Shown: in pieces, positions 1 to 64,000 of the stretch
Numbering within the stretch: position 1 is the stretch's first letter
Layout of the letters: every line of letters starts with the position of its first letter
Source of the DNA: an uncultured Gammaproteobacteria bacterium
GTDB taxonomy: Bacteria; Pseudomonadota; Gammaproteobacteria; Steroidobacterales; Rariloculaceae
Assembly (NCBI GenBank): GCA_963782445.1
Contig: CAWAJM010000001.1
Span: 1,822,224-1,886,223, forward strand
Direction of reading: 5' to 3'
DNA length: 64,000 bases
The notes under the pieces: generated by a model
The model's input: the letters and a program-made list of their open reading frames with translations, nothing else
What the model was told of the DNA's origin: nothing
Database searches by the model: none
Made by a program: the position numbers and the translations under genes

Positions 1-335
1 GCGCTGCAAGTGCGGCGTTCGCCCATCATTCCTTCGCGGCTTACGACATGTCGAAAAACATCGCGTTCGTCGGCGTCGTCGACTCGGTGAAATTTCGCAA
101 CCCGCACATCGAGATGACGCTCAAGCACGAGACGGCGGACGGCAAGACGGAGATCATCCACTTCGTGGAAGGTGCGCCGGCCAACATGCTCGTGCGCATG
201 GGGCTCGCGCCCTCGATGGTGAAGCCGGGCACGAAGATCACGGCCATCGGTGCGCCCCGCAAAGACGCGCCCGACAAATACTTTCTCAAGACAATCATTC
301 TGGCGGACGGCCATAAGTTCCAGTCGCTTAAATAG
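1..335 (+). CDS. DUF6152-like small secreted protein, 5' end cut by the window edge
   Basis: The frame of ORF 48..335 stays open to nt 3 and reads AASAAFAHHSFAAYDM, a signal-peptide end plus the HHSFA motif typical of this family. The ATG at 48 is therefore internal. Confidence 0.55.
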   Translation, partial: AASAAFAHHSFAAYDMSKNIAFVGVVDSVKFRNPHIEMTLKHETADGKTEIIHFVEGAPANMLVRMGLAPSMVKPGTKITAIGAPRKDAPDKYFLKTIILADGHKFQSLK

Positions 336-361
336 CGGCGTGCCGACGATTCCACGACCTG

Positions 362-571
362 ACGGCGGGCGGGCTGATCTTTCTGACCTCCGCATCGGAT
401 CGTAAGCTGCGAGTCTACGACCGCAGGACGGGGCAGGTCCTGTGGACGCGGGGCCTGCCCGCGGGCGCCGGTCCGTTCGGCGCGAAGCTCGGGGCCGAGG
501 GCGAGCCGCCGCCGCACAACGCCTATTTGGCATTCGCGCTACCTCGGAGGGAAGGTACCGGGCCGCGATAG
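362..571 (+). pseudogene. Remnant of the C-terminus of a PQQ-dependent (quinoprotein) dehydrogenase
   Basis: A frame with no start codon reads TAGGLIFLTSASDRKLRVYDRRTGQVLWTRGLPAGAGPFGAKLG...AYLAFALP*. This matches the last beta-propeller blade of glucose/quinate-type PQQ dehydrogenases (E. coli Gcd: TAGGLVFIAAT.DNYLRAFD..TGK.LW...LPAGGQATPMTY...GDYLVAYALP). An internal stretch and the whole N-terminus are missing. Confidence 0.45.
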
Positions 572-634
572 TGCGACCGCTGCCGCTTGCGGCGGCGGCA
601 TGCTACAAGGGAGAAACAATCTGATCGGGCCTGA

Positions 635-2293
635 CCACAGGCGCGTGGCCGCGTACTCGGCGCACTGAGCCTAGGCACGGCCGAGTCGCGGCGAACCTTC
701 GGCGCCGAAGACCTTGCCGCGGCGGAGGAAATTGCGAGCCGGGCGGCGCTCGCGCTCGACAATGCTGCGCTGCTCGCTGAAGCCGAGTCGGCGCGGGCAG
801 CGGCCGAGCGCGCTCGCAGCCGGCTGCAAAGTCTGTTCGAAATCAGCGGGGACCTCGCCGCGTCGCTGGATCCGGCCGATGCGCTACGGCGCCTTGTACA
901 CTGCGTCGTCGAGACCATGGCCGATTACTGCGTGACTTACTCGTGCGACGGGACGGAGATCGTGCGGGAAGGGCTTGCGCACCGGGTGCCCGGGCAGCTC
1001 GAGCTCGTGCAGCGGCTCGCCGAGGTAGGTCCACCGCGCCTCGACGACCCGGCCGGTGCCGGTGCGGTGATCCGCACGGGCGAACCGATCCTGGCCAGCG
1101 AGATCAACGAGGCGCATCTCGAGCAGACGACGCAGAGCGCGGCCCATCGGGCCGCCGTGCGCGCGCTCGCCCCGCGTTCTGCGATGATCGTGCCGCTCAG
1201 GTCGCGGGGGCGCATGCTCGGGGCCGTTGCGTTCGCGGCGACGGCGGATTCCGGCATGCGCTACGACGCGGACGATCTCAAACTGGCCCTGGAGCTGGCC
1301 GACCGTGCGGCGCTGCTCGTGGACAACGCAAGGCTCTACGCCGAGGCGCGCGGCGCCGTGCGGGCGCGCGACGACATGATCCAGCTCGTATCGCACGATC
1401 TGCGCAATCCCCTGCAGTCGATCGCGACGGCGGCTGCGCTGCTGCAGTTCGATCCGCCGCCCGAGCGCCGCGCGCGCAGCCTCGCGAGCATCACGCTCGC
1501 GACCACGCAGACGGCCGACGATGCCGGCCTCGTCCGCGCAGACCGCGCCCGGGTCATGCAAGTGCTCACGAACCTGATCGGCAACGCGCTCAAGTTCGTA
1601 CCGGAAGGCGGCACCGTCACGATCGCTGCGAAAAGGGAGCAGGGGCGCGTCCGCTTCGCGGTCGCCGACACGGGCATCGGTCTCGGGCCCGAGCAGCAGG
1701 CCCGCGCGTTCGACCGCTTCTGGCGCGGCGAATACAACAAAGAACGGGGCGCGGGTCTCGGGCTCGCCGTGGCGAAGGGCATCGTCGAGGCGCATGGCGG
1801 CGAGATCGGCGTCGCAAGCCGCCGCGGCGTCGGCAGCACGTTTCATTTCTCGCTCGAGGCGGCGCTCGAACCGGGGCTGCCGGAGCGTGGGCCGGCGTAC
1901 GGGCCGATCCTCGTCGTCGATGACGACGACGCCTTCCGCCAGGAGGTCGTCGACGCGCTGCGCGACCAGGGCTACACCGTCATCGATGCACGCGATGGCG
2001 TCGAGGCCCTGACGCACCTGCGTTCCGAGCGCAAGCCGGCGCTGGTCCTGCTCGACATCATGATGCCCGTCATGGACGGCTGGACCTTGCTCGAGACCGT
2101 CAAGCTGGACCGCCGGCTCGAGGACGTGCCGCTCGTTCTGCTGACCTGTCTCGACGAGCAGCAGATCGGCGTTCCGCTCGAAAGGGCGGCGGGCTACCTC
2201 GCAAAGCCGGTCCGCCTCGCCGAGCTGCTGGAGATCGCAGCGCGGCATTGCGGCCCCCGCGGCGTACTCGTCGCCCAGCCCGACACTCACTGA
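635..2293 (+). pseudogene. 5'-truncated, internally deleted GAF-GAF-histidine kinase-receiver hybrid sensor (the longest ATG ORF is 917..2293)
   Basis: The frame is open from 635 with no start codon and begins mid-GAF (RVLGALSLGTAESRRTFGAEDLAAAEEIASRAALALDNAALL). A second GAF domain follows, then the H-box SHDLRNPLQSI, the N-box LTNLIGNALKF, G-boxes DTGIGL and GAGLGLAV, and a REC domain (ILVVDDDD...LLDIMMPVMDG...AKPV). The H-box to N-box distance is only about 60 aa, so DHp helix 2 appears to be deleted. Confidence 0.55.
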
Positions 2294-3002
2294 CGCGGCG
2301 GAGCGCAATGCCCGCACGCTCAGAAAGCACGTCGACGACCTTCTCGACGTCGCGAAGCTCGAGGCCGGCCACGCTGCGCCGTGCTATTCGAAGGCCGACG
2401 CCGCGGCGCTCGTGCGTCTGGTCGCCGCCCACTTCGAGGGGCTCGCGGGCGAGCGCAGTATGCGCTTCACCGTCGAAGCACCGTCGGCGCTGCCCGCCGA
2501 GCTCGACGTGGACAAGACGCGCCGCGTGGTCCTGAACCTACTCTCGAACGCCTTCAAGTTCACGGGCGCGGGCGGCGCGGTCCGTTGCACGCTGCGGGGC
2601 ACAGAGGCCGCGGTCGTCATCGACGTGGCCGACGCCGGTCCGGGCGTGCCGCCCGAGCAGCGTGGAGTGATCTTCGAGCGCTTCCGCCATGCGGAAGGTC
2701 CCGATTCGCGAAGATTCGGCGGGACGGGCCTCGGGCTCGCAATCGCGCGCGACTTCGTCGAGCTGCAGGGCGGCCGCATCGAAGTGCGCGATGCGCCGGA
2801 GGGCGGCGCCTTGTTCCGCGTCGAGCTGCCGCACCGCGCACCGGTCGGCATCGAGGTCGACGCGCAGGTCCGGGCCTCGGATTCCTTCGACGGCGATGCG
2901 CGCCAGGCGCTTGCAGAGCTTCGCTCGGCGCCTGGCGCCGCTGCTCTCTCGACGGCCGCGGAGGCGCCCTGGCCCTGGTCGTCGAGGATAACCCGGACAT
3001 GA
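2292..3002 (+). pseudogene. Histidine-kinase fragment (DHp helix 2 plus HATPase_c) with no H-box and no start codon
   Basis: The frame of ORF 2412..3002 shows homology from about 2292: DAAERNARTLRKHVDDLLDVAKLEAG..., then LNLLSNAFKF, DAGPGV and GTGLGLAIARDFVELQGGRIEV. There is no ATG/GTG/TTG upstream of 2412 in this frame. The 5' end abuts the stop codon of the preceding gene. Confidence 0.55.
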
Positions 3003-4210
3003 ATCGCTTGGTGGCCGAGACACTCGCACCGGACTATAGGGTCGAGCGGGCCTTCGACGGCCGGCGCGGCCTCGAGCTCGCCGAACGTTTGAGCCCTGAC
3101 CTCGTCGTCAGCGATCTCATGATGCCGGAGCACGGCGGCGAGGAGCTCGTCGCAGCGATCCGGCAGCGTCCCGCACTCGACGCCGTGCCGATTCTGCTGC
3201 TCACCGCGAAGGCGGACGAGGACCTGCGCGTGCGCTTGCTGCGCGCAGGGGCCCAGGACTACGTAACGAAGCCGTTCTCGGCCGACGAGCTGCGCGCGCG
3301 GGCGGCGAATCTCGTTGTCGTCAAACGCGTCCGCGATGTTCTGCAGCGCGAGATTTCCGCACGCTACGAGGATCTCGAGCTTTTGGCGCACGAAGTCACG
3401 GAGCGCCAGCGGGAGCTGCGCACGGCGCTCGAGGCAACTCAGGCTGCACGCGAGCAGGCCGAACGCGCGAGCCGGATCAAGTCCGACTTCCTCGGCTTGA
3501 TCTCCCACGAGCTGCGTTCCCCGCTGGCTGTTCTGCAGCTACAGCTCGAGCGGCTAGAGCGGCTGGAGCTGGCCGGCGCCGGCCGTTCCGAGGACGCGCT
3601 CGCCATCCTGGCACGCATGCGCCGCTCGACGCGCCAGCTCGCGGAGCTCATTCAGGGGCTGCTGCAGCACGCGAGGCTGCGCGGCGGCCGTCTCGACCCC
3701 GTCATGGAGGCCGTCGACGCCGAGGCCCTCGCGCGCGAGGTCGTCGACGAGCTGCGCGAGCGCGCGGAGGACAAAGGCCTCCATCTCGAGCTGCGGGTCA
3801 CCGGCCCGCTGCCGGCGCTCGCGACCGACCGCGCCCTCTTGCGCGTCGTGATTTGGAATCTCGTTGCGAACGGTGTGAAATTCACGAAGGAGGGCGGCGT
3901 CACGCTCGAAGTCGATACGGTCGGCGATACCCACCGCTTCGTCGTGGCCGACACAGGACGCGGTATGTCCGCCGCCGAGCGAGCGCGCGTATTCGAGCCG
4001 TTCGAGCAGGGCGAGGACGTGCGCAACAAGCATACGCCGGGCGTCGGGCTCGGGCTGGCCCTCGTCAGAGAGCTCCTTGCGGCCCTAGGCGCCGGACTCC
4101 AGCTCGAGTCGGCATCGGGACGGGGCAGTCGGTTCACGGTCGTGCTCCCGACCAATGCGCGGCTGCCGCCGGACACGGCGTCGCGAGAGGCGCCGCGCGT
4201 CTCCGAATAG
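2969..4210 (+). CDS. Receiver (REC)-HisKA-HATPase_c sensor kinase; the start is uncertain (frameshifted continuation of the fragment upstream, or a CTG start)
   Basis: The sequence reads LALVVEDNPDMNRLV...DLVVSDLMMP...TKPF (REC), a coiled coil, SHELRSPL (H-box), NLVANGVKFT (N-box), DTGRGM and GVGLGLALVRE. The listed ORF 2381..4210 is Arg-rich nonsense before about 2960. GGAGG lies at 2960-2964, 4 nt before the CTG at 2969. The first ATG (2999) would remove REC beta-1. Confidence 0.6.
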   Translation: MALVVEDNPDMNRLVAETLAPDYRVERAFDGRRGLELAERLSPDLVVSDLMMPEHGGEELVAAIRQRPALDAVPILLLTAKADEDLRVRLLRAGAQDYVTKPFSADELRARAANLVVVKRVRDVLQREISARYEDLELLAHEVTERQRELRTALEATQAAREQAERASRIKSDFLGLISHELRSPLAVLQLQLERLERLELAGAGRSEDALAILARMRRSTRQLAELIQGLLQHARLRGGRLDPVMEAVDAEALAREVVDELRERAEDKGLHLELRVTGPLPALATDRALLRVVIWNLVANGVKFTKEGGVTLEVDTVGDTHRFVVADTGRGMSAAERARVFEPFEQGEDVRNKHTPGVGLGLALVRELLAALGAGLQLESASGRGSRFTVVLPTNARLPPDTASREAPRVSE

Positions 4211-4243
4211 TCCGCGGTGCCCTCGGCGGCGGCGGGCGCCGGT

Positions 4244-4259
4244 TGGCACAAATTCTGCT
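4244..4259 (+). promoter_or_regulatory. Candidate sigma-54 (-24/-12) promoter
   Basis: TGGCAC-AAATT-CTGCT matches the TGGCAC-N5-TTGC(A/T) consensus with correct GG/GC spacing. It lies about 200 nt upstream of the aldo/keto reductase start. Confidence 0.3.
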
Positions 4260-4460
4260 TGTTTCGGCACGGGTATCTCGCCGCTGAGCCGTTCCCCCGG
4301 CCGGCGCCGCCAGCAGTCCTCCCCCCCCTGGAACTCCCCCGGCGGTGCTGCGGCGAGTACCCCTTTTTCCTTCCTCGCCCGCCCGCTGCCAACGCGCCCG
4401 GCATGATGAATAATGCAGGCTGGGTGCGAGGAGCGCCGAGCGGCGCAGGGGGATACGGCG

Positions 4461-5381
4461 ATGCATCAAGCGAACACGAGTCGGCGAGAATTCCTGGCCA
4501 TGGCCGCCGCGGCCGGCGCTCTGGGGCTAGGATCCGGCCGCAGCGAGGCGGCGCCGCCGCTGCCGAAGCGGACGATACCCGGCACGGCCGAGCGCTTGCC
4601 CGTCATCGGGCTCGGGTCGAGCAAGGTCGTCGAGCAGATTGCGACGCACGGCGCGCAGCCGCTCGACAGCGTGCTGCATGCGCTCGTTGCGGGAGGCGGC
4701 AGCGTCGTCGACACGTGGCCTAGGAATGTGGACAACGACAGGGCCTTCGGCCGCGTCATCAACGAGCCCGACCTCGCGGGCCGGTTGTTCGTGACCATGA
4801 AGCTCACGATGCCCGGCCGGCAGGCGGGCGTCGAGCAGTTCCGGCAGGTCCAGCAGCTCTATGGCCGCAAGACTTTCGATCTGGCCCAAATCTTCAGTCT
4901 CGTGGACGTCGACACGCATTGGCCGACGCTGCAGGCGTTCAAGGAGGCCCAAGCGGCGCGCTACATCGGGGTCACGGTCGCCGAATACCGGCTCTACGAC
5001 GCGCTCGAGGCCTTCCTCGCCCGTGCGAAGCCGGACTTCGTGCAGGTCAACTACTCGGTCACCGAGCGCCGCGCGGAGCAGCGCGTGCTGCCGCGCCTCG
5101 CGGCGTCGGGAATAGGGGTCATCGTGAATCGGCCGTTCATGAACGGCACGTATTTCGGCCGGCTCGGCGATCGGCCCGTGCCGGCGTGGGCGGCCGATTT
5201 CGGCTGCCGGACCTGGGCTCAGTTCTCGCTGAAGTACATTCTGGCCAATCCGGCCGTGACATGCGTGTTGACCGAGACGACCAACCCGGCGCACCTGCAG
5301 GAGAATCTTGCGGCGGCCTTCGGCCGCCTCCCGGATGAGTCCGAGCGGCGGCGCATGAGGGCCTTCATCGACTCGGTATGA
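4461..5381 (+). CDS. Tat-signal aldo/keto reductase family oxidoreductase
   Basis: MHQANTSRREFLAMAAAAGALGLG is a twin-arginine signal. The body resembles an AKR (LPVIGLGS..., YIGVT, IGVIVNRPF, ILANPAVTCVLTETTNPAHLQENL). The ATG at 4461 is preferred over the listed 4413 start. Confidence 0.7.
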   Translation: MHQANTSRREFLAMAAAAGALGLGSGRSEAAPPLPKRTIPGTAERLPVIGLGSSKVVEQIATHGAQPLDSVLHALVAGGGSVVDTWPRNVDNDRAFGRVINEPDLAGRLFVTMKLTMPGRQAGVEQFRQVQQLYGRKTFDLAQIFSLVDVDTHWPTLQAFKEAQAARYIGVTVAEYRLYDALEAFLARAKPDFVQVNYSVTERRAEQRVLPRLAASGIGVIVNRPFMNGTYFGRLGDRPVPAWAADFGCRTWAQFSLKYILANPAVTCVLTETTNPAHLQENLAAAFGRLPDESERRRMRAFIDSV

Positions 5382-5393
5382 GCGCGTATACCG

Positions 5394-5675
5394 TCACGAG
5401 CGCCGCACCCAATCGATGTCCTCGAAGTGCTCGAGATACGCCTGCAAGTGCGCAATGCGGCGGCGGAGTTCGACGTGCTGCGAGATGCGCTGCTCGATCT
5501 CGCGCTGAGCGTGACGAGCCAGGAGCGTGAACGTGCGGACGGCGTGCTCGACCTCTTCGCGGCTGCACTCCGCGAGCGGTTTCTCGTTCAGATTCTCGTC
5601 GACGGGCACGTCGCTCGGCAGTTCGAGCTGGCTGAATTCGACCTCGACGACTTCCGGTACGTTGTAAGTCGGCAT
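5394..5675 (-). CDS. Hypothetical acidic 93-aa protein
   Basis: The internal ATG (MPTYNVPEVVEVEF...) is preceded by GGGAGG with a 7-nt spacer. The listed N-terminal extension is Arg/Pro-rich and unlikely to be real. I recognise no family. Confidence 0.45.
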   Translation of the reverse strand: MPTYNVPEVVEVEFSQLELPSDVPVDENLNEKPLAECSREEVEHAVRTFTLLARHAQREIEQRISQHVELRRRIAHLQAYLEHFEDIDWVRRS

Positions 5676-5917
5676 TCGGTGCCTCCCTATTCGCGGCCTG
5701 CGCGGCCCCGCGGGGCGGCCGTCTGCGGCTCGGCGGTGGCCGGCCCTCGGGCGCGGCATGGACAGATGCGCGGATTATAGACGAACCGGCCGGCACGCCG
5801 CCGGTCTAAGCTCGTCCGGCGCCGCGGGTCTAGCGGCAATCCCTTATTCGTCGGGCCCTCGGGCTTCGACTATGCTGCATGCTCGTTTGTCAGGCTGACG
5901 AAGAGGAAGGTGGAGAC

Positions 5918-6418
5918 GTGAACGCGAGACGGAAGACCGGGACCTGGGCGGCGAGTCGGGCCGGGGACGGGCGCACGACCCGGTGGCTCGGCGCCGTATT
6001 GTTGCTGACGGGCGTACTTTGTGGGGCGGGACGCGCAGCGGCCCAGGCACAGCTCTTCGGGCTGACCGACTACTCCGGGGCGGAGCTGTATCAGCAGTTT
6101 TGCTCGGCCTGCCACGGCGCCGGCGCTCACGGCGACGGCCCGGTCGCGGCGACGCTGAACGTCATGGTTCCGGACCTGACGCGGCTCGCCCAGGGTAACG
6201 GCGGCCACTTTCCGGCCGAAAAGGTCCGGGCGATGATCGACGGCCGCAGCCTCATCGCGGCCCACGGGACGCGCACGATGCCGGTCTGGGGTTATGAGTT
6301 CTGGGTCACGGAGGGCGCCGACCGGCAGGCCGAGGCCGATGCCAGAAAGGTCATCAACCGGGTGGTCCGCTATCTCGAGTCCATCCAGGCGCCGGACCCG
6401 CGCGGCTTGCCGCAGTGA
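5918..6418 (+). CDS. Monohaem c-type cytochrome, secreted
   Basis: There is a single CSACH haem motif after a signal-like segment (WLGAVLLLTGVLCGAGRAAAQA), plus a distal Met (RTMPVWG). The start is either GTG 5918 (GAGGAAGG upstream) or ATG 5879. Confidence 0.7.
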   Translation: MNARRKTGTWAASRAGDGRTTRWLGAVLLLTGVLCGAGRAAAQAQLFGLTDYSGAELYQQFCSACHGAGAHGDGPVAATLNVMVPDLTRLAQGNGGHFPAEKVRAMIDGRSLIAAHGTRTMPVWGYEFWVTEGADRQAEADARKVINRVVRYLESIQAPDPRGLPQ

Positions 6419-6571
6419 GCACGGCGCCGGTCGAGACCGGTTCTACCCCTAGGCAGCGGTTTTTGGTACGATACCGCCTCTTTTATCGCGGAGTATCCGT
6501 TCTGAGGAGGCTTTCGGGTCCCTGCGGGGGTCCGGCAAGTAGGTCCGGGTACCGGCCGACAGGTTAGGTGG

Positions 6572-6598
6572 AAGGGCCCCTTTTGGGGCCTTTTGTTT
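6572..6598 (+). terminator. Intrinsic terminator-like hairpin
   Basis: GGCCCC-TTTT-GGGGCC is followed by TTTTGTTT. It lies about 155 nt after the cytochrome c stop codon. Confidence 0.5.
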
Positions 6599-6650
6599 GG
6601 TCCGGCCCGCATCCTCGCGTGCGTTCGAGGAGTGCGGCGCGGACCCGAAG

Positions 6651-6678
6651 ATGGGCCTCCGAAGGCCCATTTTTTGTT
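6651..6678 (+). terminator. Intrinsic terminator or attenuator hairpin immediately upstream of rimP
   Basis: ATGGGCCT-CCGA-AGGCCCAT is a perfect 8-bp stem followed by TTTTTTGTT. It ends 6 nt before the proposed rimP GTG. Confidence 0.5.
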
Positions 6679-6683
6679 ACTGG

Positions 6684-7202
6684 GTGCAGGTGCCAAGGCA
6701 GTTCGACAAGCAGGGAATCATCGATTTGCTGGAACCGGTCGTCGCCACGCTCGGCTTCGAGCTCGTCGATATCGACGTACGCTTCGGGCGCAACGGGCTG
6801 CTGCGCCTGTATATCGACCGCCCGGGCGGCGACGAGGCGGCGGCTGCGGCGGCGGAGACGACGGACGAACCGTCACAGGGCGGAATTACGCTCGCGGATT
6901 GCGAGCTCGTGAGCGGACAGGTCGGGGCGTTCCTGGATGTGGAAGATCCACTGCCGAACAGGTACGTGCTCGAAGTATCTTCGCCCGGGCTCGATCGGAA
7001 GCTGCGCACCCGCGCACATTTCGAACGGTTTGCGGGCAGTGAAATCCGCGTCGAGCTCGCGCACGCGGTCGAAGGCCGGCGCCGCTTTCGGGGGCGCCTT
7101 ATGGGCATCGAGGGAGAGGACATCGTCATCGACGCCGAGGGCCAAGCCCTGCGCTTGCGCCTCGACGACATCGCGGAGGCACGGCTTGTGCCGAACGCCT
7201 AG
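6684..7202 (+). CDS. rimP: Ribosome maturation factor RimP
   Basis: LLEPVVATLGFELVDIDV...LEVSSPGLDRKL...RLVPNA aligns with E. coli RimP, and the gene sits upstream of nusA. The start is GTG 6684 or 6690. The listed ATG starts fall inside the leader hairpins. Confidence 0.85.
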   Translation: MQVPRQFDKQGIIDLLEPVVATLGFELVDIDVRFGRNGLLRLYIDRPGGDEAAAAAAETTDEPSQGGITLADCELVSGQVGAFLDVEDPLPNRYVLEVSSPGLDRKLRTRAHFERFAGSEIRVELAHAVEGRRRFRGRLMGIEGEDIVIDAEGQALRLRLDDIAEARLVPNA

Positions 7203-7225
7203 GCAGGACCTCAGGTGACTGTAGG

Positions 7226-8728
7226 ATGAACAAAGAAATTCTCATGGTGGCCGACGCCGTCTCGAACGAGAAAGGCGTCGATAAGAACGTCATCTTCGAG
7301 GCCATCGAAGCGGCGCTCGCGTCCGCCACGCGCAAGCGATACGGCGAGGACATCGAGGTTCGCGTCGCGATCGACCGCGAGACCGGCGAGTACGAGACGT
7401 TCCGCCGCTGGAAGGTTTTTGCGGACGACTCCACGGAGCTCGAAGAGCCCGCGCGCGAGCTCCGGCTCGAGGATGCGCACGAGCTCGATGCGGACGCTGA
7501 GCCGGGCGACTATGTCGAGGAGCCGATGGAGTCGGTCGAGTTCGGCCGCATCGCTGCGCAGACCGCGAAGCAGGTCATCGTGCAGAAGGTGCGCGAGGCC
7601 GAGCGCGAGCAAGTCGTCGAGGAGTACAGCGAGCGTGTCGGCGAGCTCGTGAGCGGCATCGTCAAGCGCGTCGACCGCCACGGCGCCTACATCGATCTCG
7701 GCGGCAACGCCGAAGGCTTCATCCCGCGCGAGGACATGATTCCCCGCGAGCCGATCAAGCCGCAGGACCGCGTCAAGAGCCTGCTGCGCGACGTGCGTTC
7801 CGAGCCGCGCGGGCCGCAGCTGTTCCTGAGCCGCACCTCGCCGCAGTTCCTCATCGAGCTGTTCAAGATCGAGGTCCCCGAGGTCGGCCAGGGGCTCATC
7901 GACATCCTCGGCGCCGCGCGCGATCCGGGGCTCCGGGCCAAGATCGCCGTGCGCAGCAACGACGCGCGCATCGACCCCGTCGGCGCCTGCGTCGGCATGC
8001 GCGGCTCCCGTGTGCAGGCCGTTTCGAACGAGCTCGCCGGCGAACGCGTCGATATCATCCTGTACGACGAGAACCCGGCGCAGTTCGTCATCAATGCAAT
8101 GTCGCCGGCCGAGGTGCTCTCGATCGTCGTGGACGAGGACGCGCACGCCATGGACATCGCCGTCGAAGAGGAAAAGCTCTCGCAGGCGATCGGCCGCGGC
8201 GGTCAGAACGTGCGCCTCGCGAGCGAGCTCTCGGGCTGGGAGCTCAATGTAATGACGGAGAACGCCGCCGAGGAGAAGAGCGAGAAGGAGGCTCGCGAGG
8301 TCGTCGAGCGGTTCATGCGCGATCTCAACGTCGACGAGGATGTCGCGTCCATCCTCGCGCAGGAAGGGTTCACGACGCTCGAGGAGATCGCGTATGTGCC
8401 GGCCGCCGAGCTACTCGCGATCGAGGAGTTCAACGAAGGCATCGTCAGCGAGCTGCGCGCGCGCGCCCGCGACGTGCTCATCACGCAGGCGATCGTCAGC
8501 GAAGAAGTCATCGACCAGGCCGAGCCCTCGGACGACCTGCTCGAAGTCGAAGGTATGGATAAGGAGCTTGCCTACGAGCTTGCGAGCCGCGGCATCGTGA
8601 CGCGGGAGGATCTCGCGGAGCAGGCCGTAGACGATCTGCAGGGCATCGACGCGCTCGATCCCGACCGTGCCGCGCGGCTCATCATGGCCGCCCGCGCGCA
8701 CTGGTTCGAAGGGGAGCAGCAGGCGTGA
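7226..8728 (+). CDS. nusA: Transcription termination/antitermination factor NusA
   Basis: The 500-aa protein has the NusA N-terminus (MNKEILMVADAVSNEKGV), S1 and KH domains, and acidic C-terminal repeats. The rimP-nusA-infB order is conserved. Confidence 0.97.
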   Translation: MNKEILMVADAVSNEKGVDKNVIFEAIEAALASATRKRYGEDIEVRVAIDRETGEYETFRRWKVFADDSTELEEPARELRLEDAHELDADAEPGDYVEEPMESVEFGRIAAQTAKQVIVQKVREAEREQVVEEYSERVGELVSGIVKRVDRHGAYIDLGGNAEGFIPREDMIPREPIKPQDRVKSLLRDVRSEPRGPQLFLSRTSPQFLIELFKIEVPEVGQGLIDILGAARDPGLRAKIAVRSNDARIDPVGACVGMRGSRVQAVSNELAGERVDIILYDENPAQFVINAMSPAEVLSIVVDEDAHAMDIAVEEEKLSQAIGRGGQNVRLASELSGWELNVMTENAAEEKSEKEAREVVERFMRDLNVDEDVASILAQEGFTTLEEIAYVPAAELLAIEEFNEGIVSELRARARDVLITQAIVSEEVIDQAEPSDDLLEVEGMDKELAYELASRGIVTREDLAEQAVDDLQGIDALDPDRAARLIMAARAHWFEGEQQA

Positions 8729-8747
8729 GAGACCTGAGGAGATTTGA

Positions 8748-11387
8748 ATGGCAGAAGTAACGGTCACGGAATTTGCAAAAGTCTTGAAGGTGCCGGTCGA
8801 ACGGCTGCTCGTGCAGCTCGACGAGGCCGGCATCAAGGTCTCGGGCGCCGAGGACAAAATCAGCGAGGATGCGAAGCTCGAGCTGCTCACGCATCTGAGA
8901 CGCACGCACGGCCGCAACGAGGCGAACGCCGCGCCGCGGCGCATTACCCTGAAGCGTAAGTCGCAGAGCGAGCTTCGCCTTGCGGGCAATCAGGGGCGCG
9001 CGCGCACGATCAACGTCGAGGTGCGCAGCAAGCGGACCTACATCAAGCGCGACGTGCTCGAGGAGCAGGCGCGCAAGCAACAGGAAGCGCTCGACGCCCA
9101 GCGTCACGCCCAGGAGGCCGAGCGCGAGGAGGCCGAGCGCGCCGAGCGCGAGAAGCTCGAGGCCGTGGAGCGGGCCCGCCGCGAAGAGGCCGAGCGCGTC
9201 GAGGCCGAGAAGCGCGCCGCCGAGCAGCGCGAGACGGAGGCCCGCCAGCGCGAGGAGGAAGAGTCGCGCCGCCGCGCCGAGGAGGCCGAGGCCGCCAAGC
9301 GCCGCGAGGAAGAAGAGAAGGAAAAGGAACGCCGCGTGGCCTCTCAGCGTGCCGATCAGGAGCGGGCGCCCGCCGCGCCGCGGAGTGTGTCCGCAGCGCC
9401 GAAGGGTGCGAGCGCCGGGCCGAAGGGCGCCGCGCCGAAGGGCGCCGCGCCGAAGGGTGCCGGGGCCAAGGGCGCGTCCGCCGCGCCGAAGCGGGGCAAG
9501 GGTCCCGATCATACGCTGCACGTGGCCGACGGCATGGCCGGCCGGCGGCGCAAGAAGCGCCCGGACCGGCGGCGGTCGTTCGTCAACGTCGGCTCCCAGC
9601 ATGGCTTCGAGCGGCCGACGGCGCCCGTCGTGCGCGAGGTCGAGATCCCGGAGACGATCACGGTCGCAGATCTCGCGCAGCGCATGGCCATCAAGGCGAC
9701 CGAGGCCATCAAGGTGCTCATGAGAATGGGCGTCATGGTCACGATCAATCAGGTCATCGACCAGGACACCGCGGCGCTGCTCGTCGAGGAGCTCGGGCAC
9801 ACGGCGAAGCCTTTGAAGGCCACGGCCATCGAGGACGAGCTGCTCGAGTCCATGGAGGAGGCGACCGAAGGCGAAGCGGTGCCGCGCGCGCCGGTCGTGA
9901 CCGTCATGGGCCACGTCGACCACGGCAAGACCTCGCTCCTCGACTACATCCGCCGAACGCGCGTCGCTTCGGGGGAGGCGGGCGGCATCACGCAGCACAT
10001 CGGCGCCTATCACGTCGAGACGGACAAGGGCCAGATCACGTTCCTCGATACGCCGGGCCATGCCGCGTTCACGGCTATGCGCGCCCGCGGCGCCCAAGTC
10101 ACGGACATCGTGATCCTCGTCGTAGCCGCCGACGACGGCGTCATGCCGCAGACCATCGAGGCCATTCAGCACGCGCGCGCGGCCGGCGTGCCGATGATCG
10201 TTGCCATCAACAAGATGGACCGCGAGGACGCCGATCCCGACCGCGTGCGCAATGAGCTCGCGCAGCAGGACGTGCTGCCGGAGGATTGGGGCGGCGACAC
10301 GCTGTTCGTCAACGTCTCGGCGCATACGGGCCTCGGGGTCGAGGACCTGCTCGAGGCCGTGCTTCTCCAGGCCGAGTTGCTCGACCTCAAGGCCGTGGAC
10401 AAGGGACCGGCCGCCGGTGTCGTCATCGAAGGCAGCCTAGAGCGCGGGCGGGGCGCCGTTGCGACCGTGCTCGTGAACAAGGGCCAGCTCAACATCGGCG
10501 ACATCCTGCTCGCCGGCCAGGAGTACGGGCGCATTCGGGCGATGTTCGACGAGACGGGCGCCGCGATTAAGACCGCGGGGCCGTCGACGCCGGTCGTCGT
10601 GCTGGGCCTTTCGGGCACGCCCTCGGCGGGCGACGACGTGCTCGTCGTGCCCGACGAGCGCAAGGCCCGCGAGGTGGCGGCATTCCGCCACGGACGCGAG
10701 CGTGACGTGAAGCTTGCCCAGCAGCAGGCTGCGAAGCTCGAGGACGTGTTCTCCCAGATGAAGGAGACGGGCAGCGTCAGCGTCCAGCTGCTCATCAAGG
10801 CCGACGTGCACGGCAGCGCCGAGGCGCTCAAGGATGCGCTGCAGAACATCTCGGCGCACGACGTCAAGGTCTCCGTCGTCTCTTCGGGCGTCGGCGGCAT
10901 TACGGAGTCCGACGTGCAGCTCGCCGCGGCCTCGAAGGCCATCGTCATCGGCTTCAATGTCCGCGCGGACGCTGCGGCCCGCAACGTTCTCAAGGACAGC
11001 GGCGTCGACGTGCGTTATTACAGCGTCATCTACGAAGCCATCGACGACATCAAAGCGGCCGTCAGCGGCTTGCTCGCACCCGAGGTGCGCGAGCAGATCG
11101 TCGGTCTGGCCGAGGTCCGCGACGTGTTCCGCTCGCCGAAGTTCGGCCAGGTCGCGGGCTGCATGGTCGTCGACGGCTACGTCCGGCGCGCCAACCCGAT
11201 CCGCGTGCTGCGCGACAACGTCGTGATCTTCGAGGGCCAGCTCGAGTCGCTGCGCCGCTTCAAGGACGACGTGAACGAGGTTCGGGCAGGCACCGAGTGC
11301 GGCATCGGCGTCAAGAACTACAACAACGTCAAGGCCGGCGACCAGATCGAGTGCTATGAACGGACCGAGGTCGCGCGTACGCTGTAA
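8748..11387 (+). CDS. infB: Translation initiation factor IF-2
   Basis: The 879-aa protein has a charged low-complexity N-terminus, the GTPase motifs [13 protein letters not shown] and NKMD, and a conserved C-terminal domain. Confidence 0.97.
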
Positions 11388-11390
11388 GAC

Positions 11391-11837
11391 ATGCCTCGCG
11401 CGTACTCGAGAAAGCTGCGCGTCGGCGCGGAACTGCAGCGGCTCTTGAACGAGCTGCTCTATGCGGACGTCAAGGATCCGCGGCTTGCCGGCGTCACGGT
11501 CACGGAAGTGCAGGTCAGCGGAGACCTCGGCGTTGCCAAGGTCTATTACTCGACGCTGGACCCGGACCAGGACGTCGCGGAGATCGCGGCGGCGTTTCGC
11601 AAGGGGGCGGGCTTTCTGCGCTCGCGCATCGGCCACTCGCTGCAGCTGCGCCGTGTGCCGGAGCTGCATTTCGTGCACGACTTGAGCGCTCGCCGCGGGG
11701 CCGAGCTCAGCCGGCTCATCGACGAGGCGCAAGGCGGGCCGGCCGAGGACAGGTCCGCGGAGGGCTCGGGCCCACGCGAGGACGATCGGGGCCTCGACGA
11801 CGACGACGCGGACGACGCGGACGGCGTTCGCGACTGA
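11391..11837 (+). CDS. rbfA: Ribosome-binding factor A with an acidic C-terminal tail
   Basis: RVGAELQRLLNELL...DPRL..VTVTEVQVSGDL..AKVYYS is the RbfA signature. The gene lies between infB and truB. Confidence 0.9.
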   Translation: MPRAYSRKLRVGAELQRLLNELLYADVKDPRLAGVTVTEVQVSGDLGVAKVYYSTLDPDQDVAEIAAAFRKGAGFLRSRIGHSLQLRRVPELHFVHDLSARRGAELSRLIDEAQGGPAEDRSAEGSGPREDDRGLDDDDADDADGVRD

Positions 11838-11854
11838 CCCCGCTTCCGATCGGA

Positions 11855-12772
11855 ATGGGAAGAAGACGCGCAACCGGGCGCGATGTGCGCGGCGTCGTGC
11901 TGCTCGACAAGCCGCGCGGGCTCACGTCGAACCAGGCGCTGCAGCGCGTCAAGCGCCTCTATGGGGCGGCCAAGGCCGGTCACACCGGCAGCCTCGACCC
12001 GCTGGCGACCGGCATGCTGCCGATCTGCTTCGGCGCTGCGACCCGGGTCTCGGGCTATTTGCTCGATGCCGCCAAGACCTATGCGGTCACTGCGACGTTC
12101 GGGACGGCCACGGACACGGCGGACGCGGACGGCAGCGTGATCGGCCGCAGCGAGGTGCCGCCCACGGACGAGCCCCGCTTGCGGGCCGTGCTCGGCTCGT
12201 TTCTGGGCGAGAGCGAGCAAGTGCCGCCCATGTACTCCGCTCTGAAGCGCGAAGGCGTTCGTCTGTACGATCTCGCGCGCCGCGGCATCGAGGTCGAGCG
12301 GGCGCCGCGCCGCGTGCTCATCCATTCGATCGGGCTCGAGGCCCTGCGGTGGCCGGAATGCGACTTCACGGTCAGTTGCTCCAAGGGCACCTACGTGCGG
12401 TCGCTCGTCGTCGATATCGCCGCTGCGCTCGGCACCCTCGGACACGTCAAGGCGCTGCGGCGCCTGGCGGTGGGCCCGTTCGCGGCCCAGGCCATGGTGG
12501 ATTTCGAGTCGCTGGAGCGGACCGCCGTCGAACGTGGCAGCGCGGGTCTCGACGCGCTGTTGCTGCCGGTCGACAGCGCGCTGGCCGATCGGCCCCGTCT
12601 CGCCCTGCGGCGAGCGGCGGCGCGGGCGCTGCTCGACGGCCAGCGGCCTCTGCCGGAGCCGGCTTGGCCGCGTGGGCTCGTGCGGCTCTATGCCGAAGAT
12701 GGGGGCTTCATCGGCATCGGCGAGGTTTCCGAAGCCGGGGAACTCGTGCCTCGGCGCTTATTTCGCGCGTGA
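11855..12772 (+). CDS. truB: tRNA pseudouridine-55 synthase TruB
   Basis: GVVLLDKPRGLTSNQALQRVKRLY...KAGHTGSLDPLATGMLPICFG contains the catalytic Asp motif. Confidence 0.93.
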   Translation: MGRRRATGRDVRGVVLLDKPRGLTSNQALQRVKRLYGAAKAGHTGSLDPLATGMLPICFGAATRVSGYLLDAAKTYAVTATFGTATDTADADGSVIGRSEVPPTDEPRLRAVLGSFLGESEQVPPMYSALKREGVRLYDLARRGIEVERAPRRVLIHSIGLEALRWPECDFTVSCSKGTYVRSLVVDIAAALGTLGHVKALRRLAVGPFAAQAMVDFESLERTAVERGSAGLDALLLPVDSALADRPRLALRRAAARALLDGQRPLPEPAWPRGLVRLYAEDGGFIGIGEVSEAGELVPRRLFRA

Positions 12773-12777
12773 AGCGC

Positions 12778-12807
12778 TTGGAGCGCGCTGGAAAGTCGGG
12801 GTAAAAT
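12778..12807 (+). promoter_or_regulatory. Candidate sigma-70 promoter for rpsO
   Basis: TTGGAG-N18-TAAAAT lies about 70 nt upstream of the rpsO ATG. Confidence 0.35.
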
Positions 12808-12875
12808 CGCCGGCTTTATAGCGCAAGGTATAAGTCAAGCAGGGCTGCCCACGGGGTGGTCTGGAGTGAATCAGC

Positions 12876-13145
12876 ATGGCTCTGAATGCCGAAAAGAAAT
12901 CCGAGATAATTACCGAATATCAGCGTGACGCGTCGGACACGGGTTCGCCCGAGGTGCAGGTGGCCCTGCTCTCGGCCCGGATCAGTCAGCTCACGCAACA
13001 CTTCGACGCCCATCACAAGGACCATCATTCGCGCCGCGGTTTGCTGCGCATGGTCAATCAGCGCCGCAAGCTGCTCGATTACCTGAAGAAGATCGATCAG
13101 GACCGCTACCAGCGTCTGATCGGCCGTCTCGGATTGAGGCGTTGA
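12876..13145 (+). CDS. rpsO: 30S ribosomal protein S15
   Basis: The 89-aa protein reads [16 protein letters not shown]...[26 protein letters not shown]. Confidence 0.97.
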
Positions 13146-13165
13146 ACCCTGCCGTTTCGCCATCG

Positions 13166-13200
13166 GAGCCGGACGAGTGTCCCGGCTCTGATTCTATTGT
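13166..13200 (+). terminator. rpsO terminator / pnp leader hairpin
   Basis: The GAGCCGG...CCGGCTC stem is followed by the T-rich TGATTCTATTGTT. It lies between rpsO and pnp, where E. coli has the rpsO terminator and RNase III-processed pnp leader. Confidence 0.5.
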
Positions 13201-13272
13201 TGCCCGCCACGCACACCCCGTGCCGCAGCGTCCGGCGACGGCCCGTGCACGCTTATTGCAAGGACATTAGCA

Positions 13273-15354
13273 GTGAAAGCCAGCAGAACATTCAAGTATG
13301 GCGCGCATGACGTGACCATCGAGACGGGCGTCGTCGCGCGCCAGGCCGACGGCGCGGTGCTCGTGAGCATGGCCGACACCGTCGTGCTCGTGACTGCGGT
13401 GGGACAGAAGCAGGACGTCGAAGGCCGAGACTTCTTCCCGCTGACCGTCAACTATCAGGAACGGACCTACGCGGCCGGCCGCATACCGGGCGGGTTCTTC
13501 AAGCGCGAGGGCCGGCCCAGCGAGAAGGAGACGCTGACCTCGCGGCTCATCGATCGGCCGATCCGACCGCTGTTCCCCAAGGGCTTCATGCGCGAAGTGC
13601 AGGTCATTGCGACCGTCCTGTCCATGAACCCCGAGATCGATCCGGATATTCCGGCGATGCTCGGCGCTTCGGCCGCGCTGACGCTGTCCGGCATGCCGTT
13701 TCTCGGGCCCATCGGCGGCGCGCGCGTCGGCTATCGTGACGGCGAGTATGTGCTGAACCCGACGTTCACGGAAGTCGGCGCCTCGGAGCTCGATCTCGTC
13801 GTAGCGGGCACGGCCGACGCCGTGCTCATGGTCGAGTCGCAGGCGAAGATGCTCTCGGAAGAGGTCATGCTCGGCGCCGTCATGTTCGGGCACGAGCAGA
13901 TGCAGAAGGCTATCGAGGCCATCAAGTCGCTGGCCCAGGAGGCCGGCAAGGCGTCGATCGAATGGGCGGCCCCGACGCCGGACGAGGCGCTTGCACGCTC
14001 GGTCGAGCAGGCCGTGGCCCAGCAACTCGGCGAGGCCTACGACATCGTCGAGAAGCAGGCGCGCCACGCGCGGGTTTCGGAGCTGCGTCAGGAGTGCCTG
14101 GCTTCGCTGGCCGATCCCGAGTCCTCCAACTGGACGGCAGCCCAAGTCGAGAGCGAATTCCAGAAGCTCGAAAAGCGCATCGTCCGCGGCCGCATCATCC
14201 GAGGCGAGCGCCGTATCGACGGCCGCGACACGCGTACCGTGCGCCCGATCTCGATCAACGTCGGCGTGCTGCCCCGCACCCACGGCTCGGCGCTGTTCAC
14301 GCGCGGCGAGACGCAGGCGCTCGTCGTCACGACGCTCGGCACGGGCCGCGATGCGCAGATCATCGACGCGCTCGAGGGCGAGCGGCGCGATCCGTTCATG
14401 CTTCACTATAATTTTCCGCCGTATAGCGTTGGAGAAACAGGATTTATCGGCTCGCCAAAACGCCGAGAGATTGGGCATGGGCGGCTGGCCCGGCGCGGTA
14501 TCTCCGCCGTCATGCCGGACATGGAGACCTATCCCTACGTGATCCGCATCGTCTCGGAAATCACCGAGTCGAACGGCTCGAGCTCCATGGCCTCGATCTG
14601 CGGCGCGAGCCTCTCGCTCATGGACGCGGGGGTCACCATCAAGGCGCCGGTCGCGGGCGTCGCGATGGGGCTTATCAAGGAGGGCGACGACTTCGTCGTG
14701 CTGACCGACATCCTCGGGGACGAGGACCACCTAGGGGACATGGATTTCAAGGTCGCCGGCACGACCGACGGCGTGACGGCGCTGCAGATGGACATCAAGA
14801 TCGCGGGTATCACGCGCGAGATCATGCGCAACGCGCTCGATCAGGCGCGCGAGGGACGGCTGCACATCCTCGATAAGATGAATGCCGTGCTCAACAAGCC
14901 CCGCGAGACGATGTCGGACTGGGCGCCGAGCATCATCACGATCAAGATCGATCCCGAGAAGATCCGCGACGTCATCGGCAAGGGCGGCGCCGTGATCCGG
15001 GCGATCACCGAAGAGACGGGTGCGACCGTCGACATCGAGAACGACGGCACCGTCAAGATCGCGTCCGTGGACGCGGCCTCGGGCCGGGCGGCGCGCGAAC
15101 GCATCGAGCTCATCACGGCCGACGTCGAAGTGGGCCGCATCTACGAAGGCAAGGTCGTGCGCCTCATGGACTTCGGCGCGTTCGTCGCGATTCTGCCGGG
15201 CCGCGACGGCCTCGTGCACATTTCGCAGATCTCGAACGAGCGCGTGGAGCGCGTCAGCGACAAGCTCAAGGAAGGCGACGTCGTCAAGGTCAAGGTGCTC
15301 GAGGTGGATCGGCAGGGGCGCATTCGACTCAGCATGCGCGACGTTGAGAGCTGA
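13273..15354 (+). CDS. pnp: Polyribonucleotide nucleotidyltransferase (PNPase)
   Basis: The 693-aa protein starts at a GTG and has two RNase PH domains, a KH domain ([11 protein letters not shown]) and an S1 domain ([13 protein letters not shown]). Confidence 0.97.
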
Positions 15355-15400
15355 GGTCGACTGCATGCTTCATGAACGGGTTGGGGCTTCGGCGGTGGCC

Positions 15401-15515
15401 GGAGTCTCGTGCCGACGGGCGCTTTCGGGGACGGCGTGAATCCCTCCCTGGAGCCTCCGTAGCCCGCCATCCCTGGCGCGCACGGCCCCGAAAGCGCCCG
15501 TCGGCACGAGACTCC
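15401..15515. repeat. 115-bp element with perfect 30-bp inverted arms and a 55-nt spacer
   Basis: GGAGTCTCGTGCCGACGGGCGCTTTCGGGG (15401-15430) is the exact reverse complement of 15486-15515. The element lies between the convergent pnp and gluQ genes. Confidence 0.85.
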
Positions 15516-15630
15516 TCTGCGGCGGCACCAGCCGTTCACGAATCACGCTGCCACGGCGCCAGGACGGTGTCGGGACCGCCCTCACGACGAGCCTGAAGCC
15601 CGCCGCCGGCGTTCCCCGCCGATGCCGCCG

Positions 15631-16512
15631 TCACTCCATTGTGCTGCGGCCCGCGAGCCGGCGGATGTCCCACGTGCCGAGCGCCCACTGCCAGAGTTCT
15701 GCCGGCGGCGCGCCGTGGAGCGCGGACGGGGGCGGTGCGCCGAGGCGGGCGAGGGTGCGTGCGACGGTGCCGGACGGGTGCGCAAGGTCGACGGGCCGCG
15801 CGCCGGCCTGTTTCGAGAGCTTCGTGCCGGCCGCATCCACGAGGACGGGGATGTGGAAATACGCGGGCGTCGGCAACCGCAGGGCGCCCTGCAAGTGGTG
15901 CTGGGCGGCCGTGGAGTCCAGCAGATCGCTGCCGCGCACGATCGTCGTGACGCCCTCGAGCGCATCGTCGACGACGGCCGCGAGGTGATAGGCCGGGAGC
16001 CCGTCGCGGCGCCGGATCACGTAGTCGCCCTGTCGCTCGAGCGTATGCTTCGGAATCGGGCCGCGAAGGCCGTCGACGGGCGGGGAGTCGACATTATCGA
16101 CGCGCATGCGGATAGCCGTGTCTCCGGCTTGGAGGCCGAGGTCTCGGCAGGTGCCGGGGTACGCCGGGCTGCCGGGGTGGCTAGCCTCGTAGGCCCGGAG
16201 CTCGCTGCGGCTGCAGCGGCACCGGAAGCCTCGGCCCTCGGCGAGCAGACGCAGCGCAACGGCCTCGTAGAGCTCGAAGTGTTCGCTTTGGTAGAGAACG
16301 CTTCGGTCCCAACGCAGCGCGAGCGCCTCGAGTGCGCGCTGAATGGCGGCGGCCGCGCCCGGCACTTCCCGCGGCGGGTCGATATCGTCGATGCGGAGCA
16401 GCCACTCGCCGCCGGCTTGGCGCGCATGCAGAAAGCTCGCAGCCGCCGCCAGCAAGGACCCTTCGTGCAGGGGACCCGTCGGGGAAGGCGCGAATCGGCC
16501 GACGTAGCTCAC
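15631..16512 (-). CDS. gluQ: Glutamyl-Q tRNA(Asp) synthetase
   Basis: GRFAPSPTGPLHEGSLLAA (HIGH-type motif) is followed by a truncated GluRS catalytic core and LSKQ. The gene lies downstream of dksA, as in E. coli dksA-gluQ. Confidence 0.9.
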   Translation of the reverse strand: MSYVGRFAPSPTGPLHEGSLLAAAASFLHARQAGGEWLLRIDDIDPPREVPGAAAAIQRALEALALRWDRSVLYQSEHFELYEAVALRLLAEGRGFRCRCSRSELRAYEASHPGSPAYPGTCRDLGLQAGDTAIRMRVDNVDSPPVDGLRGPIPKHTLERQGDYVIRRRDGLPAYHLAAVVDDALEGVTTIVRGSDLLDSTAAQHHLQGALRLPTPAYFHIPVLVDAAGTKLSKQAGARPVDLAHPSGTVARTLARLGAPPPSALHGAPPAELWQWALGTWDIRRLAGRSTME

Positions 16513-16576
16513 GAGGCGTAGACCGCCGCGGCCGCGTCAGTGCGCCGCGGCGACTGCTTCGCGGGCCGACCGGCGG

Positions 16577-17542
16577 TCAGCGATAGTAGTCCTCGCGGTC
16601 ACGGAATTGCCGCTCGGCCAATTCCCGCCGTTCCTGCGCTTCGACGCACAAAGTCGCGACGGGCCGCGCCTCGAGACGGCGCAGTCCGATCTCGTCCCCG
16701 GTCTCCTCACAGTAGCCGTAGCTGCGATCTTCGATGCGCTGCAGCGCCGAATCGATCTTCTTGAGGAGCTTGCGCTCGCGGTCCCGAGTGCGCAGCTCGA
16801 GGCCGAACTCGGACTCCTGCGTGGCCCGGTCGTTCGGATCCGGGAAATTGGCTGCCTCGTCCTTTAGGTGCAGCATGGTGCGGTCCACTTCCTCCATGAG
16901 CTCGCGCTTCCAGGCTAACAGGATGTTGCGGAAGTGCTCGAGTTGCCCGTCGCTCATGTAGGGCTCGCCGCGCTTGGGTTGATAGGGCTCGAATCCCCGC
17001 ACGGGCCCCGTCAGGAGGCTCTTGCCCGCATTGACGCGAATGCCGCTGGTGGCGGCCGGCGTCTGCGCGGGCCGGCTCGTCGCGACCGTGCTGTGCTTGG
17101 ATCCGGAATCTTTCTTCGAATTCGCTGGTTTAGCCACTACTGCCTTTTTCGAAAGGGGTGTCTTCCTCTTCGATGCAGACTTCGGTGTGCTCGAGGCCGT
17201 TTGCGCGGCCGCGGGCTTGCCCGCCGAAGTCTTCTTCTTCGAAGTCCTTTTCTTGCTCGACGCAGCCGCCGGTGCAGCGGTCTTCTTGCGCGTCGTGCCC
17301 GTTGTCTTCTTTTTTTGCGTGCCCCTGCTCGGGGACGCCTTTTTCGTCGCCGTCTTCTTGGCGGAGGTCTTCTTGGCAGAGGTCTTCTTAACGGAAGCTT
17401 TCTTCGTCGACCGTTTTGCGACTTTTTTACGACCGGCCACGGCCGAGCCGCTCACGGCCTTCTTCCGCGAAGCTGCCCCTGCTGATTTCCCGCTGCCGCC
17501 TGTCTTTTTTTTCTTCTTGGCGGCTGCCTGTCTTGCCGGCAT
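16577..17542 (-). CDS. dksA: RNA polymerase-binding factor DksA with a long Lys-rich N-terminal extension and a CxxT/CxxA motif
   Basis: The C-terminal roughly 145 aa align with E. coli DksA (FPDPNDRATQE..., LELRTRDRERKLLKKI, GYCEETGDEIGLRRLEARPVATLCVEAQ). The ATG at 17542 is preceded by GGAGG with an 8-nt spacer; the listed TTG at 17557 overlaps that SD. Confidence 0.85.
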   Translation of the reverse strand: MPARQAAAKKKKKTGGSGKSAGAASRKKAVSGSAVAGRKKVAKRSTKKASVKKTSAKKTSAKKTATKKASPSRGTQKKKTTGTTRKKTAAPAAASSKKRTSKKKTSAGKPAAAQTASSTPKSASKRKTPLSKKAVVAKPANSKKDSGSKHSTVATSRPAQTPAATSGIRVNAGKSLLTGPVRGFEPYQPKRGEPYMSDGQLEHFRNILLAWKRELMEEVDRTMLHLKDEAANFPDPNDRATQESEFGLELRTRDRERKLLKKIDSALQRIEDRSYGYCEETGDEIGLRRLEARPVATLCVEAQERRELAERQFRDREDYYR

Positions 17543-17624
17543 ATGTCTCGCCTCCAAGAGGGACTACCACGAAAGCGGCGATTATACATACGGCGCGGCC
17601 GAGCGGAAGCCTCAATTTCGCGTC

Positions 17625-18047
17625 TCAGCGTGCTCCTGGGAGAGGCGGCAGGGAGGGGGCTTCGGACGGCTGCCAGCCGGGTCGCCGATGCTCCGCTGTA
17701 ACCGTGGTATAGATGCCGCCGCGGACGTTGAATTCCGCGGTGAGGCGAAGAAATCGCGGCCGCAGGGCCTGCACGAGGTCGTCGACGATCTGGTTCGTGA
17801 CCGCTTCGTGAAAGGCGCCCACGTCCCGATAGGACCAGACGTAGAGCTTCAGGGACTTGAGCTCCACGCAGTCGGCGTCCGGGACGTATTCGAGGTGCAG
17901 GGTCGCGAAGTCCGGCTGCCCGGTTTTCGGGCACAGGCAAGTGAACTCCGGAATCCTGATCCGAATCGTGTAATCGCGGCTCGGATGGGGATTTTCGAAG
18001 GTCTCGAGGGGCTCTCGGGAAGGGTCGGGTCTTTCTGTGCTGGGCAC
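17625..18047 (-). CDS. queF: NADPH-dependent 7-cyano-7-deazaguanine reductase (unimodular QueF)
   Basis: The 140-aa protein has the catalytic Cys context [14 protein letters not shown] and the QueF motif [13 protein letters not shown]. Confidence 0.9.
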
Positions 18048-18185
18048 GGGAAAAAAGGCTCCAGGGGGCGCAAATCGGCCCCAGAATAAGCGTCGTGTTG
18101 CGGTTCTTTTTACTTTACACTACCGGCCCCAAGACGGGTATGCGGCCCGAGCTCCACTCAACGACTCACTACAGCGTGCCTCCCT

Positions 18186-21100
18186 ATGCGCCTGAGTAAG
18201 ATCAAGCTTGCGGGCTTCAAGTCTTTCGTCGACGCAACGACGATTACTTTCCCGAGCAATCTCATGGGCATTGTCGGGCCGAACGGTTGCGGCAAGTCCA
18301 ACGTCATCGACGCGATCCGCTGGGTGCTCGGCGAGAGCTCGGCCAAGACGCTGCGCGGCGATTCGATGACGGACGTCATCTTCAACGGCTCGAGCGGCCG
18401 CAAGCCTGTGAGCCAGGCCAGCATCGAGCTCGTATTCGACAATTCCGACGGCACTGTCACGGGCGCCTACGCGCAGTACGCGGAGATCGCAGTGAAGCGC
18501 GTTCTGACGCGCGACGGCAATTCGCAGTACTGGCTCAACGCCAGCCGCTGTCGCCGCAAGGACATCCTGCACATCCTGCTGGGCACCGGGCTCGGCACGA
18601 ACGGCTATTCGATCATCGAGCAGGGCATGATCTCGCGCATCGTAGAGGCCAAGCCCGACGAGCTGCGCGGCTTCCTCGAGGAGGCCGCCGGTATCTCGAA
18701 ATATAAAGAGCGGCGCCGCGAGACCGAGCACCGCATCCGGCACACGCGCGACAATCTCGAGCGCCTCGGCGACCTGCGCGAGGAGATCGAGAAGCAGCTC
18801 TCCCATCTGCAGAGGCAGGCTACGGCCGCGGCCAAGTACAAGGAGCTCAAGAGCGAGGAGCGGCGCGTGCATGCCGAGCTGCTGGCGCTGCGCCTGCGCG
18901 CGCTCGGGGCGGAGCTCGAGGCGCAGGAGGCCGTGCTGGCGGAAAAGAAGGCCGCGCTCGAGGCCGCGCTCGAAGGCCGGCGGGGCATGGAGCAGGAGTC
19001 CGAACGGCTGCGTGCGACGCTCGCCGAGCGAAACGAGGCGCTGAACGGCGTCCAAGGCGACTATTATCGAGTCGGCGCCGAGCTCGCCCGGCTCGAGCAG
19101 GCCATCCAGCACCGCAAGGACCTCATCAAGCGCCAGCGCGAAGATCTCGAGACGACAGAGCAGCAGCTCGAAGAGATTCGCTCCCACATTGCCAACGATG
19201 AGCTCGAGCTCGAGCAGCTCGACCACGCGCTCGAGGCGTTGAGCCCGGAGCTCGAGCAGGCCGTGGACAACCGGCAGGCGGCCGAGGCGTGTCTGGCCGA
19301 GGCCGAGGCGTCTATGGAGTCCTGGCGCGGGCGCTGGGAGCAGGTCGCGAGCCAGTTCTCGAACACGGAGAGCGCTGCGCGTGTCGAGGAGGCGAGGCTG
19401 GAGCAGCTCACGGCGCAACGCGATCGCTTGCAGCGCGATCTCGACAAGCAGGCCGCCGAGCGCGCGGGCATCGACCTCGAGGAGCCGGAGACACGCCTGG
19501 AGCAGCTGTTCGGCCAGGAGGAAGCGCTCAACGGCGCGTGCGCCGAAGCGGCGCGTTCGCTGGACGGCGTGTGGCAACGCATTCAGGAGCTGCGGGAGCA
19601 GGACAAGCGGATCTCTGCCGAGCTGCACGAGTTGCGCGAGATGCTGCAGAACGACCGCGGTCGGCTGGCGTCGCTCGAGGCGCTGCAGGAGGCGGCGCTC
19701 GGCGAGACCACGAAGCAGGTGGGCCGGTGGCTCGAAAGCGCCCCGCTCGCGGATCGCCGCAGCCTCGCCGAGCGGCTCGTCGTGGACGCCGGTTGGGACC
19801 GGGCGGTCGAAACGGTGCTCGGCAGCTATCTGCAGGCCGTCAGCGTCGATGCGCTCGAATCGGTGGCCGAGAGCCTCGGCGAGCTGACGGAGGGCGGGCT
19901 CGCACTGCTCGAGGAATCCGATGCGGCCGCCGCCCCGAGCTCGGCGGCCGCGGGTTGGCTCGTGGACCATGTCCGCGAGCCGGCATCGGCCAGGGGGCTG
20001 CTCCACGGTGTCCGCACCGCCGAGTCGCTGCAGGGTGCCGTCTCCATGCGCTCGCAGCTCGCTCCTGGCGAGTCGATCGTGACGCGCGACGGCTTTTGGA
20101 TCGGCCGCAACTGGCTGCGCATCAACCGCAGCGACGACCCGGAGGTCGGCGTCATCGTGCGCGGCGAGGAGATCGCGCGCCTCAGGGAGAAGATCGAGTC
20201 GACCGCGGCGCGCGTCGAGGACGTCGCGGAACGGCTGGCCGAGACGCGGGCGCACCTCGAGCAGCTCGAGGAGGCGCGCAAGGACGCTCAGAACGAATCG
20301 ACGCGGCGCCAGCAGCTTCATGCCGAAGCGAAAACGAAGCTCGAGTCCGCGCGCGCCGAGCTCGAACAGGTCCGCAACCGCGCGACGGGGCTCGACCGGT
20401 CCATCGAAGAGCTGCGCGCCGAGCGGCTCGCTGCCGAACAGAAGCTCGAAGAGAGCCAAATCCGGCGCGAGCAGGCGGCCACGCAGCAAGAGGAGCTCGC
20501 CGGCGTTCGCGAGCGGCTCGAGCACGAGCGCGATCATCATCAGTCCGTGCTGTCCGAGGCGCGTGCCCAGGCCGAGCACGACCGCCAGGCCGCCCACGAC
20601 CTCGCCCTCAAGGTCGAATCGCGCCGGCACTCGAAGGAGTCCGCCAGCGCCGCGCTCGCCCGCGTGCAGGCGCAGCAGCAGCATCTGCTGAAGCGCCGCG
20701 ACGAGCTGCGGAGCCGTCTCGAGGGGGCCGCGGAGCCACTGGCCGAAGACGAGGCGCGGCTCGGTACGCTCGCCCACGAGCGCGCGAACGTCGAGGCCCG
20801 CCTGGCCGAGGCCCGTGCAGCAGCCGAGCAGACCGATGCGGAGCTTCGCGAGCTCGAGCAGCGGCGCAGCCAGGCCCAGCAGGCCGTCGCCGAGGCTCGG
20901 GAGGCGGCCGACGCCGTTCGCCTGACGGTCCGCGAGGCGCAGGTTCGGTCCGAGACCGTCGCCGAACAGTTCCGGGAGACCGAATTCGAGCTCGCGCAGG
21001 TCTTGGCTGAGCTGCCCGAAGACGCCGAGGCGGGGCAATGGCACGAGTCGCTTGAGCGCCTCGAGCGGCGCATCCAGCGCCTCGGCGCCATCAACCTCGC

Positions 21101-21695
21101 GGCCATCGACGAGTTCGAGCAACAGTCCGAGCGCAAGAAATATCTCGACTCACAATTTGCCGATCTCACGGAAGCGCTCGAGACGCTCGAGAACGCCATC
21201 CGCAAGATCGACCGCGAAACGCGGACTCGCTTCAAGGACACGTTCGAGCGCGCGAACCAGGGGCTCCAGCGGCTGTTTCCGCGCCTTTTCGGGGGCGGTC
21301 ATGCCTATCTGGAGCTCGAGGGCGAAGACCTGCTCGAGGCCGGCGTCGCGATCATGGCGCGGCCGCCCGGCAAGCGGAACAGCACGATCCACCTGCTCTC
21401 GGGAGGGGAGAAGGCGCTGACGGCCGTCGCGCTCGTGTTCTCGATCTTCGAGCTGAACCCTGCGCCGTTCTGTCTCCTCGACGAGGTCGACGCGCCGCTC
21501 GACGATGCAAATGTCGGCCGGTTTTCGGACATCGTTCGCGAGATGTCCGATCAGGTCCAGTTCGTCATCATTACTCACAACAAGACGACGATGGAGACGA
21601 TGCATCAGTTGACGGGCGTCACGATGCACGAGCCCGGCGTGTCGCGTCTCGTCGCCGTCGATCTCGATGAGGCGGTGAAACTGGCCGCCATGTAA
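18186..21695 (+). CDS. smc: Chromosome partition protein Smc
   Basis: The 1169-aa protein has a Walker A motif (GPNGCGKSNV), long coiled coils, a hinge, the signature LSGGEKALTA and a Walker B motif (FCLLDEVDAPLD). Confidence 0.96.
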   Translation: MRLSKIKLAGFKSFVDATTITFPSNLMGIVGPNGCGKSNVIDAIRWVLGESSAKTLRGDSMTDVIFNGSSGRKPVSQASIELVFDNSDGTVTGAYAQYAEIAVKRVLTRDGNSQYWLNASRCRRKDILHILLGTGLGTNGYSIIEQGMISRIVEAKPDELRGFLEEAAGISKYKERRRETEHRIRHTRDNLERLGDLREEIEKQLSHLQRQATAAAKYKELKSEERRVHAELLALRLRALGAELEAQEAVLAEKKAALEAALEGRRGMEQESERLRATLAERNEALNGVQGDYYRVGAELARLEQAIQHRKDLIKRQREDLETTEQQLEEIRSHIANDELELEQLDHALEALSPELEQAVDNRQAAEACLAEAEASMESWRGRWEQVASQFSNTESAARVEEARLEQLTAQRDRLQRDLDKQAAERAGIDLEEPETRLEQLFGQEEALNGACAEAARSLDGVWQRIQELREQDKRISAELHELREMLQNDRGRLASLEALQEAALGETTKQVGRWLESAPLADRRSLAERLVVDAGWDRAVETVLGSYLQAVSVDALESVAESLGELTEGGLALLEESDAAAAPSSAAAGWLVDHVREPASARGLLHGVRTAESLQGAVSMRSQLAPGESIVTRDGFWIGRNWLRINRSDDPEVGVIVRGEEIARLREKIESTAARVEDVAERLAETRAHLEQLEEARKDAQNESTRRQQLHAEAKTKLESARAELEQVRNRATGLDRSIEELRAERLAAEQKLEESQIRREQAATQQEELAGVRERLEHERDHHQSVLSEARAQAEHDRQAAHDLALKVESRRHSKESASAALARVQAQQQHLLKRRDELRSRLEGAAEPLAEDEARLGTLAHERANVEARLAEARAAAEQTDAELRELEQRRSQAQQAVAEAREAADAVRLTVREAQVRSETVAEQFRETEFELAQVLAELPEDAEAGQWHESLERLERRIQRLGAINLAAIDEFEQQSERKKYLDSQFADLTEALETLENAIRKIDRETRTRFKDTFERANQGLQRLFPRLFGGGHAYLELEGEDLLEAGVAIMARPPGKRNSTIHLLSGGEKALTAVALVFSIFELNPAPFCLLDEVDAPLDDANVGRFSDIVREMSDQVQFVIITHNKTTMETMHQLTGVTMHEPGVSRLVAVDLDEAVKLAAM

Positions 21696-21706
21696 CGGCG
21701 ACGACG

Positions 21707-24534
<2,828 letters not shown>

Positions 24535-24536
24535 GT

Positions 24537-25376
24537 ATGCGTTCTGCGTTTCAGCAAGCTGTGCTCGCATCGCTCGCGGGCCTTCTGATGCCCGTCGCCC
24601 GGTTGATGCTGAGATGCGGCGTTGGCTGCCCCGAATTCGTGGCCGTCACCAAAGCAGTGTTCGTGCAGGTTGCGTCGGAGCAGTACGGCGTCAGAGGAAG
24701 GCCAGCCAATGCTTCTCGGGTCGCGGCGATTACGGGATTGTCACGAAAACAAGTCAGGCGGATAAAGGAAGTGGGGCCGGTAGCGCGCTGGACGCCCGAA
24801 ATGGAGTCCACCCCCGCTAATGTCGTCCTGCACTATTGGCACTTCGACCCCGAGTACTCGGAGGCGCCCGGACAACCGCGATGGCTTTCCCTTGAGGGAG
24901 AGAAGAGCTTCAGTACCCTAGTTCGCGACTACGCGGGAGATATCCCGCCGACCGCGATGCTGAAGGCGTTGATGAGAGTGGGCGCGATTAGACGGGACCG
25001 CGCGCAGCAACTCCTCCCGCAAGAACGGTATTTCTATCCAGCAGATTTTGACGAAGATTTTGTCCACAACGCTGCCTTTGCGCTCCGAAGCCTTGGCGAT
25101 ACGTTGGTCTATAACGCTACGATATGGGCTGCTGCCGACGGTGCGGGCGATCAGTGTGCGGCCGAGGAAAGCCGCTTCGAGCGCGTCGCATGGACTGACC
25201 GTTTCACTCCCGAGGTGACGGCAGCCTTCAAGGCCTGGGTTCGCGCGGAGGGTACGAAGTTCATAGAGGAAGCGGATGATTGGATCGGGAAGAACGAGGG
25301 GACGAAAGAACGGCCATTCCCCGGAGAGCCGAGGGCCGTTGGCGTTGGCCTGTATTATTTTGAGGAAGAACGATAA
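24537..25376 (+). CDS. Uncharacterised protein with a putative N-terminal HTH (island paralog A)
   Basis: The 279-aa protein starts 2 nt after the ligA stop. It is homologous along its length to ORF 27993..28829, with shared blocks P(L/V)(A/V)R, EF, VFV.VA, SR.A..TGLSRK.V.R.K, WH.DPEY, SF..LV....GD..P.A.L..LMRVGA, RFER and GVG.Y.F. Confidence 0.7.
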   Translation: MRSAFQQAVLASLAGLLMPVARLMLRCGVGCPEFVAVTKAVFVQVASEQYGVRGRPANASRVAAITGLSRKQVRRIKEVGPVARWTPEMESTPANVVLHYWHFDPEYSEAPGQPRWLSLEGEKSFSTLVRDYAGDIPPTAMLKALMRVGAIRRDRAQQLLPQERYFYPADFDEDFVHNAAFALRSLGDTLVYNATIWAAADGAGDQCAAEESRFERVAWTDRFTPEVTAAFKAWVRAEGTKFIEEADDWIGKNEGTKERPFPGEPRAVGVGLYYFEEER

Positions 25377-25927
25377 GAAGGCAAGTCTGCGCGTACTAGC
25401 CTGTACAGACGCGCGAAATTTTGGGTCGTTTGGTCAAAATGATCCTTAACGAAACGCATCCCAAGCTTTTCTAATACTCTGATACTTCTGGTATTTTCTT
25501 TGTAAACTAAACCAAAAATACGTTCGAGGGCGAGACCGTCGGCCGCGAACGCAATTGATACCAGCTCGCTGGCTGCCTCGAGAGCGAAACCGTATCCCCA
25601 TTCCGTTACCGCTAGCCCATATGTGACTTCGAACTCGTCGAAGTCGTTCATCCGCTCTATTCCGCACCAGCCTATCACTCTCCCACTAGCTCGATTCTCC
25701 ATGGCAAGGGCACCGAATCCCGTTGATTCAACCTTGTAAATCAACCGCTCAAGTGATCGACGGGACTCGGACCGGCTCTTCGTGCCTCCTGCATAGCGGT
25801 TGACGTCCTCATCGCGATGGAGCTCGAACAGTGCGTCAGCGTCTTCGATGCGGAATGCACGTATCAAAAGGCGCTGGCCACATATAGGTAGGAACTTAGT
25901 GAGCCCCGGGGAGTGTGGTGATTCCAA
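25355..25927 (-). CDS. GNAT family N-acetyltransferase (RimJ/RimL-like)
   Basis: LLIRAFRIEDADALFEL...IGWCGIER...EVTYGLAVTEWGYGFALEAA...N.RSIRVLEKLGMRF is the typical pattern. The gene has low GC, and its 3' end overlaps paralog A by 22 nt (convergent). Confidence 0.8.
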   Translation of the reverse strand: MESPHSPGLTKFLPICGQRLLIRAFRIEDADALFELHRDEDVNRYAGGTKSRSESRRSLERLIYKVESTGFGALAMENRASGRVIGWCGIERMNDFDEFEVTYGLAVTEWGYGFALEAASELVSIAFAADGLALERIFGLVYKENTRSIRVLEKLGMRFVKDHFDQTTQNFARLYRLVRADLPSYRSSSK

Positions 25928-26316
25928 AAATAGGTTCTCTGAAAAAACTCGTTTTAAAACAGTGTGTTATAGGTTATTGCCCGTGCAGAGGCACCATCGC
26001 ACGAGCGATCGAAATTGGTTACACCGGCAAAGAATCTCACAGTTTTTTTTTGACTTTCCATGAAGTAAGTCATGTTTCTTCTTGACGCAATCCCGAAATG
26101 CGACCAAAATCCCACCAAACAGAATTATGTACAGTTCGAAGGGCTTTTGTTAAAAGCCACGCGCGGTAGCTAAGAAGAATCCGCCAATCCGAACCAACAA
26201 AAATAAGTCCTATAACAGTGAACAGAAATAGCAAGGCGCTAGGGCAGATCTTGGGGATTGTCAAGAGACCTGTCTTAGCGGAGTCCGAGACTCTGGCAAC
26301 CTCCGGAGGGGTTCAC

Positions 26317-27831
26317 ATGCGCAAACTCCGCGTCGCTCCTGGCTCTGGTGCAGTGATGATGGCGGCCGTGGTGTCTTCCTTTTTTCTTCTTGTTGGCCCC
26401 TCGTACGGGGCGACCGGCAGTAGCGTTCAGGGTATCACGGGCAGCGGATCGCGCGGCATCACGGGCAGTGGATCGCGCGGCATCACAGGCAGTGGATCGC
26501 GCGGCATCACGGGCAGTGGATCGCGCGGCATCACGGGCAGTGGATCGCGCGGCATCACAGGCAGTGGATCGCGCGGCATCACGGGCAGTGGATCGCGCGG
26601 CATCACGGGCAGTGGATCGCGCGGCATCACAGGCAGTGGATCGCGCGGCATCACGGGCAGTGGATCGCGCGGCATCACGGGCAGTGGATCGCGCGGCATC
26701 ACAGGCAGTGGATCGCGCGGCATCACGGGCAGTGGATCGCGCGGCATCACGGGCAGTGGATCGCGCGGCATCACAGGCAGTGGATCGCGCGGCATCACGG
26801 GCAGTGGATCGCGCGGCATCACGGGCAGTGGATCGCGCGGCATCACAGGCAGTGGATCGCGCGGCATCACAGGCAGTGGATCAAGGGGCGCGACTGCCGC
26901 TGGGTCGGCGATTTTCCAGTCGATCGCTATGGGGCCAGTTGATGCGGTTGATTCGGCTGGCGGCGTTTCGATTATCTCCGTGCTAGGGCAGACCTTCGTT
27001 GCGCCTTCTGCCCAGATTTCGGGCCTTTCAGCCGGAGACTATGTCTTAGCTGCGGGCTCTGGTGATGGTGAGTTGTCTGTGCTTGTTCCTCTCGACGAGC
27101 CTTACGTTCCCGGAGCCTCTCCCGTCCTTATCCGAGGCTCCGTCAATTCAGTCAATGCCGACACGGGGCAGATGTCCGTCGGTCTTGCCTCGGTTGACTT
27201 CACGGGAGAGTTGGCCACTGACGCGTCGTTTTCCCCGACCCCTGGACAATTGGTTGAGGTCGGCGGAATTCAGCCTGCAGCTGGTGGTGTGGTTCTTGCG
27301 GGAATCACGGGTAGCGGATCCCGAGGCATTACTGGCAGCGGTTCTCGCGGGATCACGGGCAGCGGTTCTCGCGGGATCACGGGCAGCGGTTCTCGCGGGA
27401 TCACGGGCAGCGGTTCTCGCGGGATCACGGGCAGCGGTTCTCGCGGGATCACGGGCAGCGGTTCGCGAGGCATTACTGGCAGCGGCTCCCGCGGCATCAC
27501 GGGCAGTGGCGTGCGAGGGATTACTGGCAGTGGCCTCCGTGGTATCACGGGCAGCGGTTCGCGAGGTATTACTGGCAGCGGCTCCCGAGGCATCACGGGC
27601 AGTGGCCTGCGAGGTATTACCGGCAGTGGTCTCCGTGGTATCACGGGCAGCGGTTCGCGGGGAATTACCGGTAGCGGGTCTCGCGGCATCACGGGCAGCG
27701 GTTCACGGGGAATTACCGGTAGCGGGTCTCGCGGCATCACGGGTAGTGGCTTGCGAGGGGTTACTGGCAGCGGTCTTCGTGGTATCACTGGTAGCGGGTC
27801 ACGCGGGATAACCGGCAGCGGATCGCGCTGA
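26317..27831 (+). CDS. Secreted octapeptide-repeat protein: 19 x GITGSGSR, a 138-aa core, then 22 x GITGSG(S/L/V)R
   Basis: GGAGGGG lies 5 nt upstream of the ATG at 26317. The signal peptide is MRKLRVAPGSGAVMMAAVVSSFFLLVGPSYG/A. Repeats account for 328 of the 504 residues. Synonymous codon variation among the units of the second array supports translation in this frame. Confidence 0.78.
   Translation: MRKLRVAPGSGAVMMAAVVSSFFLLVGPSYGATGSSVQGITGSGSRGITGSGSRGITGSGSRGITGSGSRGITGSGSRGITGSGSRGITGSGSRGITGSGSRGITGSGSRGITGSGSRGITGSGSRGITGSGSRGITGSGSRGITGSGSRGITGSGSRGITGSGSRGITGSGSRGITGSGSRGITGSGSRGATAAGSAIFQSIAMGPVDAVDSAGGVSIISVLGQTFVAPSAQISGLSAGDYVLAAGSGDGELSVLVPLDEPYVPGASPVLIRGSVNSVNADTGQMSVGLASVDFTGELATDASFSPTPGQLVEVGGIQPAAGGVVLAGITGSGSRGITGSGSRGITGSGSRGITGSGSRGITGSGSRGITGSGSRGITGSGSRGITGSGSRGITGSGVRGITGSGLRGITGSGSRGITGSGSRGITGSGLRGITGSGLRGITGSGSRGITGSGSRGITGSGSRGITGSGSRGITGSGLRGVTGSGLRGITGSGSRGITGSGSR
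26431..26886 (+). repeat. Near-perfect tandem array, 19 x 24 bp, with a 72-bp higher-order period
   Basis: Units GGCATCAC(G/A)GGCAGTGGATCGCGC run head to tail. The Thr codon alternates acg-acg-aca six times. Confidence 0.97.
27301..27828 (+). repeat. Diverged tandem array, 22 x 24 bp, encoding the same octapeptide
   Basis: The units differ mostly at synonymous positions. Six units carry S to L or S to V at position 7, and one of these also carries I to V at position 2. Confidence 0.95.
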
Positions 27832-27867
27832 CGTTAACGTTCCATTCGCGTCGTCCCTTCACAAGCG

Positions 27868-27916
27868 GGGCGAGGCCTAACGGCGATCGTGTCGTTGGGC
27901 CTCGCCCTTTTTGTTG
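27868..27916 (+). terminator. Intrinsic terminator of the repeat-protein gene
   Basis: GGGCGAGGCC, a 20-nt loop and GGCCTCGCCC form a perfect 10-bp stem, followed by TTTTTGTTG. Confidence 0.7.
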
Positions 27917-27992
27917 TCTGTTTGATCCCCTCAAGTCGAAAGAACGACGCGTTTAATTGCGGGCGCGATTCTTGGTGTGATAACTAGAGCCG

Positions 27993-28829
27993 ATGGGAGA
28001 ATCTGTACGAATCGGCCTTCTGTCCGCCTTCCGCCGGCTAATGCAGCCGTTAGTTCGTATTCTCGTGCGTAATGGTGTTTCGTACCAAGAGTTCGCGGAA
28101 CTTTTGAAGAGCGTCTTCGTGGAAGTAGCGGAACGTGACTTCACCATTGCGGGACGCAAGTCCTCGCAATCCCGAATTGCCATACTGACTGGGTTAAGCC
28201 GAAAGGAAGTCTCGAGGCAGAAGGCAATACTAGCTGGTGGCGGGCCAATTGACGCTACCAGCAACCTTAATGGAATTACCCGACTGCTGGTCGGATGGCA
28301 TTCCGACCCGGAGTACACAGGGCCTTATGGAATGCCAATTGAAGTACCTTTCGAATCGGCTGGTGGTCCCAGTTTCACTCAACTCGTCAAGCGCCATAGT
28401 GGCGACATGGCGCCGAGGGCCGTCCTTGACGAGCTGATGAGGGTCGGTGCTGTCGACGAGTTGGGCAATGGCTTGCTTCGCGTGCTTACCCTCGCCTACA
28501 TCCCGCAACGCTTGAACCCGGACGCGCTTGAGCGCTTTGGGGAGGTAGTAAGAAATTTCATATGCACATACGAATACAACATGGAACGGCCGCCTTCAGC
28601 GTCGGGTGCTGGTCGCTTCGAACGAATCGTTTTTCCGGACGATGGGCTGCGCCCGAGTCTGATGCCGGCTTTCGAGAAGCTGATTAGGACCAAAGGCCAG
28701 CAGCTACTTGTCGAACTGCTCAATTGGCTAAATGCACAGGAAATTTCCCAAGATGCTAAGCCGAGCGACAGCACAAGAATTAATACGGGCGTTGGCATCT
28801 ACCACTTTATCGATGACGGATCGGAATAG
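27993..28829 (+). CDS. Uncharacterised protein with a putative N-terminal HTH (island paralog B)
   Basis: The 278-aa protein is homologous to ORF 24537..25376 (see that entry) and has low GC. Confidence 0.7.
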   Translation: MGESVRIGLLSAFRRLMQPLVRILVRNGVSYQEFAELLKSVFVEVAERDFTIAGRKSSQSRIAILTGLSRKEVSRQKAILAGGGPIDATSNLNGITRLLVGWHSDPEYTGPYGMPIEVPFESAGGPSFTQLVKRHSGDMAPRAVLDELMRVGAVDELGNGLLRVLTLAYIPQRLNPDALERFGEVVRNFICTYEYNMERPPSASGAGRFERIVFPDDGLRPSLMPAFEKLIRTKGQQLLVELLNWLNAQEISQDAKPSDSTRINTGVGIYHFIDDGSE

Positions 28830-28919
28830 CTCGGGAGCCCCGCGCTCGAAATCTATCTTCGCGATGCCAAGCGCGCTAGCGCCACATTGCCGCTTCGGCC
28901 ACGACTCGGTGTCGTTCCG

Positions 28920-29786
28920 TCATTTTGAGTTATTGTTCGCACCGCTTGCTTGCTTCTTCAGCGACTCTATATACGCCTGAATCTTCTGCTGATTCACCGC
29001 GTTAGTCATCTTGTCTCGCACGGAGTCCAGTGACGGCGGCTGGTTGTCCTTCTTGTCCTCGAGCTCGATGACGTGCCAGCCATACTGCGTCTTGACCGGT
29101 TGCTCCGTGTAGGAGCCGACCTTCAGGCTTTTCACCGCCTCCCCGAACGGCTTGACCATCGACTCGGCCGTGAACCAACCGAGGTCTCCTCCGGAGGGTC
29201 CCGTCGGGCCCGTCGACTTCTTCTTAGCGAGTGCGGCGAAGTCGGCGCCCTTGTCGAGCTGTGCAATGATTGCCTTCGCCTCGTCCTCGGTCTTGACGAG
29301 GATATGGCGCGCTTTGTACTGAGTTGCGCCGAGGTTTGGTAGCTGCTTTTGGTAGGCAGCCTTGACCTCGTCATCGGTAGCCGGGTGCTGCTCGATATAC
29401 CGGTTGATCATCGCGCGGGCCAGTAGTTGCTGGCGCTGCAGCTCGAGCTCCACGGCGATCGTACGCTCCTGGGGCAGGCCCTTGGTCTGCGCCGCATCGG
29501 CGAGGAGTTGGAGATTCTCGAGGCTGTCGAGAACGCCCTTCCGTTGCTCGTCCGTCAGGTCTTCTGGCGCCTTGTGCAGGGCATTCTCGGTGTAGTAACG
29601 GTACATGGATTCGTTGATCGGCGTGCCGTCGGAGGCTTTGACGGTGCTCGTGCCGAGCGCATCGGAATTGCTGGCTGCCGCGCTGCCGTCGGCCTGGGTC
29701 TGCGGGCTCCCGTGTTGAGCGCATGCGGCCAACAAGACGGAGGCACAAGCGAGGCCTGCGGCGGCGAAATGCAATCGAAACTTCAT
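28920..29786 (-). CDS. PpiC/parvulin-type peptidyl-prolyl isomerase lipoprotein
   Basis: MKFRLHFAAAGLACASVLLAAC is a lipobox. A SurA-like N-terminal domain is followed by the parvulin core (YKARHILV...GGDLGWF....MV.PF..A...L..G......V.T.YGWHVI). The ATG at 29786 is used; the listed upstream extension overlaps bolA. Confidence 0.85.
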   Translation of the reverse strand: MKFRLHFAAAGLACASVLLAACAQHGSPQTQADGSAAASNSDALGTSTVKASDGTPINESMYRYYTENALHKAPEDLTDEQRKGVLDSLENLQLLADAAQTKGLPQERTIAVELELQRQQLLARAMINRYIEQHPATDDEVKAAYQKQLPNLGATQYKARHILVKTEDEAKAIIAQLDKGADFAALAKKKSTGPTGPSGGDLGWFTAESMVKPFGEAVKSLKVGSYTEQPVKTQYGWHVIELEDKKDNQPPSLDSVRDKMTNAVNQQKIQAYIESLKKQASGANNNSK

Positions 29787-29788
29787 CT

Positions 29789-30091
29789 CTATCCTTTCTC
29801 TCTCTCTCGGTGAGTTTCCTCGGCGGCAGAGGGGGCGAGGGCGACAAGACTGAGCGCATGGATGTCGGTCTTCATGAGATCGCCAAGCGCATCGTAGACC
29901 ATACGATGCCGCTCCAACGTCTTGGTTCCCAGGAACCGGTCCGATACGAGCCGCACTCGAAAGTGGCCGCGCCCGTCGCGGGCGCCCGGATGCCCGGCAT
30001 GCCGATGGCTTTCGTCCTTGATCTCGAGCTCTTCGGGCGCGAAGGCCTGCTCGAGGCAAGCGCGAATGGCGGAGACGCGATCCTCAGTCAG
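29789..30091 (-). CDS. BolA family protein (not in the ORF track; apparent CTG start)
   Basis: The minus-strand translation is (L/M)TEDRVSAIRACLEQAFAPEELEIKDESHRHAGHPGARDGRGHFRVRLVSDRFLGTKTLERHRMVYDALGDLMKTDIHALSLVALAP... There is no in-frame ATG/GTG/TTG after the upstream stop at 30122-30124. GGGAGAGGAGG lies 6 nt upstream of the CTG at 30091. Confidence 0.75.
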   Translation of the reverse strand: MTEDRVSAIRACLEQAFAPEELEIKDESHRHAGHPGARDGRGHFRVRLVSDRFLGTKTLERHRMVYDALGDLMKTDIHALSLVALAPSAAEETHREREKG

Positions 30092-30659
30092 GGCTGGCCT
30101 CCTCTCCCTGTGGCTGGGCCGCTATCTCCTGCCCCGAGGTGCGCACGGCGATCCATATGGCTTGGCCGATGGCCGTCAACAGCATCAGGCCGAACTCGCC
30201 GAACAGCTTGAAGTTGACCCAGGTGGCTTCCGTGAAGTTGTACAGGACGATCAGATTGGCGGCGCCCATGACTACGAAGGCGGCCACCCACATGAAATTG
30301 AGCTGGCGCCACATGTCCGCGTCCAGCGTTACGGCATGCCCCATGAGCCGTTGGATCAGCGGCTGTTTGCCGAAGTAGTACTGGCTTGCGAGAAAGGCAC
30401 CGGCAAATACCCAGTACACGACCGTCGGCTTCCACTCGATGAAAATGGGGTTGCGCAGCGCGAGTGTGATGCCGCCGAGCACGGCGACCGCGGCCGTCGA
30501 GACGAGCAGCATGCGGCTGACCCGGCGCCGGCGCAGCCATTGCGCGGCGAGCTGTGCGGCCATGATCGCGATAGTCGCTCCGGTTGCCACGTACATGCCG
30601 GCAAGCTTGTACGCCACGAAGAAGACGATAATCGGAAATAAATCAACGAGTAGCTGCAT
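30084..30659 (-). CDS. ispZ: Intracellular septation protein A (YciB/IspZ)
   Basis: MQLLVDLFPIIVFFVAYK... is the N-terminus of a 5-TM inner-membrane protein of the YciB family. Confidence 0.9.
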   Translation of the reverse strand: MQLLVDLFPIIVFFVAYKLAGMYVATGATIAIMAAQLAAQWLRRRRVSRMLLVSTAAVAVLGGITLALRNPIFIEWKPTVVYWVFAGAFLASQYYFGKQPLIQRLMGHAVTLDADMWRQLNFMWVAAFVVMGAANLIVLYNFTEATWVNFKLFGEFGLMLLTAIGQAIWIAVRTSGQEIAAQPQGEEASPD

Positions 30660-30746
30660 TAGGCGTGTACTCTGCTGGAGACCGCTAGGCGCATCTTAAC
30701 CCAAGCGGGGTGAGGCGCGCCCTCCGGCTGTGCTTACAATGGCGGC

Positions 30747-31370
30747 ATGAGCCAGTACTTCAAGGTCCATCCCATCAACCCACAGCCTCGTCTGCTCGAG
30801 CGAGCGGCCGAGAGCCTTGCGGCCGGGGGCGTCATCGTCTATCCGACCGATTCCGTCTACGCCTTCGGCTGCCGCATGGGGGAGAAGGAGGCGCTCGAGC
30901 GAATACGACGCATCCGGCGTACGGAGCGGGATCATGAATTTACGCTGGTCTGCCGCGACCTGTCCGAAATCGCAACTTACGCGAGGATAGACAATCAAAC
31001 CTACCGACTGTTGCGTTCCCTCACGCCCGGGCCCTACACCTTCATCCTCCGAGCCACGCACGACGTGCCGAAGCGGTTGCAGGATCCGAAGAAGCGGTCG
31101 ATCGGTATCCGCGTGCCGGATCACCCGATTGTGGCCGCGCTGCTGGAGGTTTTCGGGGCCCCGATCCTGAGCTCGTCGCTCCTGCTCCCGGAGGAGGAGC
31201 TGCCGATGTCGGATCCGGAGGAGATCCGCGACCGGCTCGGCAGTCAGGTGGATGCCATCGTCGACGGCGGCGCATGCGGCGTGGAGCCGACGACCATCCT
31301 CGATCTCAGCGGCGATACGTTTACCGTCCTGCGCGCCGGCAAGGGCCCTGCGCCGAACTTCGCTTCGTAA
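30747..31370 (+). CDS. yciO: YciO (Sua5/YciO/YrdC family) protein
   Basis: It aligns closely with E. coli YciO (MSQ.F..HP.NPQ.RL...A......GGVIVYPTDS.YA.GC......ERI.RIR......FTL.CRDLSE..TY). Confidence 0.87.
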   Translation: MSQYFKVHPINPQPRLLERAAESLAAGGVIVYPTDSVYAFGCRMGEKEALERIRRIRRTERDHEFTLVCRDLSEIATYARIDNQTYRLLRSLTPGPYTFILRATHDVPKRLQDPKKRSIGIRVPDHPIVAALLEVFGAPILSSSLLLPEEELPMSDPEEIRDRLGSQVDAIVDGGACGVEPTTILDLSGDTFTVLRAGKGPAPNFAS

Positions 31371-31405
31371 GCCCGCCGAGCCTTTAGAGAGCGTATAATA
31401 CGGCG

Positions 31406-32077
31406 ATGCCGGGACTAGATTTTGCTCACCTCATTCGGGTCTTGTCGGTGGCGGCCATCCCTGGCGTACTGGCAATTACCCTTCACGAAGTTGCCCACGG
31501 CTGGGCGGCCCGCCTACTCGGGGACAACACCGCCTACATGGCCGGGCGGCTCAGCCTGAATCCGTTGAAGCACGTGGATCCAATCGGCACGGTCGTCCTG
31601 CCGATCGTGATGCTGCTGATCCCGGGCGGCCCCATCTTCGGCTGGGCGAAACCGGTTCCCGTGGCTTTCGGTCGGCTCCACCACCCGCGGCGCGACATGA
31701 TCCTCGTGGCGGCCGCGGGGCCGGGCTCCAACCTGCTCATGGCGCTCGCGTGGGCGCTCATCGGTGCGCTCGAGATGCTCGTCCTGCACGTGGGGGGCCT
31801 GCCGGGCCAGTGGATCATCGGGGTCTGCCGGTTCGGGATCGAGATCAACGTCGTCTTGGCCGTTTTCAACATGGTGCCGATTCCGCCCCTCGACGGCGGC
31901 CGCGTGCTCGCGGGGCTGCTGCCGCCGCAAGGCGCCCGGATGCTTGATCAAATCGAGCCGTTCGGGATACTCATCGTTTTGGTGCTGCTCATGACTGTCC
32001 TGTGGCGGTTCCTCTCGGGGCCCGTCGTGTATTTCGTCAATGTGTTCTACTCGATAGCCGGATTCGGACACCTATGA
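31406..32077 (+). CDS. Site-2 protease family (M50) membrane metalloprotease
   Basis: It has the HEVAHGW zinc motif, multiple TM segments and the NMVPIPPLDGGRV motif. Confidence 0.8.
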   Translation: MPGLDFAHLIRVLSVAAIPGVLAITLHEVAHGWAARLLGDNTAYMAGRLSLNPLKHVDPIGTVVLPIVMLLIPGGPIFGWAKPVPVAFGRLHHPRRDMILVAAAGPGSNLLMALAWALIGALEMLVLHVGGLPGQWIIGVCRFGIEINVVLAVFNMVPIPPLDGGRVLAGLLPPQGARMLDQIEPFGILIVLVLLMTVLWRFLSGPVVYFVNVFYSIAGFGHL

Positions 32078-32973
32078 CAGCCGAAGCCGAGGCCCCCAAA
32101 CCCAAGCTGCGGCTCGTTCCGCAAGTGCCGCCTCCTATCAGCGGCGAGGCGGGGTCGCCGGCGCAGGGCGAGATGCCGTTCGCGATCGTCGAGGGGGAGC
32201 CGGTCACGCAGTTGCCGCGGGATCTCTACATTCCGCCTCACGCGCTCAAGGTCTTCCTCGAGGCATTCGAGGGGCCGCTCGATCTGCTGCTCTACCTGAT
32301 TCGCCGCCAGAATCTCGACATCCTCGACATCCCGATCGCGGAGATCTCGCGGCAGTACGTTCAGTACATCGAGCTCATGAAAGAGATGCAGTTCGAGCTC
32401 GCGGGCGAGTATCTCGTCATGGCGGCCACGCTCGCGGAGATCAAGTCCCGCATGCTGCTGCCGCGCGCACCGGAGGAAGAAGGCGAGGAAGACGATCCGC
32501 GCGCCGAGCTCGTCCGGCGGCTTCAGGAATACGAGCGGTTCAAGAAGGCCGCGGAGGATATCGATTCGCTCGAGCGGCTCGAGCGGGATGTCCTGCAGGC
32601 GGAGGCCGAGATCGTCGAGCGGCCCATCGTCACGAAGCTCCCGGACGTGACGCTCAAGGAGCTGCTGTTCGCGTTCAAGGAAGTCCTCGACCGCTCCAGC
32701 ATGTTCGCGCATCACCACGTGCAGCGGGAACCGCTCTCGGTGCGGGAGCGCATGTCCAACGTGCTGCTGGTGCTTCAGGATCGAGAGGATGCCGAGTTCA
32801 CGGCGCTGTTCGACCCGACGGAGGGCCGCATGGGCGTCACGGTGACTTTTCTTGCGATCCTCGAATTGGTGAAAGAGACGCTGATCGAAGTCGCGCAGGC
32901 GGAGCCGTTTGCGCCGATCCGTGTACGCTCCAAGCAATCTTCCGCGCCCGACGAGCAATCCGAGCGCGCCTGA
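32074..32973 (+). CDS. scpA: Segregation and condensation protein A
   Basis: FEGPLDLLLYLIRRQNLDILDIPIAEI..QY is the ScpA signature. The start overlaps the upstream stop as ATGA. Confidence 0.88.
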   Translation: MTAEAEAPKPKLRLVPQVPPPISGEAGSPAQGEMPFAIVEGEPVTQLPRDLYIPPHALKVFLEAFEGPLDLLLYLIRRQNLDILDIPIAEISRQYVQYIELMKEMQFELAGEYLVMAATLAEIKSRMLLPRAPEEEGEEDDPRAELVRRLQEYERFKKAAEDIDSLERLERDVLQAEAEIVERPIVTKLPDVTLKELLFAFKEVLDRSSMFAHHHVQREPLSVRERMSNVLLVLQDREDAEFTALFDPTEGRMGVTVTFLAILELVKETLIEVAQAEPFAPIRVRSKQSSAPDEQSERA

Positions 32974-32981
32974 GAGTCGAG

Positions 32982-34073
32982 ATGGACCCGACGCAGATCA
33001 AGCACGTCATCGAGGCCGCGTTGCTCGCGGCTGGCCGTCCCCTGCCGTTCGACAAGCTCGCTTCGCTGTTTGCCGCGAAGGGTTCCGAGCTGGATCGCGA
33101 TACGCTTCGTCAAGCGCTCGAGGGGCTCGAGGCGGACTACAAGGAGCGCGGTCTGGAGCTCAAGGAAGTCGCGAGCGGCTATCGGATCCAGATCAGGAGC
33201 TCGATGACGGATTGGCTCGTGCCGCTCTGGGAGGAGAGGGCACCGCGGTATACCAGAGCGCTCCTCGAGACGCTTGCGCTGATCGCCTATCGCCAGCCCA
33301 TCACGCGTGCCGAGATCGAAGACGTGCGCGGTGTCGCCGTGAGCACGAATATCATTCGAACCTTGATGGAACGAAGCTGGATCCGCGTCGTCGGTCATCG
33401 CGATGTCCCCGGCAAACCAGCCATGTTCGGGACCACGCGGGATTTTCTCGACTACTTCGGGCTCAGGAAGCTCGAAGACTTGCCGACGCTCGCGGACATC
33501 AAGGAGGGTCTGCCCGAGGAGAGCCCGCAGGGAGATTTCATCGACGTGCTGGCTTCCGGCGAGGAAGGCGAGAGCGCCGAGGCGCTGGCGCTGAGCGAGG
33601 CCGAGGTCAGCGTCGTCATCGCCCAGGCAGCGATGAGCGAAGAATCCGAGGGCGAAGCCGAAGCCGAACCGGTCGAGGTGGCAGACCTCGAGGCGGCGGA
33701 TGACTTCGAGCCGGAAGATTTCGCGGCGGAGGGTGCCGAGCCGGAGGATTTCGAGCCGGAGGATTTCGAGCGCGAGGATCTCGAACCCGAAGATTCGGAC
33801 GCCGAAGACGCCGATTCGGAGGAGCTCGAAGTCGTCGTGGTGTTCGATTCCGATTCGGACGCCGAGGATGCTCCGGAGGGCCAAGCGGATTCGGCTGCGG
33901 ACCTCGATTCGGAAGCCGAAGCCGAAGCCGAAGCGGAAGGCGAAGGCGAGCCAGAAGGGCGCGTGTCCGAATTTGACGACCGCGCGCCGCCGAGCGAAGC
34001 GCCCGAAGACGAGACGGAAGGCGACGCGGAGGACTCGACGAGCGTCGGGCTCGCGCGCTCGGAGTCGCACTGA
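32982..34073 (+). CDS. scpB: Segregation and condensation protein B with a roughly 165-aa acidic C-terminal tail
   Basis: The winged-helix core reads IEAALLAAGRPL...LETLALIAYRQPITRAEIEDVRGV.....I.TL.ER.WI. A D/E-rich tail with EPEDF repeats follows. Confidence 0.85.
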   Translation: MDPTQIKHVIEAALLAAGRPLPFDKLASLFAAKGSELDRDTLRQALEGLEADYKERGLELKEVASGYRIQIRSSMTDWLVPLWEERAPRYTRALLETLALIAYRQPITRAEIEDVRGVAVSTNIIRTLMERSWIRVVGHRDVPGKPAMFGTTRDFLDYFGLRKLEDLPTLADIKEGLPEESPQGDFIDVLASGEEGESAEALALSEAEVSVVIAQAAMSEESEGEAEAEPVEVADLEAADDFEPEDFAAEGAEPEDFEPEDFEREDLEPEDSDAEDADSEELEVVVVFDSDSDAEDAPEGQADSAADLDSEAEAEAEAEGEGEPEGRVSEFDDRAPPSEAPEDETEGDAEDSTSVGLARSESH

Positions 34074-34075
34074 CT

Positions 34076-34840
34076 CTGGGCGAGCGTATTCAAAAGGTCC
34101 TCGCCAATGCGGGGCTCGGGTCGAGACGCGAGATCGAGCGCTGGATCGTGGCGGGCCGCGTTACGGTCGACGGCCGGCAAGCCGAGCTCGGCCAACGCAT
34201 CGAGGGTCGGGAGCGCGTACTGCTCGATGGACGGCCGGTGGCGCTCGCGTCGCGCGGCGCCGCTCACCGCCACCTTGCCTACTACAAGCCCGCCGGGGAG
34301 CTCACGACGCGGGACGACCCCGAACGCCGTCCGACCGTTTTCGACCGGCTGCCGACCCCCGGCCACGGGCGGTGGATCGCAATCGGCCGCCTCGACCTCA
34401 ATACGCAGGGTCTGCTGCTGCTCACGACCGACGGGGAGCTGGCGAACCGACTCATGCATCCGAGTCGGCAGGTCGCGCGGGAGTATGCGGTGCGGCTCCT
34501 CGGCCGGCCGAGCGACGCGCAGCTCGAGCGGCTGCTAGGGGGCATCGAGCTCGAGGACGGCCCGGCGAAGTTCGACCATATCGAATACCGCGGCGGTGAG
34601 GGCGCGAACGAATGGCTGCACGTGACATTGCGGGAAGGCCGCAATCGCGAAGTGCGGCGGATGTTCGAGGCGCTGAACCTGACCGTGAGCCGGCTGATCA
34701 GGGTGCGCTACGGTCCGATTCAGCTCGCCCGTCTGCAGCGCGGCCGCTCGCGCGAGCTCGGCACGGGCGAGGTCGAGGCGCTCTATCGGGCGGTCGGCCT
34801 CTCGGTGCCGGGCAAACGGGCACCCGGCCAACGCGGCTGA
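34076..34840 (+). CDS. rluB: 23S rRNA pseudouridine synthase RluB (apparent CTG start)
   Basis: The S4 motif (L/M)GERIQKVLANAGLGSRREIERWIVAGRVTVDG lies upstream of the first GTG (34148). The only candidate starts are CTG 34076 or 34070. The catalytic motif IGRLDLNTQGLLLLT is present. Confidence 0.82.
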   Translation: MGERIQKVLANAGLGSRREIERWIVAGRVTVDGRQAELGQRIEGRERVLLDGRPVALASRGAAHRHLAYYKPAGELTTRDDPERRPTVFDRLPTPGHGRWIAIGRLDLNTQGLLLLTTDGELANRLMHPSRQVAREYAVRLLGRPSDAQLERLLGGIELEDGPAKFDHIEYRGGEGANEWLHVTLREGRNREVRRMFEALNLTVSRLIRVRYGPIQLARLQRGRSRELGTGEVEALYRAVGLSVPGKRAPGQRG

Positions 34841-34882
34841 TGCCTAGCGGCGCGTGATCCCGCCGCTGCACCGCCGAGCCCA

Positions 34883-35641
34883 TCATGCCGGCTTGGGGGT
34901 CTGCACCTCGATGCGCTGCCCCGTCGTACCCTTGCTGTCGGGCCCGAGCAGGTAGAGATACGGCTTTGTCAGGGATTCGGGCGCCGGGATCTGCGACGGA
35001 TCCTCGGCCGGATAGGCCTTCGCGCGCATTTGGGTCCGCGCGGGGCCTGGATTGATGCAATTGACGCGCACCGCCGTTTTCTCCATTTCGTCGGCCAAGA
35101 CCTGCGTCATGCCCTCGACGGCGAACTTCGAGACCGCGTAGGCGCCCCAATAGGCCCGGCCCTTGTGGCCGACGCCGCTCGTCGTGAACAGCACGGATGC
35201 GTCGGCCGAGTTGCGCAGCAGCGGCAGCATGCAGCGCGTCAGGATGAACGCCGTATTGACGTTGACGTGCATGACGCGCTGCCAGACGCCGATGTCGTAG
35301 TACTCGATCGGCGCCCGTTCGCCGAGGAGCCCGGCGTTGTGAAGCAGGCCATCGAGCCGTCCGTAGCGTTCCTCGATCTGATCGATGAGCTCCTGATACT
35401 GGGGCCCTTGCGCGCGCTCGAGGTCGAGCTGGGCGGCGGCGGGCTCGGGGCCGAGCGGGCATAGCTCCTCGTACAAGGCCTGCAGCGCTTTGGCGTCTCG
35501 GCCGTGCAGCAGCACGGTCGCGCCGTGGCGCACGAGATCGGTGGCGACGGCACGGCCGATGCCGCGCGTCGCGCCGGTCACGAGGATCACCCGGTCCTTC
35601 AACAGATCGGCCGGCGGCGAGTAGTCCTGCATTTCGATCAC
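34883..35641 (-). CDS. yciK: YciK family SDR oxidoreductase
   Basis: It has VILVTGATRGIGRA (a TGxxxGxG motif) and YxxxK (YAVSKFAVEGM), with YciK-like length and gene context. Confidence 0.83.
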   Translation of the reverse strand: MIEMQDYSPPADLLKDRVILVTGATRGIGRAVATDLVRHGATVLLHGRDAKALQALYEELCPLGPEPAAAQLDLERAQGPQYQELIDQIEERYGRLDGLLHNAGLLGERAPIEYYDIGVWQRVMHVNVNTAFILTRCMLPLLRNSADASVLFTTSGVGHKGRAYWGAYAVSKFAVEGMTQVLADEMEKTAVRVNCINPGPARTQMRAKAYPAEDPSQIPAPESLTKPYLYLLGPDSKGTTGQRIEVQTPKPA

Positions 35642-35685
35642 TGCATGCTCCGATTCGTTCGCATCCTGGGTTGGAGGGCCGCGGG

Positions 35686-36348
35686 CTACGCAAGGTCCCC
35701 GAGCATGGCGACGAGCTCGCGCGGATGGCGCGCGACGTAGTCGGCAGACCAGGCCGTGACATCCACGTGCGGACGGATGTAGCCGTAGGCGGCCGCGATC
35801 GTGACCATGCCGGCGGCGCGTCCCGCCTCGACGTCCCGCGGCGCGTCACCGACATAGACGCAGTGTTCCGGCGCAATGCCGAGCTCCCCGGCGGCGAGCA
35901 GCAGCGGCGCCGGATGCGGCTTTCGCTGCGGCAACTGATCGCCGCTCACGACGCTGCCCGGCCGGCCGCCGAGCCCGAGCGCATCGAGAAGCGGCACCGT
36001 CATGGCGCGCGGTTTGTTCGTGACGACGCCCCAGCGTCGCCCAATACGAGAAATACAATCATCAATATCGTTTAACGTGATGTATAAACGAGAATTTATG
36101 CAGACATCGCGGGCATAAAGCTCGATGAAGCGCGCGCGCAGCGCTTCGAACTCCGCCGCCGGCCCGGCGTCGCCGAAACCGAGCCGAACGAGACCCGTGG
36201 AGCCGTTCGAGACTTCGTTGCGGGCGATCGCGTACGGCATCGGCGCGCGGCCGGCCTCTGCCAGCATGCGGTTCAGGACCGCCACGAGATCCGGGGCCGT
36301 ATCGGCGAGCGTACCGTCGAGGTCGAAGAGGACGGCAGCGATGCTCAT
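35686..36348 (-). CDS. gph: HAD-family phosphoglycolate phosphatase
   Basis: MSIAAVLFDLDGTLADT contains the DxDGT motif, and VYVGDAPRDVEAGRAAGM follows. The start overlaps the ubiG stop as ATGA. Confidence 0.83.
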   Translation of the reverse strand: MSIAAVLFDLDGTLADTAPDLVAVLNRMLAEAGRAPMPYAIARNEVSNGSTGLVRLGFGDAGPAAEFEALRARFIELYARDVCINSRLYITLNDIDDCISRIGRRWGVVTNKPRAMTVPLLDALGLGGRPGSVVSGDQLPQRKPHPAPLLLAAGELGIAPEHCVYVGDAPRDVEAGRAAGMVTIAAAYGYIRPHVDVTAWSADYVARHPRELVAMLGDLA

Positions 36349-37097
36349 GGCGAGGCACGCTCGTGTGCCGCGCTTTTGACCGCGTGCAGAAAGTAGTTGA
36401 CGTCGACGTTGCCGCCCATCGTGTAGTCCCCGAAAAGGGGATTGAAGTGCAGGCCCGTGAGGCCTTCGACCGTGAGGCCGGCGCGCCGGCACCAGGCCCC
36501 GAGCTGCGACGGGCGGATGAGCTTGAGGTATTCGTGCGTGCCCCGCGGCACCATGCGCAGCACGTGCTCGGCCGCGACGATCGCGAGCAGGAAGCTCTTC
36601 GGGTTGCGGTTGATCGTCGAGAAGAAGGCCGCGCCCCCGGGTTTCAGCGCCGCGGCGCAGGCCGCCACGATTGCCTCGGGGTCTGGCACGTGCTCGAGCA
36701 GCTCGAGGCAGGTGACGATGTCGAACCGGCCGCGCTGCGCGACGGCGACCTCGTCAACGTCGATGCACTCGTAATGGATCTGCAGGCCGGCCGCCGCCGC
36801 GTGCGCGCGGGCTGTATCGATGTTCGCAGCAGCCAGGTCGATGCCGGTCACGTCGGCGCCTTCGGCCGCGAGGGCCTCGCACAGCAGGCCGCCGCCGCAA
36901 CCAACGTCGAGCGCCCGGACGCCGCGCAGCGCGGCCCGATCGCGGACGTAGGCGAGGCGCAGCGGATTGATCGCGTGCAGGGTCCGAAACGGCCCTTGCG
37001 GGTCCCACCAGTCTGCCGCGCGCGAGGCAAACTTCGCGAGCTCGGCCGGATCCGCGTTGCCTGTCGTGTCGTCCATTGGCCGGCCTTCGTCCATCAT
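36345..37097 (-). CDS. ubiG: Bifunctional ubiquinone biosynthesis O-methyltransferase UbiG
   Basis: The sequence reads ELAKFASRAADWWDPQGPFRTLHAINPLRLAYV, with the SAM motif LDVGCGGGLLCE. The ATG at 37097 overlaps the upstream stop as ATGA. Confidence 0.9.
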   Translation of the reverse strand: MMDEGRPMDDTTGNADPAELAKFASRAADWWDPQGPFRTLHAINPLRLAYVRDRAALRGVRALDVGCGGGLLCEALAAEGADVTGIDLAAANIDTARAHAAAAGLQIHYECIDVDEVAVAQRGRFDIVTCLELLEHVPDPEAIVAACAAALKPGGAAFFSTINRNPKSFLLAIVAAEHVLRMVPRGTHEYLKLIRPSQLGAWCRRAGLTVEGLTGLHFNPLFGDYTMGGNVDVNYFLHAVKSAAHERASP

Positions 37098-38422
37098 TCG
37101 TTCATCAAGCGTGCGCCCCAATCGGCGGCCGCGGCCGCAATCGCGCCCGTATCCATGCGCGTGAGCTCGCCCTGCGCGACGAGGTGCTCGCCAGCGACCC
37201 ATACGTCGCTGACGGCGTCTCTCGAGGCAGCGTAAACCAGCTGCGAGAGCGGATCGAGAACGGGCTGCAGCGCCAGCTTCGCGAGCGAGACGCAGACCAG
37301 ATCGGCGGCCTTGCCCGGTACGAGCGAGCCGATCTCGCCGTCGAGGCCGAGGGCGCGCGCACCGCCGAGCGTCGCCATCTCGAGCGCGGCCGCGGCGGTC
37401 ACGGCGCTCGCGTCGCCGGCGACCTGCTTGCCGAGCAGTGCGGCGAGCTCGAGCTCCGACCATAGGTCGAGCCGGTTGTTGCTTGCGGCGCCGTCGGTGC
37501 CGAGCGCGACGTTGGCCCCCGCGGCGCGCAGCGCGGCCACCTCGCAGAGGCCGCTCGCGAGCTTGAGGTTGGAGCGCGGACAGTGCACGACGCTGGCGCG
37601 GGCGGCGCCGAGCGTCTCGATCTCGGTGGGCAGCAGATGCGTCGCGTGCACGGCCATGAGCGCCGGCGTCACGAGCCCGAGCGTCTCGAGCCGGGCCAGC
37701 GGCCGGCGGCGCGTCGCGGCCAGCGCCTCGGAGATCTCGGCGGCCGTCTCGTGCAGATGCATGTGAACGGGCACGTCGAGCTCATCGGCGAGCCGGCGGA
37801 CTTGGGCGAGCGTGCCGTCCGCGACCGTGTAGGGCGCGTGCGGTGCGAACGTCGTCGAGATCAGCGGCTCGCCTTTGTAGCGGTCGCGGACGGCCAGCCC
37901 CTTGCTCACGTATTCGCCCGGGCCCGTCGCCCATACGGTCGGCGCCTCGAGCACGATCATGCCGATCGCGGCCCGCATGCCTGCCTCGAGCGCCGTCTCG
38001 GCGACCGCGTCGGGGAAGAAGTACATGTCCGCGAAGCAGGTGATGCCGCCGCGCAGCATCTCGGCGATCGCGAGCCGGGTGCCATCGGCGACGAACTCCG
38101 GTCCCATCCATTGCGACTCGGCCGGCCAGATGCGCTCGCGCAGCCAGCGCTCGAGGGGCAGGTCGTCGGCGAAGCCGCGCAGCAGGGCCATTGCGGCATG
38201 GCAATGGGCATTGACGAGGCCGGGCAGCAGCACGTGGTCGGGCCGCTCGTGCAGCGCGTCCGGAACGAAGCGCCGCTCGGCCTCGGCGCGCGGCTCGAGC
38301 GCGAGGATGCGTCCGCCGTCGACGGCCAGTGCGCAGCCGGTCTCGACGCGGATCTCGGGCTCGACGGCGATCGTCCATCGGGGACAGATCAAGGCGTCGA
38401 TGCGTTGACGTGAGTTCGACAT
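37094..38422 (-). CDS. mtaD: Amidohydrolase of the TRZ/ATZ family, likely 5-methylthioadenosine/S-adenosylhomocysteine deaminase
   Basis: It has the metal-binding motifs LPGLVNAHCHAAM, VHMHLHET and TDGAASNN. The position upstream of ubiG matches Pseudomonas mtaD. Confidence 0.78.
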   Translation of the reverse strand: MSNSRQRIDALICPRWTIAVEPEIRVETGCALAVDGGRILALEPRAEAERRFVPDALHERPDHVLLPGLVNAHCHAAMALLRGFADDLPLERWLRERIWPAESQWMGPEFVADGTRLAIAEMLRGGITCFADMYFFPDAVAETALEAGMRAAIGMIVLEAPTVWATGPGEYVSKGLAVRDRYKGEPLISTTFAPHAPYTVADGTLAQVRRLADELDVPVHMHLHETAAEISEALAATRRRPLARLETLGLVTPALMAVHATHLLPTEIETLGAARASVVHCPRSNLKLASGLCEVAALRAAGANVALGTDGAASNNRLDLWSELELAALLGKQVAGDASAVTAAAALEMATLGGARALGLDGEIGSLVPGKAADLVCVSLAKLALQPVLDPLSQLVYAASRDAVSDVWVAGEHLVAQGELTRMDTGAIAAAAADWGARLMNE

Positions 38423-38698
38423 GGAGCTGGCGGTCGGTTCAGTGCCGTTTTCGGGTGCGCTTCCCGGAAATTGGCCGCAAGTATACCGGCGCCCAGGTTC
38501 CGGCGCTGGGGGTCGAGGGCCCCTCTGTGATAGAATTCCCGGGATTTTTCGAGCACCTTAGGCCCGGTTGTCGGGCAGCTTGGACGCCTCGACAACCGCC
38601 GCGCGCGAGGGCGCGCACGCACCTAACCTCGCGGTCTCACGAGCTCTCCTTGACGCGCGTCAACGTGGAGGCCGGCGGCGTTTTTTTGAGCAAAACGA

Positions 38699-41293
<2,595 letters not shown>

Positions 41294-41344
41294 GGGAGCG
41301 GGCGCCGGCAGCGCTCCCAGGGAAGGGGCCGCCACAGGACGCAA

Positions 41345-41418
41345 GGGGTCAGAGCCCTGCGTCCGCCGCGGCCCCATTGGACATGGACGAACAAAAAAAG
41401 GGCTCTGACCCCTTTTCG
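41345..41418 (+). terminator. Long-loop hairpin with a T-tract after gyrA (possible terminator)
   Basis: GGGGTCAGAGCCC (41345-41357) pairs perfectly with GGGCTCTGACCCC (41400-41412). An A7 run precedes the 3' arm and TTTT follows it. Confidence 0.4.
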
Positions 41419-41427
41419 GTGAGCTTT

Positions 41428-42510
41428 ATGAATCGAGTCTTCAATTTCAGTGCCGGGCCGGCAATGCTGCCCGAGCCCGTGCTTCGCAAGGCCCAGGCCG
41501 AGCTGCTCGACTGGAAGGACAGCGGCATGTCGGTCATCGAGGTCAGCCACCGCGGGGCCGACTTCGTCGAGTGCGCCGCGCGCGCCGAGGCGGGACTGCG
41601 CGAGCTGCTCGCCGTCCCCGATCACTATAAGGTGCTGTTCATGGCCGGCGGGGCCACGGCACAGTTCGCGGCCGTGCCCCTCAACATCGCCCCTGAGGGC
41701 TCGACGGTCGACTACGTCGTAACGGGCAGCTGGGGCAAGAAGGCCCTGGGCGAGGCCGGCCGCTATGCCGAGGTCAATGTCGCGGCGGACGCGAGCGCAG
41801 GCGGCTTCACGGAGATTCCGGAGCGCTCGGGCTGGAAGCTCACGCGCGATGCTGCCTACGTGCACTACACGCCGAACGAGACGATCGTCGGCGTCGAGTT
41901 CCACTCGATTCCGGACGTCGGCGACGTGCCGCTCGTCGCGGACATGTCCTCGACGATCCTCTCCCGGCCGCTCGACGTCGGCCGCTTCGGTATCATTTAT
42001 GCCGGCGCGCAGAAGAACATCGGCCCCGCGGGCCTTGCGATCGTCATCGTGCGCGAGGATCTCGTCGGCCGTGCGCGGCGCGAGACGCCCGGCGTGCTCG
42101 ATTACAAGATCATGGCCGAGTCGGATTCGATGTGGAACACGCCGCCGACGTTCTCGTGGTACCTCTCCGGCCTCGTCTTCGACTGGATCAAGGAACAAGG
42201 CGGGCTCCCGGCCATGGCCGAGCGTAACCGCCGCAAGGCCGAGAAGCTCTATGCGGCCATCGACGGCTCGGAGTTCTACACGAACCGCGTGCGCCTGGAT
42301 TGCCGTTCGCGGATGAACGTGCCGTTCACGCTCGCCGATTCCGCCCTCGACAAGGCTTTCCTCGAGGAATCGAAGGCCGCCGGCCTCACGAATCTCAAGG
42401 GCCATCGTCTCGTGGGCGGCATGCGCGCGAGCATTTACAACGCCATGCCGGAGGAAGGCGTCGATGCGCTCATCGCCTTCATGCGGGACTTCGAGTCACG
42501 GAGGGCTTGA
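41428..42510 (+). CDS. serC: Phosphoserine aminotransferase
   Basis: [24 protein letters not shown]...GMSV.E.SHRG..F is the SerC N-terminus. The listed ORF 40480..42510 is an out-of-frame extension over gyrA. Confidence 0.95.
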
Positions 42511-42514
42511 GTCG

Positions 42515-43696
42515 ATGTCTTACAAAGTACAAACCCTGAACAACATCGCCGTCTCAGGCCTGCGCCGGCTGCCGCGTGACCGCTACGAGATCGCTTCGGA
42601 CATCGCGCGTCCGGACGCGATTCTCGTGCGCTCGCACAACATGCACGAGATGGAGATCCCGGCGACCGTGCTGGCCGTCGGCCGCGCCGGGGCCGGCGTC
42701 AATAACATTCCGGTCGCGGACCTCAGCCGCCGCGGCGTGCCGGTCTTCAATGCGCCGGGCGCGAATGCGAATGCCGTCAAGGAGCTCGTGCTGGCGAGCC
42801 TGTTTCTGTCCGCACGTAACGTCGTCGAGGCCTGGGACTACGTGCGCCACCTCGAGGGCACCGACGAGGAGCTGCACAAGGCCGTCGAGGCCGGCAAGAA
42901 GCAGTTCGTCGGCTATGAGCTGCCGAGCAAGACGCTGGGCGTCATCGGTCTCGGTGCCATCGGCGTGCAGGTCGCTAACGCCGCGCTGGCGCTCGGCATG
43001 CGCGTCATCGGCTACGATCCGAAGATCACGGTCCGGCGGGCCTGGCAGATGTCTTCGGGCGTCGAGCAGGCCGTGAATCTCGACGACCTGTGCAGCCGCG
43101 CGAACATGATTACCGTGCACGTTCCGCTCAACGACGAGACCCGCGGCCTCATCGACACGAAGCGTATCAAGCTCATGCCGCGCGGCAGCGTGCTGATGAA
43201 CTTCGCGCGCGACGGCGTCGTCGACGTGCCGGCGACCATCGACGCGCTCGGCAGCGGGCAGCTGCGCCACTTCGTCACGGATTTCCCGACCAATGCCATC
43301 AAGGACCATCCGAAGGCGATCTGCCTGCCGCATCTCGGCGCCTCGACGGGCGAGGCCGAGGAGAACTGCGCGATCATGGTGGCCGAGAACCTCAGGGACT
43401 TTCTGGAAAACGGCAACATTCACAGCTCCGTCAACTTCCCCGAAGCCAATCTGAGCCGCGACAGACCCTACCGCATCGCGATTCCGCATGCGAACGTGCC
43501 GAACATGGTCGCGCAGATTCTGGCGGCCGTCGCGAGCGAGGATATCAACATCAACGATATGCTGAACGTCTCGCGCGGCGAGCTCGCCTATACGGTCGTC
43601 GACCTCGACGGCCCCGCGAGCGACGGCGTCATGAAGCGCATCCGCGAGATCAAGGGCATTCTTTCGGCACGCATCGTGCCGGAGCCCGACGCCTGA
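42515..43696 (+). CDS. serA: D-3-phosphoglycerate dehydrogenase with a C-terminal ACT domain
   Basis: It has a 2-hydroxyacid dehydrogenase fold (GVIGLGAIGVQVA, HVPL, ARDGVVD, HLGAST) and an ACT-like tail. The ATG at 42515 follows a GGAGGG SD. Confidence 0.85.
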   Translation: MSYKVQTLNNIAVSGLRRLPRDRYEIASDIARPDAILVRSHNMHEMEIPATVLAVGRAGAGVNNIPVADLSRRGVPVFNAPGANANAVKELVLASLFLSARNVVEAWDYVRHLEGTDEELHKAVEAGKKQFVGYELPSKTLGVIGLGAIGVQVANAALALGMRVIGYDPKITVRRAWQMSSGVEQAVNLDDLCSRANMITVHVPLNDETRGLIDTKRIKLMPRGSVLMNFARDGVVDVPATIDALGSGQLRHFVTDFPTNAIKDHPKAICLPHLGASTGEAEENCAIMVAENLRDFLENGNIHSSVNFPEANLSRDRPYRIAIPHANVPNMVAQILAAVASEDININDMLNVSRGELAYTVVDLDGPASDGVMKRIREIKGILSARIVPEPDA

Positions 43697-43723
43697 GGCC
43701 ATGAACGAGGGAGGCGCACAGCC

Positions 43724-44830
43724 ATGAGCGAGAAGCCGGATCAGGGCGGTGCGCCTACCCTCGAGTCGCTGCGCGAGCGCATCGACGCGATCGACGCCGA
43801 GATTCAGGCGCTGATCGCCGAACGCGCGCGCCGCGCGCAGGAGATCGGGACCATCAAGGGTCTGTCTTCAACGGCCGAGTTCTACCGGCCCGAGCGCGAG
43901 GCGCAGGTGCTGCGGCGCGTCGTCGAGCGCAACAAGGGGCCGCTGCGCGATGAGGAGATGGTGCGGCTGTTCCGTGAGCTCATGTCCGCCTGCCTGGCGC
44001 AGGAGGAACCGCTCAAGGTGGCTTATCTGGGGCCCGAGGGCACGTTTACTCAGTCCGCGGTCTTCAAGCATTTCGGCCATTCCGTGCGCTCGCTCTCGAT
44101 GCCGACCATCGACGAGATTTTCCACGAGGTCGAGTCGGGCCTCGCGGACTTCGGCGTCGCGCCCGTCGAGAACTCGACCGAAGGCAGCGTCAACCACACG
44201 CTCGATATGTTCCTGACCTCGCCGCTCAAGATCTGCGGCGAGGTCGAGATGCGGATTCACCAGCATCTCATGGGCCGCATGAAGGAGATCGGTCAGATCC
44301 GGCGCGTATGCTCGCATTCGCAGTCGTTCGCGCAGTGCCGCAGCTGGCTGGCTCAGTATTTGCCGGAGGCGGAGAAGATCGTGGTCTCGAGCAATGCCGA
44401 GGCCGCGCGACGGGCGCGGGACGAGGACGGCACCGCGGCGCTCGCGGGCGAGGCCGCGGCCGACGTGTACGATCTCGATATCCTGTTCAGCAACGTCGAG
44501 GACGAGGCGGACAATACGACGCGGTTCCTCGTCATCGGCCGCAAGCTGCTCGCGCCGAGCGGCGACGACAAGACCTCGGTCCTCGTCTCCGCCACGGGCA
44601 CGCAGGGCCCGGGGGTGCTCCTGCACCTGCTCGATCCGCTCGCGCGCCACGGCATCAACATGACCCGCATCGAGTCGCGGCCCTCGCGGCGGAAGAAGTG
44701 GGACTACGTCTTCTTCGTCGACGTGGATGGCCACGCAGGCGATCCCGTCATGCAGCAGGCGCTGGCGGAAGTCGAGCGCCAGGCGAGCCTGTTCCGGGTC
44801 CTCGGGGCCTATCCGAGGGCCGTGCTGTGA
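43724..44830 (+). CDS. pheA: Bifunctional chorismate mutase / prephenate dehydratase (P-protein)
   Basis: It has the chorismate mutase helix (LRERIDAIDAEI..LI.ERA), the PDT domain (VAYLGPEGTFTQ, TRF) and an ACT domain (ESRPS). Confidence 0.93.
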   Translation: MSEKPDQGGAPTLESLRERIDAIDAEIQALIAERARRAQEIGTIKGLSSTAEFYRPEREAQVLRRVVERNKGPLRDEEMVRLFRELMSACLAQEEPLKVAYLGPEGTFTQSAVFKHFGHSVRSLSMPTIDEIFHEVESGLADFGVAPVENSTEGSVNHTLDMFLTSPLKICGEVEMRIHQHLMGRMKEIGQIRRVCSHSQSFAQCRSWLAQYLPEAEKIVVSSNAEAARRARDEDGTAALAGEAAADVYDLDILFSNVEDEADNTTRFLVIGRKLLAPSGDDKTSVLVSATGTQGPGVLLHLLDPLARHGINMTRIESRPSRRKKWDYVFFVDVDGHAGDPVMQQALAEVERQASLFRVLGAYPRAVL

Positions 44831-46180
44831 ACGCCGGCTCGCCGAGCAGCAGCCCCGGCGGCGGAGGCGCGCGGCATTTCGTGGCGCGCCCCGTCGAGCG
44901 CATCGGCGGCGTCATCGCCGTCCCGGGCGATAAATCCATTTCCCACCGTTCCCTGATGCTCGGCGCTATCGCGGAGGGGCCCACGGTCGTGCGCGGATTC
45001 CTGAGCGGAGAGGACTGCACCGCGACGTGGCAAGCGCTCGAGGCGCTCGGCGTGCCGATCCGCGCAGACGGAGACGGTACGCTGCACGTCGAAGGCGTTG
45101 GGCCCCGCGGCCTCCAGCCGCCTGCGCGGCCGCTCGACCTCGGCAACTCCGGTACGGGCATCCGGCTCATGACGGGGCTGCTCGCGGGGCAGTCCTTCGA
45201 CGTGGAGCTCACGGGCGACGCCTCGCTGCGCAGCCGGCCCATGGAGCGCATTGCGGCGCCGCTGCGTGCCATGGGCGCGCGCGTCGAGACGCTCGACGGC
45301 AAGGCGCCGATCCGCATCGGCGGCGGCGCTCGCCTCAAGGGCATCGACTATGCGCTGCCGGTCGCGAGCGCGCAGATCAAGTCCGCGCTGCTGCTCGCGG
45401 GCCTCGGCGCCGACGGCACGACAGTCGTGCGCTCGCCGGGCCCGAGCCGCGATCACACCGAGCGCATGCTGCGCACGCTGGGCGCCCGCCTCGAGATCGC
45501 CGCCGACGGCCTCACCGTCGCGCTCGAGGGTCCCCAGACGCTCCGCGGCGCCCCGATCGAACGTCCCGGGCGACTTCTCGTCGGCCGCCTTCTTCCTCGT
45601 CGCCGGCTGCCTAGGCGCCGCCGACGGCCTGCTCATCGAGAACGTCGGCGTGAATCCGACGCGTACGGGGCTGTTGACGATCCTCGAAGCCATGGGGGCG
45701 CGGATCGAGCTGCGCAACCCGCGCAGCGCCGGCGCGGAACCCATCGCCGACCTGCATGTCCAACTTTCGGATTTGAAGGGCATCGACGTTCCGCCCGACC
45801 TAGTCCCGCTCGCTATCGACGAATTCCCGGTGCTGTTCATCGCGGCCGCCGCCGCCCGTGGGCCCACGATTGTCCGCGAGGCCGGCGAGCTGCGCCACAA
45901 GGAGAGCGACCGGATCGCCGTTATGGCGGCGGGTCTCGATGCGCTCGGCGTTGGCGTCCAGGAGCGCGCCGACGGCCTCATCATCGAGGGCGGGCGGCTC
46001 GCCGGCGGCACGGTCGACAGCCTCGGCGACCATCGGGTCGCCATGGCGTTCGCCGTCGCGAGCCTGGTCAGCGACGGCCCCATCGAAATCCGGAATACCG
46101 CGCAGGTCGCAACTTCGTTTCCGGAGTTCACGCGCACGGCTGCCGCCGTGGGCCTCGAGGTCGAAGAGCGGGCGGGCTGA
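44827..46180 (+). pseudogene. aroA: 3-phosphoshikimate 1-carboxyvinyltransferase (EPSP synthase), split by a 1-nt frameshift near 45560
   Basis: The N-terminal part is in the frame of GTG 44827 (VPGDKSISHRSLMLGA...LGNSGTGIRL...) as far as LRGAPIE. Homology continues in the next frame (VPGDFSSAAFFLVAG...RHKESDRI...GDHRVAMAF...). Removing one base around GAACGTC restores I(E/D)VPGDFSSAAFF. Confidence 0.85.
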
Positions 46181-46181
46181 G

Positions 46182-46895
46182 TTGGCTTCCGAGAGGGCCC
46201 CGGTTCTCGCCATCGACGGCCCGAGCGGTGCCGGCAAGGGGACCGTGAGCCGGGCGCTCGCGAAGCGCCTCGGCTGGCGCCTGCTCGACAGCGGCGCGCT
46301 CTACCGGGTCGTCGGTCTGGCGGCCCGGCTCGAGGGCATCGACCTGGCCGACGCGGCGCGGCTCGCCGAGCTCGCGGAGCGGCTCGATGTCACATTCCGC
46401 GAGGCCGACGGCGAGGCGCGCGTGCTGCTGGGCGGCCGCGACGTGACGGCGGATCTCAGAACCGAGGCCTCCGGCGAGGCGGCGTCCCGCGTGGCCGCGC
46501 TACCGGCCGTGCGCACGGCGCTGCTCGCGCGTCAGCGGGCATTCGCCGGGCCTCCGGGGCTCGTCGCCGACGGCCGCGACATGGGTACCGTGGTGTTCCC
46601 GGACGCGCCGCTCAAGGTGTTTCTCTCGGCTACCGCCGAGGAGAGGGCCCTGCGGCGCCATAAGCAGTTGAAAAAAAAGGGGATTGATGTTAGCCTGCGC
46701 GACCTTTCCCGGGAAATTGCGCAGCGGGATCAGCGCGACGCGAGCAGGCCCGTCGCGCCGCTGGTTCCGGCCGGCGACGCGCGGGTCATAGACTCGACGC
46801 GCATGAGTCCGGAAGAGGTGGCGGACCGCATCTTGAAATGGCTTCAAGAAGCGGGTGTCATGTCGAGTCAGGGTAAACGTAATGTGCCGGAGTAG
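46182..46895 (+). CDS. cmk: Cytidylate kinase
   Basis: (M)[41 protein letters not shown] aligns with the E. coli Cmk N-terminus. The TTG at 46182 lies 1 nt after the aroA stop; the listed start 45858 lies inside aroA. Confidence 0.88.
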
Positions 46896-46968
46896 GAATG
46901 CCGGCATGTGTCATCAATTGGACCGTCCGAGCAGGACGACGCTCGGGCGTTGAGGTTGCAACATCCAC

Positions 46969-48645
46969 ATGAGTGAATCCTTCGCAGAATTACTTGAACA
47001 GAGCCTGGCCCATCAACAGATGAAGCCCGGTGCGCTGCTGACCGGTACGGTCATCGACGCGAACAGCAACGTCGTAATCGTCAATGCGGGCCTGAAATCG
47101 GAAGCGGTGATTCCCGCGAGCCAGTTTCTCAACGAGAAGGGCGAGCTGGAGGTGCAGGTCGGCGACGAAGTCGAGGTGGCCCTCGATACGATGGAGGACG
47201 GCTTCGGCGAGACGCGACTGTCTCGGGAGAAAGCGAAGCGCATGCGCACCTGGACGCGTCTCGAGGACGCGTTCGAGCACAGCAAGGTCGTGCAGGGCAT
47301 GATCAGCGGCCGCGTGCGCGGCGGCTTCACAGTCGACATTGATCTCGTGCGCGCGTTCCTTCCCGGGTCCCTCGTCGACGTACGGCCGGTCCGCGATCCC
47401 GTCGCGCTCGAGGGGCAGTTGCTCGAGTTCAAGGTCATCAAGCTCGACCAGAAGCGCAACAACGTGGTCGTTTCCCGGCGCGCCGTCGTCGAGGAGGAGT
47501 ACAGCGCCGAACGCGAGCACCTGCTCAAGAATCTCGAGGAAGGGGCGGTGCTCAAGGGCATCGTCAAGAACCTTACGGATTACGGCGCATTCGTCGATCT
47601 CGGCGGCATCGACGGCCTGCTGCACATTACGGACATGGCGTGGAAGCGCGTCAAGCATCCCTCGGAAGTCGTGCACGTCGGCCAGGAGCTCGAGGTCAAG
47701 GTCCTGAAGTTCGATCGCGAACGCAACCGCGTCTCGCTGGGTCTCAAGCAGCTCGGCGCCGATCCCTGGGAGGACCTGGCTCGGCGTTATCCGCCCGGCA
47801 CGCGGCTCTTCGGTAAGGTCACGAACATTGCCGACTACGGCTGCTTCGTGGAAATCGAGGAGGGCGTCGAGGGTCTCGTCCACGTGTCCGAGATGGACTG
47901 GACGAACAAGAACGTCAACCCGCACAAGGTCGTGCAGATCGGCGACGAGGTCGAGGTCATGGTCCTCGACATCGACGAAGAGCGCCGGCGTATCTCGCTC
48001 GGGCTCAAGCAGTGCAAGCCGAATCCCTGGGCGGAGTTCGCAGAGAACTACAACAAGGGCGATCGGGTCTCCGGCCAGATCAAGTCGATTACGGACTTCG
48101 GCGTGTTCATCGGCCTGCCGGGCGGCATCGACGGTCTCGTGCACCTCTCGGACCTTTCGTGGGACGTGCCCGGTGAGGAAGCCGTGCGCAACTACAAGAA
48201 AGGCGAGGAGCTCGAGGCGACCGTACTTGCCATCGATCCGGAGCGCGAGCGCATCTCGCTCGGCGTCAAGCAGCTCGACAAAGACCCGATGTCGCAGTTC
48301 CTCGGTGATTTCCCGAAGGGCAGCATCGTCAAGGGCACGGTGCAGGAGGTCGATGCCAAGGGCGCCACGATCGCGCTCGAGGCCGGCATGACCGGCTACT
48401 TGCGCGCATCGGAAATCTCGCGCGACCGCGTCGAGGACGCCCGCATGGCGCTCAAGGTCGGTGACGAGGTCGAGGCCAAGTTTACGGGCATGGACCGTAA
48501 GAACCGCGTGCTGTCGTTGTCGATCAAGGCGAAGGAAGCGCACGAAGAGGCGCAGGCCGTGCAGAACTACAAGTCCGATGCCGGCAGGCCTTCGAGCGGT
48601 ACGACGCTGGGCGATCTGCTCAAGGAGCAGATGTCCTCGGACTGA
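46969..48645 (+). CDS. rpsA: 30S ribosomal protein S1
   Basis: The 558-aa protein has six S1 repeats and the N-terminus [13 protein letters not shown]. Confidence 0.97.
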
Positions 48646-48699
48646 GTCGTTCGACATCCTAGTTGGGGTTTGCCGGGGCCTGGGAGGGAAGGTCTATTC

Positions 48700-49002
48700 A
48701 TGACAAAGTCCGAGTTGATCGAGTCCATCGCACGGGACCAGAAGCACCTTCCCGCGAAGGATGTCGAGCTCGCCGTCAAGCATATCCTCGAGCTCATGAG
48801 CGAGGCGTTGGCGAGCGGCGAGCGCATCGAGATCCGAGGCTTCGGCAGCTTTTCACTGCATTACCGGCCACCGCGAATGGGGCGGAATCCGAAGACGGGC
48901 GATGCCGTCGCGTTGGCCGGTAAGTACGTGCCGCACTTCAAGCCCGGCAAGGATCTTCGGGAGCGCGTTAACGAGTCGCGCGACATGCCTGTGCGCAGCT
49001 GA
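48700..49002 (+). CDS. ihfB: Integration host factor subunit beta
   Basis: The sequence reads [10 protein letters not shown]......L...DVE.AVK.ILE.M...[27 protein letters not shown]. The SD GGGAGGGAAGG lies upstream. Confidence 0.93.
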
Positions 49003-49049
49003 CGGCGAGCCGGCGGCCGCAGCTCGGTCGGCAGCGGCCGGGAGGAGAG

Positions 49050-49358
49050 GTGGTAAGTACGGTGCGCGGCGTCCTGCTGGTCCTGGCGCTGGCCGCCGTC
49101 GTCGCGGCGGTCGTCGTCTTTACGTACGGCAATCCCGGCACGATGAGTCTCGACGTCGGCGTCGCCCGGCTCGAGCATGTGCCGATCGGCACGGCCTTTG
49201 CCGCGGCTTTCGGGCTCGGCTGGGCCGTGGGCCTTATTTCGGCCGTCGCGGCGATGCTGGCCGGGTCCAACGAACGCCGGCGCCTGCGGCGCAGCCTGCG
49301 GCGCGCCGAGGCCGAGGTTCGTACCCTACGCAACCTGCCCCTGCAAGATGCCGACTGA
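49050..49358 (+). CDS. lapA: Lipopolysaccharide assembly protein LapA (YciS/DUF1049)
   Basis: This is a two-TM small protein with a basic coiled tail. It lies immediately upstream of, and overlaps, lapB. Confidence 0.75.
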   Translation: MVSTVRGVLLVLALAAVVAAVVVFTYGNPGTMSLDVGVARLEHVPIGTAFAAAFGLGWAVGLISAVAAMLAGSNERRRLRRSLRRAEAEVRTLRNLPLQDAD

Positions 49359-50529
49359 AAGCACCTTTTGGCTCGCGGGCTTTTTGATCCTCGCGGCGGG
49401 GCTCGGCTGGGCCTTCGAGCACTTCACGCGGGAGCGCGAGGATCAGCGCCCGGACAAGATTACGGCCGATTACATCCGCGGCCTCAATCTCGTACTGAAC
49501 CGCAAGACCGACGAGGCGCTCGAGCTCTTCGTCAAGATGGCCAAGGTCGACGATGAGACGCTCGAGACTCACTTCGCGCTCGGGCATCTGTTTCGCCGCC
49601 GCGGCGAGGTCGACCGCGCGATTCGCGTCCATCAGAACCTTCTCGCGAGGCCGAGCCTCAACGAGGCCCAGCGCCATCAAGCGCGCTTCGCGCTGGCCGA
49701 GGATTACTTCGGCGCGGGCTTGTTCGACCGCGCCGAGCAACTGTTCGCCGAGCTTGCGGCGAGTCGGACTCAGGGCCAGGCCGCCCTCGAGCGGCTCGTC
49801 GATATCTACGAGCGCGAGCGCGAATGGGACAAGGCCATCGAGACGTATCGTCAGCTCGAGCGGGAGACCGGCGAGCCGAAGGGCCGAATCCCGCAGTATT
49901 TCTGCGAGCTCGCTGAGCGGGCGCGCATCGCCGGCGATCCAAAGGGTGCGGCCGCCTACCTGGACGAGGCGGACCGAGAAGGGGCCGGCGGCCTGCGGGG
50001 CTCCTTCACCCGCGCCCTGATTGCGAAGGGCCAAGGCCGCTATGAGCAGGCGATCGCGCTCTACGAACGGGTGCTTGCGGCCGATCGACGCTTCATGGCG
50101 GAGCTTCTGCCGGAGCTCGTGGCCTGCTATCGAGCCCTCGGCCGGCGGCCGGAGTTCGACGACTACGTCGATGGACTCGTGCAAAACGATCCTTCCCTGC
50201 GCAAGGATCTCGCCTATGCCGCGATCGTCGGCGATCTCGCCGAGTCGCCCGCGCTGAGGCGCTGTATAGAAGGCTTCGTCGAGTCGAACGAGGTGCTCAT
50301 GGACCTCGTGAACATCGACGACTTCCGCACGGCGAGCCCCGAGATCAGGGAGCGCACGATCAAGCGCGTCGTCAGGGGGCTGCGCCAGCTTGCCATGAAG
50401 AGCGTCCGGTACCGGTGCACGAACTGCGGCTACGGCACGCAGAAGCTCATCTGGCATTGCCCGAGCTGCAAGCAGTGGGAGACTGTGCGGCCGGTGCAGA
50501 CGTTCCAGTTCGACGCGCTTGGGGCGTAG
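49348..50529 (+). CDS. lapB: Lipopolysaccharide assembly protein LapB (YciM)
   Basis: It has an N-terminal TM helix, TPR repeats (HFALGHLFRRRGEVDRAIRVHQNLL) and a C-terminal rubredoxin-like motif (YRCTNCGY...WHCPSCKQW). Confidence 0.9.
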   Translation: MPTESTFWLAGFLILAAGLGWAFEHFTREREDQRPDKITADYIRGLNLVLNRKTDEALELFVKMAKVDDETLETHFALGHLFRRRGEVDRAIRVHQNLLARPSLNEAQRHQARFALAEDYFGAGLFDRAEQLFAELAASRTQGQAALERLVDIYEREREWDKAIETYRQLERETGEPKGRIPQYFCELAERARIAGDPKGAAAYLDEADREGAGGLRGSFTRALIAKGQGRYEQAIALYERVLAADRRFMAELLPELVACYRALGRRPEFDDYVDGLVQNDPSLRKDLAYAAIVGDLAESPALRRCIEGFVESNEVLMDLVNIDDFRTASPEIRERTIKRVVRGLRQLAMKSVRYRCTNCGYGTQKLIWHCPSCKQWETVRPVQTFQFDALGA

Positions 50530-50919
50530 GCGGCGGCTCGGTGCGCCGCCGGTGACATCGCCGTCGCGGTGCGTCTGCAGTAACTGGGCGGCGGGACGCG
50601 TTGGCGCCCGTTGCAGCCGTTCGGACGCAGAAGGGCGCACCGACTCGCGTTTGCGGGGCCGTCGAGCATTGCGAAGACTGCACGGACCGCCGCCTTCGCA
50701 CCAGCAGGTTCCTCGCGCGGTTGCAGCATGACGCATGAACGGCCGTCCGTCTGCGCGCGGCTCCGCTCACCACCGGCGCCCGAACTCGTTCACGAATCAT
50801 GCGGCCGAGACCCGGGCCGACTGATGGCGATTCTCGGCAATCGCGCTCGATTCAGCGGCTGCGCAACGGTGCCCGTGCCGATACAGTCTTCGACTCCTGA
50901 CAGCAACGAGGAAGGCTCA

Positions 50920-51204
50920 ATGAAAGGGATGATTGCGCCGCTACTGCTCGGCGGGTTGTTACTCGGTTCGGGGGCCGCCTGGGCCGGTCCCGTGAACGTC
51001 AATACGGCGAATGCGGATACGATCTCGGCGGAGCTGACGGGCGTCGGACCCGCGCTCGCGCGGGCCATCGTCAAAGACCGGGAGGCGAACGGCAAGTTCG
51101 CTTCGCCCGAGGCGCTAATGCGTGTCAAGGGCATCGGACAGCACGTGCTCGATATGAATAAGGGAAACATCCTCACGAGCGATCCGGCGCCCGCCAAGCG
51201 GTGA
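50920..51204 (+). CDS. ComEA-like periplasmic helix-hairpin-helix DNA-binding protein
   Basis: It has a signal peptide (MKGMIAPLLLGGLLLGSGAAWA), then VNVNTANADTISAELTGVGPALARAIVKDREANGKF.S.E.L..VKGIG. GAGGAAGG lies upstream of the ATG at 50920. Confidence 0.8.
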   Translation: MKGMIAPLLLGGLLLGSGAAWAGPVNVNTANADTISAELTGVGPALARAIVKDREANGKFASPEALMRVKGIGQHVLDMNKGNILTSDPAPAKR

Positions 51205-51381
51205 CGGCCTTGGGCCCGCGGGCGGGGAGGGAAGCCTTCCCGCGCCGCGGGCCCGGGGCCGAACGGGGGGCGCGCCATCGTGCCGGTGGCCGCATGGGTG
51301 GCCGACCGGGGGGCGCCTTGCGCCCAGCACGCCGGGCAGTCCGGTATCATGCGTCGAGTCAGTTGGTTGGAGAACGGACGC

Positions 51382-52272
51382 ATGGCACCGATACGCACGG
51401 CGGTTTTTCCGGTCGCAGGACGCGGCACTCGATTCTTGCCTGCGACGAAGGCCTCTCCGAAAGAGATGCTGCCCATCGTCGACAAGCCCCTGATTCAATA
51501 TGCCGTCGAGGAAGCGTTGGCTGCCGGCGCCGAGAAGCTCGTTTTCATTACGGGCTCTTCCAAGCGCTCCATCGAGGACCACTTCGACATCGATTCGGAG
51601 CTCGAGCGCACGCTCGCGGAGTCCGGCAAGACGGAGTGGCTCGATCTCGTGCGCGACATCGTTCCGCCCGGTGTCAGCTGCATCTACGTGCGTCAGGGGG
51701 TGCCGCTCGGGCTCGGCCATGCGGTGCTCTGTGCCCGTCCGGCCGTCGGCGCCGAGCCCTTTTTCGTACATCTCGCCGACGACCTGATCTACAGCGACGT
51801 GCCCGTGCTCAAGCAGATGAGCCTTCACTACGAGAAGCACGGCTCGAGCGTGCTGGGGGTCGAGACCGTGCCGCGGGACCAGACGGGCAGTTACGGTATC
51901 GTCGAGGTCGCGCACGAGGCTTCGGGGGCGCAGGAGGCTTCGGGCGTGCAGCGCATCAATCGCATCGTCGAGAAGCCCGCTCCCGAGGACGCGCCCTCGA
52001 ATCTGGCCGTCGTGGGACGCTATGTGCTGACGCCGGCCATTTTCGACAAGCTCGAGGCCACGGGCACCGGGGCCGGCGGAGAGATTCAATTGACGGACGG
52101 GATCGCGGCGCTCTTGCGCAGCGAGCCCGTCTACGTGCTGCCGTTCTCCGGCACGCGCTACGACTGCGGGAGCAAGATCGGCTATCTGCGCGCGACGGTC
52201 GAATATGCGCTTCGCCATCCCGAGCTCGGGGACAACTTCAGGGCCTATCTCGAAGGCGTCTGGGAGCGCTGA
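51382..52272 (+). CDS. galU: UTP-glucose-1-phosphate uridylyltransferase
   Basis: The sequence reads [39 protein letters not shown], followed by [10 protein letters not shown]. Confidence 0.93.
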
Positions 52273-53489
52273 GCACTCGGCGCGCCGTCGCTGTGGGCGG
52301 CGGCCGAGGCGTCGGCCTCGAGCTGTTCGAGCTCCGCGCGGATCTCGGCGTTGTGCTCGCCGAGCAGCGGCGGGTGCCGGCGGTAGATCACGCCGCCGCC
52401 GGCGAAGTTCACGGGCAGCCCCAGCGAGCGCACGACCCCGATCAAGGGGTGCTCGAGCTCGACGATGAGTTTGCGGGCCTCGATCTGGGGGTCGTTCAGG
52501 GCGTCGTCCGGAAAGTGTATCGGGCCGGCCGGCACGCCGGCTGCGACGAGCCTCTCCGTCCATTCCGCCGCATCGCGTTCGACGAGCACTTCCTCGATGC
52601 GCTGGATCAGCGCCGGTCGATTCGCGTTGCGGCCGGCATTGGTTGCGAAGCGGGGGTCGCGCTGCAGGGTGTCTCCGAGGCCGAGCACCTCACAGAAGCG
52701 TTCCCAGATTCGCTCGCTGCCGACGGCGACGATCATGAGCTTGTCGCGCGCCCGGACCGGCTGGTAGGGCGTCACGGTCGGGTGGGCGTTGCCGAGCCGA
52801 AGCGGGCGCTCCCCCGTCGCGAAGTAGCTGCCGGCGAGGTTCGCGAGCCAAGTCACCTGAGCGTCGACGAGGGCCACGTCGAGAAACTCGCCGCGGCCCG
52901 TGCCGCCGGCAGTCCGGTCCCGCCGGTACAGCGACGCCAGGGTACCGAGCGTCGCGTAGAGCCCCGCAGAGATGTCGGCCATGGCGGTCGGGAAGCGGCT
53001 TGGTCCGTCGTTCGGCGGTCCGGTCAGGGCCATGAGACCCGCTTCTCCCTGCGCAATGATGTCGTAGCCGGTGCGGCCTGCCTTGGGCCCGGTATGGCCG
53101 TAGCCGCTGACTGCAACGAAGACGAGGCGCGGGTTGCGTCCCATGAGACTGTCCGGGTCGAGTCCGATCGCCGCGAGCGAGTGTAGGCGCGGGTTATTCG
53201 TCACGAACACGTCTGCGCGGTCGACGAGCGCGTGCAGCAGCGCGAGATCTTCCGGATTCTTCAGGTCGAGCTCGATGCTGCGCTTGTTGCGGTTGACGCA
53301 GAGGTAGTAGGCGCTTTCGCCCTCCAAAAACGGCGGGCCCCAGCCGCGCGACTGATCCCCGATGCCGGGGCGCTCGATCTTGACGACATCGGCGCCGAGG
53401 TCGCCGAGCAGCATGCTGCAGTAGGGCCCAGCCATGGCTTCTGTGATGTCGACGACTTTGAGGCCGCTCAGCGGCGGCGGATTCGTCAC
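52245..53489 (-). CDS. Family III CoA-transferase (CaiB/BaiF)
   Basis: The sequence reads [39 protein letters not shown], followed by NRNKRSI.LDLK. The 3' end overlaps galU by 28 nt (convergent). Confidence 0.85.
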
Positions 53490-53574
53490 AGTCGAAGCTC
53501 CTCGCGCAGGCCGTCCTCTATAATGGCCGCCAGTATAAGCCTTCGATCCGTCTTTTCATCCGCAGGAGACCAGC

Positions 53575-54273
53575 GTGAGAAACGTAGCCGTCCGCAACAT
53601 CGATCGTGCCCCGCGTGAAGTCGTCGACGCTCTCGGCGAGCTCGGCGTCGCAACCGTCCATGAGGCCCAGGGGCGGACCGGGTTGCTGCATACGTACATG
53701 CGGCCGATTTACACGGGCGCAAGAGTCGGCGGCAGCGCCGTGACGGTGCTGGCCCATCCCGGCGACAATTGGATGCTGCACGTGGCGGCCGAGCTCGTTC
53801 AGGAAGGCGACATCGTCGTCGTCGCGTTGAGCGCCCCGAATACAGACGGCATGTTCGGGGAGCTGCTCGGCACCTCGTATAAGTCCCGCGGCGCCCGAGC
53901 GCTCGTCATCGATGCGGGCTGCCGCGACGTTCGCGAGCTGACCGAGCTCGGCTTCCCGGTCTGGAGCAAGGCCGTCTCGGCGAAGGGCACGGTCAAGGCC
54001 ACGGTCGGCTCGGCTAATGTCCCGGTCGTCTGTGCCGGTGCGCTCGTGAATCCCGGCGACATCATCGTTGCCGACGACGACGGCGTCGTGGTCGTGCCGC
54101 GCCTCGACGCCGAGAAGGTGCTCGAAGCCGCACGGCAGCGTGTCGCGAAAGAGGACGAGAAGCGTCAGCGCCTCGGTTCCGGTGTGCTCGGCCTCGACTT
54201 GTACGGTATGCGCGAGCCGCTCGCGAAGGCCGGGCTCGTTTACGTCGATCGGCCGGAGGACGTCGCGAAATAG
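53575..54273 (+). CDS. RraA-family protein, likely 4-carboxy-4-hydroxy-2-oxoadipate aldolase / oxaloacetate decarboxylase
   Basis: The sequence reads [14 protein letters not shown]......PIY.GARV.GSAVTV...PGDNWM.H.A.....GD..VVA......GMFGELL, followed by IDAG.RDV. Confidence 0.78.
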
Positions 54274-54417
54274 CCGGCCGGCGCCGCCCGCGGCGCGTCC
54301 TGTCCTTTGGCCGGGGGGCGCGACGGGGCCGCGTGCGGCGCCGACCGCCGGCAGGTGCGGCCTTTCCGCGCAATTGATCACATCTCGCTGCGCCCGCGCA
54401 CGCTATCTTTGCGGCCC

Positions 54418-55629
54418 ATGGCGCTGCCCGAACCGACCTGCCACGAATCCGTCTCGGACTCCCCGTACGCGGCCGAGCTGCGTCACCGTCCGCTCAGAAG
54501 GCGCTTCGCGCCGGCGCTCGAGCGGTTGTACGTTCGCCGCAGGCTTTCGGAGAGCCGCGCCCTGATCCGGGCGATCTGCCTGCTGGCGGCCGTCATCGGG
54601 CTGTATCGGTGGTTCCCGGGCTTGGGGCGGAATACGGGCATGATCCACGATTCCATCTCCTGGGTCGTGGTTCTTTCGTCGGTCTTTCTGGCTGCGATTG
54701 CTTTCAGCCCGCTGTTCGAGACCACGTATTCGCCCGTTGCGCGCGTGGTCATCCCCCTGCGCAATGCGCTTGCCGCCATTTCGATCGCGCAGCTCGCCGC
54801 ACACGGCGAAACCGAGACGCTCATGGTGCTGCCGTTGATGGTGTTCGGCCCGTTGTTCTTTCTCGGACTCTCCTTCCCCGCAGGGCTAGTGGCCGTGGCA
54901 GCCGGCGTCGTATCGTTTGCGGTTGCCGGCGCCGTCGCTCAGCTGCCCTCGCCGATCGCCGTTCATGCGGGCCTCTTCCTGCTCGTCACCGTCTCGCTTG
55001 CCGCGATAGCTGCCTACGAAGGGGAAAAGCGGTCGCGAAGAGCCTTCCTCGAAAGCGGTCTCGTGGCCGAGCTTGCGCGTCACGACGCGCTGACCGGCGC
55101 GAACAACCGGCGCGTGTTCGACGAACGGCTCGTGAATCTGTGGCACCGGGCCATTGCAGAGCAGCGCCGCCTCGCGATCCTGTTGATCGATGTCGACCAC
55201 TTCAAGGCGTACAACGATCGCTACGGCCATCAGGCCGGCGATCGGGCGCTGCGCGCCATTTCCGATTCGCTGCAGGCCTTCGTACGCCGCACAACGGACC
55301 TTTTGGCTCGCTACGGCGGCGAGGAGTTCGCGATCATCCTGTACGACGTGGAAACGCCCGAAGTCGAGGACATCGCGCGGCGAATGTGTCGCGGTGTCGC
55401 CATGCTCGCCCTCGACGATGCCACCGGCGTCGAAGCCCGTGTCACGATCAGTGTCGGCGCGGCCGTTATAGAGCCCGCGGCCAATCGCGCGCCGCGCGGC
55501 GGTCTCCAGCTCGCCGATCAGGCGCTCTATGCCGCGAAGGTGAATGGGCGCAATCGCGTCGAGCTCATGGACGAGTGCGAGTACCGGCTGCTCGCTACCG
55601 GCGTTTTCGACCGGGTCGCCGGCGAATAA
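54418..55629 (+). CDS. Membrane-anchored diguanylate cyclase (GGDEF)
   Basis: There are about six predicted TM helices, then HDALTGANNRRVFDERL and the active-site motif RYGGEEFAII. An RxxD I-site-like motif is present. Confidence 0.85.
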   Translation: MALPEPTCHESVSDSPYAAELRHRPLRRRFAPALERLYVRRRLSESRALIRAICLLAAVIGLYRWFPGLGRNTGMIHDSISWVVVLSSVFLAAIAFSPLFETTYSPVARVVIPLRNALAAISIAQLAAHGETETLMVLPLMVFGPLFFLGLSFPAGLVAVAAGVVSFAVAGAVAQLPSPIAVHAGLFLLVTVSLAAIAAYEGEKRSRRAFLESGLVAELARHDALTGANNRRVFDERLVNLWHRAIAEQRRLAILLIDVDHFKAYNDRYGHQAGDRALRAISDSLQAFVRRTTDLLARYGGEEFAIILYDVETPEVEDIARRMCRGVAMLALDDATGVEARVTISVGAAVIEPAANRAPRGGLQLADQALYAAKVNGRNRVELMDECEYRLLATGVFDRVAGE

Positions 55630-55699
55630 CGTCCGAAAAGAGTCCGGGGGACGGAGCCGGCCTCGGCCCGAGGCGAGCGGTCCAGCTGCCCGGGTCGCG

Positions 55700-56983
55700 T
55701 TACGAGCCCGATCGCGCGCCGTCGGGCACGCTCTCGCGCGCCAGCCCCGAGACGCGGCGCCGCTGGTTCTTGCGGAGCTCCGGAAGAAACGCGGCGAGCA
55801 GCCCGAGCGCCGGCAGGAACGAGCACAGGTGAAACACCGTCGCGATGCCGGCGGCGTCGGCGATCTGCCCCGCAATGGCGGCGCCCGTGCCCGCGAGTCC
55901 GAAGGCGAGGCCGAAAAACAGGCCCGCGACCGTGCCGACGCGGGCGGGGATCAGCTCCTGGCCGTAGACGACAATGGCGGGAAAGGCCGATGCCAGGATC
56001 ATGCCGATGGGCACGCTCAAGACGCCGGTCCAGAACAGATTCGCGTAGGGGAGGGCCAGCGTGAAAGGCAGCACGCCTAGGATCGAAGCCCAGATGACGG
56101 TCTTGCGGCCGAAGCGATCGCCGAGGGAGCCCCCGAGCAGCGTACCGAGCGCGACCGAGGCGAGGAACAAAAACAGGTGAACCTGTGCGTTGCGGACCGA
56201 GACGCCGAACGTTTGGATCAGATAGAAGGTGTAGTAGCTCGTCATGCTCGCCATGTAGAAGAACTTCGAGAAGACGAGGACTACGAGCAGGGCGAGGGTC
56301 CATGCAACACGGCGGCGCGGCAGCGCCCCTTCTCTTGCCGCGGAGGCGGCGGGCCGCTCGAGCCGGGCAAGGCCGTGTGTCTTGTACCAGCGGCCGACGT
56401 GAAACAGCAGCAGCATGCCGGTCAGTGCGGCGGTTGCGAACCAGGCGATGCTGCCCTGGCCGAAGCGCAGCACGACGAAGGCCGCGAGCAGCGGGCCGAT
56501 CGAGGAGCCCAGGTTGCCGCCGACCTGGAACAGCGATTGGGCGAGCCCATGGCGGCCGCCCGACGCCATGCGCGCGACGCGCGAGGACTCCGGGTGCAGG
56601 ATCGAGGAGCCGATGCCGATGCAGGCCGCACCGAGCAGCAGCGTCGGGTACGAGCCGGCGCGGGAAAGCAGCAACAGCGCCATGAGCGTGACGCCCATGC
56701 CGAGCGACAGCGAGTACGGCTTGGGACTGCGGTCCGTGAAGGCGCCGACGACGGGCTGGAGCAGCGAGGCCGTCGCTTGGAAAGTCAGCGTCAGGAAGCC
56801 GACTTGGGCGAAGTCGAGGCCGTAGTTCTGCTTGAGAATGGGATAAACCGCCGGCAGCAGCGACTGCATCATGTCGTTGAGCAGATGGCAGGCGCTGATC
56901 GCCGCGAGGATCGAAAAGGCGGTCTTGGCGGCGCTCGTGTCGGCGGCGTGCGCCGCGGCGGTGTTCAATGCCGTATCGTCCAT
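55700..56983 (-). CDS. fsr: MFS transporter, fosmidomycin-resistance (Fsr) family
   Basis: It aligns closely with E. coli Fsr (HLLNDM.QSL....YP.L......F.Q.G..TLTFQ...SLLQPVVG..TD, then HPESSRVARMASGGRHGLAQS.FQVGGN.GSS.GPLLAA). The start is ATG 56983 or TTG 57001. Confidence 0.85.
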   Translation of the reverse strand: MDDTALNTAAAHAADTSAAKTAFSILAAISACHLLNDMMQSLLPAVYPILKQNYGLDFAQVGFLTLTFQATASLLQPVVGAFTDRSPKPYSLSLGMGVTLMALLLLSRAGSYPTLLLGAACIGIGSSILHPESSRVARMASGGRHGLAQSLFQVGGNLGSSIGPLLAAFVVLRFGQGSIAWFATAALTGMLLLFHVGRWYKTHGLARLERPAASAAREGALPRRRVAWTLALLVVLVFSKFFYMASMTSYYTFYLIQTFGVSVRNAQVHLFLFLASVALGTLLGGSLGDRFGRKTVIWASILGVLPFTLALPYANLFWTGVLSVPIGMILASAFPAIVVYGQELIPARVGTVAGLFFGLAFGLAGTGAAIAGQIADAAGIATVFHLCSFLPALGLLAAFLPELRKNQRRRVSGLARESVPDGARSGS

Positions 56984-57007
56984 GAAGAAGAGAACGCGCA
57001 AGCGTAG

Positions 57008-57517
57008 CAGACGCTGCGCAGCCTATCCATCCGCGCGCGGCGCGCGCCGGCCGAACTGGCATGGCAGCTGCGCCAGCAGAACCAGAACGCCGCGCAGTCG
57101 CTCGATCAGGCCTACGGGATCGCAGTATTCGACACGACCAAGGGCGGCGCGATCGTGACGGGCACCGGCGGCACGGGTGTCGCGATGCCGACGACGGCGC
57201 TCAACAACCCGTCCCCGAGCAACGCGACGTACATGCACGTTGGCGGCGCCGGAATCGGCCTGACGGCCGGGGCCTCGAACTACAAGCTGATCATGCTGTT
57301 CAAGGACCAGAATACGTATCGGCAGTTCGTGAACGGCCAGTGGAGCGGTGCCTCGTCCGCGCAGGCGACGGCCGGCAAGAAGGGCGCGACGTCCGAAGCC
57401 GCTTGGCACGACGGCGTCAAGGTTTATCGCATGACGGACGGCGGGCTCATGGCGGGCGTCGACGTCAGCGGCATGAAATTCTGGCCCAGCAAGAAGCTCA
57501 ATAAGGGCAACGTTTGA
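57008..57517 (+). pseudogene. SYLF/DUF500-like lipid-binding domain protein with no canonical start or signal peptide (probably 5'-truncated)
   Basis: The frame is open from 57008 and reads ...AYGIAVFDTTKGGAIVTGTGGTGVAM...HVGGAGIGLTAGAS...GLMAGVDVSGMKF, which resembles Ysc84/SYLF domains. Homology starts upstream of the first ATG (57155). There is no ATG/GTG/TTG between 57008 and 57155. Confidence 0.45.
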
Positions 57518-57668
57518 CCGGTGCCGGAACAGCCGTCGGGCGGCGTCGACGCCGTGACGGCTGGAGGAGGGGGCCTTCGGGCTCCCTTGCTTTTCTGCGG
57601 CCCGCATCCCGGTCGGCGCAGCGGTGTACCATGGGCGTCGTCTTGACGAAGTCCGCCTGGAGAAGCCG

Positions 57669-58568
57669 ATGAGCGTCGCCGAGAACGATGTCGAGGCCAG
57701 CGCCCGAGGCATCGAGGCCGAGATCAATTATCTGCTGCCCGGGCCCGCCATTAATCGTCGCTTCGTATCCGCTGGCAGGGAAGTCAACACCGGCCGCTAC
57801 GGCCCGTTCAAGGTGCCGATCCGCGATGGGCGTTCGATCCAGCGGCATTTCACGCTGGACACGCACGGCTTCGTGCTCGCGCACCACGAAAGTGCGATCA
57901 CGGACTTCTACGCCAAGGAGCAGGTGGACCGGCTGTATCCGGGCGAAGTGGCAGAAGCCGTCAAGGCGCTGACCGGAGCGAGCTTCGTCGCGACCATGGG
58001 CTGGATGATCCGCAACTCCGGCGATCTCGCGAGATTCAAGCGCGTCGAGGGGCCGTACACGCACCAGGGCGGCGTGCAGCCGCCCGCGGGCGAGGCCCAC
58101 ATCGACACGGAGCCCTCGCGCGCCGACCGCCAGGCACGCGCGCTCTACGAGCAATGGCGGCCCGAAGGACCCGGCTACCGCCGGTTCATCTATTCGAGCT
58201 TCTGGCGCACGTTCTCCGAGCCGCCGCAGGACTGCCCTCTGGCGGTCTGCGACCACCGCAGCGTCGGCGACGAGGAGGGCGTCCCGAACGTGCTCTATAT
58301 CGTCGATGAAATTCCCGAAGGCGAGGCGATGTTCGCGCCGATGCCCGACGCCGAACGGCCGGCTGCCGCGGTGTTCCGGTACAACCCCGCGCATCGGTGG
58401 TGGTATTTTTCCTCGATGACGGCCGACGAGGCGCTGCTCGTGAAGTTTCACGACTCCGACCGCTCGGTCGCATGGCGCACGCCGCATACGGCCTTTTGGG
58501 ATACGACCTTCCCCGACCGCAAGGAGCGCGCCAGTATCGAATTCCGCAGCGTCGCCTTCTTCGAATAG
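57669..58568 (+). CDS. CmcJ/NvfI-family oxidoreductase-like protein
   Basis: The 299-aa protein from ATG 57669 (GGAGAAG SD upstream) contains the motifs HFTLDTHGF.L, AHIDT, PLAVCD and FHDSD, which I associate with the CmcJ-like family. Confidence 0.65.
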   Translation: MSVAENDVEASARGIEAEINYLLPGPAINRRFVSAGREVNTGRYGPFKVPIRDGRSIQRHFTLDTHGFVLAHHESAITDFYAKEQVDRLYPGEVAEAVKALTGASFVATMGWMIRNSGDLARFKRVEGPYTHQGGVQPPAGEAHIDTEPSRADRQARALYEQWRPEGPGYRRFIYSSFWRTFSEPPQDCPLAVCDHRSVGDEEGVPNVLYIVDEIPEGEAMFAPMPDAERPAAAVFRYNPAHRWWYFSSMTADEALLVKFHDSDRSVAWRTPHTAFWDTTFPDRKERASIEFRSVAFFE

Positions 58569-58748
58569 CCGGCGCGCGTCGCCTCCATGAGGAGGTGATA
58601 CGTCGAATCAGAATACTGCCGTAGGCAGGATCTGCCAGTACGTAGAATTGCGACTGCCCCGGGACGTTCCGACGCAATAGCTTCTTTTCGAGCGCCGGAT
58701 TCCCACGCGACCTACCGGCGCGCCAAGGGAAGCAGAGGAGAGTCGAAC

Positions 58749-59099
58749 ATGCGTGCAAATCAGCGGTGGCAGGACCGGGTGAATCTCGTGCTCGGCCTGT
58801 GGTTGTTTCTCTCGCCTTTCTTCGGGATCGGCGCAGGCAGCACACCTGCCGTCTGGCATTCGTACATTTTCGGTGCCACGGTCGCACTCGTCTCGCTCGG
58901 CGCATTGGCCAAGCCCCAGATGTGGGAGGAGTGGACGAACTTGTGCATCGGTCTGTGGCTCATCGCGGCTCCGTACGCGCTCGGCTTCTCGACTGTGCAG
59001 GTTGCGACTTGGAACCACTTGATCGTCGGTATCGTCGTCGCGGCCGGCGCGCTCTGGGCCGCGGTGCTGCCCGGCACGCCGCGCATGCGCCACGTTTGA
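58749..59099 (+). CDS. SPW-repeat membrane protein
   Basis: There are two repeats of the form W.N...GLWL..(S/A)P(F/Y) in a 4-TM, 116-aa protein. Confidence 0.7.
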   Translation: MRANQRWQDRVNLVLGLWLFLSPFFGIGAGSTPAVWHSYIFGATVALVSLGALAKPQMWEEWTNLCIGLWLIAAPYALGFSTVQVATWNHLIVGIVVAAGALWAAVLPGTPRMRHV

Positions 59100-59220
59100 C
59101 CGAGACCCGCCGCTCGAACCACGGTCCTCGAACCACGGTCCGAGCGCGCGCAGAGTCAGCACGCGCAACGCGCTGAGCAGACACATCCAGGCGAGACCAT
59201 AGCAGCCGGGACGCACGGGC

Positions 59221-60033
59221 TCAGGTGCGCTGTGCGAGGAGCTCGACGGGACCGAGCCGGCGCTGCAGCCTGGCCGTCAGCGCGGGCAGCGCGGCTGCGT
59301 CGAGTGCCCGCAGCGACCAATGCGACGCGGCATGCAGGCGCCAGCCGCGCTCGAGCAGCCATCGCGGGAGGGCGTCGGGGGCGTAGCCCGCCAGTGCCTG
59401 CAGGGCGGGGTGCCACTCGACGACGAGCACGAGCCGGCGCGTGCCGAGCAGTTGCGGCATGCCTTCGAGGACATCGAGCTCGGCGCCTTCGACGTTGATT
59501 TTCACGAGTGTCGGCGTGGCGTCGACGAGGTCGTCCAACCGTTCGACGGGCACCTGGAGCACGTCCGTGACCTGCGCATAGCAGCTGCGTGCAAATAGGC
59601 TGTTGACGGCGCTCGTCTCGCCGCGCACGTAGAGTTCGCGACGGCCCCGCTCGCGGCCCGCGGCGGCGCGCGCAACGGTGACGTTCGAGACCCCGGCCGA
59701 GCCCAAGTTGCGCGTGAGGACCGCGAGGTTGTCCGGCGTCGGTTCGATGGCGAAGACGCGGCCCGAACGGCCCACGCGCAGGGCTGCATAGACAGCGTTG
59801 TAGCCGATGTTGGCGCCGACGTTGATGACGGTGTCGCCGCGTTCCACGGCCGCGTCGATGAGCCGATGGATGCGCAGGTTGCCGCCGACGACGGACAGCC
59901 GGATTCGCCGCGAGCCCGGCACCTCGAGCCGCACGGCGCCGAGGCGTACGTTGGGGCCGCGCCAGGCGTCGGCGGCGGCGCGGGCATAGGGCAGGGCGCC
60001 GCGCAGGGCCGCCCATGGGCTTGTTGGCTGCAT
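59221..60033 (-). CDS. FkbM-family SAM-dependent methyltransferase
   Basis: It has VINVGANIGYNAVYAA (a glycine-rich SAM loop), AIEP.P.N...L..N, and LVKINVEGAELDVLEG. Confidence 0.8.
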   Translation of the reverse strand: MQPTSPWAALRGALPYARAAADAWRGPNVRLGAVRLEVPGSRRIRLSVVGGNLRIHRLIDAAVERGDTVINVGANIGYNAVYAALRVGRSGRVFAIEPTPDNLAVLTRNLGSAGVSNVTVARAAAGRERGRRELYVRGETSAVNSLFARSCYAQVTDVLQVPVERLDDLVDATPTLVKINVEGAELDVLEGMPQLLGTRRLVLVVEWHPALQALAGYAPDALPRWLLERGWRLHAASHWSLRALDAAALPALTARLQRRLGPVELLAQRT

Positions 60034-60345
60034 GCGCCCATCGTAGCGCGTGCGGACGCGAACGCGCCCGGTTCCCGAGCCGGAAGCCGGGCCCGCCGGG
60101 CGAAGGGGCGGAGGCCCCGGCCTCGCTATCGATTCAGCATGTCGTCTCGCGGAGGCGCCTCCGACAACGGCAGTTAGTCGTCGCGGCGCACCGTTCCGGC
60201 GGCTCCGATGCCTTGGCGATCCTTTCCATGAGTGTCCTCCATGACATCCGGTTTAGTATTCATACGCCGGCGTCTAGAGGGGACGCGCGGAGCGTTTGAT
60301 CTTCGCCCGGCGCGCGCGCACACTCTCGGGCGGGAGGAGCCAGCC

Positions 60346-61035
60346 ATGACAGACCATAACGAAGAATCGATCGGACGGCGCAAGCTCGTCGGTGCGCTCG
60401 GCGCGGGCGCAGTCGCGCTCGGCACCATCGCGGGGACGCGCGAGGCCGCGGCGGCGGAATCCCGCTGGCAGCCGGCGCTCGAGAAGCAGGACGACTGGAT
60501 GGAAATGCCGAGCCGGCATCGGTTCGTCTTCGACACGACGAGCACCGACGGCGTCGGGGAAGCTTTGTTTTTCACGCGCAATTATCTGGCCGTCAACGAA
60601 AGCGCCTACGGCGTGCCCGCCTCGGAGCTCGCGACGATCATCATCGTGCGCCACCGCTCGACTGTGTTCGGTTACGCCGATTCGATGTGGGAGAAGTACG
60701 GAGAGACCTTCTCGAAGATCACGACCTTCCTGGATCCGAAAACTCAGAAGCCGCCGACGAGCAATCTCTTCGATGCTAAGGGCTACGGGCCGGCGCTGCC
60801 GAATTTCGGCGCCCGGATCTCGGACCTCGCGGCCAAGGGTGTGCATTTTGCCGTGTGCGGCGCGGCCACGCGCAGGGTCGCCGGCGAGGTGGCGCACGCA
60901 ACGAAGCGCTCCGAAGACGAGATACACGCCGAGCTCGTCGCGCATCTCGTGCCGAATGGCCGTATCGTACCCGCGGGCATAGTCGCGTTGAATCGCGCCC
61001 AGGAGCGCGGCTACGCCGTATCCCAGCCGGGTTGA
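60346..61035 (+). CDS. Tat-exported protein, possibly DsrE/DsrF-like
   Basis: The ATG at 60346 follows GGGAGGAG. The twin-arginine signal is GRRKLVGALGAGAVALG. The core (HRFVFD..., IIIVRHRS, GVHFAVCGAATR) resembles DsrE-fold proteins, and this assignment is tentative. Confidence 0.5.
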   Translation: MTDHNEESIGRRKLVGALGAGAVALGTIAGTREAAAAESRWQPALEKQDDWMEMPSRHRFVFDTTSTDGVGEALFFTRNYLAVNESAYGVPASELATIIIVRHRSTVFGYADSMWEKYGETFSKITTFLDPKTQKPPTSNLFDAKGYGPALPNFGARISDLAAKGVHFAVCGAATRRVAGEVAHATKRSEDEIHAELVAHLVPNGRIVPAGIVALNRAQERGYAVSQPG

Positions 61036-61090
61036 GCCGTAGTAGACAGAGGGCACCAGCCGCCTGCAACCAGTAGCCCGTAAAGGCTGA

Positions 61091-62590
61091 TTAATCAGGT
61101 GCCCCGAGCCGGCGGCCGTCGACTTCGGCCCCGTAGTAGCCGTAGGCGTGGCGCTTGTGATAGAGCTCGCGCGTCTTTTGCACGTTGCCCGTGGAGCGCG
61201 GGTCCTGCGGCCGCGGGTGGCTGTCTACCCACGCGGCGACATCCCAAGCCTGCTGCGGCGTCAACGTGCCGGGCGCGCCGAAGGGCATGTTCGCGTAGAT
61301 GAACGCTGCGGCCTTGTCGGGCGCGTGCATGCCGGCGCCCCAGTTGTAGGACTGCGGACCCCAAAGCGGCGGAATCACGCTCGCGCCCGCGACGATGCTG
61401 CCTTGCCCGTCGTCGCCGTGGCAGAGCGCGCAATCGGCGGCATAGACGGCGCGGCCGCGGTCCCGGTCCGGCGGCGACCCCGGCGCCGCGAGTGCGGGGT
61501 AGCCGGAGGCCTTCGGCTTGATCCCGACGGGGAGGCCGGTCGCGAGCCAGTTCATGTAACTCATGAGCGCGACCATCGTTTCGCTGTCCGCCGGCGGCGG
61601 CGTGCCGTTCTGGCTGTAGCGGAAACAGCCCTCGATGCGCATCGCAAGCGAGTTGATGCGGTGGTTCTTGGAGCGGAACTTCGGGTATTGCGGCACGGCC
61701 GCCCACATGGGCGAGGAGACGGGATTGCGGCCCCTGTCCGTATGACAGTTGCGGCAGCTCAGCGCATTGCCGGTGTACTTCGCCGCGTATTTCGGTGTGT
61801 TCGAGAAGATGCGCTCGCCGAGCAAGACCGCCGCGGCGTCCTCGGGGTTGGCGGGCAGGGCCGCTTCGGGTGGCGGCTCGAAGGCGTCCGGATTCTGCGC
61901 ATGCGGCCGCCAGGCCGACTCCCCGCCGCGCGGCGCTTCGGACTGTTGGCCTTCCCGCAGCGAGGCCGCATATGCGGCTGCGGCCTCGATTTCGGCGGGG
62001 TCGAGCTGGGCGGCCACGCGCGCCATGAGCCCGAGCGGCCCGCCCGGGCGGCTGCCAGCCTTGAAGGCCTCGAGCTGGGCGCGCAGATAGTCCGCGGGCT
62101 GGCCCGCGAGACCTGGCAGCGCCGTGCCGCCGCCCTGCAGGGCCGGCCCGTGGCAGTCGCGGCAGGCCGGAACACCGCTCGACCACTTGCCGAGCGCGAC
62201 GAGGCGGGCGCCGCGCCGGAGCGTGTCGGCCGGCGCCGGCTCGGCGGGCAGATAGGGAGCCGAGAGGCCAGCGACGTAGGCGGCGACCGCACGCCTCTGG
62301 GCGGCGTCGAGCGGTTTGGCGATCGGTGCCATGACCGGATCGGGACGTTTGCCGTTTCGGTAGGCTGCGAGCTGGCCCGCGACGTAGTCGGCGGGCAGAC
62401 CCGCGAGCCTCGGAATCGCGCCGCTGCCCGCGCCGCGCGCGCCGTGGCAGGCGATGCACGGCGCGATCTGGCCCTGAACGCCTTGGTTGTAGATCTGCGC
62501 GCCGGGCGATTGCTGCGCCCGACCGGAGGCCGACAGCACCAATGAGAGGCCGGCGGCGGCCACGAGCCCAAGCGATTTCTTCGCGCCCAT
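61091..62590 (-). CDS. tsdBA: Tetrahaem thiosulfate dehydrogenase, TsdB-TsdA fusion type
   Basis: It has a signal peptide and four CxxCH motifs (CIACH, CRDCH, CRNCH, CALCH). The N-terminal half resembles dihaem cytochrome c4/TsdB. The C-terminal half aligns with A. vinosum TsdA (RIEGCF.YS.NG, PPLWGP.S.N.GAGM, A.FI...MP.G, AWDVA.WV..HPRP). Confidence 0.8.
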   Translation of the reverse strand: MGAKKSLGLVAAAGLSLVLSASGRAQQSPGAQIYNQGVQGQIAPCIACHGARGAGSGAIPRLAGLPADYVAGQLAAYRNGKRPDPVMAPIAKPLDAAQRRAVAAYVAGLSAPYLPAEPAPADTLRRGARLVALGKWSSGVPACRDCHGPALQGGGTALPGLAGQPADYLRAQLEAFKAGSRPGGPLGLMARVAAQLDPAEIEAAAAYAASLREGQQSEAPRGGESAWRPHAQNPDAFEPPPEAALPANPEDAAAVLLGERIFSNTPKYAAKYTGNALSCRNCHTDRGRNPVSSPMWAAVPQYPKFRSKNHRINSLAMRIEGCFRYSQNGTPPPADSETMVALMSYMNWLATGLPVGIKPKASGYPALAAPGSPPDRDRGRAVYAADCALCHGDDGQGSIVAGASVIPPLWGPQSYNWGAGMHAPDKAAAFIYANMPFGAPGTLTPQQAWDVAAWVDSHPRPQDPRSTGNVQKTRELYHKRHAYGYYGAEVDGRRLGAPD

Positions 62591-62791
62591 CGTCGAGTCT
62601 CCCCTTGTCTTTACGGGCTCTGTGCCGATCCGTTCGCGCGTCCGGTGCGCCGAAACGTGTACACTTTGCGCCGACCCTCGCAATGCACCGGGGCCGAACT
62701 CCGGAAGGATACCTGCAATGCAGGCTTACGACATGCATCCCGCCGCGTGCGGGGAGCGCCATGCAGCCGCGCCGCTTTCGGCCGGGAGGCA

Positions 62792-63571
62792 GTGTTGGCG
62801 CTGACGTGGCTCGGCGCGCTGGCGGTCGGTCTGAGCCTCGGTCTGCTCGGTTCGGGGGGCTCCATCCTGACCGTCCCGGTGCTCGTCTACGCCGCAGGCG
62901 AACCGCCGAAAGTCGCGATCGCGGCTTCGTTGGCCATCGTCGGCTCGATCGCCTTGGTCGGCGCCGTCAGCTACGCACGCCAGCGGCTCGTCGATTGGCG
63001 CTTCGTGCTGTATTTCGGGCTGCCCGGTATCGTGGCGACCTACGGCGGGGCCTGGGCCTCGCATTTCGTGACGGGCGCTGTGCAGCTCGTCGTCTTCGCC
63101 CTAATCATGGCGCTCGCGTCGTTCACGATGTTGCGCCGGCCGCGCGTTACGCAGGCCGCGTATCGGGAGCAGCACTTTCTCTGGCTGCTCGGCGCGGGCA
63201 TCGGCATCGGTCTCATCACGGGCTTCGTCGGCGTCGGCGGCGGATTTCTGTTCGTGCCGGCGCTCGTGATCCTGGGCGGCCTCTCTATGCACCGCGCCGT
63301 CGGCACGAGTCTCGCGATCATCCTGCTCAACTCGGCGAGCGGTTTCTACAAGCATTTCGAGCTGCTCTCGGCGGGCAGCGTCGCGATACCCTGGGACGTC
63401 ATCGCGGTCTTCGCGGTGATCGGTATCGGTGGCAGCCTGCTCGGCAACCTGCTCGCGCGGCGGCTGCAGCACGCGCATCTGCGTCGCGTGTTCGGCGTCT
63501 TCCTCGTCGTCATGAGCGTGCTGATCCTCTGGGAGAGTCTGCCCGAGGTCGTGCACGCGGCGGTGCGCTGA
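62792..63571 (+). CDS. TauE/SafE family sulfite-exporter-like membrane protein
   Basis: The sequence reads GLLGSGGSILTVPVLVY, followed by GFVGVGGGFLFVPALV.....M..AVGTSL. The start is GTG 62792 or TTG 62795, after GGGAGG. Confidence 0.83.
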   Translation: MLALTWLGALAVGLSLGLLGSGGSILTVPVLVYAAGEPPKVAIAASLAIVGSIALVGAVSYARQRLVDWRFVLYFGLPGIVATYGGAWASHFVTGAVQLVVFALIMALASFTMLRRPRVTQAAYREQHFLWLLGAGIGIGLITGFVGVGGGFLFVPALVILGGLSMHRAVGTSLAIILLNSASGFYKHFELLSAGSVAIPWDVIAVFAVIGIGGSLLGNLLARRLQHAHLRRVFGVFLVVMSVLILWESLPEVVHAAVR

Positions 63572-63832
63572 TTCGCGTGCCGCCGGAGACATGGGTTTCG
63601 GCCTGCCCGCTCATGCTCGCGGTACGTACATCCCCTTATCGTTCGGTCGATGCCGGGCGGCGCATCCTTCCAGGATTCCAATTGGAACGATGAGGGCCGG
63701 GCACGGCGAGCGCTCGGGGGCGCGTCGACCGTCTGTTCCCGAAGGTGTGCCAGGCCCGGGTGAACGAGCGCGGAGGGCGAAGATGAAGGATCGTGGCTGG
63801 GCACAGGATGGCGGCGTGGGCCCCTGTCCGCA

Positions 63833-64000
63833 ATGAGCCAGGTCGCCGACGCCGGCGCAGGCCCCGCCGAGGCCGTGTCCTCCGAGCAGGTGCCGGACGC
63901 CGAGGCCGTTGCACGGCTTTCGGGCGATGCCCTGCTCGAGCGGCTCGGTGTCCGCCGCGAGCGCGGTCTGTCGAGCGCCGCGGCGGCCGAGCGTCTCGCG
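63833..64000 (+). CDS. N-terminus of a cation-transporting P-type ATPase (3' end outside the window)
   Basis: The open frame from ATG 63833 to the window end reads ...LSGDALLERLGVRRERGLSSAAAAERLA. This is a typical Cation_ATPase_N segment (GLS..EA..RL). Confidence 0.55.
   Translation, partial: MSQVADAGAGPAEAVSSEQVPDAEAVARLSGDALLERLGVRRERGLSSAAAAERLA

Follow-up and report, generated by a model that had tools for sequence, protein, structure and literature searches.

Heterocyst differentiation in filamentous cyanobacteria is governed by the master regulator HetR. The protein is an obligate intertwined dimer acting on a palindromic operator, and its inhibitors PatS, HetN, and PatX are of the RGSGR type. 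In RRNPP systems such as PlcR–PapR, Rap–Phr, and AimR–AimP, a cytoplasmic receptor or regulator adjoins the gene for a Sec-exported propeptide. Among short tandem peptide repeats, the RTX units are nonapeptides of the form GGxGxDxUx and the ice-nucleation units span 8 or 16 residues, both folding into a beta-solenoid.

RGSGR peptides control HetR by binding strand beta3 of its hood domain, where residues R223, E253, E254, D256, D270, and D278 contact the peptide, and the flap and hood domains were reported as novel folds (PMC4649674). The literature describes hetR as anciently associated with PatX, an RG(S/T)GR protein (Elhai & Khudyakov 2018 in PMC12669612; PMC7761841), and dates the origin of HetR within Cyanobacteria (PMC12669612).

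The locus described here comes from an uncultured Gammaproteobacteria bacterium and was analyzed within a 64,000-nt stretch of DNA, the window (GCA_963782445.1 CAWAJM010000001.1:1822224-1886223). It holds two paralogs of Pfam family DUF6502 and an exported repeat protein. The reading that we favor, and to which we give somewhat better than even chances, is that of an ancient, vertically inherited module of HetR-fold DNA-binding regulators functionally tied to the exported repeat protein.

Gene content and composition of the block

The block lies between ligA (22489–24534, + strand), the last gene of a smc–zipA–ligA run, and the ppiC–bolA–ispZ genes (28920–30659, − strand; bolA at about 29819–30091, −), which are the neighbors of the module and, where the module is absent, of ligA itself. 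It comprises, in order, parA, encoding an A-type DUF6502 protein of 279 aa (24537–25376, +); a gene for a GNAT N-acetyltransferase of 190 aa (25355–25927, −); an AT-rich spacer (25928–26316, 45% GC); the gene for an exported repeat protein of 504 aa (26317–27831, +), whose ORF opens at 26218 but whose likely start is the ATG at 26317; and parB, encoding a B-type DUF6502 protein of 278 aa (27993–28829, +), convergent with ppiC. The ORFs, the paralogs, the GNAT gene, the spacer, the repeat protein, and its terminator were all located at the coordinates given in the initial annotation, whose hand count of 18 G+C among the 60 nucleotides of 25921–25980 proved exact and whose intergenic region of about 390 nt measured 386 nt (25928–26313, 45% GC). 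The sharp drop in GC that it described was recovered by sliding 400-nt windows, whose GC averaged 0.667 (sd 0.045) over the 64 kb and fell below 0.56 only inside 25101–26500 or 27801–29100. It was recovered likewise by GC3, which was 0.66 in parA, 0.53 in the GNAT gene, 0.57 in the core of the repeat protein, and 0.58 in parB, against 0.79–0.87 in smc, zipA, ligA, ppiC, ispZ, yrdC, and the M50 gene.

The GNAT is a RimJ/RimL-like member of Acetyltransf_3 (PF13302; 105.7 bits against a gathering score of 25.4, residues 19–158, full model), and its gene is convergent with parA, the 3′ ends overlapping by 22 nt. The initial annotation had counted it as part of the module core, from which its distribution removes it: the gene is restricted to one sub-clade (the window, L001, L002, L083, L095, and L154), a pattern that marks it as a lineage-specific accessory gene, added later in that sub-clade.

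The repeat protein starts with a Sec signal peptide (residues 1–31, cleavage between SYG and AT), and a GGAGG lies 7 nt upstream of the ATG at 26317. Its earlier description as a surface protein did not hold up, as the Sec signal peptide is the only such signal and neither an anchor nor a sorting signal is present. An N-terminal array of 19 GITGSGSR units (26431–26886, +) consists of 24-nt repeats with 97% matches and a 72-nt higher-order period; this array is not found in L001 and is a recent expansion. A core of about 138 aa with two DUF5666-like beta modules (26887–27300, +) is kept in all orthologs and is followed by a C-terminal array of 22 GITGSG(S/L/V)R units (27301–27828, +), in which the DNA repeats match at 75–80% and the protein sequence is constant. 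In comparisons of unit pairs, codon differences were synonymous in 1016 cases and nonsynonymous in 122, the latter nearly all at position 7, a pattern that indicates purifying selection on positions 1–6 of the octapeptide within each protein. Between lineages the same positions vary in a pherotype-like manner: R-GLGGSG-N-R and R-GLKGSG-V-R units occur alongside R-GITGSG-S-R, and some lineages have IGG(S/T)D-like units (AIGGTDVR, SIIGGDVN, GIHGGDRNLQ). Of 23 orthologs, 22 have a core that matches Pfam DUF5666 (PF18914), the best at E 5e-11; the core of the window copy reaches 15.4 bits (E 0.023) over two stretches, below the 27-bit gathering score. The whole repeat protein of the window gave no Pfam match, HemolysinCabind included, and a sequence search of its core against the PDB returned nothing under E 0.05.

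Upstream of the repeat gene, the spacer contains a promoter-like site, TTGACG-17-CAAAAT (26082–26110, +), and about 200 nt of leader sequence, with about 90% conservation of site and leader against L001. A second promoter-like site, divergent and directed at the GNAT gene, lies at 26153–26124 (−). The palindrome GGCTTTTGTTAAAAGCC at 26142–26158 is common only to the window and L001, and no operator common across lineages was found. AT richness also characterizes every one of the 16 regions examined upstream of repeat genes, and inspection by eye revealed no common motif among them. The predicted fold of the leader RNA is nothing unusual (z −0.46), and no Rfam family is present in the window. 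Downstream, the gene ends in an intrinsic terminator (27867–27918, +), a stem-loop at 27867–27908 with a 19-bp stem and 12 G–C pairs followed by a T run, which is also conserved in L001.

The DUF6502 paralogs and their predicted fold

The paralogs are related end to end, as first noticed by eye: parA and parB share 31% identity (BLASTP E 2e-41), and the motifs listed at the time are present. They had then been assigned to no characterized family, and this stands; yet a profile search places both in a named, uncharacterized one, Pfam DUF6502 (PF20112), with 111.8 bits for parA (E 3e-32, residues 8–278) and 171.5 bits for parB (E 2e-50, residues 9–274) against a gathering score of 27 bits. All 50 aligned homologs match the same family. 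A literature and database search found no function, structure, or publication for DUF6502, which is nevertheless a large proteobacterial family: parB has more than 1100 homologs, and the family forms 5772 clusters at 50% identity. The 92 loci that we studied are relatives of the proteins of the window, with 39–86% identity to parB, and not a sample of the whole family; the contigs of two distant members were too short to reveal their gene neighborhood.

The start of parA is translationally coupled to ligA, whose TAG stop lies 2 nt upstream of the parA ATG and whose 3′ end contains a GGAG Shine–Dalgarno sequence. Within the clade of the window, the gap between the ligA stop and the parA ortholog is 1–26 nt (1–4 nt in L001, L083, L084, and L085; about 20–26 nt in L095 and L154), and it is about 160–190 nt in the Arch2 clade.

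Searches of DUF6502 members against Pfam gave sub-threshold helix-turn-helix (HTH) matches at residues 54–78, to HTH_29 in eight members and to Sigma70_r4 in six. These and other weak HTH matches agree with the earlier description of the paralogs as HTH-like, as does the best fold match, a DNA-binding transcription factor. The invariant polar residues of the family are W102-H103-x-D105, D138 (in a GD pair), T192, N196, R208, and E210, the last two within R-F-E-R, the sole invariant motif of the C-terminal domain. No enzyme family was detected in parA or parB in Pfam or NCBIfam, and sequence searches of DUF6502 against the PDB returned only spurious matches to designed repeats.

AlphaFold2 (AF2) models of parA and parB reached pLDDT 88 and 85, respectively, with pTM of 0.73 and 0.71 in the same order. 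In Foldseek searches against the PDB, the top match of parA was HetR (4j00_A, E 1.8e-3, 330 columns), and the top five matches of parB were all HetR (best E 1e-4; 4j00, 4izz, 4yrv, and 3qoe at E 1e-4 to 0.1 over 311–323 columns). HetR was the only full-length PDB match of either paralog (Foldseek probability 1.0); the remaining matches were at least 100-fold weaker, covered the winged helix alone, and were all winged-helix regulators. The two models are not fully independent since most of their alignment is common to both, and superposition on HetR gives a TM-score of just 0.40–0.42 and an rmsd of 9–10 Å. As the flap and hood of HetR have been described as novel folds, a full-length match by chance is unlikely. 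The order of a helix, the RFER strand, a second helix, and a GVGxY strand would fit the alpha-beta-alpha-beta hood of HetR, and the C-terminal strands left unpaired in the monomer models are as one would expect if they paired across a dimer.

Profile comparisons add no significant support to this resemblance. Among 50 DUF6502 members, none matched PF03574 or PF18460 (HetR_C) at E ≤ 10. A DUF6502 profile of 378 sequences compared by hhalign with an alignment of 121 HetR sequences gave a nonsignificant E of 0.35 (probability 0.2%), the latter profile being very shallow (Neff 1.1) because the best 120 HetR matches are all 86–93% identical; a single HetR sequence gave E 0.52, again not significant. 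The models thus predict a HetR-like fold without significant sequence or profile similarity.

Possible functions of the linked genes

By analogy with HetR, parA and parB would most likely act as dimers, either an A/B heterodimer or two homodimers. As regulators, they would act through DNA binding on the repeat-protein gene to which they are always linked, and they may also control themselves. The invariant polar residues (W-H-x-D, GD, T...N, and R-F-E-R) could nevertheless mark a site for a ligand or for catalysis, and not a pure DNA binder.

Such a site would suit a different function, which we consider unlikely: the DUF6502 proteins as cytoplasmic accessory factors of the repeat protein, such as a chaperone, a modifying enzyme, or an export-targeting factor, with the HTH-like region binding protein or ligand. 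The residues W102-H103-x-D105, D138, T192, N196, R208, and E210 do resemble a binding or active site, the linkage with the repeat gene is strict, and some lineages have a B gene that runs into the beginning of the repeat gene, which recalls substrate–helper operons; HetR itself was formerly filed as a peptidase, S48, which is the Pfam name of PF03574. However, a transcription factor bound to DNA leads the fold matches, every secondary match is to a winged-helix regulator, the sub-threshold HTH matches fall at the expected position, and Pfam and NCBIfam offer no enzyme family.

A peptide-signaling circuit of the HetR–PatS/PatX or RRNPP type, which we hold to be quite improbable, would treat the repeat protein as an exported polyprotein precursor. 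Proteolysis would free many octapeptides (e.g., GITGSGSR, cut after Arg), and after re-uptake or cell–cell transfer an octapeptide would bind the hood-like domain of DUF6502 and switch its DNA binding. The HetR-like predicted fold suits this circuit, and RFER may lie on the strand equivalent to beta3 of the hood, to which RGSGR peptides bind in HetR (PMC4649674). The product of the linked gene carries R-GITGSG-S-R-like units behind a signal peptide, positions 1–6 of the unit are constrained within a protein and vary between lineages like a pherotype, and the association of hetR with PatX in cyanobacteria is described as ancient in the sources cited above. The equivalence of hood residues with those of HetR is, however, not established by hhalign (E 0.52 and 0.35), and the constraint on the units is equally consistent with a structural repeat. 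The RGSGR motif itself is missing: RG[ST]GR is absent from the repeat protein of the window and from 23 orthologs. Moreover, the terminal Arg of the unit is missing in about half of the lineages (GQSGSSLQ, GYSGSNLD, AIHGSGAE, GIDSSSGQ, SIIGGDVN) and there is therefore no common cleavage site. The protein conserves about 130 aa as a globular core, something that a mere precursor would not need, and the module comes without a protease, an exporter, or a peptide importer.

Taken to its full extent, with the DUF6502 proteins as distant noncyanobacterial homologs of HetR and polyprotein-derived octapeptides tuning the DNA binding of an A/B dimer, the proposal becomes a shade more doubtful still. 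If true, the peptide reading would mean cell-density or cell–cell signaling in Gram-negative soil and sediment bacteria, with lineage-specific peptide "pherotypes" co-evolving with the regulators.

Age of the module and comparison with known systems

Our preferred reading, that of regulators tied to an exported repeat protein, also holds that the genes are old and have been inherited together. At all 46 related loci with enough flanking sequence, the two paralogs are accompanied by the repeat protein, a co-occurrence that the initial annotation had suggested should be checked. At the junction the genes are arranged as ligA>A>rep>B, ligA>A>B>rep, or ligA>A <rep <B; in L149, the module sits at a different chromosomal locus, has three paralogs, and its B gene extends into the beginning of the repeat gene. 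In relatives, the ligA–ppiC interval contained the module in every case with readable flanks, from 88% LigA identity (between the window and L001) down to about 55–60%. GC3 was depressed in all nine orthologous blocks measured (LigA identity 61–88% where LigA is on the contig), and the identity of parA tracks that of LigA (rho 0.83, n = 21). By contrast with these relatives, ligA abuts ppiC and the module is absent in six Steroidobacteraceae-like MAGs, and more distant genomes have unrelated cargo between ligA and ppiC, including an IS200/RAYT-like gene in L048. The module in relatives and the empty or otherwise occupied sites in distant genomes together argue that the module is an old insertion into a junction that varies; the three genes would have entered in a deep ancestor of the uncultured gammaproteobacterial lineage, the GNAT joining later in one sub-clade.

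Signs of mobility were sought and, in line with the initial annotation, are lacking: there is no integrase or transposase among the four ORFs of the block, no tRNA or tmRNA in the 64-kb window, and no meaningful flanking direct repeat around the block. Defense and phage collections (PADLOC, PHROG) gave no relatives except for a generic acetyltransferase, and IMG/VR and BFVD gave no viral ones. The atypical composition (GC3 of 0.53–0.66 against 0.79–0.87), the empty or otherwise occupied sites, and the second location in L149 would suit a recent genomic island that owes its low GC to a foreign donor, but such an origin is very unlikely given that the genes occupy this site down to about 55–60% LigA identity, that GC3 is equally low in all nine blocks measured, that parA diverges in step with LigA and is translationally coupled to ligA, and that an integrase, tRNA, direct repeats, and viral or defense-system relatives are all wanting. 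Of the earlier proposal of a self-contained, horizontally acquired module, the self-contained nature stands and recent transfer does not, as the locus, the gene set, and the low GC3 are all kept in relatives and the divergence of parA follows that of LigA.

Judged from these comparisons, low GC is a stable property of the module and not a mark of recency. More generally, low GC alone does not equate with recent transfer; here it has been retained through deep divergence. Half of the related contigs end close to the repeat gene, and the module is systematically under-represented and mis-called in metagenomes because repeat genes break short-read assemblies.

Set against known repeats, the repeat protein recalls the RTX and ice-nucleation proteins: its tandem units are short and rich in Gly, each has one hydrophobic position, and some lineages have the IGG(S/T)D-like units mentioned above. 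It differs from RTX in its period of 8 (or 10) rather than 9 and in having no HemolysinCabind match (its repeats are of 24 nt). The DUF5666 family consists of secreted beta-domain proteins and is itself uncharacterized; unlike DUF5666, the octapeptide arrays of the repeat protein lie outside that domain. Like the RRNPP systems, the module pairs a regulator with an adjacent signal-peptide gene whose peptide sequence is lineage specific, but the DUF6502 fold is not TPR, the host is Gram-negative, the regulator is paired with a large repeat protein, and no Opp-type importer was seen near the module.

Compared with HetR, DUF6502 differs in that sequence or profile similarity between them goes undetected and in its distribution, HetR being cyanobacterial and encoded by a single gene, whereas the DUF6502 proteins studied here are gammaproteobacterial and always come as at least two paralogs. 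The partner of HetR is a 17-aa peptide with one RGSGR; here it is a protein of 300–500 aa with a DUF5666 core and 10–50 tandem octapeptides. The likenesses to HetR (PDB 3QOD, 4IZZ, 4J00, 4YRV) are a similar size (299 aa vs. about 278 aa); a predicted N-terminal helical DNA-binding domain with the HTH at the same position, T64-G65...E71-P-K-R-V75 of HetR comparing with T66-G67-L-S-R-K-E-V73 of DUF6502; and a predicted middle domain followed by a C-terminal alpha-beta-alpha-beta domain with a hydrophobic strand and an acidic tail. In both, moreover, the gene is linked to one for an exported Gly/Ser/Arg-rich peptide sequence. What is new for DUF6502 is the A/B split, the HetR-like predicted fold, and the obligatory repeat-protein neighbor, and DUF6502 and DUF5666 thereby gain a first testable functional hypothesis. 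HetR has been treated as a cyanobacterial invention, and DUF6502 would give it an evolutionary context.

The DUF6502 paralogs and their predicted fold

Between ligA and ppiC–bolA–ispZ lie four open reading frames: parA (24537–25376, + strand, 279 aa), a GNAT gene (25355–25927, − strand, 190 aa), the repeat-protein gene (26218–27831, + strand) and parB (27993–28829, + strand, 278 aa). The initial annotation had described these four frames, the end-to-end alignment of the two paralogs and their shared motifs, and all were recovered, as was bolA in the flank (about 29819–30091, − strand). The module has chromosome maintenance and cell division genes as neighbors, with smc, zipA and ligA on one side (18186–24534) and ppiC, bolA and ispZ/yciB on the other (28920–32077); scpA and scpB are found further out in the related loci L081 (5209–7012) and L082 (12066–13721).

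The parA and parB products are 31% identical over their whole length (E = 2e-41). HMM searches identified both as full-length members of the Pfam family DUF6502 (111.8 and 171.5 bits, respectively; cut-off 27), which is uncharacterized and mentioned in no paper that we found. A profile search gave 5,772 clusters (50% identity) at E ≤ 1e-3 and 1,152 at E ≤ 1e-30. The GNAT protein belongs to Acetyltransf_3 (PF13302, 105.7 bits), and searches of NCBIfam, PADLOC and PHROGs added nothing further on the genes of the block. Between the ligA stop (TAG in the window) and the ATG of parA there are 2 nt in the window and 1–4 nt in L001, L083, L084 and L085; given this short gap and a GGAG inside the ligA end, parA is probably expressed with smc–zipA–ligA. 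The database copy of parB (P0001) has 262 aa and starts 16 codons downstream (window 27993–28040). As the alignment with orthologs extends back to the upstream ATG (MGESVRIGLLSAF...), a length of 278 aa is probably correct.

We computed AlphaFold2 models on alignments of 50 and 48 sequences, largely shared between the two paralogs; both models are confident (parB, pLDDT 85.4, pTM 0.71; parA, pLDDT 88.2, pTM 0.73). These models were compared with the PDB using Foldseek. For parB, the best five matches were all HetR chains covering 311–323 columns (4j00_A, E = 1e-4; 4izz, 3e-4; 4yrv, 1e-3; 3qoe, 0.1); the matches after them, at E ≥ 0.25, covered only winged helices of MarR type. For parA, HetR 4j00_A came first (E = 1.8e-3, 330 columns), the second match being about 100-fold weaker and partial. 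The TM-scores against HetR are modest (0.40–0.42) and the rmsd is 9–10 Å, as expected of a three-domain protein with a mobile flap, though the match is not proof; comparing crystal forms of HetR, the flap moves by as much as 63° (PMC4649674). Sub-threshold matches of DUF6502 members to HTH_29, Sigma70_r4 and other HTH models support the presence of an HTH.

We lean toward reading the DUF6502 proteins as dimeric regulators of HetR fold that would bind DNA and control, as their conserved target, the linked gene for an exported repeat protein. An A-type and a B-type gene are invariably present (L149 has three paralogs), a pattern suggestive of a heterodimer or a two-regulator switch. That the DUF6502 proteins instead assist the repeat protein as accessory factors with no regulatory role is, in our judgment, unlikely.

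The exported repeat protein and its gene

The repeat gene most likely starts at ATG 26317, as GGAGG is found 7 nt upstream. The 504-aa product begins with a signal peptide of the Sec type (MRKLRVAPGSG, then hydrophobic residues, then SYG|AT), followed by 19 GITGSGSR units, a core of ~138 aa and 22 GITGSG(S/L/V)R units up to the stop. The core is DUF5666-like: among 23 cores of orthologs, 22 match PF18914 (best E = 5e-11), and that of the window reaches only E = 0.023. Of the earlier description as a surface protein, export stands on the signal peptide but surface location does not, as the sequence shows neither an anchor nor a sorting signal.

All orthologs have the signal peptide and the core, while the arrays vary in position, preceding the core, following it or doing both. 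The unit is lineage-specific, either an 8-mer (GITGSGSR, GITGSGLR, GMTGSNVR, GQSGSSLQ, GFSGSNGR, AITGSGRQ, GLSGSNGR, GYSGSNLD, AIGGTDVR, SIIGGDVN, GLKGSGVR, GIHGSSAN, GIDSSSGQ, GISGSSAR, GLGGSGNR, AIHGSGAE, AITGGSAT) or a 10-mer (GIHGGDRNLQ, SIGGSDLMKR), and the pattern common across lineages is [GA]-hydrophobic-x-G-[SGT]-[GSND]-x-x. Within the C-terminal array of the window, every position uses two to four synonymous codons, amino-acid variation is appreciable at position 7 only, and codon differences between unit pairs are 1,016 synonymous versus 122 non-synonymous. Such codon usage indicates that the unit is under purifying selection within one protein; nine other arrays show the same trend, only their synonymous diversity being informative as the regex fixes positions 1–6. 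The N-terminal array (26431–26886) repeats an almost identical 24-nt unit, in which codon 3 runs ACG, ACG, ACA to give a higher-order pattern of 72 nt, and is absent from the closest relative L001 (13779–15134), which has the C-terminal array only. This near-identity and absence point to rapid gain and loss of arrays, even between genomes with 88% identical LigA.

The unit sequence matters, and the data fit a structural repeat and a released peptide equally well. A peptide circuit resembling HetR–PatS/PatX or RRNPP, with the repeat protein as polyprotein precursor, would agree with the binding of RGSGR on strand beta3 of the HetR hood (PMC4649674) and with the ancient association of hetR with PatX (Elhai & Khudyakov 2018, cited in PMC12669612; PMC7761841). 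However, RGSGR is absent, no cleavage residue is common across unit lineages, the protein keeps a conserved globular core and the module contains no protease or transport genes, making such a circuit quite unlikely.

The long frames at 26390–26986 (+), 26427–26870 (−), 27062–27811 (+) and 27270–27788 (−) are not genes; spurious array frames in other frames or on the opposite strand, such as MPRDPLPV repeats, are a mechanical by-product of the 24-nt periodicity. Many short-read contigs (L002, L005, L083, L085, L113, L119, L129, L140, L143, L146 and others) break off no more than a few hundred bases from a DUF6502 gene, at the end where an array would be expected. Long-read assemblies L004, L082, L084 and L086 have frameshifts in the arrays, and gene callers choose wrong frames, as in the 454-aa "ACKVRAAA" product of L082. 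In public data the family is under-assembled, and its genes are mis-called.

The spacer 5′ of the repeat gene has 45% GC in the window and 39–55% in 15 other lineages. A block at about 26055–26160 is about 90% conserved with L001 and contains the promoter-like TTGACG-17-CAAAAT (26082–26110); the ~200-nt leader to the ATG (26117–26316) is likewise about 90% identical, the 5′ spacer being much less conserved. The predicted folding energy of the leader is unremarkable (z = −0.46), Rfam gives no match to it, and a palindrome at 26142–26158 was not found in relatives beyond L001. Immediately 5′ of the −35-like hexamer there is a short inverted repeat, CATGA-N6-TCATG (about 26060–26075), which in L001 is altered in one arm. 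The terminator reported for the gene is present and strong (27867–27908).

Composition, linkage and inheritance

All 400-nt windows below 56% GC in the 64-kb window (mean 66.7%) fell within 25.1–26.5 kb or 27.8–29.1 kb, and GC3 is 0.66 for parA, 0.53 for GNAT, 0.57 for the repeat core and 0.58 for parB versus 0.79–0.87 for flanking housekeeping genes. The atypical composition described initially is thus real, including an exact count of 18 G+C in 60 nt; also as stated then, searches revealed no tRNA in the window and no flanking direct repeats of note around the block, nor did the window have any Rfam family match.

We collected LigA-anchored loci from GTDB genomes, contigs encoding homologs and 80 metagenome loci, a set that covers relatives of the window's own proteins rather than DUF6502 as a whole. 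The module occupies the ligA–ppiC site in relatives down to about 55–60% LigA identity: L001 (88%) has the identical block ligA–A–GNAT–repeat–B–ppiC, L002 (76%) has ligA–A–GNAT before the contig end, and L004 (66%) has ligA–A–repeat–B–ppiC without GNAT. Three gene orders occur (>, ligA strand; <, opposite strand; A, B and rep, A-type, B-type and repeat-protein genes): ligA>A>[<GNAT]>rep>B><ppiC (e.g., the window, L001, L004, L082, L084, L095, L154), ligA>A>B>rep><ppiC (e.g., L122, L136, L137, L141, L142, L159, L161, L163) and ligA>A> <rep <B <bolA<ispZ (e.g., L086, L118). At a different chromosomal site, adjoining fadD, tesA and an ABC ATPase, L149 (3–3562) has a B-type gene overlapping the start of the repeat gene (unit GIGGSDLN) and two more DUF6502 genes after it. 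A repeat/core gene lies within 3.5 kb of a DUF6502 gene in 46 of 92 loci, the other 46 being too short to judge; every locus among the 92 whose DUF6502 gene is flanked by 2.5 kb or more on each side had one. Paralogs and repeat protein are thus linked in every judgeable locus, as the initial grouping implied, but GNAT is not a constant member and is a later addition, confined to the window, L001, L002, L083, L095 and L154.

Module GC3 is 0.52–0.70 versus 0.75–0.88 in flanking genes in every orthologous block measured, a deficit of 0.1–0.25 in the window, L001, L002, L004 and L081–L085, and recent transfer does not explain so persistent an anomaly. The identity of parA tracks that of LigA (Spearman 0.83, n = 21, points not independent), and in six Steroidobacteraceae-like MAGs ligA directly abuts ppiC–ispZ–yrdC. 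Together, the shared site, conserved low GC3, tracking of LigA and outgroup junctions mark the module as an old insertion at a variable junction, vertically inherited since. The recent horizontal acquisition first proposed is, with the low GC3 shared by orthologs at the same site, very improbable.

Among related Gammaproteobacteria, the junction between ligA and ppiC is a hotspot of variation. Its cargo in other lineages (L048:13595–14308, L030:7960–13451, L049:12076–16608, L027:12305–16122, L079:12560–15389) includes rfb (dTDP-sugar) genes with a chemoreceptor, cation transporters, carbonic anhydrase with multihaem cytochromes, a small GNAT and an IS200/RAYT-like transposase gene.

Comparison with HetR

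Sequence methods gave no confirmation of homology between DUF6502 and HetR: DUF6502 members did not match the HetR models PF03574 and PF18460, and hhalign gave E = 0.52 and 0.35; the HetR profile had a Neff of 1.1, as the best 120 HetR sequences listed were all 86–93% identical. We found no literature report of HetR-like proteins outside cyanobacteria, and in current work hetR is taken to have arisen within Cyanobacteria (PMC12669612). We regard the DUF6502 pair as putative HetR-type regulators and do not file it under the HetR family. DUF6502 and DUF5666 are catalogued, uncharacterized families; what is apparently new, all of it computational, is the predicted structural link to HetR, the pairing of A and B paralogs and the strict linkage of this pair to the octapeptide-repeat protein.

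HetR consists of a DNA-binding domain (1–98), a flap (99–216) and a hood (217–299), the latter two termed novel folds (PMC4649674). The DUF6502 models show the same order of elements, with an N-terminal part of five helices including the HTH (residues 59–81), a winged-helix-like unit in the middle (helices 128–136 and 141–150, hairpin 154–164) and a C-terminal part with helix 176–198, the invariant RFER, helix 221–248, the invariant GVGxY(F/H) and an acidic tail. The RFER and GVGxY(F/H) "strand" segments have no pairing partner within the monomer models, as would be expected if they paired across a dimer. At the motif level, T64-G65-(HLHH)-L-E71-P-K-R-V75 of HetR, its sequence confirmed against 4HRI/4YRV, lines up with T66-G67-L-S-R-K-E-V73 of DUF6502.

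Follow-up and report, generated by a model that had tools for sequence, protein, structure and literature searches.

The window analysed here is a stretch of 64,000 nucleotides from an uncultured gammaproteobacterium, the source DNA of which has a G+C content of 66.7%. A 504-aa open reading frame was read in the window at 26317..27831 (+). Its product consists of a predicted signal peptide, two arrays of the octapeptide GITGSGSR and an intervening core, and the gene is located between two DUF6502 paralogues. The features of the locus are as follows.

24537..25376, + strand: DUF6502 paralogue A, upstream; predicted cytoplasmic helix-turn-helix protein (Pfam PF20112, E 3.3e-32)
26082..26113, + strand: promoter-like site TTGACG-17-CAAAAT, from a promoter scan
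26305..26311, + strand: Shine-Dalgarno sequence GGAGGGG, 5 nt to the ATG, by direct sequence reading
26317..26409, + strand: predicted Sec-type signal peptide (aa 1-31), from sequence features, with predicted cleavage after S-Y-G
26431..26886, + strand: array 1, 19 copies of GITGSGSR (aa 39-190), from Tandem Repeats Finder and unit reading
26887..27300, + strand: core (aa 191-328; 138 aa, net charge -11), two small DUF5666-like beta-barrels as modelled by AlphaFold2
27301..27831, + strand: array 2, 22 units (aa 329-504) and then the stop codon, from Tandem Repeats Finder and unit reading
27867..27918, + strand: intrinsic terminator-like hairpin with a 19-bp stem (12 G-C pairs), followed by TTTTTGTTGT
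27993..28829, + strand: DUF6502 paralogue B, downstream; predicted cytoplasmic helix-turn-helix protein (Pfam PF20112, E 2.1e-50), with a start 16 codons further downstream in the public gene call

The repeat gene and its reading frame

The first 38 aa of the protein (MRKLRVAPGSGAVMMAAVVSSFFLLVGPSYG followed by ATGSSVQ) combine a positive n-region with a hydrophobic core and with S-Y-G as the small-x-small site, features which were judged by eye to represent the Sec-type signal peptide proposed in the original prediction. A comparable signal peptide begins the homologue P0002. The gene call and its Shine-Dalgarno sequence were also as had been claimed, and recounting of the units gave the same layout: a 38-aa start, 19 and 22 units, a 138-aa core, six Leu or Val residues at position 7 and a terminal stop codon. 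The units of array 2 comprise 16 GITGSGSR, four GITGSGLR, one GITGSGVR and one GVTGSGLR. Tandem Repeats Finder scores for the two arrays were 842 and 545, far beyond chance. The gene is bracketed by its own promoter-like site and a strong terminator, and 26317..27831 is considered to be a real, separately transcribed gene for a predicted Sec-exported protein. Rfam searches of the whole window returned zero matches, hence the 5' region of the repeat gene, of approximately 200 nt, contains no known riboswitch or leader.

The two arrays write the same peptide with different codons. In array 1 the units are nearly identical and only four DNA versions occur, arranged in a synonymous 72-bp ACG/ACG/ACA pattern, and in array 2 there are 18 distinct DNA versions for the 22 units; the three synonymous variants cited originally were located at units 329, 337 and 449/465. 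The near-identity of array 1, together with its 72-bp unit, makes a recent expansion by recombination certain. Higher-order DNA periods of 72 bp and 48 bp were found in the two arrays, and as these super-periods differ and are both synonymous, they record amplification history rather than a structural super-repeat. Comparison of unit pairs of array 2 in the annotated frame gave a pS of 0.66 and a pN of 0.055, a ratio of 0.08 versus 4.9 in frame +1, which confirms both that this is the coding frame and that the peptide is under selection. The GITGSGSR peptide, rather than the DNA, is therefore under purifying selection within the 504-aa protein, as had been argued originally from the codon usage of array 2.

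It was also considered whether the sequence is a non-gene, whether the true product comes from the opposite strand or a different frame, or whether the arrays arose through misassembly. Assemblies break or collapse at such repeats, for which reason the copy numbers of 19 and 22 may be wrong; many metagenome contigs stop inside arrays, and the array of locus L002 contains an N-run. Long open reading frames are also present on the minus strand and in other frames of the window sequence, and these are by-products of the stop-free repeat. Opposed to an artefact are the disparity in pN/pS between the two frames and the agreement of the Shine-Dalgarno sequence, signal peptide and terminator with the annotated + frame, which together also count against an opposite-strand product, named originally as grounds for rejecting the gene call. 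Furthermore, the intervening core recurs as a conserved domain in over 1000 protein clusters and is modelled with a pLDDT above 90, and homologues share the architecture. The probability of an artefact is deemed negligible, this reading having already been refuted as far as sequence analysis reaches.

A family of repeat proteins with lineage-specific units

Profile comparisons indicate that the 504-aa protein is not an orphan, but belongs to a large family of the same plan, in which a core is combined with arrays of units; the core profile matched at least 1151 clusters at 50% identity. The original prediction had seen neither a family nor a cassette, and to its description the present analysis adds this large family and the two DUF6502 genes alongside. 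A search of genome contigs retrieved at least one related locus, in a Gammaproteobacteria MAG. The family is under-annotated, since the arrays routinely break assemblies.

The family unit takes the form G-hydrophobic-x-G-[SGT]-[GDN] with a tail of 2-7 residues, has a period of 8-13 and is lineage-specific, with unit type following phylogeny in the available loci; member P0145, for instance, carries the unit GLRGSGVR. Between one and about 40 copies are present per member, in an array that is N-terminal, C-terminal or both. The six motif positions are kept although the cores of the family are only 25-60% identical. Close relatives retain one lone unit at the extreme C-terminus, of the same type as their own N-terminal array (GITGSGLR in loci L012-L015 and GIHGGDRR in L030-L034).

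The window arrays are composed of 37.5% Gly and 22-25% Ser with one Ile per unit, Asp and Glu are absent from all 41 units, and the two arrays together are very basic, with a net charge of +41. In the family, 60% of members have positive flanking regions and 26% have negative ones; array charge is not conserved, so that a simple polyanion-binding role is not general.

Arrays of such composition, which resembles that of a Gly-Ser linker, could be flexible spacers or filler held uniform through unequal crossing-over (concerted evolution), in which case only the DUF5666 core would matter. The almost identical DNA of array 1 with its 72-bp amplification unit and the very variable copy number among relatives are in favour of this explanation, which we nonetheless regard as improbable. 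Homogenisation alone cannot yield a pattern such as that of array 2, in which pS is high and pN very low, and the same peptide is encoded by different codons in the two arrays. Also at odds with filler are the conservation of the six-residue motif between proteins with divergent cores, the single matching unit kept by relatives at the C-terminus, and the occurrence of a related motif, D[RHN]G[IL]GG[ST]G, in two copies in distant alphaproteobacterial proteins. The low pN/pS, the codon-different arrays and the retained C-terminal unit indicate that the motif is functional and not filler.

Repeat class and predicted structure of the protein

Searches of Pfam, NCBIfam, PADLOC and PHROGs with the repeat protein and its core gave zero matches, no family matching the GITGSGSR repeat was found in the PDB, and in the literature open to full-text searching neither GITGSG nor any of five further unit strings turned up in a relevant paper. 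These searches uphold the earlier statement that the unit fits no described repeat class, and the repeat motif is without a described counterpart. In Pfam at E<=1, the window protein matched neither the Ice_nucleation model (octapeptide AGYGSTxT, compared with GITGSGSR here) nor RTX/HemolysinCabind, the protein having a period of 8, units free of Asp and Glu, an N-terminal Sec signal and a stop codon after the last unit. The models for collagen (G-X-Y triplets), pentapeptide (A(D/N)LXX), hexapeptide ([LIV]-G-x4) and curlin repeats were likewise unmatched. Among 146 family members, there were single stray weak matches to Collagen (1), Pentapeptide (1) and Decapeptide (1).

Structure prediction of the full protein and core, suggested originally, was performed with AlphaFold2, yielding a pLDDT of 92-96 for the core and 33-40 for the arrays. 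Both arrays were modelled without secondary structure (pLDDT 36-40 in array 1 and 33-39 in array 2), though such low confidence does not amount to proof of disorder, as a fold dependent on ions, a partner or oligomerization would look alike.

One reading of the arrays is that they fold outside the cell into a beta-roll or beta-solenoid similar to those of RTX or ice-nucleation proteins, perhaps needing ions or self-association, and act as an adhesin, a matrix fibre or an ice- or mineral-binding surface. The family unit has one hydrophobic residue per 8-10 residues, then a turn-like G-[SG]-[GDN] motif, an arrangement formally akin to the strand-plus-turn of the RTX nonapeptide, and Asp or Asn is found at the turn in many family units (e.g. 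GIHGGD, SIIGGD and SINGSD). RTX repeats are likewise disordered without calcium, and two family members match the grass antifreeze beta-roll model weakly (best E 2e-4). However, AlphaFold2 puts zero strands in the 328 repeat residues, and matches to Ice_nucleation, RTX/HemolysinCabind or any other solenoid model of Pfam were absent at E<=1. The window unit offers calcium no acidic residue and a stack of 41 arginines would be self-repelling, a period ranging from 8 to 13 inside one homologous family is hard to fit to one geometry, the units number only one to three in some relatives, and an outer-membrane anchor and a type I secretion signal are both absent. A fold of this type is considered highly improbable, and the three-sided beta-solenoid speculated upon in the original prediction finds no counterpart in the AlphaFold2 model.

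Two known systems of similar form share some traits with the window protein and differ in others. Ice-nucleation repeats also have an eight-residue period, a Gly/Ser/Thr-rich composition, very long arrays and higher-order DNA periodicity. Ice-nucleation proteins, in contrast, possess an N-terminal membrane-anchoring domain in place of the Sec signal and central barrel core of the window protein, and their solenoid is built of 16-residue coils with a 48-residue higher order, whereas no strands are predicted in the window arrays, the super-periods of which are synonymous DNA patterns that differ between arrays. The ice-nucleation parallel drawn originally is not sustained by these super-periods of 72 bp versus 48 bp, nor by the Pfam search. 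As in RTX proteins, the unit of the family is short and Gly-rich and contains a single hydrophobic residue, with Asp or Asn after the glycines in many members, and both types of repeat may be disordered before export. Unlike the RTX nonapeptide (GGxGxDxUx) with its calcium-binding Asp, the family period is 8-13 (8 in the window), the window unit lacks an acidic residue and no beta-roll is predicted; RTX proteins moreover have a C-terminal type I secretion signal, whilst the window protein has a Sec signal.

The high confidence of the core model extends over residues 197-329, with strand groups at 202-258 and 269-328, an arrangement that agrees with the DUF5666 trait of a small all-beta barrel of about 60 residues, often in tandem. 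The window protein had no match in Pfam at E<=1, including DUF5666 (PF18914), whereas the homologue P0003 matched PF18914 with 33.6 bits (E 4.7e-8; gathering score 27 bits), and 69 of the 146 family members matched it at E<=0.01. Membership of DUF5666 would thus rest on transitivity via the family, and the original guess that the core resembles DUF5666 has been strengthened by the matching relatives and by the two small beta-barrels of the model. The best match of the core profile to PDB sequences was CsgH, below significance (E 0.067). Foldseek searches with the full-length model retrieved weak OB/Mop/SSB-type matches (best E 0.013), the TM-scores of which are depressed by the large disordered parts of the model, and these matches are read as indicating no more than a small OB-like barrel.

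DUF6502 genes, candidate operator and a proposed module

A total of 1117 DUF6502 homologues were found. Every locus with enough flanking DNA had one to three DUF6502 genes beside the repeat gene, and the A-type paralogue is also present in other cassette loci. Viewed from the repeat protein, DUF6502 adjoins the repeat gene in 13/13 loci, several of them in unrelated neighbourhoods; viewed from DUF6502, a core gene was present in 46/80 loci, whilst in each of the other 34 one flank or both fell short of 1000 nt. The AlphaFold2 model of paralogue B had a mean pLDDT of 66.6, falling below 50 in the C-terminal third; it places a helix-turn-helix in residues 59-81 and a winged helix in residues 128-164, and DUF6502 matched Pfam HTH families weakly. 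Within the portions of the literature that were accessible to searching, DUF6502 appeared in no paper found and DUF5666 only as rows of gene or protein tables, and no functional study of a DUF6502-DUF5666 module was found. The DUF6502-repeat protein pair is probably an undescribed regulatory module.

The -10 hexamer of the promoter-like site is overlapped by GCGACCAAAATCCC, a degenerate copy of the near-palindrome GGGAA-N4-(A/T)TCCC. The near-palindrome block aligns across seven loci, and the element had 24 matches in 99 loci versus 2.0 expected, all directly upstream of cassette genes, the pattern having been derived partly from the same loci in which it was counted. The copy in the window has two mismatches and is not above chance within the window. 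Another candidate, the inverted repeat CAAAATCCC...GGGCTTTTG in the leader of the window gene, is not conserved in orthologous loci, and the shorter GGGAA-N4-TTCCC element was preferred for this reason.

As an overall account we tentatively favour, at somewhat less than an even chance, an exported multivalent-motif protein with disordered arms and a barrel core, under the control of local DUF6502 regulators acting on a GGGAA-N4-TTCCC operator, all within one module. The arrays would be flexible, intrinsically disordered arms that present many copies of a short linear motif to a partner in the periplasm or outside the cell, and the barrel core would be the folded part for binding or anchoring. 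The DUF6502 proteins may be dimeric DNA-binding regulators acting on the candidate GGGAA-N4-TTCCC-type operator that overlaps cassette promoters. It is in these proposed roles that the exported protein and the cytoplasmic DUF6502 regulators would form one regulatory module. A purely local-regulator relationship does not explain the retention of two to three DUF6502 paralogues. With at least 1151 core clusters and 1117 DUF6502 matches, the locus represents a widespread module and more than a single odd protein, and if the arrays are multivalent binding motifs, they would constitute a new type of periplasmic or extracellular scaffold.

Comparison with HetR-PatX, Rap-Phr and alphaproteobacterial gene pairs

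Foldseek searches with the DUF6502 model returned matches to HetR, CRP, MarR and sigma region 4, of which HetR (4j00_A) was the sole significant one (E 7.6e-4, probability 1.00, 309 columns, full length). HetR has a three-domain fold, consisting of a DNA-binding domain with the helix-turn-helix in helices 4-5, a flap and an alpha-beta-alpha-beta hood (PMC4649674). The DUF6502 model has four helices at the N-terminus, the third and fourth of which contain the helix-turn-helix, and at the C-terminus an alpha-beta-alpha-beta unit that resembles the HetR hood; its order of secondary structure is compatible with that of HetR (PMC4649674). HetR is inhibited by RG(S/T)GR peptides, whilst PatX needs Sec export and yields HRGTGR on cleavage by the peptidase PatP (PMC12756182). 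The window has traits of the PatX type, in that a protein with a signal peptide recognised from sequence features is encoded by a gene flanked by DUF6502 genes.

The repeat protein may accordingly be viewed as a polyprotein that is cut by periplasmic or extracellular proteases into Arg-ended unit peptides such as GITGSGSR, a reading that we consider possible but rather unlikely. A liberated peptide would re-enter the cell, bind the C-terminal domain of DUF6502 and change its DNA binding, thereby forming a quorum-sensing or lateral-inhibition circuit in Proteobacteria, a step that is equally doubtful. The wider proposition, that the cassette is a proteobacterial counterpart of HetR-PatX in which DUF6502 proteins are remote structural relatives of HetR and dozens of identical peptides from the polyprotein switch the regulators, is likewise held to be unlikely. 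Beyond the structural match, points in its favour are the adjoining predicted Sec-exported protein with a Gly/Ser/Thr/Arg motif, the maintenance of all unit copies as an identical peptide, the lineage-specific unit type, the single matching unit at the very C-terminus of close relatives, the many units that end in R or K, and an OppA/DppA-type peptide-binding protein adjoining the cassette at one locus (L010).

Conversely, hhalign comparison of two DUF6502 profiles with HetR gave probabilities of approximately 1% and 0.1%, with a sensitivity limited by a HetR profile of only two 90%-identical sequences. HetR was not found by HMMER with the DUF6502 profile against the PDB, the HetR Pfam families (Peptidase_S48 / HetR_C) were absent from 38 DUF6502 members at E<=10, and the Anabaena HetR chain was not among the best 50 Foldseek matches. 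The TM-score of the HetR match was only 0.42, and the C-terminal third of the model is of low confidence. The exact RG(S/T)GR is absent from the 504-aa protein, in which the nearest string is SRGITGSGSR, and the junction lacks a basic residue in many family units (e.g. GIHGGGLQ, GIVGGDTSVN and AIVGTGKQAQ). A conserved folded core of 130 aa is unexpected in a mere propeptide, and the cassette has neither a protease nor an importer as a consistent neighbour. A tblastn search of HetR against plasmids found nothing, and a local 'P[WY]GMP' match between DUF6502 and HetR was rejected, as the positions are not collinear.

Set side by side, both systems have the gene for a cytoplasmic DNA-binding regulator, predicted as such for DUF6502, beside the gene for a Sec-exported protein with a Gly/Ser/Thr/Arg motif, as in HetR-PatX/PatS, and the fold match of the DUF6502 model covers its full length. 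HetR needs GGG-N5-CCC (PMC4649674), and the candidate operator is also a GGG...CCC palindrome, but with N8 spacing. Unlike HetR-PatX, the DUF6502 cassettes have two or three regulator paralogues and proteobacterial hosts, and sequence homology of DUF6502 to HetR is not detectable; PatX is small and has one motif, whereas the window partner has 504 aa, a folded core, 41 motif copies and no RG(S/T)GR. In HetR, an RG(S/T)GR peptide bound to the hood domain releases the protein from DNA, and inhibitors of the PatS/PatX type are small precursors from which an active peptide of 5-8 residues is processed. If the HetR-like reading were true, a patterning circuit thought specific to filamentous cyanobacteria would be extended, and peptide-based cell-cell signalling would exist in Gram-negative Proteobacteria with lineage-specific 'pherotypes' set by the repeat unit.

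In the Rap-Phr/RRNPP systems of Firmicutes, a receptor gene is followed, often with overlap, by one encoding a short-peptide precursor that is Sec-exported, and the peptide types are lineage-specific. The DUF6502 cassettes resemble these systems in having the gene for a cytoplasmic, putatively receptor-like protein directly before that for a putative exported precursor and in their lineage-specific units. The Rap-Phr/RRNPP receptors, however, are TPR proteins rather than DUF6502, the precursors have about 40 aa and no folded domain, the hosts are Gram-positive and the Opp importer is required.

The module, for which an exported multivalent-motif protein under local DUF6502 regulators remains our favoured account, is found in both Gamma- and Alphaproteobacteria. 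Four annotated alphaproteobacterial replicons of the genera Rhizobium, Azospirillum and Methylocystis have a DUF6502 gene that overlaps the gene of a 'DUF5666 domain-containing protein' by 4 nt, and gene pairs include pRL120059/pRL120060 of Rhizobium johnstonii 3841, AZOLI_RS30480/RS20800 of Azospirillum lipoferum 4B and VN910_RS18340/RS18335 of Methylocystis iwaonis. As in the window, a predicted cytoplasmic DUF6502 protein is paired with a putatively exported DUF5666-barrel protein bearing an N-terminal export signal, low-complexity tails are present, and a short, Gly-rich motif containing one aliphatic residue (D[RHN]G[IL]GG[ST]G in the alphaproteobacterial proteins) is found beside the barrels; these proteins and the window protein are all uncharacterised. 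They differ in that only two motif copies are present, compared with 41 in the window, the tails are rich in Pro, Gly and Arg, the signal in Rhizobium appears to be of the Tat type (SRRQFL), and a single DUF6502 gene is translationally coupled via the 4-nt overlap whereas the window has two such genes. The core HMM of the window detected none of the alphaproteobacterial DUF5666 proteins, and the link consequently lies in Pfam family and gene context. Literature searches with the Rhizobium and Azospirillum accession numbers returned nothing relevant. R. johnstonii 3841 and A. lipoferum 4B are tractable hosts, and in an RB-TnSeq supplement pRL120059/60 of the former are listed as genes with insertions, these insertions being tolerated.

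A predicted secreted protein with two repeat arrays

An ORF scan of the window identified a reading frame of 504 amino acids on the forward strand at 26317..27831, with the following features.

Features of the repeat gene and its product (residues from the parsed translation)
26082-26110: promoter-like site upstream of the repeat gene
26305-26311, + strand: Shine-Dalgarno sequence GGAGGGG, 5 bases upstream of the ATG
First 38 residues: N-terminal segment, MRKLRVAPGSGAVMMAAVVSSFFLLVGPSYG followed by ATGSSVQ
Residues 39-190: array 1, 19 contiguous GITGSGSR units
Residues 191-328: core, 138 amino acids without repeats
Residues 329-504: array 2, 22 units (16 GITGSGSR, 4 GITGSGLR, 1 GITGSGVR, 1 GVTGSGLR)
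27867-27908: strong terminator-like hairpin, with a T-run after it

The parsed translation agreed exactly with the layout in the original prediction (38 residues, 19 units, a 138-residue core, 22 units and a stop), the stop codon following directly upon the last unit of array 2. The promoter-like site and the terminator-like hairpin suggest that the gene is framed as a monocistronic unit.

Tandem Repeats Finder returned a repeat of period 24 with 18.7 copies at 97% identity (score 842) and others of period 24/48 with 22.4 copies at 75-80% identity (score up to 545). At the DNA level array 1 was composed of only four unit versions, with a synonymous ACG/ACG/ACA pattern that generates a 72-bp super-period, and array 2 contained 18 versions among its 22 units. 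The super-periods (72 bp and 48 bp), which differ and are purely synonymous, reflect amplification history rather than a structural super-repeat. Comparisons between the units of array 2 gave a pS of 0.66 and a pN of 0.055 in the annotated frame (ratio 0.08), against a ratio of 4.9 in frame +1, showing that the annotated frame is the right one and that the peptide is under purifying selection, as had been proposed from the sequence. The stop-free repeat also produces, as side effects, long ORFs in other frames and on the opposite strand. This is a real gene whose product bears a predicted export signal.

An artefactual origin of the repeat gene was excluded, with the qualification that its exact copy numbers could still be mis-assembled. 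Metagenome and MAG contigs very often stop within or beside the arrays (L011-L062, contig starts), and in one MAG (L002, 8118-8220) an N-run marks a scaffold gap inside an array. Public assemblies are thus not a reliable guide to copy number, and the family has probably been annotated too sparsely.

The core family and the nature of the arrays

No match to the window protein or its core was found in Pfam or NCBIfam at E<=1, nor to the window protein in PADLOC or PHROGs. A first search retrieved six relatives that share the core and have GITGSGxR arrays located N-terminally, C-terminally or both; in one of the six the core goes with another unit, the ten-residue GIHGGDSNTx. When 1.84 billion cluster representatives were scored, the core profile matched 1151 proteins at E<=1e-3, of which 455 reached E<=1e-10. 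The Pfam family DUF5666 was matched by 69 of 146 family members at E<=0.01, including the homologue P0003 at 4.7e-8, so that the earlier guess of a DUF5666-like core was right at the family level. Another homologue, the lipoprotein-like metagenomic P0027 (1324 aa), carries the DUF5666 domain nine times (Pfam E 8.6e-75) and lacks short-repeat arrays; it was matched eight times by the core profile, indicating that the barrel also exists as a long tandem-domain protein.

Clear arrays were present in 118 of the 175 family sequences examined, with a basic period of 8 (the commonest), 9, 10, 11 or 13 and the consensus [GSA]-[ILVMFYQ]-x-G-[GST]-[GDSNA] followed by a variable tail (e.g. GIHGGDSALR, SIIGGDLNSR, AIVGTGKQAQ, SIIGTAKVSPS, GISGSGLK and GFSGSN...). 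Units were near-uniform inside one protein and different between lineages. The unit of P0080 (LMKGGGVEAS; L096, 5001-5885) scored 27.9 bits with Pfam PF25296, ‘Decapeptide repeat region’, whose cut-off is 45; this sub-threshold match is the only hint of any family unit type touching a curated repeat model.

An AlphaFold2 model of the window protein, built with a 23-sequence alignment, placed two groups of beta-strands in residues 197-329 (pLDDT 92-96) and gave both arrays a pLDDT of 33-40 with no secondary structure. Foldseek searches of the PDB returned only weak matches to OB/Mop-type barrels (SSB, E 0.013; ModG, E 0.025). Gly makes up 37.5% and Ser 22-25% of the arrays, each unit having a single Ile and a single Arg; the net charge of the arrays is +41, and that of the acidic core -11. 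That the arrays form a beta-roll or beta-solenoid, the latter suggested in the original prediction, is very improbable given the absence of predicted strands in the arrays, the variable period within the family and the lack of acidic residues in the GITGSGSR-type unit. The arrays of this selected short motif are instead predicted to be unstructured, and the core to be folded and of DUF5666 type.

Close relatives of the window protein were found to combine an N-terminal array with exactly one unit of like type at the extreme C-terminus (...QGITGSGLR-stop, ...RGIHGGDRR-stop), and the retention of this single unit suggests a functional motif, not filler. A role of the arrays as pure spacers is accordingly improbable, both the conservation of the motif and the pN/pS of array 2 speaking against it.

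In full-text literature searches GITGSG and five further family unit strings were not found, and neither was DUF6502; DUF5666 occurred in six papers, two of which list it only as a row in a gene or protein table. Both DUFs are already catalogued, relatives being annotated as ‘DUF5666 domain-containing protein’ and ‘DUF6502 family protein’, and none of the sources searched describes the repeat class, the architecture of the family or the conserved module.

Linkage of the repeat gene to DUF6502

The repeat gene is flanked by two DUF6502 paralogues, both of them old.

DUF6502 genes in the window
24537-25376: paralogue A, on one flank of the repeat gene
27993-28829: paralogue B, on the other flank

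The public call of paralogue B (P0177, 262 aa) starts at 28041, 16 codons downstream of the longest-ORF start at 27993; since the alignments of homologues begin at residue 1 of the longer version, that start may be the correct one.

A DUF6502 gene adjoined the repeat gene in all 13 loci reached from the repeat-protein side, namely the window and eight related loci in the smc-zipA-ligA neighbourhood, and five loci (L008, L010, L096, L097 and L098) with unrelated neighbourhoods and quite different units. Three DUF6502 genes were called in L097, and L008 had four DUF6502 ORFs, two of which resemble one split gene. A metagenome scan from the DUF6502 side yielded 80 loci, 46 with a core gene beside DUF6502; the other 34 had <1000 nt on at least one side, many ending exactly at the expected array start. 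Three gene orders were observed in this cassette of core and DUF6502 genes: A>core>B (the window), B>core<A and A>B>core. The repeat protein is obligatorily linked to cytoplasmic helix-turn-helix (HTH) proteins.

Immediately ahead of the cassette in the window are smc, zipA and ligA (18186-24534), and most related gammaproteobacterial loci share the order queF/dksA-smc-zipA-ligA-cassette-ppiC/bolA-ispA-yrdC-M50-scpA-scpB, so that the cassette is inherited vertically at a fixed chromosomal site in this lineage. A GNAT acetyltransferase gene (25355-25927, minus strand; Pfam Acetyltransf_3, E 4e-30) separates paralogue A from the repeat gene; no gene occupies this position in the related loci examined, and it therefore appears to have inserted into the cassette. 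In L010 only, a family-5 solute-binding protein of the peptide-binding OppA/DppA type is encoded directly upstream of the cassette (5283-6899, minus strand).

Searches with tblastn located DUF6502 on 75 plasmids or chromids, Rhizobium accounting for 66. In four annotated replicons (Azospirillum lipoferum 4B, Rhizobium leguminosarum WSM1325, Methylocystis iwaonis and Rhizobium johnstonii 3841) the DUF6502 gene overlaps the start of a ‘DUF5666 domain-containing protein’ gene by 4 nt. The DUF5666 proteins of these replicons have export signals (Tat-like, SRRQFL, in the Rhizobium one) and tails rich in Pro/Gly/Arg, and in them D[RHN]G[IL]GG[ST]G occurs twice immediately ahead of the first barrel. 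Together with the gammaproteobacterial loci, these pairs suggest that DUF6502 and an exported DUF5666 protein form a module conserved in Alpha- and Gammaproteobacteria. The R. johnstonii 3841 pair corresponds to pRL120060/pRL120059 (‘hypothetical exported protein’); an RB-TnSeq library contains transposon insertions in both genes, with a phenotype reported for neither.

A link of this pair to motility or chemotaxis is possible. The Rhizobium operon (L092, pR132501; L094, pRL12) directly follows a second flagellar hook set (flgE2, flgK2, flgL2), and lies near a methyl-accepting chemotaxis gene; another such gene follows the Azospirillum operon (L091). On Acinetobacter haemolyticus plasmid p4 (L095, 3950-6608) the ORF after DUF6502 is transposase-like and in the opposite orientation, and the next gene encodes a lipoprotein that contains GGVSLGGTG; DUF5666 was not recognised in it, and the cassette may here be disrupted or divergent.

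Predicted fold of DUF6502 and a candidate operator

DUF6502 lacks a signal peptide and is strongly conserved, the best-scoring 120 of 1117 matches being 60-76% identical to paralogue B, compared with 25-60% for the cores. Its AlphaFold2 model (mean pLDDT 66.6, poor in the C-terminal third) comprises four N-terminal helices with an HTH at residues 59-81, a winged-helix-like unit at 128-164, and a C-terminal alpha-beta-alpha-beta segment with invariant GRFERIVF and GVGIYHF strands. The sole significant Foldseek match was DNA-bound Fischerella HetR (4j00_A; E 7.6e-4, probability 1.00, 309 aligned columns, TM 0.42), other matches (CRP, MarR, sigma region 4 and others) covering only the HTH at E>0.5. 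In HetR the HTH of the DNA-binding domain lies in helices 4-5; the protein also has a flap domain and a hood domain of alpha-beta-alpha-beta topology that takes the PatS hexapeptide by strand addition (PMC4649674). Its dimer is intertwined (PMC4649674), and such a dimer would explain the low monomer confidence at the DUF6502 model termini. The Anabaena HetR chain was absent from the top 50 Foldseek matches, a HMMER profile of DUF6502 did not find HetR in the PDB, and no Pfam HetR family was matched even at E<=10; hhalign of two DUF6502 profiles gave a probability of ~1% or less against a HetR profile whose two 90%-identical sequences limit sensitivity. The fold is for these reasons treated as a lead only, with roughly even chances that DUF6502 is HetR-like. 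DUF6502 is likely to be a DNA-binding regulator.

PatX requires Sec export and is cut by PatP to HRGTGR, which inhibits HetR (PMC12756182). By analogy, the repeat protein would be an exported precursor with dozens of peptide copies in a HetR/PatX-like circuit in Proteobacteria. The fold match, the adjoining genes, the identity of the copies, the specificity of units to lineages, the lone C-terminal unit of relatives and the frequency of R/K at unit ends are consistent with such a circuit. We nonetheless consider it unlikely, as DUF6502 and HetR share no sequence homology, the RG(S/T)GR motif is absent, many units have no basic residue, the folded core is conserved, and no protease or importer is linked to the cassette.

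The best explanation, which we hold tentatively, is that the arrays would act as flexible arms on which a short linear motif is displayed in many copies to an extracytoplasmic partner, and that DUF6502 proteins would regulate the cassette through a candidate GGGAA/TTCCC element. Upstream regions of the repeat gene aligned from seven A>core>B loci share TTGAC-N13-14-AAAtGGGAAnAAAATCCC-...-ATTATGT, in which a near-palindrome, GGGAA-N4-(A/T)TCCC, overlaps the predicted -10 hexamer; the conserved promoter block occupies 26060-26140 in the window and recurs in L001, L009, L030-L032 and L048. The window copy (26100-26113, GCGACCAAAATCCC) is degenerate, with two mismatches, and not significant alone. 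With <=1 mismatch, 24 matches were found in 99 loci (557 kb) against 2.0 expected and a maximum of 5 in 60 simulations, though the pattern was derived from five of the counted loci and many of the matches are close relatives of each other. All 24 lie directly upstream of a cassette gene, and the near-palindrome is a candidate operator for DUF6502 on this sequence evidence. In A>B>core loci the element lies ~38 nt upstream of paralogue B (GGGAATAAATTCCC). The loci in which it precedes B include L065-L084, L021 and L035, and the Azospirillum operon is preceded by a palindrome resembling it, GGGAAAATTTCCC.
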